Shown: piece after piece, positions 1 through 64,000 of the stretch
Position numbering within the stretch: the stretch's first letter is position 1
Layout of the letters: every line of letters starts with the position of its first letter
Assembly (NCBI GenBank): GCA_964016885.1
Contig: OZ024751.1
Span: forward strand, 7,316,001-7,380,000
Length of the DNA stretch: 64,000 bases
Origin: Eledone cirrhosa
Taxonomy: Eukaryota
Direction of reading: 5' to 3'
Notes under the pieces: model-generated
What the model was told of the DNA's origin: nothing
Database searches by the model: none
Seen by the model: only the letters and a program-made list of their open reading frames with translations
Made by a program: the position numbers and the translations under genes

Positions 1-259
1 CATCCTCTTACGTAATCACCTATATAACTCACCCACACACACACCCCCAACAATTTTTTTCTCCACACGCCACCTACACCCACAACACGCTTAAACCCAC
101 ACACACGTGCTTTCCACCACATATTTAAACCCTCAGCCTCCTGATTCCTCTCCCCCCACCCCTCTATCCACACACGCACATACACTCCGACCTACAACCC
201 CCCCCTACACACACATACCTTTTCCTGAACATGCAACCCCGTTCTTCCCCCAACCCTTA

Positions 260-296
<37 letters not shown>

Positions 297-595
297 ACAC
301 CTACACACACTCACCACCTTCAGCCCTCCCCGCTCAGACACCCCGTCTTCCTCTACCCACTTCACCCGCCACCACCCCTACACACCCCACACCCTTCCAC
401 CACCTGTTTTACCCCCCTTTTAATTTCAGTTTATTTTGATCATGCTTTTATATTTAAATTTATTTCATTCCTTGTATTTTGATCATGCTTTATTTTTATT
501 TTTATTTTTAATTTCATTCGCACCGTTTCCTTTCGCTATATGTCTCTCCACCACTCCCCTACACACCCTTTGAACTCTGTTCCCACACACTTCTC

Positions 596-627
596 ACCCG
601 AGGAAGGGCTTATGCCCGAAACGTCGT
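596..627 (+). ncRNA. Degenerate minimal type-I hammerhead motif (PLE-terminal type)
   Basis: CCGAGGA-A-GGGC-TTAT-GCCC-GAAACGTC: perfect 4-bp stem II, GAAA, palindromic ACGT stem III, GUC triplet. The core has U4->C and stem I is only about 2 bp. It follows a C/A-rich tract resembling a PLE 3' UTR. Confidence 0.55.
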
Positions 628-715
628 TCCCCACCAACACCCCACTCTCCAGAGCGTGAAATTAATAAACATTCGTTCTACTGCCTCTCTGTTTTGTTCC
701 TGTTCAAATTTTTCC

Positions 716-761
<46 letters not shown>

Positions 762-964
762 TATGTACACGTACATACATATATGGATACAGACGTACAG
801 TAGTATGTATATATATATATACATACATGCACACATATATATATGTACGTATGGATTCACCGAACATTTATTATAATGCTCAGTGTGTTTGTAAACAAAC
901 ATCCCATATTAAGCCGTAGTGTCTAGCAACCATCGTTGCTCGTTTGTTCAACACAGACAAAGGA

Positions 965-1007
965 ACGCTGTACTAGTTTCATGCTTATTAACTATCGTCA
1001 GCAACGT
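965..1007 (-). ncRNA. Hammerhead ribozyme, family A (stem II mutated)
   Basis: Reverse complement: ACGTTG CTGACGA TAGTTAATAAGCAT GAAAC TA GTA CAGCGT. Confidence 0.7.
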
Positions 1008-1678
1008 ATACCTTTCAGCGAGATTGTTGAACGTATATACTTACCTTATGCATATTAAGGCTGAGTAGCCTAATTTGTATATCGAGTGAGTTAATCGGCC
1101 GGGTGCACCGAAAACGATAAACGGAAAAAAATGAAAGAAATTTCATTTCCCACTCTTAGTAGGGCTGTTACTTAAATATAATTATGTACACATATATACA
1201 TATATGTATACAGACGTACAGTAGTATGTATATATATATACATACATGCACACATATATATATATATATGTACGTATGGTTTCACCGAACATTTATTATA
1301 ATGCTAGGTGTCTTTGTAAACAAATATCCCGTTTAAGCGGTAAGACACTACGGCTTAATACGGGATGTTTGTTTACAAACACACCGAGCATTATAATAAA
1401 TGTTCGGTGAATCCATACGTACATATATATATGTGTGCATGTATGTATATATATATACATACTACTGTACGTCTGTATACATATATGTATATATGTGTAC
1501 ATACTTATATTTAAGTAACAGCCGTACTAAGAGTTGGAAATGAAATTTCTTTCATTTATTCCGTTTATCGTTTTCGGTGCAACCGGCTGATTAACCCACT
1601 CGATATGCAAATTAGGCTACTCAGCCGTCAATATGCATAACGTAAGTATATACGTTCAACAATCTGGCAGGAAGGTAT

Positions 1679-1721
1679 ACGTTGCTGACGATAGCTAATA
1701 AGCTTGAAACTAGTACAGCGT
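1679..1721 (+). ncRNA. Minimal type-I hammerhead ribozyme, family A
   Basis: Stem I ACGTTG/CAGCGT; core CTGACGA (1685-1691); stem II AGCT-AATA-AGCT closed by a U.U pair; GAAA; palindromic ACTAGT stem III; GUA triplet (cut after 1715). Confidence 0.8.
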
Positions 1722-2698
1722 TCCTTTGTCAGTGTTGAACAAACGAGCAACGATGGTTGCTAGACACTACGGCTTAATACGGGATGTTTGTTTACAAACA
1801 CACCGAGCATTATAATAAATGTTCGGTGAATCCATACGTACATATGTATATGTGTGCATGTATGTATATATATATATACATACTACTGTACGTCTGTATA
1901 CATATATGTATGTACGTGTACATACTTATATTTAAGTAACAGCCGTACTAACAGTGGGAAATGAAATTTCTTTCATTTTTTCCGTTTATATATATATAAA
2001 TTAACTAGAAAATAGAGTTTTGAGACGCGAGTGTATTAGGATTCTCAGGAAATGTGAAAATTCAGCGTATGGAAGCTCACAGAACAGCAAAATACCGTCG
2101 AAGCGGCGTTGGGTAAAATATTACTTCAAGGGACAGAGATCAGCAACTAGATGTGAGTTGACTCGAAACAAAGGAGAGTTTGACATCTGAAGAGCATATT
2201 TTAATGTTTGTGACCTGTTCACTCCATAGGTTAGGTAACGTAAAATACCAGAGTAGACACAAAGTTATTTGCTTCAGTACATCGCAAGTAAATGGCGACC
2301 TCAATTTAAAGACCAGCACTCGAGTTTAGGCCACATTTAATGTAGCAATACTGTGCACAGCATCCACTATCTGCATTTATTATGCACAATCGATGCATGT
2401 GGCTTCATCAACAGGTTTCGCCTAATCAATAACAAATCGATCGACAAAATTCGATTCCAGGCCGTGTCGACTATGACAGTGAATGTGACAAGCAACACGG
2501 TAGTACATTAGCAACTGAAATCCAACGCGTCATCCCAACGCCGTCAACCGATTGGCCACTGTTTGAGAAAGTTACGCGACGTTAGGAGTCGAAATTCAAA
2601 TAGTGCTGCTCCAGCCATAAGCACTCTCCAAATCTCAAACAAAGTAACATGCGAACACACACACACACACACACACACACACTTACACACACACACAC

Positions 2699-2754
<56 letters not shown>

Positions 2755-2960
2755 GTGTATGGGGGGTGGGGTGGGGTGAAAAAAGAAGCGTGAACTTTTG
2801 TACATTTGTACTTGACGACATTTTTTTCGTTTTCCGTGTTACTAGTCAGGCATTTGTGATTTTATATTACTTATAAATTAAATATGAAAAACATTTTAAT
2901 CATTTCTCACCACCACCCCTCTCACTCTCTCAATATATATATATATATATATATGTATAT

Positions 2961-3318
2961 TAGAAAGTGAGATTTTTTTTACAAGTTGAAAAATAACCGA
3001 GGTGTCCTACACGAGTGAAAATATAAAGAAAAAGAGATGAAATCGAAAATGCAACTGGAGTCTTATTTAAAAACAAATATATATATATTTATTTGGTTCC
3101 TTTACCGGTTTCGCAGTTCTTCTGCTTTTGAAAAGTAGAGTTGAGATGGAGGGTCTGTGGTTTTTCTCACATGTGAGAAAAACCACAGACCCTCCATCTC
3201 AACTCTACTTTTGAAAAGCAGAAGAACTGCGAAACCGGTAAAGGAACCAAATAAATATATATATTTTAAAAAAAAATAAGACTCCAGTTGCATTTTCGAT
3301 TTCATCTCTTTTTATTTA
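2961..3318. mobile_element. Fold-back palindromic element with U3:A8 hammerhead in each arm (family B)
   Basis: Near-perfect palindrome centred on CTCACATGTGAG (3171/3172). The same family occurs at 30808 and 38484, all starting TAGAAA(G/C)TGAG after (TA)n. Confidence 0.85.
3208..3243 (+). ncRNA. Minimal hammerhead, U3:A8 variant (family B)
   Basis: CTT TTGAAAA GCAG-AAGAA-CTGC GAAAC CG GTA AAG. The mirror copy at 3100-3135 (minus) has G5->C. Confidence 0.72.
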
Positions 3319-3475
3319 TATATATATATATATATATACTCTGAGATTGTGTCGGTGTAAAATAACGGTAAACATTTACTAATAGACTAAATCCAGCAAT
3401 GTAACAGATACTATGTATCTGTGTATCTTGCCTTATTGGATCTGCAGATTTGGTAGAGTCAAATGCTAATAGATC

Positions 3476-3510
3476 CTGATGAGGACCAGTTCAGTTCAAA
3501 ATGCGCATCC
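3476..3510 (+). ncRNA. Degenerate hammerhead motif
   Basis: CTGATGA GGAC-CAGTTCA-GTTC AAA ATGCGCAT C: G12->A and poor stem I, but stem II and the palindromic stem III are retained. Confidence 0.45.
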
Positions 3511-4419
3511 ATAATTGACCACCTTGCATCTGCTGGACTCCACCAGACGGCGTTAGACGCTGGTGTTTTGGCATAGCCAAGGCTCTCCAAATGTTTATTT
3601 TAAGCGTATCATATTTCTTCTGAAATACGAAATTCCGATACCCCCCCCCCCATATATATATATATATATATACGCGTGAGTGTGCGCGTCTGTGTTTATG
3701 TGTGTGTGTATGTGCGAATGTGTGTGTTCCTTATTATATATATATATAGGAAAAACTGACACACACACATAATTTCTTTCAGATATGTTCGAGTACATAT
3801 GTATATGCTACATCAGTGTTTTGGTGAGAATATATATATTCTCTATTAAATATGCTGAACCCGTTGTAACACAATGTCTCATTATTTCACGACGTGTTGT
3901 AAACTATGATTATATAAAATATATCCATCATGAATAATATAAGACATTAATCTCCCCACAATTATTAATTGTAATCTCAAACCAGCTGTTGGTTTTATAT
4001 GTACAAAGTTATATCTTCTTTATACGATGGCGTTTGTTCAAAGGTAGCTTGATTTATATAAGCGATATTAATGATATTGCCCTGATATTTCCACCATATT
4101 GCTATAATTCGTTTGTAAAGCAAATAAATATGACATTCTGTTTCGTCTATTTAAGTGAGTCATTCCGTATATATATAATCCAATAAAAAATCATACAAGC
4201 TAAAAAGTCATTGTTTCATCATATGTGCGTGTGTGTGTGTGAGTGTGAGTGTGTGTGTGTGTGTATGTTTCTGTGTGTATACTCACACAGGATGGACCAA
4301 AAGTCGCGATACATGGGAACAATAATTGTTTCTTCTAGAAAAGAAAACGTCAAAAAGGAAAGAAATATGGAAACTTACAAAAATTATTATTCTATATTAT
4401 GTATTGCTACTTTTGGTCC

Positions 4420-4495
<76 letters not shown>

Positions 4496-4704
4496 TATGC
4501 ATCATCGTTTACCAAGTTAAACCACCAGTTCTAACCATGGGTAATCAGCCTAACACACACACATATATATATATTGTAAACAGCTTTTCGTCTCATCCCG
4601 CCATCGCCAGCGTGTGTCCACGTGTGTTTTGTTATTTTACTTCTACACGCTGTCGCTTGCCTGCTTTTAATTCCTCTCTGGCATTTTAGCAGTATATATA
4701 TATA

Positions 4705-4762
4705 TAGGAACAAGTATGACCCCGACGGCAGAGAGCTCAAGCCGTTTCGACGGCTAATTCTG
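4705..4762 (-). mobile_element. 3'-terminal fragment of the PLE family at 31.1-32.5 kb (3' half of its hammerhead)
   Basis: Reverse complement AGAATTAGCCGTCGAAACGGCTTGAGCTCTCTGCCGTCGGGGTCATAC matches 32422-32467. Confidence 0.7.
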
Positions 4763-5170
4763 GACCCACTCTACTACCCTAAGTTTTGAGTACGTTGGTG
4801 CGTTATGGTCCATCAGGTTCCTTACCACAATTACTTTGTTATATATATATATATATATTCCATTTCTGTTAGGCTGTTTACCAATGGTTAGAATTGGTGA
4901 TTCGGCTTGGTAGACGATGATGCAATAAATTAATTAAAACACTCAACATTGCGCAAATCATACATCGTAGGTGTAGTATCCCGTAGCTGGTGCAGGAATA
5001 GGGTTATGCATTCATTGAAGCAACAACAGGAAATCACACTGGGAAACTTACTTTGAATTTTAATTCTTCCAAAGGCCTAGACATATTTTGATGGTTCAGC
5101 ACTATCATCCGATATGATGCAAGACTTAACGATTTTATTAGGTGTTATTTGGGTAATTAAAAACAGTGAA

Positions 5171-5460
5171 TGCGTGTGGCTGAATGGTTAGAGAATTGGA
5201 TTCACAATCTTGAGGTTGTAAGTTCGATTCCTGGACCGGGCGATGCGTTATCTCCTTGAGCAAGACACTTTATTTCACGTTGCTCCTTCTACCTGGAGCT
5301 GCCACCGATAGATAGTATTAGCAACTGGAAAGACCGACGAAAACATAGTTTCTTCTGTCCGATTTGACGAAAGTCGATCTATTCTTTCTTGGGTAATTAT
5401 AAAACAGGGTTACGTTGATCATAAACAGAAAATAGAGGACCGATTCGATTCCGGTACTGC
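5171..5460 (+). mobile_element. tRNA-derived SINE
   Basis: A-box-like TGGCTGAATGG and B-box GTTCGATTCC. The body is shared with 45897-46102 and 53838-54003. Confidence 0.8.
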
Positions 5461-6702
5461 CTGCCAATTCCTTGTCACCGCCATGAGAGACTATCCGGAA
5501 AATGCACGCACGCACACATTTAGAATCAACAGAAATCCAGCCTGGAAATCTTTTAAAGTTAATTTATTGGCGCAAAAATCCTATTTACATTTCAATGGCC
5601 CAGTTATATCATCCGATCCTGATGTAAGACGTTGGTGTCATCATCAGGTTCAGATTAGTAAACTAGTTAATCAAGACCACGATAAAGAAAACACAAGCAA
5701 AGAATAGAGAATAGCCTAAAGTGGAATGTATGTTGGGATATTTCAATTTTCTTATATGCCTTCCAATTTCAGTGTAGATTCACTATTGTATATATATATT
5801 TGTCATGTAACCGGATTTCCTGTTCACATTTTGTTAAAGTAAAATTTTAGTGCCTTAGTTTATGATTTGTATATACAACTTTCTTTTCTTCAGATACACG
5901 CAGTATTTGAGGATTCAAATAGTCAGTTTGTCAACAAGGACTGCACTTCTATGTTCCACACAAAAAATGTTAACGATCTCCTCGCACTGAACCTGATAAA
6001 GATCCAAAGTTTGTATTTTATTATGCTGTTCGTTTCTATCAATTATAAGCTCCAAAGTTTTGAACTATGTTTGTAAGGATTGGCAAGATAACTCTCCCCT
6101 TTATTTTCGAATTATCTTATTTCATACTAAACACCAGTCGACAATTTCACAAGTCACATACACTTTGAACTTAAGGAGAGTAGATTTGAAAAAAGTTGTG
6201 GTAAATTTAAAACAGCTTTTAATTATGGAGATAAAAGGAAACATCGACATAAACAGACAGAAACCTAAACAGAATATCGAGATTATTAAATTCTGTTCTA
6301 TGTTAGAGTTAGACAAAATACAGAAATAGTTGAAATTTCATGAAACTTGATGTCGTTGCCAAATTCATGTTGTGTTTCTGTTGCAACATAGTAACTCCAA
6401 TTACTACACTGCCAACAATATTGGTAGGGTTATATTAGTAAGTGTGAGGAAAGTTTCTTTAGTATATCTGCAACAAGGTAATTTTAAGTAGCACACGCAA
6501 TTTATATGTCGGTATGTGTCTTTATATACATGACACGGACAAGTGATGTATGATTATATATATATATATGTGTGTGTATGTGTGTGTATTTATAATGTGT
6601 ATATATATATATATATATATGCGTATATGTAGTGCATGTATGTGTATTTATATATGTATGTATAGTATATATATGTATAGTGTATATTTATATATATATG
6701 TA

Positions 6703-6790
<88 letters not shown>

Positions 6791-7457
6791 TATATATGCA
6801 TATTCATAAAGTTGGACGAACTTAAGACATTTATTTACACTTCACTCAAACACACATACATATACTTAAACAAACGTAATCAAAATTAAAGTAAAACGAC
6901 ACAAATAGTTTCCGGTAAATTTTCATATTGGCATATAATCAAACCTATTAGATTTCTAGATTAGAAATAGTAGCTTGTACCGAAAATAACATTTAGTATA
7001 TAATATCATCTCATAGTTAATTAGTAACAATTAAAACACGCCACATACAATTTCAACTATTAATTACACCTTTAATCAGGAGCTATTTTTGTAATTCTTC
7101 CTTCGGTTAGGTTTATAAATTATCATTAGTTTTCCTCGAAATATGCATTGTGAACGTTATCGAATTTGCATTTATAAATAATCATCCTATTATTCCTTAA
7201 TGATAAAATAAAATGAGATTTACCTTCAACAAAACTTCACCAGTATGTTGTCTATAACACGTTCGATTTGATCTTAACATTATAAAACTACTCACTAGGT
7301 AGCATAAGGTAGTTCACTCTAATGAACTCAATGTTCTCTTCAGATTACCATGAAACATTAGAAAATGCAATAGATCTGGTTTTTGAATGGGTAAACAAAA
7401 AAACATACAGTCCTCTGCATCATTGCAAACTTTATTGACCACCTAAATGATAGACTG

Positions 7458-7610
7458 GGCGGCGAATCAGCAGAGTCATTAGAACGTCGGATAGAATCTA
7501 TGTTATTCGTTCCGACACTCAGCTCACTGAGTTCAAATCCTGCTCAGGTCAACTTTGCCTTTCATCCGTTCAGGGTTGATAAAAAAAATGTCTAGTACTG
7601 AGGTCGATTC
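7458..7610 (+). mobile_element. tRNA-derived SINE (GTCAACTTTGCCTTTCATCC core family)
   Basis: GAGTTCAAATCC B-box plus a core shared with about ten other copies in the window. Confidence 0.75.
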
Positions 7611-8782
7611 TTCCTCTATATCTCTTTCTATCTTTCTCTGGAACAAATCTGCTGTAATGAAGAGGGATGGGCTCCACCAAACAGGTTTACCATGTCCAAG
7701 AAACGACGTATGTCAATACGGCGCCCCTACAATTCTATCACGAGTTACGGGACCATGCATACCATACAAATGATAAACTATACTTGTGAATTGACCCATC
7801 TCATCCAAACCCTACATTAACAGACACACGACTAATAACGTCCTTTCTTTCAAAGTAAGTGATGTCGCCTATATGACTGTTTTCAGTCCCTTGTAGTCCG
7901 TACCACAGTATGGTCGGAGACGAATCAAACAAAAGCAATAAGAGAATATATATATAATTATATACGAATGTGTATGTATGCATGCATATGCATATATGTA
8001 TATATATGTATATATATATATATATAGATATATGTATTATATCAGTTCGCTCTCCAGTGCTAATGGTAAGATGTAACCCAGTACAACCTGTTTCATGGTT
8101 GGGTCGTCGGCGACTAAAGCGGCAAGCTTGGTGGGGATGGTGATATTTGGAGACCCTGCGGGATGAAATTCAAGACCCAGGATAGGGCAGAAAACCTCAG
8201 CAGAGTTAACAGCCATCCAAATAGTACCTTTCTTTTTTGTTAACCTGGGAGTGAAAGGTCCCCCAGTTGTTGTCACGACACCTTTCTAATAGAGGGAAAC
8301 TCTGAAAAAAAAAAAAATTACCTGCGGCTTCGGAAGCCTTCGATGATGTTGACCACTTCTCCTTTTGGGGTAGTGATTTCGATGCTCAAAGAGTGGGATT
8401 GGTCGAGTGCAAGGCATTTCCCCACTTCAAAACTTTCAAAGCACAGGCTTGTTCAGGATCTGTCATAATTGTGTATGGCTGGCCGTACCTGAAAGTGCAC
8501 CATTCTCTGTAATCTGACGAGCGATTGTAATAATCTTAGCAGATTTTACAGCCATCATATGTACGTATATGAATATGTTTACACGTACATTTACATATAC
8601 GTGTAATATTGATGAGTTTGAGAAAGTGTACGCAATAGAAATGAAGAATTACATTATTCATTCCAATGAATTTGAAGGGAGTTGTGTACCTCTGGAGTTA
8701 AACCTGTGAAATAGCAGATGGGAACATGTCTCAGCCATATGCCATTATATATACACATACATACATATATGCACATAAATAA

Positions 8783-8881
<99 letters not shown>

Positions 8882-9304
8882 CTGCAACCCCATGCATTGA
8901 ACCACAATGTTACTAAGACAAAACCTATATGTTTGCTAGCATTGATATGCATCTGTATGTATATAAATGTTACTAGATATAAATTCTTTATAATTTTCTC
9001 CAATTCATTTGTCGAGCAATATTGGCCATGACTGCTGCTATAGTAGTAGGCAGGCCGCTGTCTTATTAACAACTCGCTTTCCACTGATTGACCTCGATGT
9101 CACGTGATTGATTCTTTTTGAATTTGCCACAGACGTAGAGGCAGTGATTTTCTCAATGGCTAGGATTTCAGTCCACGCTTCGCTATTTCCTTTCCACCAA
9201 ATTATTTTTTTAATAAGTTTCCAGTGTCCTCGCTATGCCTGGAAACTTACATGAAAATATACTTTCCTGACGACGGAATGCTTTTATATATATATATATA
9301 TATA

Positions 9305-9417
9305 TATCAACTAGAAATAGATTGACATATATATATATAAAATAAACATGAAACAACCATAGGCAATAATTTGTAAAGAATGTAAGCACACATAGCTAGG
9401 TAGGTAACTAATTAAAG

Positions 9418-9451
<34 letters not shown>

Positions 9452-9632
9452 AATTGAAGAAAATTAGTTGAATAAAAATCTGCCGACTAATTCTTTAACA
9501 AGTATGAAGCACACTTATTTATCCGGAGTTATATTACAGTAAATTAGAGAGATGGCTTTATGCACGATCCCTCTTATATTTAAGAATAAAACAGGGATGT
9601 ACGAATAAAACCATCTCTAATTTACTATGTGC

Positions 9633-9667
<35 letters not shown>

Positions 9668-9730
9668 GTGTACACTCACACACCCACAGGCATACACCCA
9701 CCCACTCACACACACACACACACACACACT

Positions 9731-9784
<54 letters not shown>

Positions 9785-10905
9785 TCAACTAGAAATTGAT
9801 TGACATATATATATAAATTAAACATATGAAACAATCTCAGGGAATAATGTGTAAAGTGTGTAAGCACACACAGCTAGTTAGGTAACTAATTAAAGTTTAA
9901 CTAGGACTTCAAATATAGATACCTTTTAAAATGATTATTCTTCTTTGTATTTATTTCATTAAATTAAAAATATATTTCACCATCAATCGGTAAATCACAG
10001 TAGTAAAAAAACTCGCATTTTCAGCAAAGGAGGAGATTCAGCTATCTGTGTTTACACAGCAAATGCAAATCTACGAGTGACTCGTAGCACGTGTTACGTT
10101 AAAACAAATACACACCTCGTACCAGCGTCATCCCAGTGGTGTGAATAGGATTATCGACAGCTAGAAATAGCAGCCAACACCTTTCAACTGAGTTAGCTCT
10201 ACAATTAAGGGGCCGTATATATATCCATAATTAAATTAAGGGTGTCATGTATGAGAGACATGCGCCATATCCTCTGTAGAATATGCTCAAAGATTCCAAT
10301 GAATAGATCCGAGCATTTTATATCAACTAGATATTTATTGACATATATGTATATATAAAATAAACATATGAAACAATCCCAGGGAATAATTTGTAAAGCG
10401 TCTAAGCACACACAGCTAGATAGGTAACTAATTAAAGTTTGACTAGATCTTCAAGTATAGATACCTTTTAAAATGATTAATCTCCTTTTTATATATTTCA
10501 TTAAATGAAGAAATATATTTCACCATTAATCGGTAAATCACAGTAGTTAAAATTCGATTTTTCAACAAAGGAGAAGATATAACTATCTGTGTTTACAGAG
10601 CAAATGCAAATATGTGAATGACATACAAAGAAAATTAATCATTTGAAAAGGTATCTATATTTGTTATTATATCAGTTCGAGTTAAAAGTTAATTAGTTAC
10701 CTACCTAGCTGTGTGTGCTTACACATTTTACAAATTATTCCCTATGATTGTTTCAGATGTTTATTTTATATATTTTATATTATTTATTTATATTATTTTA
10801 TATTATTTATTTTATATATATATATGTCAATCAATTATTCATTGGAACCTTTGAGCATATTCTACAGAGCATATGGCGCATGTCTCTCAGGCATGACAGC
10901 CTTAA
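9305..10905. repeat. Diverged ~480-540 bp direct repeats plus an inverted copy
   Basis: TATCAACTAGAAAT...TAGGTAACTAATTAAAGTT recurs at about 9305, 9783 and 10321. A reverse-complement copy lies at about 10635-10905. Confidence 0.75.
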
Positions 10906-10913
10906 TTTGATTT

Positions 10914-10975
<62 letters not shown>

Positions 10976-11156
10976 AATATAAATTAGCGAAAACTTCCGA
11001 GATGTGAGGGAAAAGCTCAATAATTCTGACGAACCAGAGTTACATATTATGTTAAAGGCCAAACACACTGAAACGATGGTTAAACCGTCATCCGCACAGA
11101 CATAGAAACGACCAAGTAATTCGGGGCAAACAAATAAAAAAATATGTGATTGAAAA

Positions 11157-11191
<35 letters not shown>

Positions 11192-11192
<1 letters not shown>

Positions 11193-11364
11193 AAAAAGGA
11201 AAAGAATGACTTCACTTGTATATCGAAACAATTTCAATTTAAGTTTATAATATAATCTTACAATTTGGTTTTGTAGATCTACAAAACCAAATTGTAAGAT
11301 TATATTATAAATTAAATTGAAATTGTTTCGAACTACAAGTAAAGTCATTCTTTTCCTTCTTTTA
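11192..11364. repeat. ~170-bp near-perfect palindrome
   Basis: Centred on TTGTAGATCTACAA (11277/11278), with arms GAAAAGAATGACTT.../...AAGTCATTCTTTTC, between TA runs. Confidence 0.85.
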
Positions 11365-11509
11365 CGTATATGTATATATATATATATATTGGTAAACGGA
11401 ATAGAAAATGCTGACAAATTGTTCACAGTTGAAAAATGGTTTAATTAGGAATAAAACAGTATTAGTGATTGTATGGGTTAGTATTCAGTTTTGGTTTTAA
11501 GTTTTTAAG

Positions 11510-11547
11510 TTTTTACCGGTTGCGCATTTCTAAATGCTTTTCAAAAA
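11510..11547 (-). ncRNA. Hammerhead motif, U3:A8 variant, in PLE pseudo-LTR (A13->C mutated)
   Basis: Reverse complement TTT TTGAAAA GCATT-TAGA-AATGC GCAAC CG GTA AAA. Same layout as family B but with a different, fully paired stem II. Confidence 0.6.
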
Positions 11548-11892
11548 TAATTTTGAGATAGAGTGTCCGTGCTGTTTGCTCTGATCTGATTAGTTTTGGG
11601 AATTCTACCTGTTTTTATGTTAAAAAAGTGGCTCCAGCGTTATTTTTGTGTTGCAAAAATGCTTGTGGTCAAAACAATTTTGATTGGTCGGTAGAGGTCA
11701 TGTGAATGTAACAAGTTGATTTTGCGCCAAGACTGTTTTTATGTTAAAATGTAAAAAAAGTGGCTCCAGCAAAAATTATTGGTCAAAACAATTTTGATTG
11801 GTCGGTAGAGGTCATGTGGATAAAAAATTGGTTTTGCGCCAAGATTGAGAAATGACTCTTTCACAACAAATATGTGTGTGTGTGTGTGTGTA

Positions 11893-11939
<47 letters not shown>

Positions 11940-12499
11940 AGTAGTAGTAGTAAGGTGTTCGATGCTGCGACAATGGCCAGTAGCGATGTCTGTCAAATGG
12001 CTATTAAGATAAGTGTGTGTGTGTGTATATATATAGCAGAGTCATTCGAAGGTCAAAAGATATTTTTCAGCTTTTGTCTTATACGGGGAAGTGTGTGTGT
12101 GTGTATATAAGTCTCTTTGTATGTTGATGTACGCGTGTGTATGTGTTTGTGTATATATGTGTGTGTGTGTGGGGGGGGGGGGGACCAGTATTTTTTCCCC
12201 CTGGTAAAATGGTGTACATTATTCGATTTTTTCAGTAAAATCGGTTCTCTTAATAGAACATCAAAAATCTTAACAATAAAAGGTGTGAAATGATATTCAC
12301 TATATATATATACACACATACACACATTCACTACATATATATATATATATACATATATACATACATATATATGCACATATATTTTTTTGTATTGCACCAT
12401 AGAGCATGTGTGTTTACGTGTGTCATTGTGTTTATATGTGGGTAGAGATGTGTGCTGATGTAGGTATGTATGTTGACGTGTGTATGTTGTGGGTTCGTC

Positions 12500-14470
12500 T
12501 TAGGGAGAAGTGTTTAGACGGGGTCCGTATTTGTTAATGAAGTAAGATTCCTTGCTGATGCGCTGGGTGTGGGTGGCATTATCTTTAAATTTGTAGATGG
12601 GAAATATTCTGAAGTTGGGATAATTTTGGGCGGCACAGGCATCAATGTGTTCACTCAGTGGTATTTTCCTGTATTCCCATATTTTAATTTGGGATCTATG
12701 GACAGTCATGCGTTGGCGGAGGCTGTTTTTGCTCTGGCCTATGTATTGTTCTCGACAACCTGAACAAGTTAATACATATATTAGATTTTCCGATGCACAT
12801 GTGTAATTGTGTTTTACTATAAAACGTTGTCCATCTTTGAAATAGAATTCCGAACCCTCTATTAGGTTGATGCAAATGCCACAGTTGGGTCTATCGCATT
12901 GTTTTACAGTGGGTTTCGTTGTTTTGGTTGGCAGTACTTTGGCATGTGTTAAGATGTTTTTCATTGACTTGGATTGTCTTTTGCTCTTTATGATATCGTG
13001 TGTTCGTAGAATTTGGTTCATTCTATGGTCCTTTTTCAATACAGGGATGTTGTGGAGGATGGTGTCAAAGGCCTCATTGTTGAGGGGGTTGTGTGTGGAG
13101 ATGTATGGAAGAGCTTTTAGTTTTGGTTGATTTACTTTAGGGTGTCTAAGGTCCTGGGTACTGAGTTTTAGGGCACGTTGGATTCCATTGTCAATTAGTG
13201 ATGCAGGGTAGTCCCTGCCTATGAGTGTGTCCTTTAGTTCTTGTAGCCGTAAGTAGCAGATGTTTTTATTGGAGACTATAGTACAGATTCTCTTGGCTAA
13301 GTTGTAGGGAATATTAATTTTAACGTGTCTAGGGTGGCAAGAGTTGAAGGGGAGGTATTGCTTGGAGTCTGTGGGCTTGTAGTATATGTCTGTTTCTATT
13401 TTTTTGTTATGGATCTTAATGAGGATGTCGAGGAAGGGGAGTTGTTGATGGCTGTATTCCATCGGGAAGTTAATATTTGTGTTGAGCCCATTTATGAGGG
13501 TGTGAAATTCTTTAAGTTTTTCGATGTTTTCGTGCCAAAGGATGAAGCAGTCATCTAGATATCGCTTCCAGTTCCTTTCAATGTGTAAGTGGAGGGTGTT
13601 TCCAAATTTGTTTACGACTTTAGTGTAGAGGGTGATTTCCAGGTATCCCATGACTAGGTTGGCATAAGTAGGGGCTGTTTTCGTTCCCATAGCGGTCCCA
13701 GATTTCTGCCTGTAGGGTTTGTTATTGAAAACGAAGTAATTGTTCTCCAAGATAAATTTGAGTCCCTCTATCACGAATTCTTTTTTGATGCGTTGTGGGA
13801 GTTCATTGTGGAAATTATCCAGCCAAAATTGGATAGCTTCTATTCCTAGGTTGTGGGGGATGTTGGAGTATAGGTTGACTACATCGAACGTCACTAGTAG
13901 GGTTTGTTCAGAAAGTGGCATATTAGGGAGGTGATTGAGCATATCTAGGTCGTCCCTTATATAGCTTTTGATGTGCTTGAGGAAGGGTTTGAGAAAGGTA
14001 TCAATGAAGTTGGTAAGACGGTGAGTTTCGCAAGCGGGGCCTGCTATTATAGGTCTTAATTTGAGATCATTGGGTGAGGGGACATTGATGACTATGTCTG
14101 TGGTTTCCTTGCATGCCTTACTGATTGATTCGCTTTTATGTACTTTAGGGATACCGTAGAAAAGGCTGGATTTACTTGTGAAGTCTGTGATGAAGCTGAA
14201 TTCCTTGTTAGTGAGTCCTTCTTTGTATTGGTTGATTAGAGTTTTTAGGTTTCTCATAATTTTCTGTTGATTGTAGTGTTCAGACTTTTCGTAGTATGTT
14301 TCGTTTTCCAAAGTGGAGAGCGCTAAGTTGATATAGAATTCTGTCTCCATTAGGACTACTGTACTCCCTTTATCAGCCTCTTTAATTGTAATGGTTCTGT
14401 CGGTTTTTAATCTATTTAATTCTTCCCATTCTTTCTTGTTGAGGTTTGGCTTGTGTTTTTGTCTGTGCAA
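12500..14470 (-). CDS. Penelope-like reverse transcriptase-GIY-YIG endonuclease (656-aa open frame; N-terminus cut by one stop)
   Basis: RT motifs IKEADKG, FYGIPKVHK, LRPIIAG, TFDVVNLYSNIPH, GTAMG, RYLDD. Cys linker CDRPNCGIC, as in Neptune-type PLEs. Endonuclease NLIYVLTCSGCREQYIGQS. Upstream LLSKGLKFTPTP near 14670-14705 is separated by a TAA near 14535. Confidence 0.93.
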   Translation of the reverse strand: MHRQKHKPNLNKKEWEELNRLKTDRTITIKEADKGSTVVLMETEFYINLALSTLENETYYEKSEHYNQQKIMRNLKTLINQYKEGLTNKEFSFITDFTSKSSLFYGIPKVHKSESISKACKETTDIVINVPSPNDLKLRPIIAGPACETHRLTNFIDTFLKPFLKHIKSYIRDDLDMLNHLPNMPLSEQTLLVTFDVVNLYSNIPHNLGIEAIQFWLDNFHNELPQRIKKEFVIEGLKFILENNYFVFNNKPYRQKSGTAMGTKTAPTYANLVMGYLEITLYTKVVNKFGNTLHLHIERNWKRYLDDCFILWHENIEKLKEFHTLINGLNTNINFPMEYSHQQLPFLDILIKIHNKKIETDIYYKPTDSKQYLPFNSCHPRHVKINIPYNLAKRICTIVSNKNICYLRLQELKDTLIGRDYPASLIDNGIQRALKLSTQDLRHPKVNQPKLKALPYISTHNPLNNEAFDTILHNIPVLKKDHRMNQILRTHDIIKSKRQSKSMKNILTHAKVLPTKTTKPTVKQCDRPNCGICINLIEGSEFYFKDGQRFIVKHNYTCASENLIYVLTCSGCREQYIGQSKNSLRQRMTVHRSQIKIWEYRKIPLSEHIDACAAQNYPNFRIFPIYKFKDNATHTQRISKESYFINKYGPRLNTSP

Positions 14471-15000
14471 GTGTTGGTAAGGGAAATTTGTGATGTGTTC
14501 ACAGAATTCGTCCAGGATTTTATTTCTACCTTTTTAAGGGGTGTAATTGCTTCTATTTCTGGCTAATGATTCATCCTCATTGTACTGGTCGAATAGTTGT
14601 TCACTAAGTCGTAACTTTCTACAGAAGTCTGTGATGTCTTCCTTCATTTCATAGTAGTTAGGACGTAGTGGGGTCGGTGTGAATTTAAGACCTTTGGAGA
14701 GTAAGTTGATAAGGTTGGGTGTTGTTCTGCACTAGTAATTGATAATTTTTATTACTATCGGTTTCTTCTCCCTGTCTTGTGTTATTTTGTTTGCCTGTAT
14801 CTGTGTGCTGTGTCTAAATTGTTTTGACCAATAAATTTTGCTGGAGCCACCTTTTTAACATTTTAACATAAAAACAGTCTTTTATTCCTAATTATTCTTT
14901 TATTCCTAATTAAACCATTTTTCAACTGTGAACAATTTGTCTGCATTTTCTATTCGGTTTACCAATATATAATAACTTGTGTGTTACATCTCTATTCTTT

Positions 15001-15105
<105 letters not shown>

Positions 15106-15154
15106 GTATATATATATAAATATATGTATATATATATATATGTATATATATATG

Positions 15155-15210
<56 letters not shown>

Positions 15211-15278
15211 TAGATATATATGTATATATATATATATAGAGAGAGAGAGAGATATATGTATATATATATATATATATA

Positions 15279-15530
15279 TTGGTAAACGGAATAGAAAATG
15301 CTGACAAATTGTTCACAGTTGAAAAATGGTTTAATTAGGAATAAAAGAGTATTAGTGATTGTATGGGTTAGTATTCAGTTGTGGTTTTAGTTTTTAAAAA
15401 CTTAAAACCACAACTGAATACTAACCCTTACAATCACTAATACTCTTTTATTCCTAATTAAACCATTTTTCAACTGTGAACAATTTGTCAGCATTTTCTA
15501 TTCCGGTTACCAATATATAATAACTTGTGT
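15279..15530. mobile_element. Fold-back palindrome of the PLE terminal ~120 bp
   Basis: 15279-15395 matches 11389-11510, and 15396-15515 is its reverse complement. The centre is TTTTT|AAAAA at 15395/15396. Confidence 0.85.
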
Positions 15531-15542
15531 GTTGATATATTT

Positions 15543-15617
<75 letters not shown>

Positions 15618-15618
15618 G

Positions 15619-15879
<261 letters not shown>

Positions 15880-15888
15880 GTATATATA

Positions 15889-17659
15889 TTTATTAAAATA
15901 ACAGATTAAAGTTTAAGCAAAGAATCGCTGCTTTCGCCCTTAACGGGATCTTCTGAAACTAATAAAGTCAATCTGTAAACGCAGAACTGGATATTTCAGA
16001 AAACGTTGCAACCGGAGGGCTAGATCGTATAACGGTAATAAAAGACCATGTGACCTCTGCGCCGCTGAGGCCCTGGAAATACTGTACGCCACAGACCACA
16101 TCTTAAACAAAAAATCTGAGGCAATTTCGGCTTGTAAACGTAAACTGCAAAAAACTTTCCTGTATTACAGCCCCACGTTATACCCTAACGGATAGCATGA
16201 TCTATACGTGGATATTTGACGTCTTGATGTGGGAGCTAAGTATATGTTTTGTTTATTCTTTTACTTACTTGCATAGGTAAGTATATATTACCCGTATGTT
16301 TTGTGAAGGTATGTATACCTTCTCGTAGGTATATTTGACTGTTATGGCGTATCATTTTTACATATTCTGGTATTTAGGGTTTGGCTATGTGTATACGGGA
16401 GTTTTGCGTCTGCGTGAGTATGCAGGTTCGTACGTATGGTGGGTGTGTGTATATGTGTACTTATTGTTTTAGTTGACTTACGTCTCCGAACATTCGTGTA
16501 TTTATTTGTAGGTATGTGTGTGCGCTTGTTATATACGTATTTATTTACTTATATACGTTTATATAATTATTTATTTATTTGTACACAAGCATACACACAC
16601 ACACATATTTATTTGTGCGTGGTTTTGTATACCTATGGTAAGGTTTTGCGTATGCTTGTGTATGTACGTATCTGTTTGCGTGGATGTATTTATTTGTTTC
16701 TATTACTTCTGTATTGTATTTATTTATTTTGTTCTTAACTCTGTAGCGGAGATTCATTTGGTCTCCTAGTTAGAATTTTAGTCTATGACTTCTGCTTTAC
16801 CATTTACGTGGTTTTGTCTTTGCGTGCTATTGTTCTCCACGCTCCACGTATGACTTATTATCTTCGTTTTTTCGTTCATTGCCAGAGAAGGTCTCTATGC
16901 ACCACCTTAAATAACATTAGTCTACGAACTCTTTTATACCATAAACGTGGTTCTGTCTTTGCGCGTAATTGTTTTTCACCGCTCCTAATAATTGTTTCTA
17001 CTTTAGGCACAAGGCCAGCAATTATCCAGTTCATTACTGGTACTTTATTTTATCGACCCTGTAAGAATGAAAGGCAAAGTCAACCTCGGCGGGATTTGAA
17101 CTCAGATCGTAAAGGGACGTAACTATGCTGGAAAGCATGGCGTCCGAGCCTCTACCGATACTGCCAATCCACCGCTCCTAATAATTGTTTCTACTTTTGG
17201 CACAAGGCCATCAATTACCCAGTGCATTACTGGTACTTTATTTTATCGACCCCGTAAGGATGAAAGGCAAAGTCAACCTCGGCGGGATTTGAACTCAGAT
17301 CATACAGGGAGGTAACTCTATGCTTCAAAGCATGGCGTCCGACCCTCTACCGATACTGCCAATAATGACGTATTATTCGTTTTTTCCCGTTCTTTGCCAG
17401 CGAACGTTACCACGAACCAAAGTATCGTCTTCCTGTCTTCCTCCGGTTGCAACGATTTTTGAAATATCCAGTTCTAGGTTTACAGATTGACGTTATTAGT
17501 TTCAGAAGAATCCGTTAGGGCTGAAAGCAGCGATTCTTTGCTTAAAATTTAATCTGTTATTTTAATAAATATTTGCTCTACGGTTCTTATATATTTAATA
17601 TATATTTTCCTTATCGAGCCCTCTTTGGATTTTAGTCTTCAATTTTATTATTATTACTA

Positions 17660-17660
<1 letters not shown>
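15889..17660 (+). mobile_element. 5'-truncated PLE (3' UTR only) with ~130-bp inverted terminal copy
   Basis: 15889-16019 is the reverse complement of 17441-17570. The body is the reverse complement of 25970-27238, where it adjoins a GIY-YIG relic. Confidence 0.8.
16993..17360 (-). mobile_element. Tandem dimer of tRNA-derived SINE inserted in the PLE 3' UTR
   Basis: Two ~190-bp units containing GATGAAAGGCAAAGTCAACCTCGGCGGGATTTGAACTC. They are absent from the sister copy near 26270. Confidence 0.8.
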
Positions 17661-18849
<1,189 letters not shown>

Positions 18850-18854
<5 letters not shown>

Positions 18855-21800
18855 ACCACCAATAACTCAAACAAGGAATCCACAAATCTGCCGCTTTTCC
18901 CTGCGAGACAGATTGTGTTTACACCGGGATTGTCCCTTTACCCATCTCCCGGGGACCCGTCGGACAAATGAAAATAAAATTAAAAATAAAAGCAAAAACA
19001 AAAACCATAACCTACATAAAAATAACCACTACCACAGTCACCAACAGTCTTCTAAACAGGAAACTTCTTCCTTTTTTTTTAGCCATAATGAATCTGGCAA
19101 AAGAACTGGAAAAAAACATTCGAGCTATCACCCAGCACCACCCTCCACTATCACCACACTGCACAATCTCCCATTGCTGCCATTAACAAACAAACAAATT
19201 AACAACACACCAAAACAATTAAAACCATCCACTCTCGCCTCTACATTTTTGCTTAACGCCCAAGGCATCAGCCCTTCCACCAATACTCAAAAATGGAAGA
19301 TCAAATTCCTGGAGGACTGGATTGATGTCCATCCAAACCACATCCCTTTCTTCGTCCTCACTGAAACCCATCTCAGTAACCTCCACTTGGAAGCCGAGGT
19401 GAAAGTGAAAAATTTCAAAGCCATCCGTGCTGATCGCGCTGGCAGAAGAAAGGGCGGAACTGCCATTTATGTCCATAATTCTTTCTCAACAGAGGCTATG
19501 AACATATTCACTAATGGATACTGTCAGGCAGTCACTGTATTCAGTCAAACCAACAACCTATTAGTAGTTGGGCTCTATAGGCCACCCCAAACGCCTGTAC
19601 CATGCTTCAAGGAATGCCTCAACAGCATAAAGTGTTTCATCCAAGAGTGTCACCCTGACAACATCTTAATGATGGGGGACTTCAACCTCCCCGGAGTTGA
19701 CTGGTCCACAAACAGCCTGCCACCAGGTTCTTCTGCCTCAACCTCTGACAGGGAAGCTGTGAAATCGCTTCTTGACTACATGGATGATTTCTTCCTATCC
19801 CAACTGGTGCTCGAACCAACGAGGTGCCACAAAAACGTCCTAGACTTAATTTTCAGCAATCACACTGACAATATCCACAATATTGCAGTGGAGAAAACTC
19901 TAATCTCTGATCATGACATGGTTCTCTGTGATCTGAGATTCCACCGTCCAATATACAAACCCACTGTCATCTCTCCTGTCCATCCGTTTGACGCTATGGA
20001 TTTCCACAATGCAAACTGGGAAGCGATCAGTCATGATCTTGCACATGTCGACTGGTCCTTCACGCACACTCATACACCCACTAACATCAAAAAGTCCTGG
20101 CAGACATTTGTGGACACTGTTACAAACATATGTGCTAAACACACCCCATTAAGAACTATAAACAAATCTAAGAGCAGAATCCCTAGAAATAGAAAAACGC
20201 TCATCAGAAAAATTAAGAGAACGAACAAAAAAATCAACAAGCTGAAATACCGTCAGCAGCAACACATCAACTTGACTGCCATTTCATCACTAGAGATTAA
20301 AAAACATAACCTCCAAAACAACATAATGTCCCTCATCAACAATCAGAGAAGAGCTGAAGAGGCCTGGGCCATTGAGAAGATCAAACTCAATCCCAAAGTG
20401 TTCTTTTCATTTGCAAAAAAACACAAAATCACTGGCTCTACTGTTGGCCCTCTAATTGATGAAAATGGCACTCTTCAAGACAATGCTAAAACCATGGGTG
20501 AGATACTGCAGAAACAATACTGCTCTGTTTTCAGCAATCCTGATATGGCCGATCTGGGCTGTATCGGCGATGTTACTCCCCATTACACCTTATCGGACAT
20601 AACGTTTGGCGCCCCTGATGTCTTGGCGGCAATAAAGGAAATCAAGCATAATTCAGCAGTAGGTCCCGATAGTTTACCTGCTTGTGTCTTGAAGGCGTGT
20701 CAACACCAACTTGCATCTCCTCTTGCCAATCTGTGGCGGAACTCACTGGATGCTGGATATGTGCCAGAAAACCTTCTATCCCAGTGTGTTGTCCCAGTTT
20801 TCAAAAAGGGAAACAAATCCCTTGCCGTGAATTACCGTCCAATCTCACTCACCTCTCATATCATTAAGGTATTTGAGAGAGTGGTGAGATCGCGAATGAC
20901 CCACTTCCTTGAGAGTAACAATATGCTGAACTCCAACCAGCATGGATTCCGTAATGGAAGGGATTGCCTGACGCAGCTACTGCATCACTTTGATGACATT
21001 TTGAGAGCCTTGGGAGAGGGTTCCAACACTGATGTTATCTACCTTGATTTCAGCAAGGCCTTTGACAGGGTTGATCATAACATTCTACTGAGAAAGCTGT
21101 CCAATATTGGTGTCACTGGAAAGCTGCTGCAGTGGATCAAGAGCTTCCTGTCAAACAGAACCCAACATGTTGTAGTTGAGGGAGTCAAATCCAGCCCAGC
21201 CAATGTCAGTAGTGGGGTCCCACAAGGCACTGTGTTGGGCCCACTTCTCTTCATCATCTATATTAATGACATCACTGACATCATCAAACACAGCAACATT
21301 AAAATTTTCGCTGATGATTCCAAGCTCCAAAAGGTCATCAATGGCGTGGATGACCGGATAAGCCTTCAGTAAGACCTACTGGCTGTTACCCAATGGGCGG
21401 AAAAGAACAACATGTTACTGAACGAAGACAAATTCGAACTGATCCACTTTGGAAAAGAGGATGCTCTGAAACTCCCGTACTCCCTTCCCTCCGGGGAAAC
21501 TCTCGTGGCATCTAACAACATCAGAGACTTGGGAGTAACCGTGGACAGCAACATAAGCTGGACCACGCATATAAGCAGCAAAGTTGACATGGCCCGCAGA
21601 ATGTGTTCCTGGATCCTCAGAACCTTCCAGTCGAGAGATTCCCGCACCATTATCCTCTCTTCTCTACTTTTGCCCGACCACACCTTGAATACTGTTGTCC
21701 ACTGTGGTCTCCCCACACGAAACAAAGTATCATGAAACTTGAAGCTCCTCAAAGGGCAATCACGAAAAAGATAGATGGCATGTCAGACCTTGACTACTGG

Positions 21801-22279
21801 GGTCGATTAGAAAAGCTGAAACTTTACTCACTCCAACGTCGCCGTGAGCGTTATATTATCTGCATGATGTGGAAAATGTTCCATCATCACTGCCCAAATG
21901 ATGTTGGCATCGCCTTCAAGATACACCCAAGGCTTGGGCCCCGTGCTATCCGTCCCATTCAAAAATCTAAATCGCAACTCATAACAACAATACGGCACAA
22001 TTATTTCACCTCAATCGGCCCTGCTCTCTTCAACATCACACCAGGACACGTCAAAACAGAAACTGACCACACAAAATTCAAGAAGTCTTTGGACAAATTC
22101 CTCCAAGTAATCCCGGACAAACCACCCACACCCGGATATGTCTCCGCAAACAGTAATTCTCTTCTCGAATGGGCCATGGTGCCCAGATCCTGAATTGAAA
22201 GACTTCGCCAGGTGGTGCTATTAAGTTAGACATGGCCTGGGTCAATACTGGTCAAAACATTTCAAAGTTATTCAAAGTT

Positions 22280-22280
<1 letters not shown>
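18850..22280 (+). mobile_element. CR1/L2-group LINE (APE endonuclease + RT), 5'-truncated, inactivated
   Basis: Endonuclease motifs LTETHL, GLYRPP, MGDFNLP, LDLIFSN, SDH. RT motifs [36 protein letters not shown]. Stop at 21370-21372 and a frameshift near 21655. C-terminal LYSLQRRRERY. Short TTCAAAGTTA repeat tail. Confidence 0.92.
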
Positions 22281-23500
<1,220 letters not shown>

Positions 23501-25969
23501 AGTATGTATGTGTGTCTGTCTGTGTGCGCGTTTGTGAATGATCGGGGGAAAATTAAACAGACAGTATTCTTTTATTAAAATGAAACATGTATAACATCAA
23601 ATAGCGGGATACCATTTACCATTGTAAAACTTTTTTCTTTAACTATTATATTAAACAAATTTCTGAAACCAAATATTATTTTCAGATCTAACTACTAATG
23701 AGAGAGTGGTGAAATTTATTATCATAGACATCAAATATACGGTTTGCGAGATATTTTTTTTATATTTCGTTTCAATATTCCTGTCATTTAATATCATTTG
23801 AAAAAGTTTTTATATATAGTCACGAATGATAACAGATATTCTTTGTTGGACGTGTAATAAAAATATATAAAAAAGAACTGTTGAATTATTGTGTATGAGA
23901 GATAAAAAATCGACAATATTTACTGAGACGCTCTGGGAATTCTGAGCATTTACAAGCAAAATAGAGAATAATTTTAATAGAGTCTCTAGTATGCATGAAA
24001 ACAATTACTAAAAAAACTGTCCTTAAAATACAATATTAATAAAAATATAGAATAAAACATAATGAAAGGCATGACTAGAATAAGCAGATTTTCATAACTT
24101 CATCATTTTTAGAATATATTATATTTGTATATATTTTATATCTTTCATATTATACATTAGTGGTTATTTAATAAAATCACGTACTGTAGGTATCACAGTG
24201 GAAGTGCAAGGAAAAAAACCCGTCTTGAATTGCTACACTGATTATTATATTTTATTTTCTTCTTATAAGATGAGACTTTTTAATACATATGTTATACATG
24301 TTGAATACCTATTACTATATTTCAAACGTAAAACATACAAAAATTACAAACTTCTTTCAGGCCAGTAAGATGTCGGTTATTTTTCAGAAAAAACTTATTG
24401 AATAAAAATTCAAATTTAATCGATATACTTCAAGGTTTCATCAAAGAATTATTGAATTAATTCATAGTTGAATATAGGAAATTGGAGATGGAATGATTAT
24501 ATTATGGTGCCCAAACATATCGTTCTTCTATATTTATATTTTGTAAGAACGCTACAACCATATCTCTAATAAAGGTGCATTTTAAATACCTCCACTAGAA
24601 GTTGATTTTCAGATTATTTATTATATGCTTTCAGGATCTGTAATCAAAGTATATATTCCCAATTATTAAAGATTAATTGTGGTATTTTATTCTATATTCC
24701 CGTGTGAAATGCACGTAATTGAGTCACATTTGTGTTTTAAACCTTTTGTACAAGTTCATTGTGTTATGATCTACATCATATTTATCACATCGCCAAAGCC
24801 TTTTTTTTATAGCTTATTCCAATGAGCTATACTTTGTTATAGGTAATGTGCAGAAATACTCTAAAGAATTTGAATTTGAAGTACAATTATATTTGTTAGG
24901 TATTCTACTCATATACGATGTGAGAATGAATGAAAATGTGGTTTCTTTCGTACAGAACATATATGTCCTTAACTACATTTTACTGCGCAGTTCGTAAACG
25001 ATTATATAACACCGAAATATAAATATGTGGATTGCGTTCGTCTTTGATATATTGATATAATCAAATCTCACCATTTTGATTAAAGTTATACAGAGTATTT
25101 TAAAAATGCATTTCAACCTATGCAACTTGATTAATTGAAACTATACAGTATATAAACATACATATAATTCGGGTCACAGTTTGTTATATTTTGAATTACT
25201 AGCATCTGCGTTGTTTTAGCTGTCTATCTGAAATCAACTTGACTGTTAGATTGAAAAAAAAAAGATAAAATACAAATGCCATAACTAAGAAAATGTATAT
25301 GTCAACAAGTTAAATCTTCAGAATAAAATATGCATAAACGACGTATACATCGCGTAACGTGGATTATGTGCTTAGAAATATACGCAAACGACGTACAACT
25401 GAAATCTAGTATGATAAAGAGAAAAAAATACGGACATTAAAATTGGATATTCGATAGAACTTTGCACAAACTAACTTTAAAGATAATAAGAAAACATCGA
25501 AAAATGAATAAAAGAAATACTCAAAATGTCTATAGATTTGAAAATGTGTTAATATTATTCATAGTATTCAAGTATGCTAAAATCAAATACTGAGATAAAT
25601 ATGACTTTAAGTAAGATTAAGAGACGACAATATCATTTTCAATAGAGATGTTCAACAGATGCAGACAATACAATTATAATACATTTAATCTTACGACGTA
25701 TTGGAATTGCTAAATACAATGAAATGTTCATCAGAGATGTATTTGCAGAAAATAGTCTCTATAAAATACAGTAGAGTAAGATTAGATTTATTAATGGTTA
25801 GCATAACTAAGAATACCCAATGCGTAAAATGCGTTAGGTGTTAAATAATGACACGAAACATAATTTTATACCACATGGGACAAGAAGTAATTAATGTATT
25901 ATTATTTGACAAGCGCATTGGTATTCATTGGCGTCAGCACAGATTCTCACAGTGAGGTATATATATATA

Positions 25970-28134
25970 TAGTAATAATAAGAAATTTGAAGACTAAAAT
26001 CCAAAGAGGGCTCGATAAGGATAAATATATATGAAATATATAAGAACCGTAGAGCAAATATTTATTAAAATAACAGATTAAAGTTTAAGCAAAGAATCGC
26101 TGCTTTCACACTTAACGGGATTTTCTGAAGCTAAAAAAGTCAATCTATAAACGCAGAAGTGGATATTTCAAAAACCGTTGCAACCGGAGGAAGACAAGAA
26201 GACGATACTTTGATTCGTGAAAACGTTCGCTGGCAAAGAACGGCAAAAAACGAATAAAACGTCATTAATAGCAGCGGTGAAAAACAATTAGGCGCAAAGA
26301 CAGAACCACGTTTATGGTATAAAAGAGGTCGTAGACTAATGTTCTCTTAGGTGGTGCATAGAGACGTTCTCTGGCAATGAACGAAAAAACGAAGATAATA
26401 CGTCATATGTGGAGCGTGGAGAACAATAGCACGCAAAGACAAAACCACGTAAATGGTATAGCAGAAGTCGTAGACTAAAATTCTAACTAGGAGACCAAAT
26501 GAATCTCCGCTACAGAGTTAAGAACAAAATAAATAAATACAATACAGAAGTAATAGAAATAAATAAATACATACACGCAAACAAATACGCACATACACAA
26601 GCATACGCAAAACCTTACTATAGGTATACAAAACCACGCGCATATAAATGTGTGTGTTTGTGTATGCGTGTATACAAATAAATAAATAATTATATAAACG
26701 TATATAAATAAATAAATACGTATATAACAAGCGCACACACATACCTACATATAAATACACGAATGTTCGGAGACGTAAGTCAACTAAAACAAGAAGTACA
26801 CAAATACACACACCCACCATACGTACGAACCTGCATACTCACACAGACGCAAAACTCACGTATACACATAGCCAAACCCTATGTACCAGAAAATATAAAA
26901 TTATACGCCATAACAATCAAATATACGTACGAGAAGGTATACGTACCTTCACAAAACATACGGGTAATATATACTTACCTATGCAAATAAGTAAAGAAAT
27001 AAACAAAGCATATACATAGCTCCCACATCAAGACGTAAAATATCCACATATAGATCGTACGATCCGTTAGGGTATAACGTGGGGCTGTAATACAGGAAAG
27101 TTTTGTGCAGTTTATGTTTACAAGCCGAAATTGCCTCAGATTTTTGTTTAAGATGTGGTCTGTGGTGTAGAGTATTTCCAGGGCCTCAGCGGCGCAGAGG
27201 TCGCAAGGTCATCTATTTCCGTTATACGATCTAGCCCTAGCTAGGATCTTCCAGTGTAACTTATATTGGGTGTGGTTGTCTTTAAGACTCCAGATATAAA
27301 CTGAAAGTGACGTCATATTCCTTCTTAGAGGGTAACGAAAAGAATGGGTATGCATGTAAAGACGCTGCTTGAAACTATTGGCGGTTAACCCTATGTAGGC
27401 CCTACGGGACGTGGGTCTTACAACCTTACATTTGTAGACAATGTTACTAGAGAGCCATTTCCCGGATAGGGGGCAATCAGCCCGATTCCTACAATTACAG
27501 TTAGTACTAACTACAGGGTTGCACGTGTTCCTACGGCTAGGTAGTTTAGCTAAATTTGAAGCTGTGATGTTATGTGCAAGGTTAGGATCGTAGAGTAAGA
27601 AATTTTAATAGTATTTCTATTAAAAATGTTACTATATTTATGTGTAGGGGGAAAATGCTTCGTAATAAGGGAAAGAAAGATCTTAGCTAATGGTGTGGCT
27701 ACCTCCATATTATATGGTGGGCTATACCAACAAATACGACGGGATCTATTTCTTCTAGGTCTATTTTAATACTCTGTATATGCTACCTTATCGATAAATC
27801 CACTTCGAGCAAGAGCTTCATTGTAATAAGTGGAATGGTCGTTGAAAATACGCTCGTTGGTGGAAAGACGGGAAAGCCTCAACGAAACGTTTCTTACCAG
27901 GTTCTTGGTTAAGCTGGCAGGATGGTTGGAATGCTTGCTTATGTAATTAAGCGTATCATTCGGCTTTCTATACGGGTTGCTAGCAAACGTTTCCACCAAC
28001 CAAAGTATCGTCTTCCTCCGGTTGCAACGTTTTTTGAAATATCCAGCTCTGCGTTTACATATTAACTTTGTTAGCTTCAGAAGATCCCGTTAAGGGTGAA
28101 AGCAGCGATTCTTTGCTTAAACTTTAATCTGTTA

Positions 28135-28140
<6 letters not shown>
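25970..28140 (-). mobile_element. 5'-truncated PLE with GIY-YIG relic and inverted terminal copy
   Basis: Minus strand 27240-27990 encodes PYRKPNDTLNYISKHSNHP and CNCRNRADCPLSGK..IVYKCKV..AYIGLTANSFKQRLY. About 27980-28140 is the reverse complement of 26064-26236. Confidence 0.85.
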
Positions 28141-28183
<43 letters not shown>

Positions 28184-28504
28184 CAGGAGAGAGACACCAC
28201 CGACACACACACACACACACACACACAGACACCACACACACATACACACACATATATATATATATATATATATGTATATAAATATGTATGTATATAAATA
28301 TGTATGTATATGTATATATATGTATGTATATATATATGTATAATTATGTATGTATATATATATATATGTATAAATATGTATATATATCTATATATGTATA
28401 TATATGTATGTATATATATATGTATACATATTTATATATATATATATTTATATATATATATATATGTGCTTTTACGATTCTCTAGAAAGGCCGGAAGATA
28501 GGTA

Positions 28505-28549
28505 AATATTGCTGATGAGATGTAACAACATCGAAACTAGTCCAATATT
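28505..28549 (+). ncRNA. Canonical minimal type-I hammerhead ribozyme
   Basis: Stem I AATATTG/CAATATT (7 bp); CTGATGA; stem II GATGT-AACA-ACATC; GAAA; ACTAGT stem III; GUC triplet (cut after 28542). Confidence 0.92.
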
Positions 28550-28970
28550 CCTTGTCTGTCTTTCTGGAGAATAGAGGAAAGGTGTTTCCTCGAAAACCAG
28601 TATGACTCTAAAAACCGGTTTGTCTGTGTGTTTACATACAGAATAGCTGGACACTCACAGTAAAGTGTCCAGTGAAAAACTCGGTACATCTACATATGTA
28701 CACGTGTGTGTATTCATATGCATACTAGTATTTCAGTATACATATGTGGATGTACATTTTTAACTTAATTGTTTAAGCGTCAGTCATACAAAAGTGAGTT
28801 ACAAACGAAGCGAAATTTAATTTCGTTTCGTTATTTGTTTTTATCGTCTCCGCTGAACCGGTACGTACACACGCTCTATGCAAATTAGTCTGCCCACTAC
28901 TAATTTTCATAGAAAAAGCATATAACGATATGTGCTTTTACGATTCTCTAGAAAGGCCGGAAGATAGGTA

Positions 28971-29015
28971 AATATTGCTGATGAGATGTAACAACATCGA
29001 AACTAGTCCAATATT
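28971..29015 (+). ncRNA. Canonical minimal type-I hammerhead ribozyme (second unit)
   Basis: Identical to 28505-28549, 466 nt downstream. Confidence 0.92.
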
Positions 29016-29359
29016 CGTTGTCTGGCTTTCTGGAGAATAGAGGAAAGGTGTTTCCTCGAAAACCAGTATGACTCTAAAAACCGGTTTGTCTGTGTGTTTA
29101 CATACAGAATAGCTGGACACTCACAGTAAAGTGTCTAGTGAAAAACTCGGTACATCTACATATGTACACGTGTGTGTATTCATATGCATACTAGTATTTC
29201 AGTATACATATGTGGATGTACATTTTTAACTTAATTGTTTAAGCGTCAGTCATACAAAAGTGAGTTACAAACGAAGCGAAATTTAATTTCGTTTCGTTAT
29301 TTGTTTTTATATATATATACATATGCATATATATATGTATATATAAATATATTTGTATA

Positions 29360-29416
<57 letters not shown>

Positions 29417-29419
29417 ATA

Positions 29420-29516
<97 letters not shown>

Positions 29517-29540
29517 GTATATATATATAATATATATATA

Positions 29541-29880
29541 CCCACCTCTTAATGAGAGTGCAAAATCTGTCCTGGAAACGACATCCCACCTTGTCCAAAA
29601 TCTATGGCAAACTTCCTCGAGCCTCTGCCCTTCTAAAATCCTGGAGAGCTCAATTTGCTGGCCACTGTCAACGTGCCAGCAATGACATCATATCCGCTCT
29701 CTTGCTCTGGAACCCTGACTCCGGCCTGACTAGGAGTAGGAGGCTGTCATTCCCTGACGTTATCTCTAGGGATACGGGAATCAGTAGACATGACTTCGGG
29801 GCAGCGATGGGGGACATGGAATTCTGGGGCATGAGAGTGAGACCCATCATCTCGGCAGTAGTCGACGAATGATGATGATG
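29541..29880 (+). mobile_element. 3' fragment of RTE-like LINE with (GAT)n tail
   Basis: SWKRHPT...IYGKLP...[11 protein letters not shown]...LLLWNP...[14 protein letters not shown], followed by a GATGATGATG tail. Confidence 0.75.
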
Positions 29881-29884
29881 ATAA

Positions 29885-29994
<110 letters not shown>

Positions 29995-30099
29995 TGTATA
30001 AATGAGTCAAAATGGATTGTTTAGAAGTTGCTAGACCATTACTTACCATATTACTCGATACTTTGTGTAGTAGAATATGGTTATATTTTTGTATAGAAA

Positions 30100-30797
30100 A
30101 TATGAATTTAAATAATTTAAAAAAACCATACAGTGCATTAGAAAATTAAAGTTGCCAAGATAACGATAGAATCTTACCTTAGAAAATTTAACTATCCCAA
30201 TTATTTTCGGGTTTTAAAACCCATTATCCAGTATCACTGTGATGGTCTTAAAGGATGGATCGAAGATGAGTGATTATTATGAAGACAGAATTTCATTTAA
30301 ATGTAATGAAAAGGCGTTAAAATTTCAGGCGTGCACCTTGTGAAATATGTTAGAAAAAGTGTTTGTTGCACATTATAAGGAACGTATTTCTTTCCTTCAA
30401 ATTAAATCTACTACCTCACGCAGCATGCACACTAAGACTCACACACACACACACATATTTTTCCCTTTTTATCATATGGATATTCGCACACGCCTTTCGT
30501 TACGTAAGTAAGCTTACATTCACGCAAATACTTTTTCTCACATATTTCACAACACGCACGCCCGAAATTTAAACGTCTTTTCATTACATTTAAATTAAAT
30601 TCTGTCTTCATAACAACAACTCATATTCGATCCATCTTTTGATATCCCTCACAGTGATATCGATCCATCTTTCGATCCATCACAGTGATATCCCTAGATA
30701 ATGGGTTTTAAAACCCGAAAATAATTGGGATAGTTAAATTCTATAGTTATCTTGGCACCTTTAATTAGCTAATACATTGTATGATTTTTAAAATTAT
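30100..30797. repeat. Diverged ~260-bp inverted repeat with central spacer
   Basis: AACTATCCCAATTATTTTCGGGTTTTAAAACCCATTATC (about 30190) versus GATAATGGGTTTTAAAACCCGAAAATAATTGGGATAGTT (about 30700). Confidence 0.8.
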
Positions 30798-30807
30798 ATA
30801 TATATAT

Positions 30808-31078
30808 TAGAAAGTGAGGTTTATTTACAAAATGAAAAATAACCGGTGTCCTACACGAGTGATTGTATAAAGTAAAAAAAAGATGAAGTCGAAAATGCAA
30901 CTGGAGTCTTATTTTAAATATATATATATATATTTATTTGGTACCTTTACCGGTTTCACAGTTCTTCTGCTTTTCAAAGGTAGAATTGAGATGGAGGGTC
31001 TGTGGTCACAGACCCTCCATCTCAACTCTACTTTTGGAAAGCAGAAGAACTGCGAAACCGGTAAAGGAAACAAATAAA
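30808..31078. mobile_element. Family B fold-back element (hammerheads 30945-30980 minus, 31031-31066 plus)
   Basis: Homologous to 2961-3318, with the fold-back at GGTCTGTG-GT-CACAGACC. The minus arm has an intact TTGAAAA core. Confidence 0.85.
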
Positions 31079-31079
31079 C

Positions 31080-32474
31080 CACAAGATAATCAACAAAAAA
31101 CCCATCAAACTCTCCTACAGCACCACACCTAACTTCGCACAAAACATCGTCTCCTCAAACAACAAAAAACTCAACCCTATGGAAGAAATAACCTCGACAT
31201 CAGTGGAGAGCCGACCAGGAGAGGTAACTTCCCTGATAGATCTACGTGCCCCCTCAACAACAAATGCCGAGAATGTAACGTGATCTACCAGTGCAACGTG
31301 AGGACGGACACCTCCAACAAAGCTTATATAGGATAACCGCGTGTGACTTCAAGACCCGACTCTACCAGCACCGACATACTTTCCGAAACCCGGTCCGGCG
31401 ACATGCCACTACACTTTCGGGACCTCCAAGATAATAATATAACCTACAATCTCACTTGGGGTCTACTGTCCAGAGCTAACTCTTACACGGGATGACGCCG
31501 TCTGTAACTTATGCTCGGAGGAAACATTGCAAATGTTGTTTTCGAAGGACCAACTCCTATACAAGAAGGACGAACCGGTAACCGCATGCAAACACAGATT
31601 GCGTAGGACTAACCTCGCCCTCAAACCCCATAACGACCCTGGTGGGTAGACAAGGGCTGATACCCTCCCTCCCCCTCCCACACTTGCCGAATAAGTTAGG
31701 AGAAACCCCAGCTTACATAGTTAGATGAATCACTTTTATTTTATTTTCATCATTGTCTACTTCTTCCCCCTGTCTCATCCTATCATTTCCTTCCACCCCC
31801 TATTTTCTTCCTCGACTGCTTTTCCCCTTTCGCCTACCCCCATGCAGCCCCTCGGGCCTCTGTAGCATCAGTTCCCCCACCCCTGTAATTTTAAGATAGT
31901 AAAACGTATTCGGCCAATTCTAACTACTTATAGCAGACGTGTTAAACCCCTTTAATTTTGTATCAGTGTTGGTACTACTCAATTTCTGCAAGTTTTTTTC
32001 TATTCTCAACTTATTAACTTGTAATTGTAAGATAGCATCGTGATTTTCTTTTGTTCATTTCTCACTATCTAATTTTATATATTATTTTATTTCTTTCTAT
32101 TATCTTTTATTGTCTCCTACTCTCATTCGATTTACCTATTCTATAACCTCCCTCTTCCACTTCTATAACCTCCCTCATACACTATCCTTAGAATCTGCTG
32201 TATACATATCACTTCAAGGCTTGACCGCTTCACTCACTTCCCTATTGTTCTCCAGGCAACTTCAGCCACCCCTACCTCCCACCAAATGCCATGTTAGACT
32301 TATTTGTGTTTACAACAAATTTTAACCAATCCTCTTGACAACTACATCTTTCCATATGAGGAAGTACCCCCTTGACAAGTTCGGCTATTTATTCACCAGG
32401 CTAAACATTCTAATTTACTCTAGAAATAGCCGTCGAAACGGCTTGAGCTCTGCCGTCGGGATCATACTTTTTCC

Positions 32475-32475
<1 letters not shown>
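31080..32475 (+). mobile_element. 5'-truncated PLE: GIY-YIG relic plus 3' UTR
   Basis: CPLNNKCRECNVIYQCNV...KAYIG / ACDFKTRLYQHRHTFRN...CNLCSEE with frameshifts, then a pyrimidine-rich UTR ending in a hammerhead. Confidence 0.85.
32369..32460 (+). ncRNA. Type-I hammerhead, U3:A8 variant with extended stems II and III
   Basis: CCC TTGACAA G..CGGCTATTT ... AAATAGCCG.C GAA ACGGC-TTGAGCTCT-GCCGT C GGG: 9-bp stem II helix, 5-bp stem III, GUC triplet (cut after 32457). Confidence 0.78.
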
Positions 32476-32531
<56 letters not shown>

Positions 32532-34117
32532 GTGTGAGTGTGTGCGTGTTTGTGTAAGTGTGTGTGTGTGGGGGGTGTATGTGTGTATGTGTGTGTGTGT
32601 GTGTATATGTATATACCGGTGTGTGAGAACATTCAAAGATAGCCTCTGAAGTGATGTCACTGAATTTCTAACTTGAGAATTACCTCAAATATTGAGGAAT
32701 GGGTTGTTCAGTTATATAATAATGTTTAGTGTAACGATCTCTGTAAGAAGAAAGACAGTTGTTCAGCTCTGGATTCGAAACAGGTGCTTAAAATACTGCA
32801 ATGAATTGCTGCAAAAGCTGATGTTGGATGGCGTACCAGATCCTAAAACGATGTGTCGTTATATTGTATATATGAAATAATATGGATAGTTTTGTTCGTG
32901 TGAGTATTGCCGATCTAGATAAAAATATATTTCTTCAATTGTAAAGTCAAAACACTTGCTTTTAAACTTGTTGGTTTGCTTGGGGCAATGTAACTACTTA
33001 CTCTTTAATATCACTTCTCGATGACATGATGATAATCCTAACATATGAATTAAACACTCAGCCTCTCTATGAATATTTTATTTAGACGTCAAGAGACATA
33101 TAAACGGCTCTGTATTACATATCAATGGCGACACTACATACATGAACATTCATATAAATGTACATAACCATATGGAGGTGTCAGTGAGCGTGTGTGTGTT
33201 TGTGGATACATGTATTTCAATGCACAGATAATGTATCTTTTTGAAATAGCATAACTTATCAATGTTTCTACAATATTTCTATATTTGAAGCATGAGAAAT
33301 CATAGAAAATAGAAAACATTTTACTTTTCATATTTCTTTATTGTTTCGTGGTGCTTTTATTTTTGTTCATCATACACTTGCTATAGAAATTTCATTAGCG
33401 GAAATGTAAACTATGTCTACTTTTGAATCTAATAGAAAATAATATGTCGGAATAAAGATACGCGTTAGACGCATCTTACCAGAATGTCGACAGAATGTTG
33501 ACAAAGATATACATAAGGCAATGGCAGATTTCAGCTTCACACATAGACCAGAGAATTTGATGGAGAGATTAAAAGAATGTGTCATAAAGCACGATTAAGT
33601 ATTTCGTCTTTCTGTTTCTGCACCATTAACCTCGTCATCGCGTCTCTAAACTGAATTTGGCATGAAACATAAAAATGTACATTTCCGTGATTTTTTTAAA
33701 TTTTAGTTTTTGTTTAATCTTTTTTTTTTTTGTTTAATCTTATTTTGTTTATCTTTTATGTTTATCTTTACATTTTTTTCCGTTTGATTTATGAAATTGT
33801 AGAAATTGTAGGAACACAAATACCGACATTGATCACTGAAAGGCTTCAGAAGAAATAAATTAAAATTGAAAATATGCTGATAATCTGCCACAGTTTACAA
33901 GATAATTTTATTGAATATTGTTACTGTGATGATTTTAATTTCAAACATAAATCTTGAAATCTTTTATATGTAGTATCATATAATTATGTTCCTTCTCATA
34001 AATTATAGGTACGACACTACGAAAGAAAACCCCGTATGGAAAACTACTACTCTGCCATCTGATGCACCATGATAACATTTATAAATCAGGTGTGAAATTG
34101 ATGCTAAGGTGATATTA

Positions 34118-34300
34118 TAGTGTGGATTGGTAGAGCGTCAGACACCATGCTTTGCAGCATTGGTGTGGTTCTGTATGATCTTAGTTCAAATCCTGTCAAG
34201 GTTAACTTAGCCTTTCATCTTTATGGGGTCGATAAAATAAAGCACCAGTAATGTGCACTGGGGTAATAGCTAGCCTTGTGCTAAAAAGTAGAAACAATTA
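34118..34300 (+). mobile_element. tRNA-derived SINE
   Basis: TTGGTAGAGCG...AGTTCAAATCC...GCCTTTCATC..GGGGTCGATAAAATAAAGCACCAG. Confidence 0.75.
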
Positions 34301-35658
34301 TCATCATAGCATTTTGATGTTTTCCAAGTTACCAATGTGTATGTAGATCATTTTCTGAATGTGGTTTGCGGTGGATATTTTTTGTAGCAGTCATAGAGTT
34401 GATGGCATATGCTTTTTTCTTTCGTGCAGTGTAAGGGTTCTTCTTCATATTTAACATTTGTAATGGGAGGTTGAGATGGGGTATCTGCACGTGATGTCGA
34501 GGAGCCTCCTGAAGAAATGCTCTATATTGAGGTTAAAATATGACAAAATATTCTATTATAAGTTTTCTGTTATTTCCTAGTGCATAGTGTCTTTTGTTTA
34601 AGCAGTTGTTAGACATAGTCTTGTGTGCAGAACATAAAGCAATTATATCGTACTTATCCTCATGCACTGTGAATATAGATTGCTGTACTACCTCAAATAC
34701 GTACATTTTCATTCTCCAGAAAGAAATGGGTTTTGTAGGGAGCAACACATGAGCTTTATTATAGACAATTTATTAATAGTCATTCTTACAACACTGCTAG
34801 GATAACATGACAGAAAGTATTGCTGGCCAGCATAGAACATGAAAGAAAACAGTTTAAATGAAATTTTGCCTATGTATACTTTGTGATTCAAGTAAAATGC
34901 AATAATCGTGTGGAAGCCACTTACATATAATATTAATATATACAGGTTCACGTGATTTAATTCAAATATTTTTTACAAAGTGATAAATCTAGTTACTATC
35001 CTTGTAGTTGCAATGACAGAAAACATTCGCAGTTCTGCTTTGATCTCTTGTAAATGGACATTTTCATGAAAGGAAGTAATTTAAAAAAATCTTGATGAAA
35101 GAGAAGATTTCTTTCAATTTTAATCGTAAGAAGACAGTGCTTCTAATTCCGAGATCTTAATCCTAATGTACATTACAATTTTATACTACTTATTTTCTTA
35201 CTAATGATAATGTCATCAATATAGTTAAAGCAATTCGCACTATCTTTTGTACCAGACTGGGAAATGTTTAATATTGATATGTGTTGAGAGATGAGCAAAG
35301 TTTGAAGTGAATCTAAATTATTTGACATTTACTTTATATCTTACGGTCGGTTCCTTGATATTTACAACACTTTACTTTCTTGTTGATGAACCATATCAAA
35401 ACTGAGTTAATTGCTATTTAATACAAAAATACATGAGGCGAATAAAATAAGTTAGTATTCCAGAAGTTATCTAACACACGTCTTACAGGAAACAGATTTG
35501 TATTATACTCATTATGGTACAGCAAGGAATGTAGTGGTTATGATTATTCGTACAATTTACACTTTTGATCATCTCTGGATGAATGAACAAACACAAGTCA
35601 AAATGACTGAAAAAATATGAACATAAATACATAGCAGTTTTTATTATGATGAACCTCA

Positions 35659-35810
35659 TGGCGTTGGATTGGCAGTATGGGTAGAGCGTGGGACAATATG
35701 CCTGGGGTATGGATACGGCTATTTACGTCTTGAGTTCAAAACCCTTCGAGGTTAGCTTTGCCTTTCATTCGTAAGGGGTCGATAAGATAGAGTACCAATA
35801 TGCACTGGAG
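35659..35810 (+). mobile_element. tRNA-derived SINE
   Basis: Same core: GAGTTCAAA...TTTGCCTTTCATTC..GGGGTCGATAA. Confidence 0.7.
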
Positions 35811-36047
35811 CATTTGTGATTAGCGTCATTACTATAATTCTCTTGTTGGGTAATATTTCACCTGTAATGGCATCAACCCCGCCCAGTCAAGGCTATATCT
35901 AACGAGGGTCGGTGAATCTGAGGAATCCTCTTAACGTTTTTAGGAAGAAAATACCCTTTCCCTGTCTCTCTTTCTCTCTCAATCTATCTATCTATCAATA
36001 TATGTGTGCGTATGTATATCATATATGTATATGGATATATATATATT

Positions 36048-36138
<91 letters not shown>

Positions 36139-37247
36139 TGAAGCTGTGAGCGGTGTGTCACAGTTACTCCGGAATGTTAAATGGTTAAAAGGCAGGCAAG
36201 CATGATTTGCAACAAATCTAATCCCAATTGTATGGAGAGGAAACAAATGAAACACTACTGTTGGCAAACTAACAAGCCGGTTCTTAATGCTAAACACGCG
36301 ATTGATTTGTAGATACCAATGGAGACACTATTGCATTCGGTGAATGTCTCAATGAAAATCGCCCACTGATTTGTTGTATAAAATAGCAGTATTCCGTGAG
36401 ATACGTCACATGAAGTTTCACTGTTATGAAACAAGAACCAAGGGAGAGCAATGAGACTATGAGTAGTGTTGCTTTAAGATTCCTACTATCACATTAAAAA
36501 CATTGAAAGTAAACAAGTTAGGGATGTAATCGACAGAGTTAGATTAATTCATATGCTTGGAAATGCAGACATGTTAACTTCTAAAACCCAAACAGGGAGT
36601 TCCATGCAAAAAATGCCCCAAAACGGAAAGAAATGAAGCAAAATGTGGAGATTATGCATAATGAAAACTACAGCATTTTTCACAAGATAAGAAATCTTCC
36701 ACCCACCCCAACATGAGTGAGAGATCTCCCCCTCTGACGGGGAGAGTTGACAGGTCTTTAAATGTAACATGAGATTCCATATGTACGTAGATAAAATTAT
36801 GTGCGCAATAAGTGGTGCTGGTTATAGAGCTAACACCAGGTTCACGTTTAGAAGATGAGTAAAGAAATCCCACCAAAATGTTTTGTCAATTTCACCTCAC
36901 TAAGTCGGGTACACACATATAGTTAGAGACTGAGAAGCCGAAAAAAGTTTAGAGGATACATGTTCTTGTTTAGAAATGTATAGTAATTATGGATAACTGG
37001 GTATAAATTATGTCCTCTGTCAGTTTTGATTTTTACTTTGAAAATGTATGGTCATTTTGTTTAGTTTAACTCTATGTCAACAGGAATCCAGGTGAAAAGG
37101 AACAAGGAAAATTTTATATTCACTAGCATTAGATTAGCTTCTAAATAAATATATGTAAGTAGCCGTATTCATTTCTTTGTATTCGTTATATTTATATCTA
37201 TATATTCATTTGTATGTGTTTGTGCGTTTGTGCATGAATGGATCTGT

Positions 37248-37339
<92 letters not shown>

Positions 37340-37409
37340 CATATATATATGTATATATATATAGTGACGAAAACATAAGGCAATTGCATGAAGTCATAAT
37401 CATTTATTT

Positions 37410-37465
37410 ACTGCTATATATATTTCGATGATAGCCATTGAATGGCTATGTCCTCATCAGGCAGT
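37410..37465 (-). ncRNA. Type-I hammerhead motif in a probable PLE 3' end (about 37363-37700)
   Basis: Reverse complement ACTGC CTGATGA GGAC-ATAGCCATT-C-AATGGCTAT-CATC GAAATATATATA GCAGT: 5-bp stem I, long stem II, AUA triplet. Upstream on the same strand a frame reads FPDGLN, resembling a PLE C-terminus. Confidence 0.75.
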
Positions 37466-37742
37466 TAGTCAGTTCTTAGATATGCCGGCTCTGTGTTTAT
37501 AGTGTTCATGGTATCAGAGCCTTGGGACATATGAGCTTGTTAGGAATAATTTGATGTTGTCAGCAGGAATAGTCTTAATTCTCATTGGTCAGTTTGTAGG
37601 TGCTAGTAGGGTTGGGATTTGACCCCAAATAGGCAGGGGTGTTGTAAAGTTCAAACCGTCAGGAAAAATGACAATAGTTCCATATGACTGGTTTTCACAA
37701 ATATATATATATATATGTGTGTGTAAATATACACACACACAC

Positions 37743-37897
<155 letters not shown>

Positions 37898-38357
37898 TTT
37901 ACATATATATATACATATATATATATATACGTGTTTTGCAACCGGTCACTTTGTGGTTCAATAAAAATTTAATAAATTAAATAATCAGAGCTATATATCA
38001 TAAAACATGTCTATAGAATCACAAGATAAAATATATACCATGCTCGAGTTATATAATTATTACATAATTATTGGAAATCTCAAAATGCGGACGAAACCAT
38101 GGTAGAGGTAATTAAATGTATTCTATTTTCTCCTAGTTTATTTTACACCTAATTCTGTTTAATTACGCTGTCGAAATATTCGATAAATATTCCGTTGCGG
38201 CCGACGCGAAGGATTAGTTTCGGTTATTTGTTGGAGATTTCTTCATAGAAGCCTCATTTTTATAGTCTGGTCTATTCAATTTTTTATATAGTTAATTATG
38301 CTAATTGGGAGAGGAAATGGTATATATTTTATCTTGTGATTCTATAGACATGTTTTA

Positions 38358-38795
<438 letters not shown>

Positions 38796-38797
38796 TA

Positions 38798-38888
<91 letters not shown>

Positions 38889-39122
38889 TATTTAGAAACA
38901 CACAGATACATGCGGACACACACATATACATGAATGCATCCACACCCAACCGTGAGTTAATGGTGCCAACCTTACCGATGTTGCTCAATGAATGACTGGG
39001 ACAGACCAATCCGGTTGAACTAGACTGAACCAGTATCAGCGTCAAAAATACATTATGAAGAGAGAAGAAACATTTAGATATAATTAGTAATAAAATGTAT
39101 CATACCTAAACTGCTCCTAGAT

Positions 39123-39212
39123 TCCTCGACTACGTAGTTTCGTGGCATAAACAAAAACAGTACATCATAAAGATATAGAGCCCTTGCGAGGTCTGCCGAC
39201 TTATCAAGAGGA
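39123..39212 (-). ncRNA. Hammerhead U3:A8 variant, family D
   Basis: Reverse complement of 39577-39666. Confidence 0.75.
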
Positions 39213-39576
39213 TACCTCATTTTACTAGCTTCAAGAACGCGTCTACACGACGTGAGAAATAATCCCAAAAGGCGGAGGGGGAGATAGTCACGCGATATAA
39301 CGGTCGAGAAACAGAGCTAAGCCTCTTATAACGCCCGAAGAAAATACCACGGAGGCGGAGGGGGTATTTATATCGAAGCCGTAGAAGAGGTGTTAAAGGA
39401 GGCGAGAAGTATGAGTAATGGCAGCTTTCCAGCAGTCACCACACTTCAAATATTACTCGACCAGAGGCTTAGCTCTGTTTCTCGACCGTTATATCGCGTG
39501 ACTATCTCCCCCTCCGCCCTTTGGGATTCTTTCTCACGTCGTGTAGACGCGTTCTTGAATCTAGTAATATTAGGTA

Positions 39577-39666
39577 TCCTCTTGATAAGTCGGCAGACCT
39601 CGCAAGGGCTCTATATCTTTATGATGTACTGTTTTTGTTTATGCCACGAAACTACGTAGTCGAGGA
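39577..39666 (+). ncRNA. Hammerhead U3:A8 variant with large stem-II insertion, family D
   Basis: Stem I TCCTC/GAGGA; TTGATAA; stem II GT(C)GGCA...TGCC-AC; GAAA; palindromic ACTACGTAGT stem III; GUC triplet (cut after 39661). Confidence 0.78.
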
Positions 39667-40169
39667 ATCTAGGAGCAGTTTAGGTATGATACATTTTATT
39701 ACTAATTATATCTAAATGTTTCTTCTCTCTTCATAATGTATTTTTGACTCTGATACTGGTTCAGTCTAGTTCAACCGGATTGGTCTGTCCCAGTCATTCA
39801 TTGAGCAACATCGGTAAGGTTGGCACCATTAACTCACGGTTGGGTGTGGATGCATTCATGTATATGTGTGTGTCCGCATGTATCTGTGTGTTTCTAAATA
39901 TATTGTTCATAACTCCCTCCGGTCGAGTAATCTTTGAAGTGTGGTGACTGCTGGAAAGCTGCCATTACTCATACTTCTCGCCTCTTTTACCACCTCTTCT
40001 ACGGCTTCGATATAAATACCCCCTCCGCCTCCGTGGTATTTTCTTCGGGGTTATAAGAGGCTTAGCTCTGTTTTTCGACCGTTATATCGCGCGACTATCT
40101 CCCCCTCCGTCTTTTGGGATTCTTTCTCACGTCGTGTAGACGCGTTCTTGAAGCTAGTAAAATGAGGTA

Positions 40170-40259
40170 TCCTCTTGATAAGTCGGCAGACCTCACAAGG
40201 GCTCTATATCTTTATGATGTACTGTTTTTGTTTATGCCACGAAACTACGTAGTCGAGGA
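40170..40259 (+). ncRNA. Hammerhead U3:A8 variant, family D (second plus unit)
   Basis: Same as 39577-39666 shifted by 593. Confidence 0.78.
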
Positions 40260-40325
40260 ATCTAGGAGCAGTTTAGGTATGATACATTTTATTACTAATT
40301 ATATCTAAATGTTCCTTCTCTCTTC

Positions 40326-40453
<128 letters not shown>

Positions 40454-40613
40454 GGTAGATAAGGTCCTATTTATGTATATCAGGAATGAATGCTGAAACA
40501 CGAAAGCTGCTTACCAGAGAGTTTGAATCAACGGCATAATTTGAATTGTAGAGCATAAATATCCATGCAGGGGAATATGGTATATAGGTCCAGAAGAGAT
40601 CACGGAGTATATT

Positions 40614-40975
40614 AATATAAGCAGGTATTGCAACAAGAAAAATAAAACGTTGCCGTGAAAAGATTATTTGCTTTGACATATGTTTCTTTGTTCATTATAA
40701 ATTGTCTCCATATGCTGACAACAATATATATTGTTCAATCATATGAAATACTTAATTATTTCTTACACTTCATCAGAAATCCTATAGTAGTGGAATTTAA
40801 CTATTCATTACTATAGGCTTTCTGATAAAGTGTTATAAATAATTAAGTATTTCGTATGATTGAACAATATATATTGTTGTCAGCATCTGTAGACAATTTA
40901 TAATAGACAGAGAAAATATGTCAAAGCCAATAATCTCATCACGCCGACATTTTATTTTCCTTTGTGCAATACTTG

Positions 40976-40982
<7 letters not shown>
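40614..40982. repeat. Diverged ~370-bp palindrome
   Basis: Arms GCTGACAACAATATATATTGTTCAATCAT / ATGATTGAACAATATATATTGTTGTCAGC, centre near 40798. Confidence 0.8.
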
Positions 40983-41009
<27 letters not shown>

Positions 41010-41175
41010 TATATATATATATATTAATATATATATATATATATTAATATATATATATATATATTAATATATATATATATATATTAATATATATATATAT
41101 AGAGAGAGAGAGGTAGTACACTGGAAGGTAATATCCGTAGTGGTAGAGCACTCAGTCCATGGGACGAGTTACGCA

Positions 41176-41307
41176 GAAGTTGTTACGCAACATTTAGTTC
41201 ACCATACCGAGAACAATTGTTTCATCTTAGTGGATCCGAGCTGAGGATCTACTAAGATGAAACAATTGTTCTCGGTATGGTAAACTAACTGTTGTGTAAC
41301 CACTTCT
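41176..41307. mobile_element. Short fold-back element containing a hammerhead
   Basis: Arms CCATACCGAGAACAATTGTTTCATCTTAGT / ACTAAGATGAAACAATTGTTCTCGGTATGG. Confidence 0.8.
41236..41275 (+). ncRNA. Minimal type-I hammerhead motif
   Basis: CCGAG CTGAGGA TCT-ACTA-AGA-T GAA ACAATTGT T CTCGG: 5-bp stem I, palindromic stem III, GUU triplet. Stem II is short and atypical. Confidence 0.68.
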
Positions 41308-41344
41308 ATATATATAATGTGTGTGATTTTTTAATATTGCTCTC

Positions 41345-41550
41345 TGATTTATGCACAACGCCAACGATTTTCGGGGAGAGGAAAATCGATTAAATCGTCC
41401 CTAGTGTATTATTGATATTTTATTTTACCGTCCTCTTAAGAATGAAAGGCAACGCTAACCTCGTAATGATTTGAACTCAGAGTGCAAAGAACCATCTCTC
41501 TATACCATAAAGCATGTTGTCCGACGCTCTAGCGACAGTACCAATCTACC
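41345..41550 (-). mobile_element. tRNA-derived SINE
   Basis: GAATGAAAGGCAACG..AACCTC..GATTTGAACTCAG, the reverse complement of the SINE core. Confidence 0.7.
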
Positions 41551-42796
41551 ATCCTTTACATGTGTTAATATTGCAATCAAACTTGAGACGTTTACCAAAT
41601 TTCCAAATCATATATTGTTCTTCTTTCATTTTGTCCATATTTCATTTTGTATATGTGATCCCGTCATATTTCTTTCAAGTTTCAATATTGAAAATTATTA
41701 GTCAATTTATTCATACAGATTATTTCCATCAATAGCTTTATTTCTACGGAACCAGGCAGGTAAACTTTAACTCACAATACGGAAAGGAAATACATATATG
41801 CATAAAATGTATGTCTATGTATAGAAACAAAAATACACATACATGCATACATGTGTGTGTGTGGGGGGGGGGGGGGGGGCGTGCGTGTGTGTCTGTATCT
41901 ATATATATAAATATACATATATACATACTCCAGATTAAACTTTAAGCGTCCTTGCAGTTTTCTTGACTGCATCATATGCATTGACTGTTTTAGCGTTCTA
42001 ATTTGTAAAATTGTTTAGTATAAGCTTGGTATATCAATATCTATCATACAGTCTATATATACATACATACACACATACATACTTACATATATATGTATGT
42101 GTGTGTGTGTGTGTGAGTGATCAAGTGTGATATATAATCGAGAGTTTAAACTAGTTAGACCATTACTCAATTGAGTACTCGATACTTTGGGCAGTAGATT
42201 TATGCTATGTTATATATATAATGTTACGTAATAACCGTAAATTCATAATAGCTATCTCGCCAAATGCTTCGATTTTACTGCTTCAGACGTTTTACTTTTG
42301 AATTCATATTGTTAATACGAACGGCTGTGGTTTTGTATAATATCCCCTTTATTAATGATCACGATGCACATTTTGAGATATGAACACTCGTGCAGACCTT
42401 TTATAAGCATTTAAGCTACAAGCAATAATTGCACTTACCTACCACACTGAACATCGAAACACCAATTTTCTTTTATGCCAATGAATTAATGGATTTTGGT
42501 TGTTATCTGCAACGGAATTACGTCACACTCTAGTTTCGATTTATCCTTTCCATATCATAACCTAAAGTGTTATTAGAGTCAAACGGTAGTATCCATTATT
42601 TTATCCTGCATTCCTCACTACAAATATATATGTACTAAGTGACCTAGCCATAACCATAAGTTGCACTTCTTTAAAACGCTCTGCTAGTCAACATGTTTGC
42701 GTTGTGATGCTACTCTTACATTGATTAGTCAAGGAGAATGCATTATATGATAGTAATTTCTCTGTTAAAGATGCATTCCTATTTACATACATAATA

Positions 42797-42955
42797 AGCG
42801 ACGAATTGCCATAATCGTTGCAACGTCGGATAGAAAGCTTTGTGGTATTCGTTCCGGCTCTCTGCTCTCACAGTTGAAATTCCGCTGAGGTGAACATTAC
42901 CTTTCATTCTTTCGAGGTCGATAAAAAAGTACCAGTCTAGCGCTGGGATCTATTC
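42797..42955 (+). mobile_element. tRNA-derived SINE
   Basis: AAATTCCGCTGAGG..CCTTTCATTCTTTCGAGGTCGATAAAAAAGTACCAG. Confidence 0.7.
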
Positions 42956-43311
42956 TGTATCTATATATTTTCCTCGCTTCCTCTCTTTCACCTTCCCTCC
43001 TTCCCTGCAAGAGATCTGTTTTCAGACCTTGGGAGAGAAGGGTTCCGCCAGGTTTAGAATCGTCTAGAAACGCCGTATGCCAATACATCACCTCTACGTC
43101 TCTATCAAGTGTTACGGCATTAGATAAAGAGAGAGAATGAGCGATGCATATATAAACCATATTGCTGATGCCAGAGACACAGATATATATTTGATGCCTA
43201 ACTACATTACAATTTCGAACAGTAGGCCAGTTCTTAGAACATCATACTCAGCTGTTAATAAAATAGATTTTGAGGCACAATAGCTAGTCGAACTTAGGAT
43301 TGCGCGCACAC

Positions 43312-43366
<55 letters not shown>

Positions 43367-45813
43367 CATTTACGCATTATCATATCCTCTACATTTAAAA
43401 GATTTATTTCCTTTCTAGCATAGATGCCTTCAATAACCAACTGAATTACTTACTTGACCAACTGAATTACTTAGATAACAACGCTGGGATATGATGACTT
43501 GCAAAGAAATGTTTTACGTTTCTTCCACTGCTCACTCTCCCCTTCCTTAATTTCTCATTCAGACCACCGTCCGAAACGTTGAGCCTCTCTTCCTACTCTA
43601 TCGAGAGTAAATCTAATATATTTCGTCATTGTAATGTGTGGTTTGCTTTGTTATTTCTATTTAACTTTTCCATACGTACATACATGCATACATACATATA
43701 TACATACATCCGTGCGTATATCTGGATGTTGTGTGTATGCACATATAGAGTAAATTACAAGGATATATATGATTTAATCATGCAATCTCTATTCTTTTAG
43801 AACAAGTAAAGAAGTAATTACACATTATTTCTATACATTACTCCCTCATTTTTGATACATTACCAAAATCTAATTCAATATTTACATAAGGTCTTGTGAA
43901 GAAATAAATTCTCGAGTTAAATTAATATAATTCTTCTTCTCATAAGTCTGCATCTAAAATAAAAACATGCGTAGACACAAAGCAATTCTCATTAAACGTT
44001 TAATTAATTTCCTTAGCTAAAATTTGATAAGATATTTTTGCTGGAAATTCTCATTCAACACCAAGTACGTTGCGTTTCAACTCTGCTTTAAAATGTAGCA
44101 ATATTTAAATTCATTTTTTACTTCTAATTAAATGTATTAATATTTAACTGCGTAAAATAATTGTTGGGTTATTAAGTGTGATACATTTAATATGTCGGCA
44201 TACTTTATACAACTGCATATTACATGTACCTGAATGATTTTGCAATCCTGCTGCTGATATCAAGGCTAGGTATCAGCTGCATTCAGCAGTGTTCTAATGT
44301 ACTGAATAATTCTCCTCTACAACTGATAAAAAAAGACAAACATTGCTTTTATAAATAAGTTTTTCCTGAGTACTGACGAATGCTGAGATAATTATGAGAA
44401 GGCTTTAAACTGGTCAGCAGATTGCAGTGTTGCTCTCCTTCCGCAATGGGCTCTATAATGAAACGCTTAATAAACACGAATTTAATCCATGTGGGTGTGA
44501 GTATATATTTCAATGAAATGCAGTACCTGCCCGTAAGGAAAACGGACATATAAAACAGATATCTTTACTTTGTTTGCTCGTTGATGTGAAATATTTTATA
44601 TTATAAAACATTGTATGTGTGATATGGATTCCACAGCTTTTGGAAAAACATTGTTGATGAAAACATATTCTCTCATTGAGGATTCATTTCATATTGCCGG
44701 CAATTTAAGCAGAATTCTGAACATCATGTCTTGTGCTCGATATAATCTGAACTAATAGAAATATTTAAGGTATATATTAGAATTAAAATGCAACACATAG
44801 AGTATCTAATATCAAGGGTAGAAACTTCAGAACGTATTTGGTATATCTCTCTAAGCATATTCCGTATAATAGATTAACACACATAATATATTCATATATT
44901 TAGAATGGAAAACAATATAAAATAGAGAATCAGTTCATCATCTTGCAATCAATATAGTTACATATAACAGCATGATACATTATATATAATTCCCGAGCGT
45001 TGCATATTACCTGGGAACAGTTCGAGATCAGGAAAATGTAGAAAGAAATGCAATTTCTTAATAGCAGTTTAACATATAATCGAGTGCCTGTTATTCAAAC
45101 TTCTTCTCTTAGTTATTTCTGAGAAGGTCTCGGCGGCAGAGTCCTTCAACACTCCTGGAACAGGCCATGACAGAAGCAACCGTCTCCAACTAATTCAGCT
45201 GGATTCCCAAGCGTGACCAGCCAAGCTCATAAATGTTCTCCAACTATCCTGCTCAGGATATACCCGTGGTTTTACCCGTACGAGATAAAAATATTCACAC
45301 TTTATCGACTACGGATCAGTTGCCATTTCTTACGAAGAAGAAACTATCTAAGACGTGATGCCTCATAAATATAGTTAATTTGGGATCCCTAAAATGTTTT
45401 CCAAATTCAATTATATTTGATTGCCCAAGGTAACCATTGTCCAACAATAAAAACTGTCCAGTAGTTGAGATCTTGATAGCAATTGTTTTGTATTTTCGGG
45501 CTAATTGAAATTACCATTTACACTAGAAAATACATTGCTGCCTTCTGCGAGATAGTGACTGGTTTAAGAGAACAGTAGATATTGGGAACTTAGCCAGAAA
45601 AGTTTGAATCATAATAAAATCAAGTTATATGTTGAATTATTCATGAGTGATAAGTAGTAGACACATTGTCATAGGTAGATTTAATTATATTATAAAGTGG
45701 TGGTGATACACAATAGATAGTGTCATCGTAAACGGGAAATAGTAATTTTGGAGCCTAAGATTTATAATTCGAAGAATATAGAGATCTGGAGATAGTGATT
45801 GAATGCATTTCAC

Positions 45814-45874
<61 letters not shown>

Positions 45875-45896
45875 CGTGTGTGTGAGAGTGTGTATA

Positions 45897-46102
45897 TCGA
45901 GAATCGATCGACTTTCGTCAAATCGCACCGAGTAAACAAAGTTTCCATAGGTCTTTCCAATTGCTTATACTATCTATCGGTCGCACATCCAGCTAGAAGG
46001 TGCAAATATAGTGTCTTGCTCAAGGACATAAGCATGTCCGGGAATCGAACTCACAACCTCACGATTGCGAATCCCACTCGCTTTCCACTTAACCACGCGC
46101 CT
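45897..46102 (-). mobile_element. tRNA-derived SINE (an inverted head copy lies at 46152-46235)
   Basis: GGGAATCGAACTC...CACTTAACCACGCGCC, the reverse complement of the A/B boxes. Confidence 0.75.
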
Positions 46103-46333
46103 ATATATATACGGTATATATATATATGTGTGTGTGTGTATGTGTGTATGTGTGTGCGTGTGTACATATGTAGGTGCGTGGCTAAGTGGTAAGCGAGTTG
46201 GATTCGCAATCATTAAGTTTGAGTTCGATTCCCGTTAGGTCCTTGATACCTTAGCCACGCGCCTACATGTATATATATATACTAGCTTGCCCATCCGGCT
46301 GGCGCCCGGCTACCAATAGCGTGTTCTACGACA

Positions 46334-46372
<39 letters not shown>

Positions 46373-46419
46373 CTGACGTACCTAGCATCGATTGGATAAA
46401 CAGACGATAAGCCGTCTGA

Positions 46420-48170
46420 GTAGTATAGTATGACTGTTGAAAATATATAGTATAGTATAGTATTACTGTTGAAAATATATAGTATAACATTACCGTTGAA
46501 AATATATAGTACAGTATTACTGTTGAAAATATATAGTATAGTATAGCAATACTGTTGAAAATATATAGTATAGTACAGCATTACTGTTGAAAATATATAG
46601 TATAGTACAGTATTGCTGTTGAAAATATATAGTATAGTACAGTATTGTTGTTGAAAATATATAGTACAGTATTACTGTTGAAAATATATAGTATAGTATT
46701 AATCTTGAAAATGTATAGTACAGTATTACTGTTAAAATATATAGTATAGTATTACTGTTGAAAATATTTAGTATAGTATATTATTACTGTTGAACATATA
46801 TAGTACTAGCTGTGGTACCCGGCGTTGCACAGGATAAGGTATTTTGGAACGCGGGCCACCAACAGACCTAATCGTGGAAAAACTGCATGCCTGGACAATA
46901 TGTAAAGAAAATAAATCGAATACTCTGATGGCTGGATGATCTTTAAGATTTTCCTCGATGAAGTAGGAAAAATGCAGGTTTTCACTTAATATGGGCCCTG
47001 CGGGATCAAGAAAATGAATATTTTTTATGTGCACAATATGCCTTGAAATTTCGGGATAAAACGGCTAGACGTAACGCCTCCAAAAAGCCCTAAGAAGCTG
47101 AAAAAGGTTTTTCACCTAATGCGGGCCCTAAGCCATGAGAAAGTTGAATTTTCTTTGCTTACCGTATGAAGAAGAGACTGGCTAATACATAGTTACAATT
47201 TCAAGGAAATCGGTCTGACCTAACCCCTCAAAAAACCCCTAAAATTCTTAAAAACGCAATTTTTCACCCAATGCGGGCCCTATAAGTTAAAAAAAAGTTG
47301 AATTTTTTATGTGCTTAAAACTCCCTGAAACATAAGTAATACATATGTAAAGTTTGAAAAAAATCGGTTGGCTACTTCTCGAGTTTTATCTATTCAAACT
47401 CACACACACACACACAGACAGACATCCTCAGGGAAGTGACGTAATGCAGACAGACAGACATACAGACATATATTATAAGGGCGCGACGTTATATGTATGT
47501 ATCAATCTAAAAAGAGAAAGACTAAGAATTATATAGCGAGATCGCTAAATGCGGTCCCTAGGGCATTGAACAATTAAACTTTTTGTTTTGCTCAGAACAT
47601 ATATATTACACGTGTAAAGGTAGAAAACAGTCGGTTTGTTGGTTCTCGAGTTTTAGGGATTCGAACTCACACACACACAGACAGGCATCCTCAGTGTTAT
47701 ATATATAGATAGTATAGTATTACTGTTGAAAATATATGGTATAATATTACTATTGAAAATATATAGTACAGTATTAGTGTTGAAATATATATATATAGCT
47801 GACGTACCTAGCATCGATTGGATAAATAGACGATGAGCCGTCTGTGTAGTATAGTATTACTGTTGAAAATATATAGTATAGTATAATATTGCTGTTGAAA
47901 ATATATAATGTAGTACAGTATTACTGTTGAAAATACATAGTATAATATTACTTTTGAAAACATAGTATAGTATTATTATTGAAAATATATAGTACAGTAT
48001 AACTGTTGAAAATATATAGTATATTATTACTGTTGAATATATATAGTACAATATTACTGTTAACAATATATAGTATAGTATTAATGCTGAAAATATATAG
48101 TATTAATGTTGAAAATATATAGTATATTATCGATTTTGAAAATATATAGTATAGTATTACTGTTGAAAAT
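46420..48170 (+). repeat. 27-32-bp minisatellite (TAGTATAGTATTACTGTTGAAAATATA)n in two blocks
   Basis: Blocks 46420-46804 and 47711-48170, split by an inserted element. Confidence 0.9.
46805..47710 (+). mobile_element. Non-autonomous Helitron/Helentron-like element
   Basis: Starts ACTAGCTG..CCCGGCGTTGCACAGG (terminal hairpin), has internal subrepeats and CAGA/CA microsatellite, and ends TTATATATATAGAT. It interrupts the minisatellite. The class is assigned from recalled terminal pattern only. Confidence 0.6.
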
Positions 48171-48674
48171 ATGTACACGAATATATAATTATACATATAA
48201 TTAATTAAATGTTGGTCAGAAGCGAAGTCAATGCAGACAGGCTGTCATGCAGACATATATTATAAACGCGCGACGTTATAGCTATGTATCTATCTAAAAA
48301 GACAGATTACGGAAGAGAGAGGAATGTCGGATTGTGTATATTATATATAATAAAGTACCAGTAATGTAATTTCTGGCCTAGTGCCAAAAATAGAAACACT
48401 TATACTTCTTGTTTTATACAACTGTCAATAACATGTTTATGCATGTATATAAACGTATATTTACGTATAATAGAATGCAGTAGTAACATGTACATATTAA
48501 ACTATCACTTATTTATGCTACTGTCACTATATAAATATATATATGAATGCATATATAGGGTATTTTGCAATACACTGTATGTTTAATTAAAAGCATTTCG
48601 AAGACCTTAGGCTATTGTTTTAGAGTAGTGACAGTCTCACTTACTTTAAATTTTCAGCAAACAAAGGGAGATAA

Positions 48675-48719
48675 AGCTGACAGAGCTCTGTTTCGTACTT
48701 TTTGGTACTTATCAAAGCT
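48675..48719 (-). ncRNA. Intact hammerhead, U3:A8 variant, family E
   Basis: Reverse complement AGCT TTGATAA GTAC-CAAAAA-GTAC GAA ACAGAGCTCTGT C AGCT. Confidence 0.85.
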
Positions 48720-49012
48720 AAGTACTCCACCTGTTTGCTGACAATCATGAATGTTTGATTCTTATAGAATTCTAGTAATAATCAGGAACTGATTATACAG
48801 AGCGGTTGCCGGTCAAGCTTTTAATTAAGCATACATTGTATTGCAAAATACACTATATATACATTCATATATATATCGCTATTTCAGACAACCAATTCTA
48901 ATTTTAAATTTCTGCTTGACCGGCAACAGCTCTGTATAATCAGTTCCTGATTATTCCTAGAATTCTATAAGAATCAAACATTCATGATTTTCAGCAAACA
49001 GGTGGAGTACTT

Positions 49013-49057
49013 AGCTTTGATATGTACCAAAAAGTACGAAACAGAGCTCTGTCAGCT
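49013..49057 (+). ncRNA. Hammerhead family E (A9->U mutated)
   Basis: AGCT TTGATAT GTAC CAAAAA GTAC GAAACAGAGCTCTGTC AGCT. Confidence 0.7.
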
Positions 49058-49333
49058 TTATCTCCCCTTGTTTGCTGAAAATTTAAAGTAAGTGAGACTG
49101 TCACTACTCTAAAACAATAGCCTAAGGTCTTCGAAATGCTTTTAATTAAGCATACAGTGTATTGCAAATTACACTATATATACATTCATATATATATCGC
49201 TATTTCAGACCACCAATTCTAATTTTCAATTTCTGCTTGACCGGCAACCGCTCTGTATAATCAGTTCCTGACTATTACTAGAATTCTATAAGAATCAAAC
49301 ATTCATGATTATCAGCAAAGAGGTGGAGTACTT

Positions 49334-49378
49334 AGCTTTGATAAGTACCAAAAAGTGCGAAACAGAGCTATGTCAGCT
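49334..49378 (+). ncRNA. Hammerhead family E
   Basis: AGCT TTGATAA GTAC CAAAAA GTGC GAAACAGAGCTATGTC AGCT. Confidence 0.8.
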
Positions 49379-49535
49379 TTATCTCCCCTTGTTTGCTGAA
49401 AGTTTAAAGTAAGTGAAACTGTCACTACTCTTAAACTATAGCCTAAGGTTTCCGAAATACTTTTAATTAAGCATACAGTGTATTGCAAAATACACTATAT
49501 ATAGATTCATATATATATATCGCTATTTCAGAGCA

Positions 49536-49596
<61 letters not shown>

Positions 49597-49984
49597 GCAC
49601 ACTATATATATATATATATATATACACAAACACTATATGTACATATACACGCACACACACAGGTAGCGAAGTCAATGCAGACAGTCAGACATAGAGAGAC
49701 ATATTATAAGAGCGTGACGTTATAGCTATGTATCTAACTAAAAAGACAGACTAGGAAAGAGAGAGGAATGTCGTATAACCGGAAGTGTTGACATTTGAAC
49801 ATTTTAAAGAAGTGAATATTTAATTAAACAATAACATATCTTTAATCTTTTAATGAAAGTTAGTAGACAAAAATCGTTCACTTTCTTACTAGGAAAATGT
49901 TACATCTATGGTGCAAGTTTGGTACGGTTTGGTCCAGACGGTTAGCGAAACGTTTGTTACATACATACGGGCGTCAGATTTATT

Positions 49985-50015
<31 letters not shown>

Positions 50016-50084
50016 GAGGTGAGTTATGTTGATTTAAAACTGCACTATCAACAAGTGTTTTTTAGCCTTCATATCATGTTCTCC

Positions 50085-50155
50085 TGTTTTATCTGATGAA
50101 AACACAAATATTATTGCTTGATGATGTTTGTTTTTGAAATGCGCATAATAAAATA
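50085..50155 (+). ncRNA. Type-I hammerhead with long G.U-rich stem II
   Basis: TGTTTTAT CTGATGA AAACA-CAAATATTATT-GCTT-GATGATGTTTG-TTTTT GAA ATGCGCAT A ATAAAATA. A-U replaces the usual G10.1-C11.1 pair. Confidence 0.72.
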
Positions 50156-50185
50156 TATGGAACTCCTTTAACCATCTTTTGATCT

Positions 50186-50284
<99 letters not shown>

Positions 50285-50310
50285 CATATATATATATATT
50301 TATATATATA

Positions 50311-50349
<39 letters not shown>

Positions 50350-50351
<2 letters not shown>

Positions 50352-51780
50352 GACTCTACAGAATATTTTGATATCACGTCTCATAAATACCCACAAAGAG
50401 TAAAAGATATGACCGCTTTTGAACTAGATTTAGTTAATTTAATCAACCAAATCAAATTCCGTAAGTACTCTAACTCTTTTCAATCTAAACTCTCTAACGA
50501 TATTTCAAAATTTAAATCTAAATTTAAATCTAAATATAAGTTCGTTATCTCTGATAAAACTAAAACTTATACGAAGTTAATAATAACTTACATCTCTTAA
50601 CAGATAGCATCACCTCTAAATACCAAATAGCTAATATAAACACATATAATACTATTAATACGGAAGCCAAAGAATTAGCTATTTTTTTTTGAATAGACAA
50701 TAGAACAGAAAAAAACTTGCTAAAGGTACTGCCTATATCACCTTCAAAGATCACAAACATGATTTTATTAATCGTCCTAGTTGTAGATTAATTAACCCTG
50801 CTAAGACTGAAATCGGCCTTGCTAGCAAAAAATATTAAATGATATAAACAAACATATTAGAAATAAGTCTGAATTACTCCCATGGATAAATAGCTCTTCT
50901 GTAGTACATTGGTTTAATAATATTAAAGATTAATATAGTTCTAGATTCACCCAATTTTAGATGTAGACTTCTACCCGTCTATTACTCACCCTCTTTTAAC
51001 GAAAGCATTAAATTTCGCTAGAATCTTTATCAATATTTCGGATATTGAAGAGAATATCATTTTGCATGCTAGAAACACTTTACTGTTTACTAATAATGAC
51101 ACTTGGGTAAAACAATCAAACCCAGAGAACCCATTCGATGTCTCAATGGGTTATTTTGACAATGCAAACCGGTGTAATTTAGTTGGCCTATTCCTCCTAC
51201 ACACACTTAAAGAGAAATTCCCTAACCATACCTTTGGGCTTTATCGTAACGATGGTCTAATACTGTCCCATACCACTATAGGCCATAACTTAGATAGATT
51301 CAGGAAAGACTTAATAAAAACCTTCGCTAATATTAATCTTTAAATTACCATTGACACTAACAGTTCTAATGTTAATTTTCTAGATATAAACCTAGATCTG
51401 CCTACTGCTTCTTATAAACCGTACCATAAACCTAATGAAAATTTAAGATATATAAATAAATGCTGTTGCCATCCTCCTATAGTTTTAAAAAATCTTATCC
51501 TTAATATTAGCCGTAGGATCTCCACCCTCTATTCCTCAGAAGCTATTTTCAATAACTCCAGATATATCCTGTTGTCCCGCAGCCGATTTTATGTATGTTT
51601 ACTTGCGTATAATTTGTACCCATTTATTCATACGGCTGGTTTTTATATATGTACGTATGCTGTAGGTGTGCATATATGTGTATACGAGTTTGTATATGTA
51701 TACGAATGCATTCGTATGTGCGCGTGTATGTGTATATGTGTGTGTATGTGTGCTTTTACATCTATATTTTTTACATACTA

Positions 51781-51834
<54 letters not shown>

Positions 51835-52930
51835 GTGTGTATATATATATGTATGTGTGTATATATATATATATGTATATGTATATATATAGATATATAT
51901 ATATATGTATTTATTTTATATATAAATATATGTATGTATTTTCCCCCTACTATAATAAAGCCCTTCAAAATAGCGGATTTAGCGAACCGATTAAGTACAT
52001 ACCCAACAATACTAACTCCTTTAAACATAATAATAGTAAAAGAAAAATAATCTGGTTCACACACCCCTACTCTTTTGGAGTTAAAACTAATGTAGGCAAA
52101 ACTTTCCTACAGCTGTTAGATAAACATTTCCCTAGAACACATAGATACTATAAGATCTTCAATAGAAACTGTGTCAAAATCAGCTTCTCCTGCGGTCCCC
52201 CTATTAAATCTTATATCCTCAATAAGAAAATACCCAGAGAATATCAAAATTGCTCATGTAGAGTCTAAAGTGAATGCCCATTACAAGGTAAATGCAACAC
52301 CAAAACCAGTGTATATGCGGCTAAAGTGACAACCAACAGCAACAACCTACCAGCCACCAGCGAACGATATGTGGGTATGACACGAGACAAATTCAAAACG
52401 CGGTATTACACACATGTCGCATCTTTCCGACATCCTGAAATAGATTTACAACAGCTCTGGCTAGCAGAATATGGGATTTGAAGGACCAAGGTATCCAATA
52501 TAAATCAGGTTGGTCAATGCTGAACCAATCTTAAGAACATGCAAGAGGACAAGAAGATGCGCACTCTGCATAAGTGAAAAATATTGGATTTCCAGAACTT
52601 TAGATCGCCAAAAACCTGCTTAAATGCAAAAACAGAAATTTACACCAGTTGCCCACACATGAAATCACACTTGCTTTGCAGCTCATATAAACTTAACTCA
52701 CTTTCAGACACTTATCCTCCATAAACTATCGTTATTCACTTTCCTTAACTTACCTTCTTTACAGACTTCTCTTTCTGATTTACTTTTATTTTATTTTTAA
52801 CTTTATTTTTAGTTCACATACACTAGTGAAACCCCTTGCTTTTTAATTCACTTGCATTATATCTTCACTATTTTACATATTTAATTCCCCCTTTCCTTTC
52901 ACTACCTGATATTGCAGTTCACTTGTGTTT
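50350..52930 (+). pseudogene. Decayed Penelope-like element (RT + GIY-YIG)
   Basis: Fragments [87 protein letters not shown]. Many stops and frameshifts. Confidence 0.88.
51553..51945 (+). repeat. Internal copy of the sequence that follows the element's 3' end (52932 onward)
   Basis: AACTCCAGATATAT..TGTTGTCCC.CAGCCGATTTTATG occurs at both sites and interrupts the frame EAIFNNS|PYYNKAL. Confidence 0.85.
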
Positions 52931-53163
52931 TCAACTCCAGATATATTATGTTGTCCCTCAGCCGATTTTATGTATGTTTACTTGCGTATAATTTGTACCC
53001 ATTTATTCATACGGCTGGTTTTTATATATGTACGTATGCTGGTAGGTGTGCATATATGTGTATACGTGTTTGTATATGTATACGAATGCATTCGTATGTG
53101 CGCGTGTATGTGTATATGTGTGTGTGTATGTGTGCTTTTACATCTTTTTTTTACATACTAATT

Positions 53164-53196
<33 letters not shown>

Positions 53197-53225
53197 ATAT
53201 ATATAAGTGTGTATATATATATATG

Positions 53226-53295
<70 letters not shown>

Positions 53296-53435
53296 TGTCT
53301 ATATATATATATATCTATATGTATATATATATATATGTATGTGTATATATATATATATGTATGTGTGTATGCATATATGTATAAACATATATATATGTAT
53401 ATATATATATGTGTATATATATATATGTATATACA

Positions 53436-53497
<62 letters not shown>

Positions 53498-53600
53498 CAC
53501 ACATATATGTATATACATATATATATATACACATATATATATATATATACATATATATATGTTAATACATATATGTATACACACATACATATAATTATAT

Positions 53601-53659
<59 letters not shown>

Positions 53660-53676
53660 CATACATATATATATAT

Positions 53677-53729
<53 letters not shown>

Positions 53730-53760
53730 CATATATATATATTCACACTTATATATATAT

Positions 53761-53837
<77 letters not shown>

Positions 53838-53841
<4 letters not shown>

Positions 53842-54003
53842 AGGCGTGTGGCGGATTGGTTACAGAATTGGATTCGCAATCGTAAGGTTGTGAGTTCGAT
53901 TCCTTCTACCTGGAGTTGCGACCGATAGATAGTATTAGCAATTGGAAAGACCAACGGAAACATTGTTCCCTCGGTCCGATTCGACGAAAGTCGATCGTTC
54001 CTA
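53838..54003 (+). mobile_element. tRNA-derived SINE
   Basis: GGCGTGTGGCGGATTGGTTA...GAGTTCGATTCC, homologous to 5171-5460. Confidence 0.75.
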
Positions 54004-54047
54004 CTATATATATATATATATACATATATTTATATATATATATATAT

Positions 54048-55020
54048 ACACCAACACAAAAGCCAAAGTCATTACATCTGATGGGATGACAGCGTTCTTT
54101 GAGATACTGGCTGGAGTGCTCCAGGGAGATACATTGGCTCCCTACCTTTTTTTCATCGTAGTGGAATATTTTATGCGCCTTGCCTTGCACTGGAGAAACA
54201 CCAGGACTCTGGTTTTACTGTAGCACCGGCTCAGAGCAGGAGAGTTAAAGCGAAAAAGGTATCAGATGCTGAATTCGCCGACGACATAGTTTGGTGTCGA
54301 ATACAGTGAAGGAGGCAGAGGATTTGATGCAGGAGGTTGAGACTGTGTCGATGAGTGTGGGGCTGAGAATGAATGAGACTAAATCAAAATAGCTGGTAGA
54401 GAATGTTGAGAAGCCAGAGGGGATTACTCATGTAGGCGGGAAGCCGTTAGAATTGGTTGAGGGCTTCCTGTATGTGGGAGCAAAAATTGGGAATACAGAA
54501 GATGATGTGGTTGAGAAGAAGAGCAAAGCCTGGGCGGTGTGCCACAGCTTGAGATCTGTGTGGGAGTCGGACCTTCGTAAAAACCTGAAAATCCGCCTCT
54601 TCATTGCTGTAGTGGACTCTGTGCTGCTGTACGGGTCTGAGACTTGGACACTGACCAAGAAACTCACTCAGATGGTGGATGGGTGCTACACGAGAATGCT
54701 GAGGATGGCTGTGAACATTAATCAGTATACACTGAGGATAAAACACTCAGAGCTGTATGAGAGCTTACCAAAAGTCAGCTCAAAAGTGACACAGAGGAGA
54801 CTGAGGTTAGCTGGACATGCAGAGTTGACATTGCACTCAGTGCTCCTGTGGGAGCCCCTACATGGACACACTGGAAGAGGAAGGCCAAGGTTAACGTATG
54901 TTGATGCCTTAAGGACAGACACTGGTCTGTTGGTGACGCAGGACATGGCAGCAATAACGAGGGACAGAGACCACTGGAGAGAACTCGTCCATGGATCTCG
55001 GGAATTTTACCCACCCTAGA
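54048..55020 (+). mobile_element. 5'-truncated RTE-like LINE (RT C-terminal half), frameshifted
   Basis: AGVLQGDTLAPYLF, EFADD, SVLLYGSETWTLT, RRLRLAGH, GRGRPRLTY. Embedded in (TA)n. Confidence 0.88.
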
Positions 55021-56173
55021 TATATATATATATATATATATAATGCAATGCGTACGAGGGATTTTCTGTTTACATATATAATATATTAACTCAGGTGATA
55101 ATGTCCTTATGTCTTTCAATTTTAAAAATAAAGAATTGTATTTCGCAACTTAATCTTGCAGTATGTTAAAGTCGATGAATACAACACCTGATAGTGATTG
55201 GAGATAGAACTCATCGTAAATAAGTGTAAATATTTTTTATATCACAGAGACACGCTCTGAAGGTGAAGTTAATCAACAAGTAAATCAATTTGTTGTCAAA
55301 TAGATATAAGATTGGAAGTTATCTTCTTTGCGGCTGCCAAATCAATTAATTCCTTTAATTATTTTCCTCAATTAACTTTAGTCTATGCATATTTGTTGTG
55401 TTTCCTGATATTTACTTATATCTCACAAATGTTTATTTATCATTGCTTGCGGATATTTTACCATTTAATATCTGAATCTAAAAGCAGGAACGTCTGAGCC
55501 TGTACAAATATAAAAGTTATTAAATAAACTTAAACATATCATATAGATATTTTTGTTTTTTCACACATAAGAATAATTGACATGGAAACATTATTAAAAA
55601 ATATTATATATTTTCATCAATATCTTTAAAACGTAACACAATATTTAATCTATAGTACTTATGTTGCTCATTCAAATAATATATCGGCTTTCTGGACTTC
55701 AATACATTTAGAATTGACTTATTTCACCATTCCTTCGTTCATTTTTTCATTTTCTGATATTGTAACTAATATTCTAGAAGCCACATCACATGTACTCCGA
55801 ATTCAAATAAGATATAAATTGTCAATTCAGTGTTTTCAATGAAAAAAATTAAAACAGTGTTTGAACTTAGATGATCAATCTAAAAAATAAATCGAAAATG
55901 TATTCTTTGAAGATGCATGTTTGATGTTAATGATGCTGGTTTTCAAGAAGTTCACTTGATGATACTAGCTAACTGAATGGCATGAAACATCAAATATGAA
56001 GAAACACTTTAGTGTTATCTGAAGAGCCAACTTTAAGTATATTAATAGGAACTGCAAAGACATTTAAAAAAAAACATGTAAACTGAAAGACTAAAAAAGA
56101 CATTACTATACACTTACACAACGACACACTCATGTAGACTTGCTTACATACATTCACACAAACACATCCACAC

Positions 56174-56282
<109 letters not shown>

Positions 56283-56360
56283 CATGCATGCACGCACACA
56301 CAAACTCATATGTGTGTGTATATATAGAGAGATGTAAAATCCCGACCGCGGCGCCATGTT

Positions 56361-56395
<35 letters not shown>

Positions 56396-56581
56396 GTTAT
56401 TTTGTTTGACCCCTTTAGCTTGCTTCGTTTTCTTTTTGGCTTTGGTGGTTGATAGCTTCTTATGGCCTTTATAACATATGTGTATTGCTCTGATCTCTTT
56501 TGGTCCATGGAGCGCGCTTAGCAAACAAATCGGAAATTGAGTTTTGATTATTTCTACCCGCCGAAATACGATTCTCGCTGA

Positions 56582-56620
<39 letters not shown>

Positions 56621-56924
56621 TATGTTTTTAGCCACGGGGAACTCACTTCTTTCAAATCGATGTTTTATTTAAAAAATCCGCGTTTGTTTCTCTCTCTGTT
56701 CATTATATCTGTTTTTAAAGGACTTAGCGTCCAAACAAACTGACATTAATTGTATTAACTTTTGCATATTCTCTATCTCATCTCCTTCTCGGCTAATCAA
56801 TATGGTGTACCTCGTCAATATCTTTTCAATTTCAGATCAGGGATTAGTCACCAATTTGCTATTATTTTTGAATATGCTTTAAGATTATCATCTTATCTTT
56901 CATTCATTGTTACTGTCTTCTGTG

Positions 56925-57320
56925 CATTATTGAGTTCAACTCCCGCCGAGGTTGACTTTGCCTTTCATCCTTACGGGGGTCGATAAAATAAAGTACCAGT
57001 AATGCACTGGGTAATTGCTGGCCTTGTGCCAAAAGTAGAAACAATTATTTTATCGGTAGAGGGTCGGACATGCTTTCCAGCATAGTTAAGTCCCTTTACG
57101 GTCTGAGTTCAAATCCAGCCGAGGTTAACTTTGCCTGTTATCCTTACGGGGTCGATAAAATAAAGTACCAGTAATGTACTGCATAATTGATGGCCTTGTG
57201 CCTAAACTAGAAACAATTATTTTTGAGAGTTGCCTTTCATCCTTACGGGGTCGATAAAATAAAGTACCCGTAATGCACTGGGTAAGTGTGGCCTTGTGCC
57301 AAACGTAGAAACAATTATTT
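56925..57320 (+). mobile_element. Tandem array of three SINE bodies
   Basis: Three repeats of GCCTTTCATCCTTACGGGGTCGATAAAATAAAGTACCAGTAATGCACTG...TAGAAACAATTATTTT. Confidence 0.85.
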
Positions 57321-57619
57321 TTTAGTATTGGGTCATACTATCGTCTTGCCTTTTCCGCATTTGATTCTATCTCTTGGGCACTATATCTAGTTGTATCGAC
57401 CTTAAAGCACCGAAACAACCTATCTCTAGCGGTTGACAGATGTGATGGAACTACAGTTTCCATTCGTTCATTTTACTGTCACCGCCCATATTTTATATAT
57501 ATATTGAAGTATTAAAGTACTTTATAGGCAGTCGCTCTGTAGAGGACAAACAATACTTTGAACACCACACAGGAAAAGCGATAACTGTTTTAGCAGCATT
57601 TATATTTACGATGCCAACC

Positions 57620-58250
57620 AGTTCCCTCCCCCAAGATTGAATATCCAGCAAAACTTGCCCCTCAGTCAACACGTATCAAAATAGTCAAAGCTGTTAAGAT
57701 TGAAGCAGTTTGTATCCCCTCTCTTGCGTTGGCATGATCCAACGTGCCTCAAATGCCTTCCCAACTTGCGGATGCAACAGTTGCACTTGATATTGCGAGA
57801 TTGCACGAATACGTTAATGCTATAGCACTTGAAGAAGTTGGCTCGATTTCAGTTAGAATGATTGCTTCCGACGATACCATCCTTCCCCTCCGTGAAGTGG
57901 CTTGTGTCAAGCGCATCTCAAATTTCAAACTCTATCCAACCCTTCTCCAGTATGTATCATTACCATGATGCCGTCCCTGTTAGCATGTAGGTTCCGATGA
58001 CTTATTCCCTTCACAGATTTGTTGTTCTCCCAAACTGCTAAGACCGAGCGTCGCCTGCTGGGTATGAAACTGCAGTCACTAACAGATTCATTCATGGTGA
58101 CCTATATCTCAATGCATGTAATCTATTCCTTTCGGATAGCGTGAATATGAAAAGGCGGTATATGCCTTTCGACAGTTCATGAATATGTGTCCACCTGAGT
58201 CCGTTTTGACAGATTCTAGCACCTCAGCTTCAAGTTCGACATAAAAATTG
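57620..58250 (-). pseudogene. Possible highly decayed MULE-type transposase relic
   Basis: Minus-strand fragments IHELSKGIYRLFIFTL, AIILTEIEPTSSSAIALTY and FDYFDTC*L occur in the order of MULE motifs TIH..PLV..LL, I.TDFE.A...A and DYF..TW. Weak and broken. Confidence 0.3.
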
Positions 58251-58557
58251 CAGTTAACTCTCCGCGACGTGATACGTAGCTCATATTTACCGCACCCTGT
58301 CCTACCCCGTCAGTCGACTAGTTGGCATTCATGTCTTATTAGCTCCCGAGTATTTTCCTTGCTTCTGGTATTATTCCATCTTCTATCAGTGTACAACCTG
58401 CAACTTCTTAAGCAATCCTCTCTTCGCTCTCAGTGTAGACGATATTGGACACGTTGGAAGTAGCCTTACGTTGCCATTAAATGTGTGGTGCATGGATGAG
58501 GCGGATAAACATTCGGCCAATGTTTTTACCGCTGTGCTAAAGTCACATAACGTTATG

Positions 58558-58760
58558 AGGGGGTGGATTGGCAGTATCGGTAGAGCGTCCGGGACCATGC
58601 TTTGCAGCATAGTTATGGTCATGTCCGTTCTGATGTTAGCTTTTGCATTCATCCTTACGGGATATATAAAATAAAGCGCTAGTAAAGCATTGGGGTCGAT
58701 TTAATTGACTTCCCCCTCTCCCCAAATTGCTGACCTTGTGCCTATAGTAGATATCGTTAT
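58558..58760 (+). mobile_element. tRNA-derived SINE, diverged
   Basis: GGATTGGCAGTATCGGTAGAGCG...CTTTTGCATTCATCC...TGGGGTCGAT...CCTTGTGCCTATAGTAGA. Confidence 0.7.
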
Positions 58761-59528
58761 TAGTAGCACTGTATATCTCTCTCTAGCAGAGTATATGAGC
58801 TATTGCCAATTTCCTTCTATTCAAGATTTTTTATGGCATAGGAATACATCATTAGACATAAACAGTGTCAGTCACCGGACACTATATATATAAATCTAAC
58901 AGAGAATACTTAAATCTATTTTAAGGTAATAGAATGTGAATATAGCAAGTAATATAAAGGGATAGCATAGGAAAAATTGATAGATTATCTAATATAAAGA
59001 CCTAATAAAGTAAAGACTGTGATACGTTATCCATACTTAGTTGAATATTATTGGTTCCCTTAACAATTCTAATTCCCTTGGAGGAAGCAATAATTTCACA
59101 CTAGTTCATATTTGCCTCTAATATATAAAGCACTTGTGCACAGACCATATAATGATATAAAATATATGTTTCAATAATCAGGATATCACAATTGCTTTTA
59201 CTTCTGATGACCAGAATAGTGATGCCATTTATTACATCGTCTCATGAGTTCACCAGTTAGCAATTATATAATACATTCAATCCTAATTTGTTAAACATAT
59301 ATGATAAACCGTGCTGTAATCATCTAACGTTATCCATTCATGGCAGAAATCCCCAGTGAAAATATATGCATTACTCAAATTACTAGTATAACTCGTATTT
59401 GAATGCCGTTGAATTTGTATCTGTGAATACCTTGTTTTAGACGGTAATCTTTATATTACCATAAAATATGATACGGGTATATATATAATATTAATGATAT
59501 ATATAATATTAATAAACAGGACGAGGTG

Positions 59529-59676
<148 letters not shown>

Positions 59677-59844
59677 GCAAAAGGCAAACAGAATTAACAA
59701 ACCAAACGACACAGTACAATAAAGAAATAATTTATTAGTTTTCCGCCTGATATATTAGGAAAAGAGTCAATGTTTTCCACATAATCAAAATTATAAAGTT
59801 TCCAGTCCGGGTTTCTGTTGTTCTTTTTAATAAATGTATATATA

Positions 59845-60445
59845 TCATCATCATCATCATCGTCGTCGTTTAACGTCTATTTTCCACAGTAGCTAGCATG
59901 TGTTAGACGGGAATTGTCTCACTTGAGGAAAGATTCATCGGATGACCGTGTCTCACTCGTATAGAACTGTATCTGGCAGATTGTCTACAGCTGGATGCCC
60001 TACCTAACACCAACCACATTTACAATGTGGACTCGGTGTTTTTCTTTTGCCGTGACACCTACATGACCTCTTTAGTTTGGACTGGATGTTGTGTTACCAA
60101 TATAACTTTACAGAGAAAGGGTGTTGTTGGTGGGAGTGGGAGGATGGAGTAGGGTTAGTGGGTTGTGGAGTATATTTGGTTAAGAGGTGCCTACTGACTG
60201 TAGATTAACTTTGTACGTAGGGAAGGCGGGTCTTCACTATTACTACGTAGCGCCAAAGATCTCGATCCACTGACATTGTCTTAGAGAGGTGTAAGAGTGC
60301 AAGGTCGGATTTTATCATTTCGTCCCAGGTATTTCCGGGTCTACCTACTACGTAACTTCCATCAATTTTGATCGCTCTGCACTTTTTTATGCAGTTGTCG
60401 TCTTTCATGCGCATCACATGATCATACCAACGTAATTTTCTCTCA
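59845..60445 (-). mobile_element. 3' end of RTE-clade LINE with (GAT)n tail
   Basis: LRWYDHVMRM..GRPGNTWDEMIKSDL..DRDLWR. The tail appears as (CAT)n at 59845. Confidence 0.8.
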
Positions 60446-60454
60446 AATAAGCAG

Positions 60455-61045
60455 CAAATTTACCCTTATGTTATATGGATAAATTAGAGAACATAGAAAT
60501 AAAAATAGAATCTTCACACAGAAAAGACGCAATGGTTAGACAAATCACAGAGGCAATGAACATAAATGAACTCCAACCATAATTAAATAGAAAACATGAA
60601 TGGAACAGCAACATCACAACTTACAATTAAGGACAAAATGTAAACACACACACACACATAGAAAAAAACAACCAACCAGTAACATATAAATAAACAAATA
60701 TAAAGACACACAGACACCCGGTTGTAACACATGCGCAAACTAAGCACACAACACACACAAAAACAAGATGGCGTAGGACAGAGCAAAGGAGAGGCACAAA
60801 TACAAAGAACAGAATCCCATTCACTGAAGAGGTCACAGAATGTGTGACGAAAGAACTTTGAGAATATATGAACAATCATCAGGTTGTGGAACCAACCAAC
60901 CAACTGGTAATTTATGAATTCCTAAATTTATAAATTTAATTTATAATGAATTGAAGGTAAACACCTGGTGCGTGTGTTTCTTATTGGCAACATGACCCAC
61001 CCAAAGTATAACAATATCGGTTTCAACACACGATTTCAGATAAAG
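60455..61045 (+). mobile_element. PLE 3' end (GIY-YIG C-terminus + UTR with hammerhead)
   Basis: RQITEAMNINELQP*LNRKHEWN near 60537-60606, a typical PLE endonuclease ending. The right boundary is approximate. Confidence 0.65.
60819..60865 (+). ncRNA. Minimal type-I hammerhead motif
   Basis: TCA CTGAAGA G GTCACA-GAATG-TGTGAC GAAAG AA CTT TGA: 6-bp stem II, one extra nucleotide after A9, CUU triplet. Confidence 0.75.
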
Positions 61046-61089
61046 AATATATATATATATTCGTGTGTGTATGTGTATGCGCGTGTATG

Positions 61090-61182
<93 letters not shown>

Positions 61183-61586
61183 GATTATGTCAGTCATCAT
61201 AAAATTGTGCCGAGGATAAAACAAATGATGCCAAGAGTACAGTGGTCTTCTATTATATTTTGTCGATATTTTAAGTACTACATACGGTTTTTCTATATTC
61301 TTTGCCCTTTATAACTGATTGCAGTTGTAGCACTGTAATCATGTATGTATTTGGGGAAAAGTTTAATCAATGCTAATCTGGCATTAACGCGCTAACACTC
61401 TAAACTTCTAGCAATCATAGTGCGTTTTTCTTATTCTATTTTTACTCTGTAATACTACTTCTTTGACTGAGTCTATTCTTCCGAATTTATCGACGGATGG
61501 CATCAGTAAATACAATATATGCTCCTTATTTCCATTCTCTCACATCTTCTTTTTCTCTCGTCTCATTATTTCCCGTGCACTCTCTC

Positions 61587-61588
<2 letters not shown>

Positions 61589-61672
<84 letters not shown>
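61589..61672. repeat. (CT)n microsatellite
   Basis: Direct reading. Confidence 0.95.
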
Positions 61673-61878
61673 TGTTCTCCATCTTTAGCTTCTAACTTTC
61701 TCTCTCACCGTTTTCGTCTCCACACTAACAGATATCCACAATGGTTGACATTTTCAGTGTACTAGCTAGATATATACATTAATTATAGCGTAACCCTATT
61801 CTAAATATGGGCAACTTTAACATTACGTATGGAACGAGTGTCTTAAGGCTACAATTGTCAGTTGAATAACCAAATAGC

Positions 61879-61909
<31 letters not shown>

Positions 61910-62199
61910 TATTTGGTGAGGGTTATAATTTTATAATATTGCCAGAGATAATAATGATTTCTAGTATAGGCACAAGGCCAGTAATTTGAAGGGCAAACCT
62001 TTTACCGGGCGATGGCAATGCTAAAAAATGACAGGCAGAAATGTGGCTCTTTAAACCAGCCAAAGACGTGCACCCTCAGGCATAAACATGGCAACTATAT
62101 GCTCTTCTGTGACTTTCCATTGCTTGGTTCTGACTGTTTGTTCTCGTGTCTCTTTTAAAACCTCCCATACTTTCACATTCCTTGCCACATTCCTTACAA

Positions 62200-64000
62200 C
62201 TTTACAGATCATAATCTATATGATGTCTCCTGATATGATTTTGTTCATGTCTAATCAAACCAGCTTTGCTCGAGCAGACTCGACCACAGTTCTGGCAAAC
62301 CAGATGTTGCTCAACAGCAGGCGAATCAGAACAATACCTGTTCCACGCCTTCATTTTCAGTGTTAGGTCTTCTCTTAGACGAGTTTCAAAGTGTTCACTT
62401 TGTTTTTTTCCCATTCGTCAGATGAAATTCCAGCGTAAGCCAAGGTGACCCGGACACAGTCCCGGTCCCGCATTTTTGTTTTTTTCTGGTGGTCGCCTTC
62501 CTTCGCACAGTTCACCCTAGAGAAGTTGCTTTGGAATACAATCATCAGACATCCGAACCACGTGACCGCACCTCCTCAACCGATGCCGAAAGATCATGTT
62601 CTCTATGCTCATGTACCTGCTCCGTTCGAGAAATTCCCCATCGCACCCCAAGTAACTTACGAAGAGATTTCTCGATTCTTAAGGATATTTCATCCTGAAG
62701 TGTGCATGAATTGTTCATCGTACTACCAAGGTAAACACATTTGTCAGCAACTTGTAGCCCCTTTCTGTACACGTTCACACTTGGTGTAGTGTATTCTTTC
62801 CCAGGTGCTGGCTGGTACACCGCAACAGTTTTTTCCAATCTTTTTGTGTGGTCCAATGAGCTGCAAGATGCAGAATAAGAGTTCATAAGATGCTGCATGT
62901 CGCTTTGTGAGTGTGCAAAAAGATCTCAGTCATCTGCATACAAAAGCTGTCGGAGAAAAGATGTTAATACCTTCGTGCTTTCATCAAAGCGCCTGATATT
63001 GCAAAGCAACCTACCTGAAGTGCGATACCTGATCTAAAATCCATGCGAGTAATTTTTCATTATTTCCATGAGAAACGCTACCGTAACATATGAGGAAAAC
63101 AGAGTTGGAGCCGGAATGTCCCCCTGCTTCACTCCATTTCCTACTGATATTGGTGCAGAGATGGTACCACCAATAATGACCCAAGCCTTCATGTCAGCAT
63201 GGACAAACATACATAATTTTCACAAACTTTGGTGGGTATCAAAGTTTTTCCAAAACTGACAACAGCTCAGTTCGATTGACGTTGTCGGAAGCCTTTGGCA
63301 AGTCAACAAAGACCTGCAGAAAAGTTCATATCCACTGTTTCTTTTTCATTTCTAAACCCACACTGCGACTCAGGCAACACATTCAGAGCAGCCTTTGAGA
63401 TCAATCTACCCATAAAAATTCGACACATGACTTTACCAGCTACTGAAAGAAATGATATGCCACTATAATTGCCACATTTCTCTTTCTCACTCCATCATTT
63501 CCTTTATGGAGAATCACCATTAGCGCATCCTTCCAATCTTGTCGGACACTCATCTTTCCACACCTTTTTCAACACCAAATAGGTTTTTCCCTGCAAAAGC
63601 CACACCTACTTCCCTTTTGCATCCTGCTGCTCTGCCACTCCAGTAAAACGTGTAGCCACTGGACATCTCAATGATATGACTTTCTTAAAGTAACCTTGTT
63701 TCAGATAAAGCAACAATGTCCGTATTGTATTGTCTCAACTGTTTGGCAACAAGAGCTGATCTTCTTTCTGGTCGTGGCTCTGATTCTGAAGACACCCAAT
63801 CTAATAAGGTCCCGATGTTCCAGCAACCAATATTCAGAGGATTCTTCTTCTTCTTCTTCTTCTTCTTCTTCTTCTTCTTCTTCTTCTTCTTCTTCTTCTT
63901 CTTCTTCTTCTTCTTCTTCTTCTTCTTCTTCTTCTTCTTCTTCTTCTTCTTCTTCTCAGTGGCAGGATGACGACCGGACCCAGACCCCTTCACCATCAGT
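62200..64000 (-). mobile_element. Decayed RTE-clade (BovB-like) LINE with internal deletion
   Basis: Endonuclease start NIGCWNIGTLLD..RPERRSALVA..DIVALSETRL; RT remnants GVKQGDIPAPTLF and LLYADD; C-terminal CQNC..HEQNH zinc finger. Endonuclease jumps to RT near 63590. Confidence 0.85.
63842..63956. repeat. (TTC)n/(AAG)n pure trinucleotide run inside the LINE 5' region
   Basis: About 38 perfect units, giving the poly-K and poly-F ORFs. Confidence 0.95.

Follow-up and report, generated by a model that had tools for sequence, protein, structure and literature searches.

A hammerhead tandem between microsatellites

The window, the whole 64,000-nucleotide stretch of Eledone cirrhosa DNA that was analysed and to whose first letter all positions refer, contains on its plus strand a one-armed retrozyme insertion of 1.8 units (28462..29310), the 3' end of which lies at a fixed position here called site B. 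Segment 28462-28844 recurs at 28928-29310 with a period of 466 nt and 3 mismatches over 383 nt (28551/29017, 28559/29025 and 28670/29136), and 28845-28927 is present once, so that the copy holds 1.8 units and not 2; the initial annotation, which had described a young 466-nt direct tandem, was right about the period and the few differences. The 5' end is truncated at about unit position 386, with ATAT microhomology at the join. On the left lies a (TA)n/(CA)n microsatellite target (28140..28465) and on the right a (TA)n target (29308..29540), and the left-hand neighbour is a two-armed Neptune-like Penelope derivative (25969..28147) with its B and A ends in TA, within which an RT thumb and a GIY-YIG domain are found on the minus strand (27209-28089). 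An older, broken Penelope-like GIY-YIG fragment is located on the plus strand at 31133-31649. As had been claimed, the retrozyme has no credible ORF, its longest internal stop-to-stop frame being 60 aa, and the frame with RT and GIY-YIG that marks an autonomous Penelope-like element (PLE) is absent from it. A reading of the copy as LTR-internal-LTR (383-83-383) was dropped, since loci elsewhere are plain tandems whose ends are permuted; a plant-type LTR retrozyme (type III hammerhead in LTRs, target-site duplication or TSD of 4 bp) was likewise rejected, the hammerhead here being of type I and the TSD 12-13 bp long.

Two type I hammerheads lie on the plus strand, at 28494..28565 (CTGATGA core at 28512, predicted cleavage after C28542) and at 28960..29031 (CTGATGA core at 28978, predicted cleavage after C29008), each with a stem I of 7 bp, a stem II of 5 bp, a helix III of 1-2 bp with a palindromic ACTAGT, and GAAA. 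They had been described as identical and 466 nt apart; the spacing and the cores bear this out, but the distal stem-I extension differs (28551/29017), which leaves the second ribozyme one pair short. They had also been called minimal, a label to be replaced, as in the wording of the relevant part of PMC4209133 ribozymes with a short palindromic helix III are 'canonical' metazoan type I hammerheads. Rfam gives no match at gathering level anywhere in the window; the two ribozymes match Hammerhead_HH9 (RF02275; E 2.8e-8 and 3.1e-7, 39.3 and 36.1 bits) below the gathering score of 52 bits, and their helix III is shorter than that of the model.

Cleavage at the two predicted sites would yield a monomer RNA of 466 nt (28543..29008, plus strand, 36.5% GC), which bears three letters that are rare in the family (28559, 28810 and 28869) and which may be excised from a read-through transcript and then circularise. 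Folded in circular mode, as the initial annotation had proposed, the monomer is strongly self-paired (-152 kcal/mol, where 60 dinucleotide shuffles give -94.9 +/- 6.0, z -9.6), and the three hairpins named there (28574-28591, near 28650-28670 and near 28804-28832) are correctly placed and occur in the predicted fold. Efficient cleavage of such hammerheads as dimers, which had been taken as established, is described for newt and axolotl in the main text of PMC7229834, but 1 of 9 Xenopus dimer constructs was cleaved according to the text of bioRxiv 10.64898/2026.07.22.740005. Four public runs, which are contigs of uncertain kind or RAD-seq DNA, were compared with the element; a joint that 'goes back 465' in one of them (X4) was set aside, since any tandem repeat yields such a joint. 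In run X22 of organism A the helix III palindrome has a variant at window position 29005 (158 of 400 reads) that would still allow pairing in a dimer by way of G-U pairs.

A genome-wide family with two fixed ends

The exact 31-nt ribozyme core has 1,633 copies in the genome (3.0 Gb) and its reversed-pattern control has 0, and thus the hammerhead repeat is not due to chance. Wider-family cores number 19,480 and insertion junctions of the B end with TA number 2,339, each with a reversed control of 0. Subfamilies have units of 463-470 nt that are 86-99% alike, and a sister family has a 422-nt unit that is about 65-80% alike in local matches. The initial annotation's reading of the element as a retrozyme is strengthened by these copies, as the units are non-coding and tandem, the type I hammerhead covaries, the GC content is low and young copies are many and scattered. 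The class, that of non-LTR retrozymes, is already known, and it is the insertion statistics of the other copies that are new information.

The ribozyme columns are nearly invariant across 168 units, and among 15 ribozyme variants chosen from both families the catalytic core changes at its variable position alone. The ribozyme stems covary, with 6 of 14 pairs changed on both sides and a score that none of 500 shuffles reaches, a signal which is mostly one split between the two families, so that its cells are not independent events. Within the family (19 units), double changes occur at 5 of 143 predicted pairs, three of which sit in a long stem extending stem I, and the double change in stem II recurs in a contig from a separate data set (organism A, X5). 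The invariant core and the covarying stems, seen in two families, suggest that cleavage is under selection.

Other repeats in the window also carry hammerheads. A two-armed copy of the sister retrozyme lies at 752-1989, with hammerheads at 1001 (minus) and 1685 (plus) and with its ends at the two fixed sites of that family (219 and 275), and further recurring hammerhead-like cores are found at 37460 (minus), 50093 (plus) and 60824 (plus), as well as at loci L085, L087, L097 and L100; these other cores often form inverted pairs, which suggests several more two-armed ribozyme-bearing families. Separate repeat structures at 48560-49537, 38892-40334 and 46421-48172 contain a 321-nt period with an inverted part, nested inverted blocks and a 27-32-nt minisatellite.

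We sampled 84 loci, of which 39 were top-scoring, 24 lie along C1 (taken in order from the first 100 cores listed), 20 were chosen by their B-end junction and one is the window copy. Two arms in head-to-head orientation are present at 57 loci, always a minus arm followed by a plus arm (divergent). The other 27, including the window copy with its B arm, score as one-armed at an arm cut-off of 25 nt, at which the second arm of L051, L055, L056 and L063 is a stub below this length, and the retrieved stretch seems to end within L117 and L140. One two-armed locus also ran off its stretch and was dropped; among the remaining 56 complete loci, 52 combine one arm that ends at a site A with one that ends at site B, 4 have a non-standard end, and the combinations A/A and B/B do not occur. 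In the sets not selected by end, A/B is found at 39 of 39 loci with two standard ends, an outcome that independent equal choice would give with a probability of 0.5^39, or about 2e-12. Retrozyme units are present at all 20 loci selected by B end, the 10 shown in detail being retrozyme subfamilies, and three complete two-armed copies of the sister retrozyme obey the same end rule (ends 219/275).

Site A, the fixed end of one arm, corresponds to 28770-28775 on the plus strand of the window (unit 228-233; 226-234 in the sampled loci), with a second copy at 29236-29241. Site B, the fixed end of the other arm, corresponds to 28839-28844 on the same strand (unit 297-302; 296-304 in the sampled loci), and the window copy terminates at its second B (29310). 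In the predicted fold both sites lie immediately 3' of a strong hairpin, which for site B is that at 28804-28832, and contigs of the other data set (organism A, X1) stop at both sites before TA, for example at 29241. We infer that sites A and B are RT priming sites. The 'tail' from A to B (28763..28845, plus strand) varies less than any other part of the unit in a 19-unit alignment, with a mean departure from the commonest letter of 1.4%, compared with 6.0% at positions 1-220 and 4.1% at 304-430, and this region may serve as an RT-binding signal.

TA-rich flanks are present on both sides of 47 of the 52 A/B loci, and where the flanks are readable, target duplications of 13, 12 and 12 bp were found (L042, L068 and L120). 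The two arms overlap by at least 1 base at 31 of 56 junctions, abut at 6 and are separated by extra bases at 19. Arm lengths are alike (medians of 1.7 units for A and 1.6 for B, p 0.66), and the 5' ends are scattered across the unit with no pile-up at the cleavage site; an apparent excess there (6 of 139, p 0.004) was dropped as a unit-boundary artefact, because most such arms extend a few bases into the ribozyme. At L035, L038, L047 and L108 an interruption peculiar to the locus recurs in the TA flank on either side, as though both microsatellites had been seeded or enlarged by the duplicated target.

Penelope-like neighbours and related systems

The family of the left-hand neighbour, which we take to be Neptune-like from its motifs, is also present at 15886-17660 of the window, has 53,478 first-look candidates in the genome and includes open frames of 713 aa in which RT, zinc-finger and GIY-YIG motifs can be recognised. 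Searches of Pfam and PDB gave no match for the 713-aa protein, and its identity as a PLE is read from these visible motifs together with its ESM Atlas neighbours. Its ends lie in TA and fall at two sites 88 nt apart, and they are of the A/B kind in all 15 clusters with two standard ends (35 clusters scored); in one copy (L087) neither arm contains the other. A second PLE family, of Penelope/Poseidon type, is young and has 784-aa open frames (L154-L157). Across 20 loci of the Neptune-like family (L083-L102) we detected no DNA homology to the retrozyme unit and no hammerhead core beside the ORF, and across 10 loci of the Penelope/Poseidon-type family no DNA shared with the unit and no hammerhead core by the ORF, nor was a pLTR homologous to the unit found in either family (20 and 10 loci); apparent unit homology at PLE loci proved to be separate retrozyme insertions. 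The insertion footprint thus indicates the enzyme class, a PLE, and does not reach the family level, and the Neptune-like neighbour, with the same architecture, is a candidate but unproven partner family.

The element closely resembles the metazoan non-LTR retrozymes defined by Cervera and de la Pena (2020; PMC7229834), of the axolotl HHR_Amex1 type. As described in the main text of that paper, these also consist of non-coding tandem units with a type I hammerhead, a weak helix III with a palindromic loop, a GC content below 50% and a TSD above 4 bp, and they likewise occur in thousands of copies with a strongly self-paired monomer. However, the 466-nt unit is slightly above their range of 150-450 bp, and they have RNA evidence, whereas the element is described here from DNA sequence. 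The same main text, in which PLEs are a 'strong candidate' mobiliser and no more, does not contain the words 'inverted' or 'microsatellite' and does not mention head-to-head arms or two fixed ends. More recently, vertebrate retrozymes were concluded to have PLEs as both source and mobiliser (bioRxiv 10.64898/2026.07.22.740005), which agrees with our reading; the evidence set out in that text is co-occurrence and pLTR homology, whereas our argument comes from the insertion footprint, a homologous pLTR having been found in neither of the two PLE families examined, and neither 'tail' nor 'head-to-head' occurs in that text.

The architecture of the copies is also that of endonuclease-bearing (EN+) PLEs (Neptune, Naiad and Penelope/Poseidon), for which the relevant parts of PMC8557442 and PMC3846280 describe an inverted 5'-truncated copy, a tail often at one end only, partial tandems, a TSD of about 8-13 bp and a (TA)n bias. 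The retrozyme differs from these autonomous elements in having no ORF and in having multi-unit arrays in both arms, and its tail is about 70 nt long as against 30-40 (PMC8557442, PMC3846280); multicopy non-autonomous elements of Chlamys are noted in PMC8557442. For PAc, a Poseidon element of Anolis, the available text of PMC11167929 reports that in vitro the protein cleaves an AT-rich target on both strands, extends each of them and starts at two internal sites that bound the tail, as we propose for the retrozyme. In the same in vitro system insertion was independent of hammerhead cleavage and the start site showed no strand preference, whereas genomic retrozyme copies invariably pair A with B. 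Within our search, outside which most subscription journals lie, no paper was found that reports retrozyme insertions with two arms or PLEs that prime in this twin fashion.

In L1 twin priming, the second target strand primes internally and so gives rise to an inverted arm; the position of this internal site varies, and neighbouring stretches of the RNA are represented in the two arms. The retrozyme differs in that both of its sites are fixed and its arms overlap in the template.

Probable priming from both ends and its alternatives

The two arms of a locus share sequence variants. A C/T variant at unit position 222 is nearly balanced (89:79 among 168 units), and at this position the arms agree at 23 of 23 two-armed loci and no locus is mixed; at L039, L041 and L068, letters specific to the locus are present in both arms. 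When each arm was compared with about 50 others, its own partner was the closest at 19 of 48 loci and the best or tied at 37 of 48, with the arm of another locus being closer at 11 of 48. Units differ by a mean of 1.7 letters within a locus and by 9.4 between loci (25 loci with at least 3 full units); 9 of these 25 are perfectly homogeneous, and 7 have letters that all of their units share and that none of the other 24 shows, being private only among the 25 sampled loci. Homogeneous loci with fixed letters of their own fit a one-unit bottleneck followed by repeated copying. At 49 simple loci (the 52 A/B loci minus 3 with internal rearrangements), neither arm fits inside the other in 13, and lengths are compatible with fold-back in 36 (A within B in 25, B within A in 11). 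Given the non-nested arms and the similar arm lengths, both ends were most likely primed on RNA.

The fixed A/B ends, the shared variants, the non-nested arms, the 12-13 bp TSD and the Neptune-like parallel make mobilisation by Penelope likely, and we give a probability of roughly 0.6 to the reading that the element is a young non-LTR retrozyme inserted in trans by a PLE RT-endonuclease, with priming from both ends of a staggered cut. As for cleavage, circles, enzyme and order of events, hammerheads dimerised through the palindromic helix III would cleave a read-through transcript, and monomers, along with some multimers, would be circularised by a host ligase. A Penelope protein may then bind the conserved A-B region and place nicks 12-13 nt apart in the two strands of an AT-rich target, after which one target 3' end would start cDNA at A and the other at B, about 70 nt apart and most simply on one RNA molecule. 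Each cDNA would go round through the cleavage junction a varying number of times, and the two would stop at scattered points and be joined into head-to-head arms; where one end fails to prime or leaves only a stub, a one-armed copy such as that of the window would result. That PAc has no need of hammerhead cleavage and no strand preference in vitro counts against this cycle, as do the two PLE families without DNA homology to the unit and the 11 of 48 loci at which an arm from elsewhere is closer than the partner. A more specific proposal, in which a dimer of the PLE RT-endonuclease grips a single circular RNA at two sites close together and carries out two simultaneous strand-displacing rolling-circle reverse transcriptions, is tentative and seems to us possible rather than probable; if true, it would be a general origin of the inverted repeats and one-sided tails of Penelope elements.

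Priming from both ends may instead have used uncleaved linear multimers, with no circle and with long arrays formed by later unequal exchange, which we consider unlikely. Scar-free unit junctions are what uncleaved precursors would give, hammerhead mutants had no effect on PAc insertion in vitro (PMC11167929, in the available text) and 8 of 9 Xenopus dimers stayed uncleaved (bioRxiv 10.64898/2026.07.22.740005, likewise). Block duplications in the long arrays are also in keeping with it, as are two terminal units at L067 that share 24A and 50A, absent from the inner units, and mixed haplotypes common to both arms at L038 and L040, which occur there in different register. Such haplotypes, which the arms of L067 share as well, themselves argue against a pure monomer circle. 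However, homogeneous loci of 6-8 units carry letters of their own, some of them in both arms (L039, L115; also L140, L146), the absence of C/T mixing at unit 222 points to a one-unit bottleneck, and the invariant core with its covarying stems suggests that cleavage is selected. No more favoured is priming of the two ends on separate RNAs that come from one source locus and that an enzyme dimer, such as is predicted for PAc in the same part of PMC11167929, would hold asymmetrically. Strand displacement would then be unnecessary, the register offset at L038 fits, and shared variants fit if one source dominates per cell, but an extra asymmetry would be needed for A/B at 52 of 52 loci, and the locus-specific letters in both arms of L039, L041 and L068 speak against it.

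Single-end priming, with the inverted arm made by fold-back or self-priming on new DNA or on an antisense template and with the endonuclease trimming at the second site, appears improbable to us, although it would account for the shared variants and the strict A/B rule together. Self-priming on an antisense template and a tail from EN-mediated resolution have been proposed for PLEs (in the relevant parts of PMC3846280 and PMC8557442, respectively), and the 36 length-compatible loci and the junction overlaps of a few bases (31 of 56) agree with it. Against it, each arm has sequence missing from the other at 13 of 49 loci, some of which later junction deletions could mimic, the same is true of PLE copy L087, and the A and B arms are of similar length; the strict pairing of one A with one B, the shared variants and arms that are not copies of each other favour priming from both ends. 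Least credible is a DNA satellite or assembly artefact, in which chimeric reads or DNA rearrangement make the inverted arrays with no RNA step. The tandem form and the block duplications would suit it, and the inverted junctions are read here from the assembly. Against it stand the two fixed ends, the TSDs and the spread over many contigs; the same ends occur in contigs of another data set, and the architecture is shared by a coding PLE and published for PLEs (PMC8557442, in the part concerned).

Two questions are open in the literature, in the parts of the sources concerned: the identity of the enzyme that moves retrozymes in animals (PMC7229834), and the way in which PLEs come to produce inverted copies that have a tail on one side (PMC8557442, PMC3846280). 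With mobilisation by a PLE from both ends of the cut, this family would answer the former by its footprint and narrow the latter, and its 466-nt RNA, on which both start sites are mapped, offers a small substrate for work in vitro, the same genome having intact PLE frames.

The length of the arrays appears to have a partly separate origin. Variant patterns repeated in blocks at L110, L033 and an array of about 31 units (C1:5.74 Mb) suggest that array length is in part due to later duplication at the DNA level, and in the longest arrays such block repeats indicate either this or multimeric templates. In the arms of about 31 units at G000:C1:5738326-5752444 (L171, L172 and L130), and also at L110 and L117, higher-order repeats are forming.

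Follow-up and report, generated by a model that had tools for sequence, protein, structure and literature searches.

Family E, a dispersed repeat of the Eledone cirrhosa genome, is probably a non-autonomous element, namely a non-LTR retrozyme with insertion ends like those of Penelope-like elements (PLEs), likely copied by Neptune-type PLE enzymes. The copy described here lies in the window, i.e., the whole stretch of 64,000 nucleotides that was analysed. Family E copies are dispersed, carry no ORF, have (TA)n flanks, form head-to-head arms and end at two 3' positions, and the pairing of their ribozyme is conserved across subfamilies. Non-LTR retrozymes were defined by Cervera and de la Pena (2020, PMC7229834), who named PLEs as candidate helpers, and vertebrate retrozymes were linked to pLTRs by Li, Clavereau and Pollet (2026, 10.64898/2026.07.22.740005). 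In both accounts, mobilisation by PLEs was proposed from co-occurrence and pLTR phylogeny. Family E adds evidence at the level of the insertion itself: tails at one end, arms that appear mostly to share a single template and that extend past the cut site, and copies joined directly to Neptune-type ORFs. A candidate helper can be named as well, a PLE with an open ORF of 938 aa.

Organization of the Family E Copy in the Window

A repeat scan of the window detected a tandem period of 321 with 2.2 copies at 48817-49537 (94% matches), next to an inverted arm of 0.88 unit (Table 1), in agreement with the approximately 2.2 plus units and 0.9 minus unit counted in a preliminary description made from the letters alone. 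The minus arm is complementary to the plus units at 97% and 94%, meets the plus arm head to head with a 2-nt overlap, and stops in an AT run at the tail-less 3' end, monomer position 144. The right end lies at position 164, and the insertion shows the same short/long pattern of ends as the family. The right-hand tail is slightly shortened; a complete 26-nt copy of it is internal (49198-49223). The preliminary description overlooked the main point, which is that the minus arm and the ends constitute a PLE insertion signature.

Table 1. Parts of the family E insertion, in window coordinates.
Feature	Position	Strand	Description
Inverted arm	48535..48818	-	284 nt, 0.88 unit; monomer positions 182-321 then 1-144
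Type I hammerhead, minus copy	48675..48719	-	Predicted cut after C at 48679
Plus arm	48817..49540	+	724 bp, 2.25 units; monomer positions 85-321, 1-321, 1-164
Extended outer stem I	48989..49080	+	About 48989-49007 paired with 49062-49080; encloses hammerhead, non-palindromic
Type I hammerhead, plus copy 1	49013..49057	+	Predicted cut after C at 49053
Predicted monomer, 321 nt	49054..49374	+	Between two cut sites
Type I hammerhead, plus copy 2	49334..49378	+	Predicted cut after C at 49374
Terminal PLE-type tail, slightly shortened	49521..49540	+	Monomer positions 145-164; this end only
(TA)n microsatellite flank, inferred target	49538..49624		

The three hammerheads have the core UUGAUA(A/U) in a structural scan. 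The minus copy has an intact U3:A8 core, and its stem I, stem II, and helix III are all palindromic. Both properties had been ascribed to the hammerhead of this family in general, and of the three copies only this one has them in full: plus copy 1 has a U at core position 9 (49023), which we take to be a conserved hammerhead core residue, and plus copy 2 departs from palindromy with a stem II of GTAC/GTGC, a wobble (49357), and a helix III mismatch (49370). Watson-Crick pairing at 3:8, G12-A13-A14, A15.1-U16.1, H17, and three helices, as expected for a type I hammerhead, were found in the minus copy and family-wide. A scan of the window against Rfam gave zero matches reaching the gathering score. 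The AGCT/AGCT stem I, formerly given as 4 bp, is in reality the core-proximal portion of a long interrupted stem I, in which an internal loop is followed by a long non-palindromic helix.

The monomer boundaries proposed earlier are correct as predicted cut sites, and its size of 321 bp falls within the 150-450 bp of metazoan non-LTR retrozymes, as had been stated. It has a GC content of 34% and stop codons in all six frames, and the linear monomer folds with a z of -3.7, better than 100 of 100 shuffles. As both ribozymes flanking this monomer are mutated, the locus is unlikely to release it well.

Diverged copies of another short repeat flank the insertion in direct orientation (48220-48330 and 49665-49775) and are not a target duplication. 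Two AT-rich degenerate minisatellite arrays with 27-32-bp units are located at 46421-46805 and 47705-48172.

Dispersal, Subfamilies, and Conservation of Pairing

The repeat unit of family E is 316-321 bp long, dispersed, and non-coding. When the 3.0-Gb genome was queried with the monomer, 2,455 candidates were obtained; 40 were scored, and the full-length ones were 93-97% identical. The exact 37-nt core pattern gave 261 genome-wide matches and the family-wide ribozyme pattern 1,662, each with 0 in the reversed control. Contigs of four runs (organisms A-D), which cannot reveal ends or expression, covered 28-30 of 30 bins at 80% likeness with identical variant positions. Arrays of 6 to ~19 units are also present (L051, L131, and L227).

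Several subfamilies were distinguished by their ribozymes: a C3:G8-core subfamily (98 matches, 85-89% identity), subfamilies with a stem II of GCAC/GTGC or GCAT/ATGC (437 matches to a pattern requiring only one change on each side of the stem), and one with a CAATCA loop (335 matches). Stem II reads GCTT/AAGC in a 316-bp array, and stem I loses its palindromy in some copies (AGCC/GGCT). Judging from these patterns, the subfamilies keep the predicted pairing; palindromy of stem II is not kept, and that of stem I not always. In an alignment of 15 sequences, 96.9% of the cells were paired versus 28-44% in slid controls, and both sides had changed in 8 of 26 pairs, including core pair 3:8; since the sequences were hand-picked by patterns and are mutually related, this amounts to about six independent events rather than 26. 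When positions 3 and 8 were both left free, the first 100 matches listed comprised 94 U:A, 4 C:G, 1 C:A, and 1 U:G, giving Watson-Crick pairs in 98. The 'loop' positions of helix III also covary as pairs, from AGCT to GGCC. In the CAATCA subfamily (335 matches), 49 of the 100 matches listed first carry an uncompensated helix III mismatch, and its compensated form has 2 occurrences.

The motif therefore looks selected for catalysis, with the palindromy of all helices incidental to it. Given a palindromic helix III, the prior for two more 4-bp palindromes is ~1 in 256, and relatives lose their palindromes freely, so that three palindromic helices are not significant in themselves.

The L051 array (G000:C1:268924500-268932500) contains ~19 family E units in a higher-order repeat with recurring junction positions 263/66, and it is closed by an inverted arm with the same two end positions as the family. 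A 4.3-kb spacing of two motifs, considered as a full PLE, was rejected, as it corresponds to this 19-unit array. Heterodimer complementation between two reverse-complementary helix III variants was not supported, as the variants were not seen paired within a locus; the arms of one locus are mostly alike in their helix III variant.

Anatomy of the Insertions

The first analysis covered 92 loci, obtained by fetching 111 and removing 19 that overlapped. Two outward-pointing arms were found in 54 of them and a single orientation in 35; in 2 the 5' ends lay on the outer side, and 1 extended beyond its locus. With 30 further loci added, 74 of 122 were two-armed, and an LTR-type layout was found in none of the 122. 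The 3' ends (143 in total) fall at monomer positions 140-145 in 65 cases and at 164-177 in 55, so that 120 of 143 belong to two fixed positions 26 nt apart. TA flanks adjoin 87 of the 120 canonical 3' ends versus 8 of 39 5' ends, and the latter are scattered, with variable arm lengths and junctions. Where both ends of a two-armed locus are canonical, one short and one long end are combined in 43 of 51 loci, compared with 25 expected (P about 3e-7). Partial tandems, an inverted 5'-truncated copy, a tail at one end, and an AT-rich or microsatellite target were thus all found in family E.

Craig et al. (2021, PMC8557442) describe PLE insertions as partly tandem, with a 5' copy in inverted orientation and a tail confined to one end, and Frangieh et al. 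(PMC11167929) reported for an active PLE that the tail is the interval between two reverse transcriptase (RT) start sites, with both strands cut and extended. The short and long ends of family E match the tail and inverted 5' copy of the former description and the two RT starts of the latter. On this model, multi-unit transcripts would cut themselves, a step probably favoured in a strand-swapped double hammerhead formed via the self-complementary helix III, and the released unit would probably be ligated to a circle. A PLE endonuclease may then nick each strand within a (TA)n tract, and the RT would start inside the unit, near position 144 for one strand and near position 170 for the other. 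Reverse transcription would run past the cut site and on occasion make more than a single round; the expected outcome is a pair of arms that point outward and whose truncated 5' ends meet.

Many copies have the look of inverted repeats, and the main subfamily carries no signal of editing, with no A>G excess (104 A>G versus 107 T>C). A DNA-level satellite or a fold-back/MITE-like element, whose arms would be terminal inverted repeats and which would involve no RNA step, could be imagined on these grounds. It is extremely improbable given the variable arm lengths and junctions, the scattered 5' ends, the single orientation of 35 of the 92 loci, the 26-nt tail that distinguishes the two ends, and the selection on ribozyme pairing.

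One locus, L042 (1864-2020), has one arm that continues 25 nt past the cut site into a long A run, which may reflect a polyadenylated template or expansion of the A run.

Candidate Helper

PLE ORFs are abundant in this genome, with 10,595 GIY-YIG candidates genome-wide and several ORFs in the window. L211 (G000:C1:145867000-145876900; 5309-8122, minus strand) is a near-intact autonomous PLE with a hammerhead in both flanking repeats. The ORF of its family (938 aa) encodes RT and GIY-YIG and has a CX4CxxC linker, the motif from which the label Neptune-type was assigned. The U3:A8 hammerhead of this family has a palindromic helix III and lies ~145 nt from the 3' end, which reads TTCTAAT, as does the family E tail. 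Short-end/long-end pairs occur here too, with two fixed 3' ends ~65 nt apart, and the motif of the family accounts for almost every entry among the 100 listed first out of 17,400 matches. Autonomous Neptune/Nematis-type PLEs of this genome have the same U3:A8 core and end geometry as family E.

Truncated Neptune-type ORFs directly adjoin family E copies in L139, L249, and L254, and in L130 a family E copy meets such an ORF via a TA run. The copies in L139 and L130 adjoin members of one Neptune-type family, that of L211, whose 5' truncation falls at a different point in each, and the direct junction in L249 is with the ORF of the same family. In L254, family E forms one arm and a different Neptune-type family the second. 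Further, 3' pieces of the L211 family adjoin family E in four more of the 92 loci. Since the shared (TA)n target alone can yield such adjacency, it is the kind of helper that we infer, and the L211-type family is a likely helper of family E in the sense of a candidate. No alignable homology was detected between family E and the L211 family, and apart from the final few bases the 3' sequence of family E resembled that of no autonomous family among the GIY-YIG loci and regions inspected.

The preliminary description placed family E with the retrozymes by unit size, a reading that would not suit a family always attached to a PLE ORF. A retrozyme-like unit without an ORF is borne out by the loci: in 0 of 122 is it the terminal repeat of an ORF, any PLE ORF match is present in 24 of 122, and 5 of these lie within ~100 nt. 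Nor was an ORF found inside the unit, or beside it in a register shared across the 122 loci, as an autonomous PLE would have. The copies might still be read as 5'-truncated ends (solo pLTRs) of an undiscovered autonomous PLE, given that autonomous PLE copies are themselves mostly short truncations with inverted arms, the Neptune-type family here being an example, and that only 46 of the 10,595 GIY-YIG candidates were inspected (30 loci and 16 longer regions; an autonomous partner with the family E unit as its pLTR was found in none of the 46). We consider this very unlikely, as the units are head-to-tail with nothing intervening, two cut sites are passed by 16 of 142 arms, 72 of 142 exceed one unit without an ORF, and in 0 of 122 loci does the sequence continue on the 5' side into a unique stretch common to several loci or into an ORF joined at a constant point.

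Template of the Arms

Rare variants are common to opposite arms in 32 of 409 cases within a locus versus 141 of 13,735 between loci, i.e., approximately eight times more frequently. At a site split about 50:50, which was scored by eye, the two arms agreed in each of 11 independent pairs. The two arms thus appear to derive mostly from one template; a single locus (C1:323315182 and 323315665) has arms from two subfamilies.

Approximately 98-99% of the arms extend through the cut site, which is compatible with either a circular or an uncleaved template. Of 1,061 matches obtained with the first 25 nt, 1,020 keep the cut-site C. Thirty of the 41 variants were sorted by a script into 16 point mutants and 14 truncated starts, and 5 of the latter were reassigned by eye (three internal deletions and two short continuations). 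True starts exactly at the cut site therefore number 9 of 30, against 2.6-3.5 expected from a background stop rate of 0.4-0.55% per base (99 loci, excluding 20 full-monomer loci and 3 arrays). This is roughly threefold above background (P 0.001-0.01), with starts at this site being confounded by microhomology at AGCT.

In the family E copy of the window, a variant at position 157 is present in two plus units and absent from the terminal unit, which is not what a single circle would give. Such unit-specific variants are among the points that would be explained if the PLE mobilised linear, uncleaved multimeric transcripts from genomic arrays, with no circle and with the ribozyme trimming some transcripts. 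The arrays noted above could supply such linear multimers; moreover, an anole PLE used unprocessed RNA as its dominant substrate in vitro, hammerhead cleavage being dispensable for insertion by this one PLE tested (PMC11167929), and 8 of 9 Xenopus retrozyme dimers were uncleaved (10.64898/2026.07.22.740005). We nevertheless regard this alternative as somewhat unlikely, because the compensatory changes, including that of the core 3:8 pair, indicate that cleavage matters to the family, because ~9 of the 30 examined variants begin exactly at the cut site, and because related metazoan repeats have been shown as circles (PMC7229834).

A-to-G editing scars were also looked for and set aside. Their absence from the main subfamily counts against the proposed route; the GCAC/GCAT groups likewise lack them (36 versus 41), and the C3:G8 group shows a weak signal (32 versus 17).

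Folding of the Monomer and the Dimer

Folding was evaluated by ViennaRNA nearest-neighbour energies, which exclude core and tertiary terms. For the monomer of the intact copy, the minimum-energy fold pairs the 5' strand of stem I and the start of the core with helix III; the probability of the active fold is 0.002 (0.2%). For two strands of the same copy, the minimum is a strand-swapped double hammerhead (-76.5 versus 2 x -33.0 kcal/mol). This double hammerhead was the two-strand minimum in 7 of 10 family sequences, failing for plus copy 2, L128, and L179, and the minimum-energy fold of the monomer differed from the hammerhead in 10 of 10. These calculations suggest that the family E monomer is inactive and the strand-swapped dimer active. 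The preliminary description had anticipated that cleavage is favoured in the dimer, and the folding is consistent with this; the reason it gave, that all helices are palindromic, is wrong, because a strand-swapped dimer requires self-complementarity of helix III alone.

The dimer fold is largely generic, as 83% of 96 stem I variants also yielded it. Among 96 equal-GC stems, whose median monomer activity was 0.35, only one scored lower than the native stem I, which kept the dimer fold, and six other palindromic stem I sequences gave monomer activities of 0.18-0.65. The effect is therefore ascribed to the match of stem I to helix III and not to palindromy. The trap of the monomer is not universal, since the C3:G8 subfamily is predicted to be 12-14% active as a monomer. 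When T-variant copies were folded, two of three were rearranged upstream and one had a mutated stem I. In one subfamily, both sides of the inactive helix had changed. An alternative hairpin, GTACTTA/TAAGTAC, was rejected with a pair probability of 0.

A helix III of 4 bp plus a tetraloop could also act as an ordinary hairpin, the ribozyme then being active as a monomer and dimerisation optional. This is a real possibility, albeit one that we hold to be doubtful. The lone helix III hairpin is stable (-1.8 kcal/mol), and the C3:G8 values above and the omission of core and tertiary contacts by ViennaRNA both leave room for it, as does the efficiency with which invertebrate retrozyme hammerheads of shorter helix III act alone (PMC7229834). 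The hammerhead was never the minimum-energy fold of the monomer, however, and the 0.2% activity of the intact copy together with its dimeric two-strand minimum points the other way. Moreover, the helix III 'loop' positions covary as pairs, which argues that a second strand is needed.

A more elaborate version of the dimer model can also be speculated, namely a switch that is off in the monomer and on in the dimer. Its inactive helix would consist of 7 bp between helix III and the 5' strand of stem I together with core U3-U4-G5. A circle would be protected until two helix III palindromes pair in a tandem transcript and free both cores; the circle would then be copied from both sides of the (TA)n break by a Neptune-type enzyme able to switch between the family RNA and its own RNA. 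The low monomer rank of the native stem I and the subfamily with changes on both sides of the inactive helix speak for this scheme, which as a whole is unlikely.

Relation to Known Elements

Family E resembles the metazoan non-LTR retrozymes (PMC7229834; 10.64898/2026.07.22.740005) in its head-to-tail, non-coding unit within 150-450 bp, type I hammerhead, GC content under 50%, lack of an ORF, and co-occurrence with PLEs. It differs from them as described in these sources in being mostly U3:A8, plus a C3:G8 sister subfamily, and in its long, 12-nt self-complementary helix III. Most family E copies are, moreover, short insertions with two arms that lie in (TA)n and bear PLE tails, a layout that these descriptions do not mention; the words 'inverted' and 'opposite' are absent from the main text of PMC7229834. 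Literature searches listed no paper on family E or on two-armed, tailed retrozyme insertions, although supplements may list such families.

Palindromic helix III, U3:A8, and cleavage as a dimer are already known, being published features of PLE ribozymes. Cervera and de la Pena (2014, PMC4209133) described U3-A8 cores and palindromic helix III for PLE hammerheads and gave a dimer model, and a review (PMC6765202) mentions dimer cleavage and insertion beside other PLEs. Family E shares with the PLE pLTR hammerheads of PMC4209133 a short helix I, U3-A8, the palindromic helix III with its dimer model, and opposite-strand pairs 100-700 bp apart. It is distinguished from them by having no attached ORF, a helix III long enough for a monomer hairpin, a helix II of 4 bp, no extra base after position 9, and a long outer extension of stem I. 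The Neptune/Nematis-type EN+ PLEs (PMC8557442) are alike in their partial tandems, inverted 5' copy, one-end tail, and microsatellite targets. The non-autonomous Chlamys elements of the same paper, e.g., MRC1, are similarly non-autonomous derivatives with multicopy head-to-tail insertions. The family E tail is 26 nt, compared with 30-40 for these elements, and canonical hammerheads, which are missing from the Chlamys elements as described there, are present in family E. With U3:A8 and C3:G8 in one family and four versions of stem II, family E offers a natural set of hammerhead variants suited to comparing monomer and dimer cleavage.

Other Elements in the Window

A 677-codon open frame with RT and GIY-YIG at 12500-14533 (minus strand) belongs to a 5'-truncated Neptune-type PLE; copies of its family carry, close to the 3' end, a U3:A8 hammerhead-like motif in which GAAA is altered. 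Broken ORF fragments resembling PLEs of another clade lie at 27209-28089 (minus) and 50386-52268 (plus), and Pfam gave zero matches on the tested pieces of them. The latter fragment is ~850 bp downstream of the family E copy, past TA runs, and is apparently a separate insertion. Canonical C3:G8 hammerheads occur 466 bp apart at 28508-28546 and 28974-29012 (plus); their abundant ~469-bp family, which also has opposed arms, predominates among the 100 entries listed first out of 5,202 matches. Further C3:G8 hammerhead-like motifs were noted at 60824 (plus), recurring in L083 and L190, and at 37411-37464 (minus). A long LINE ORF with AP-endonuclease and RT domains, assigned by eye, extends over 18900-22193 (plus) with a frameshift near 21372, and it is flanked by TA arrays.
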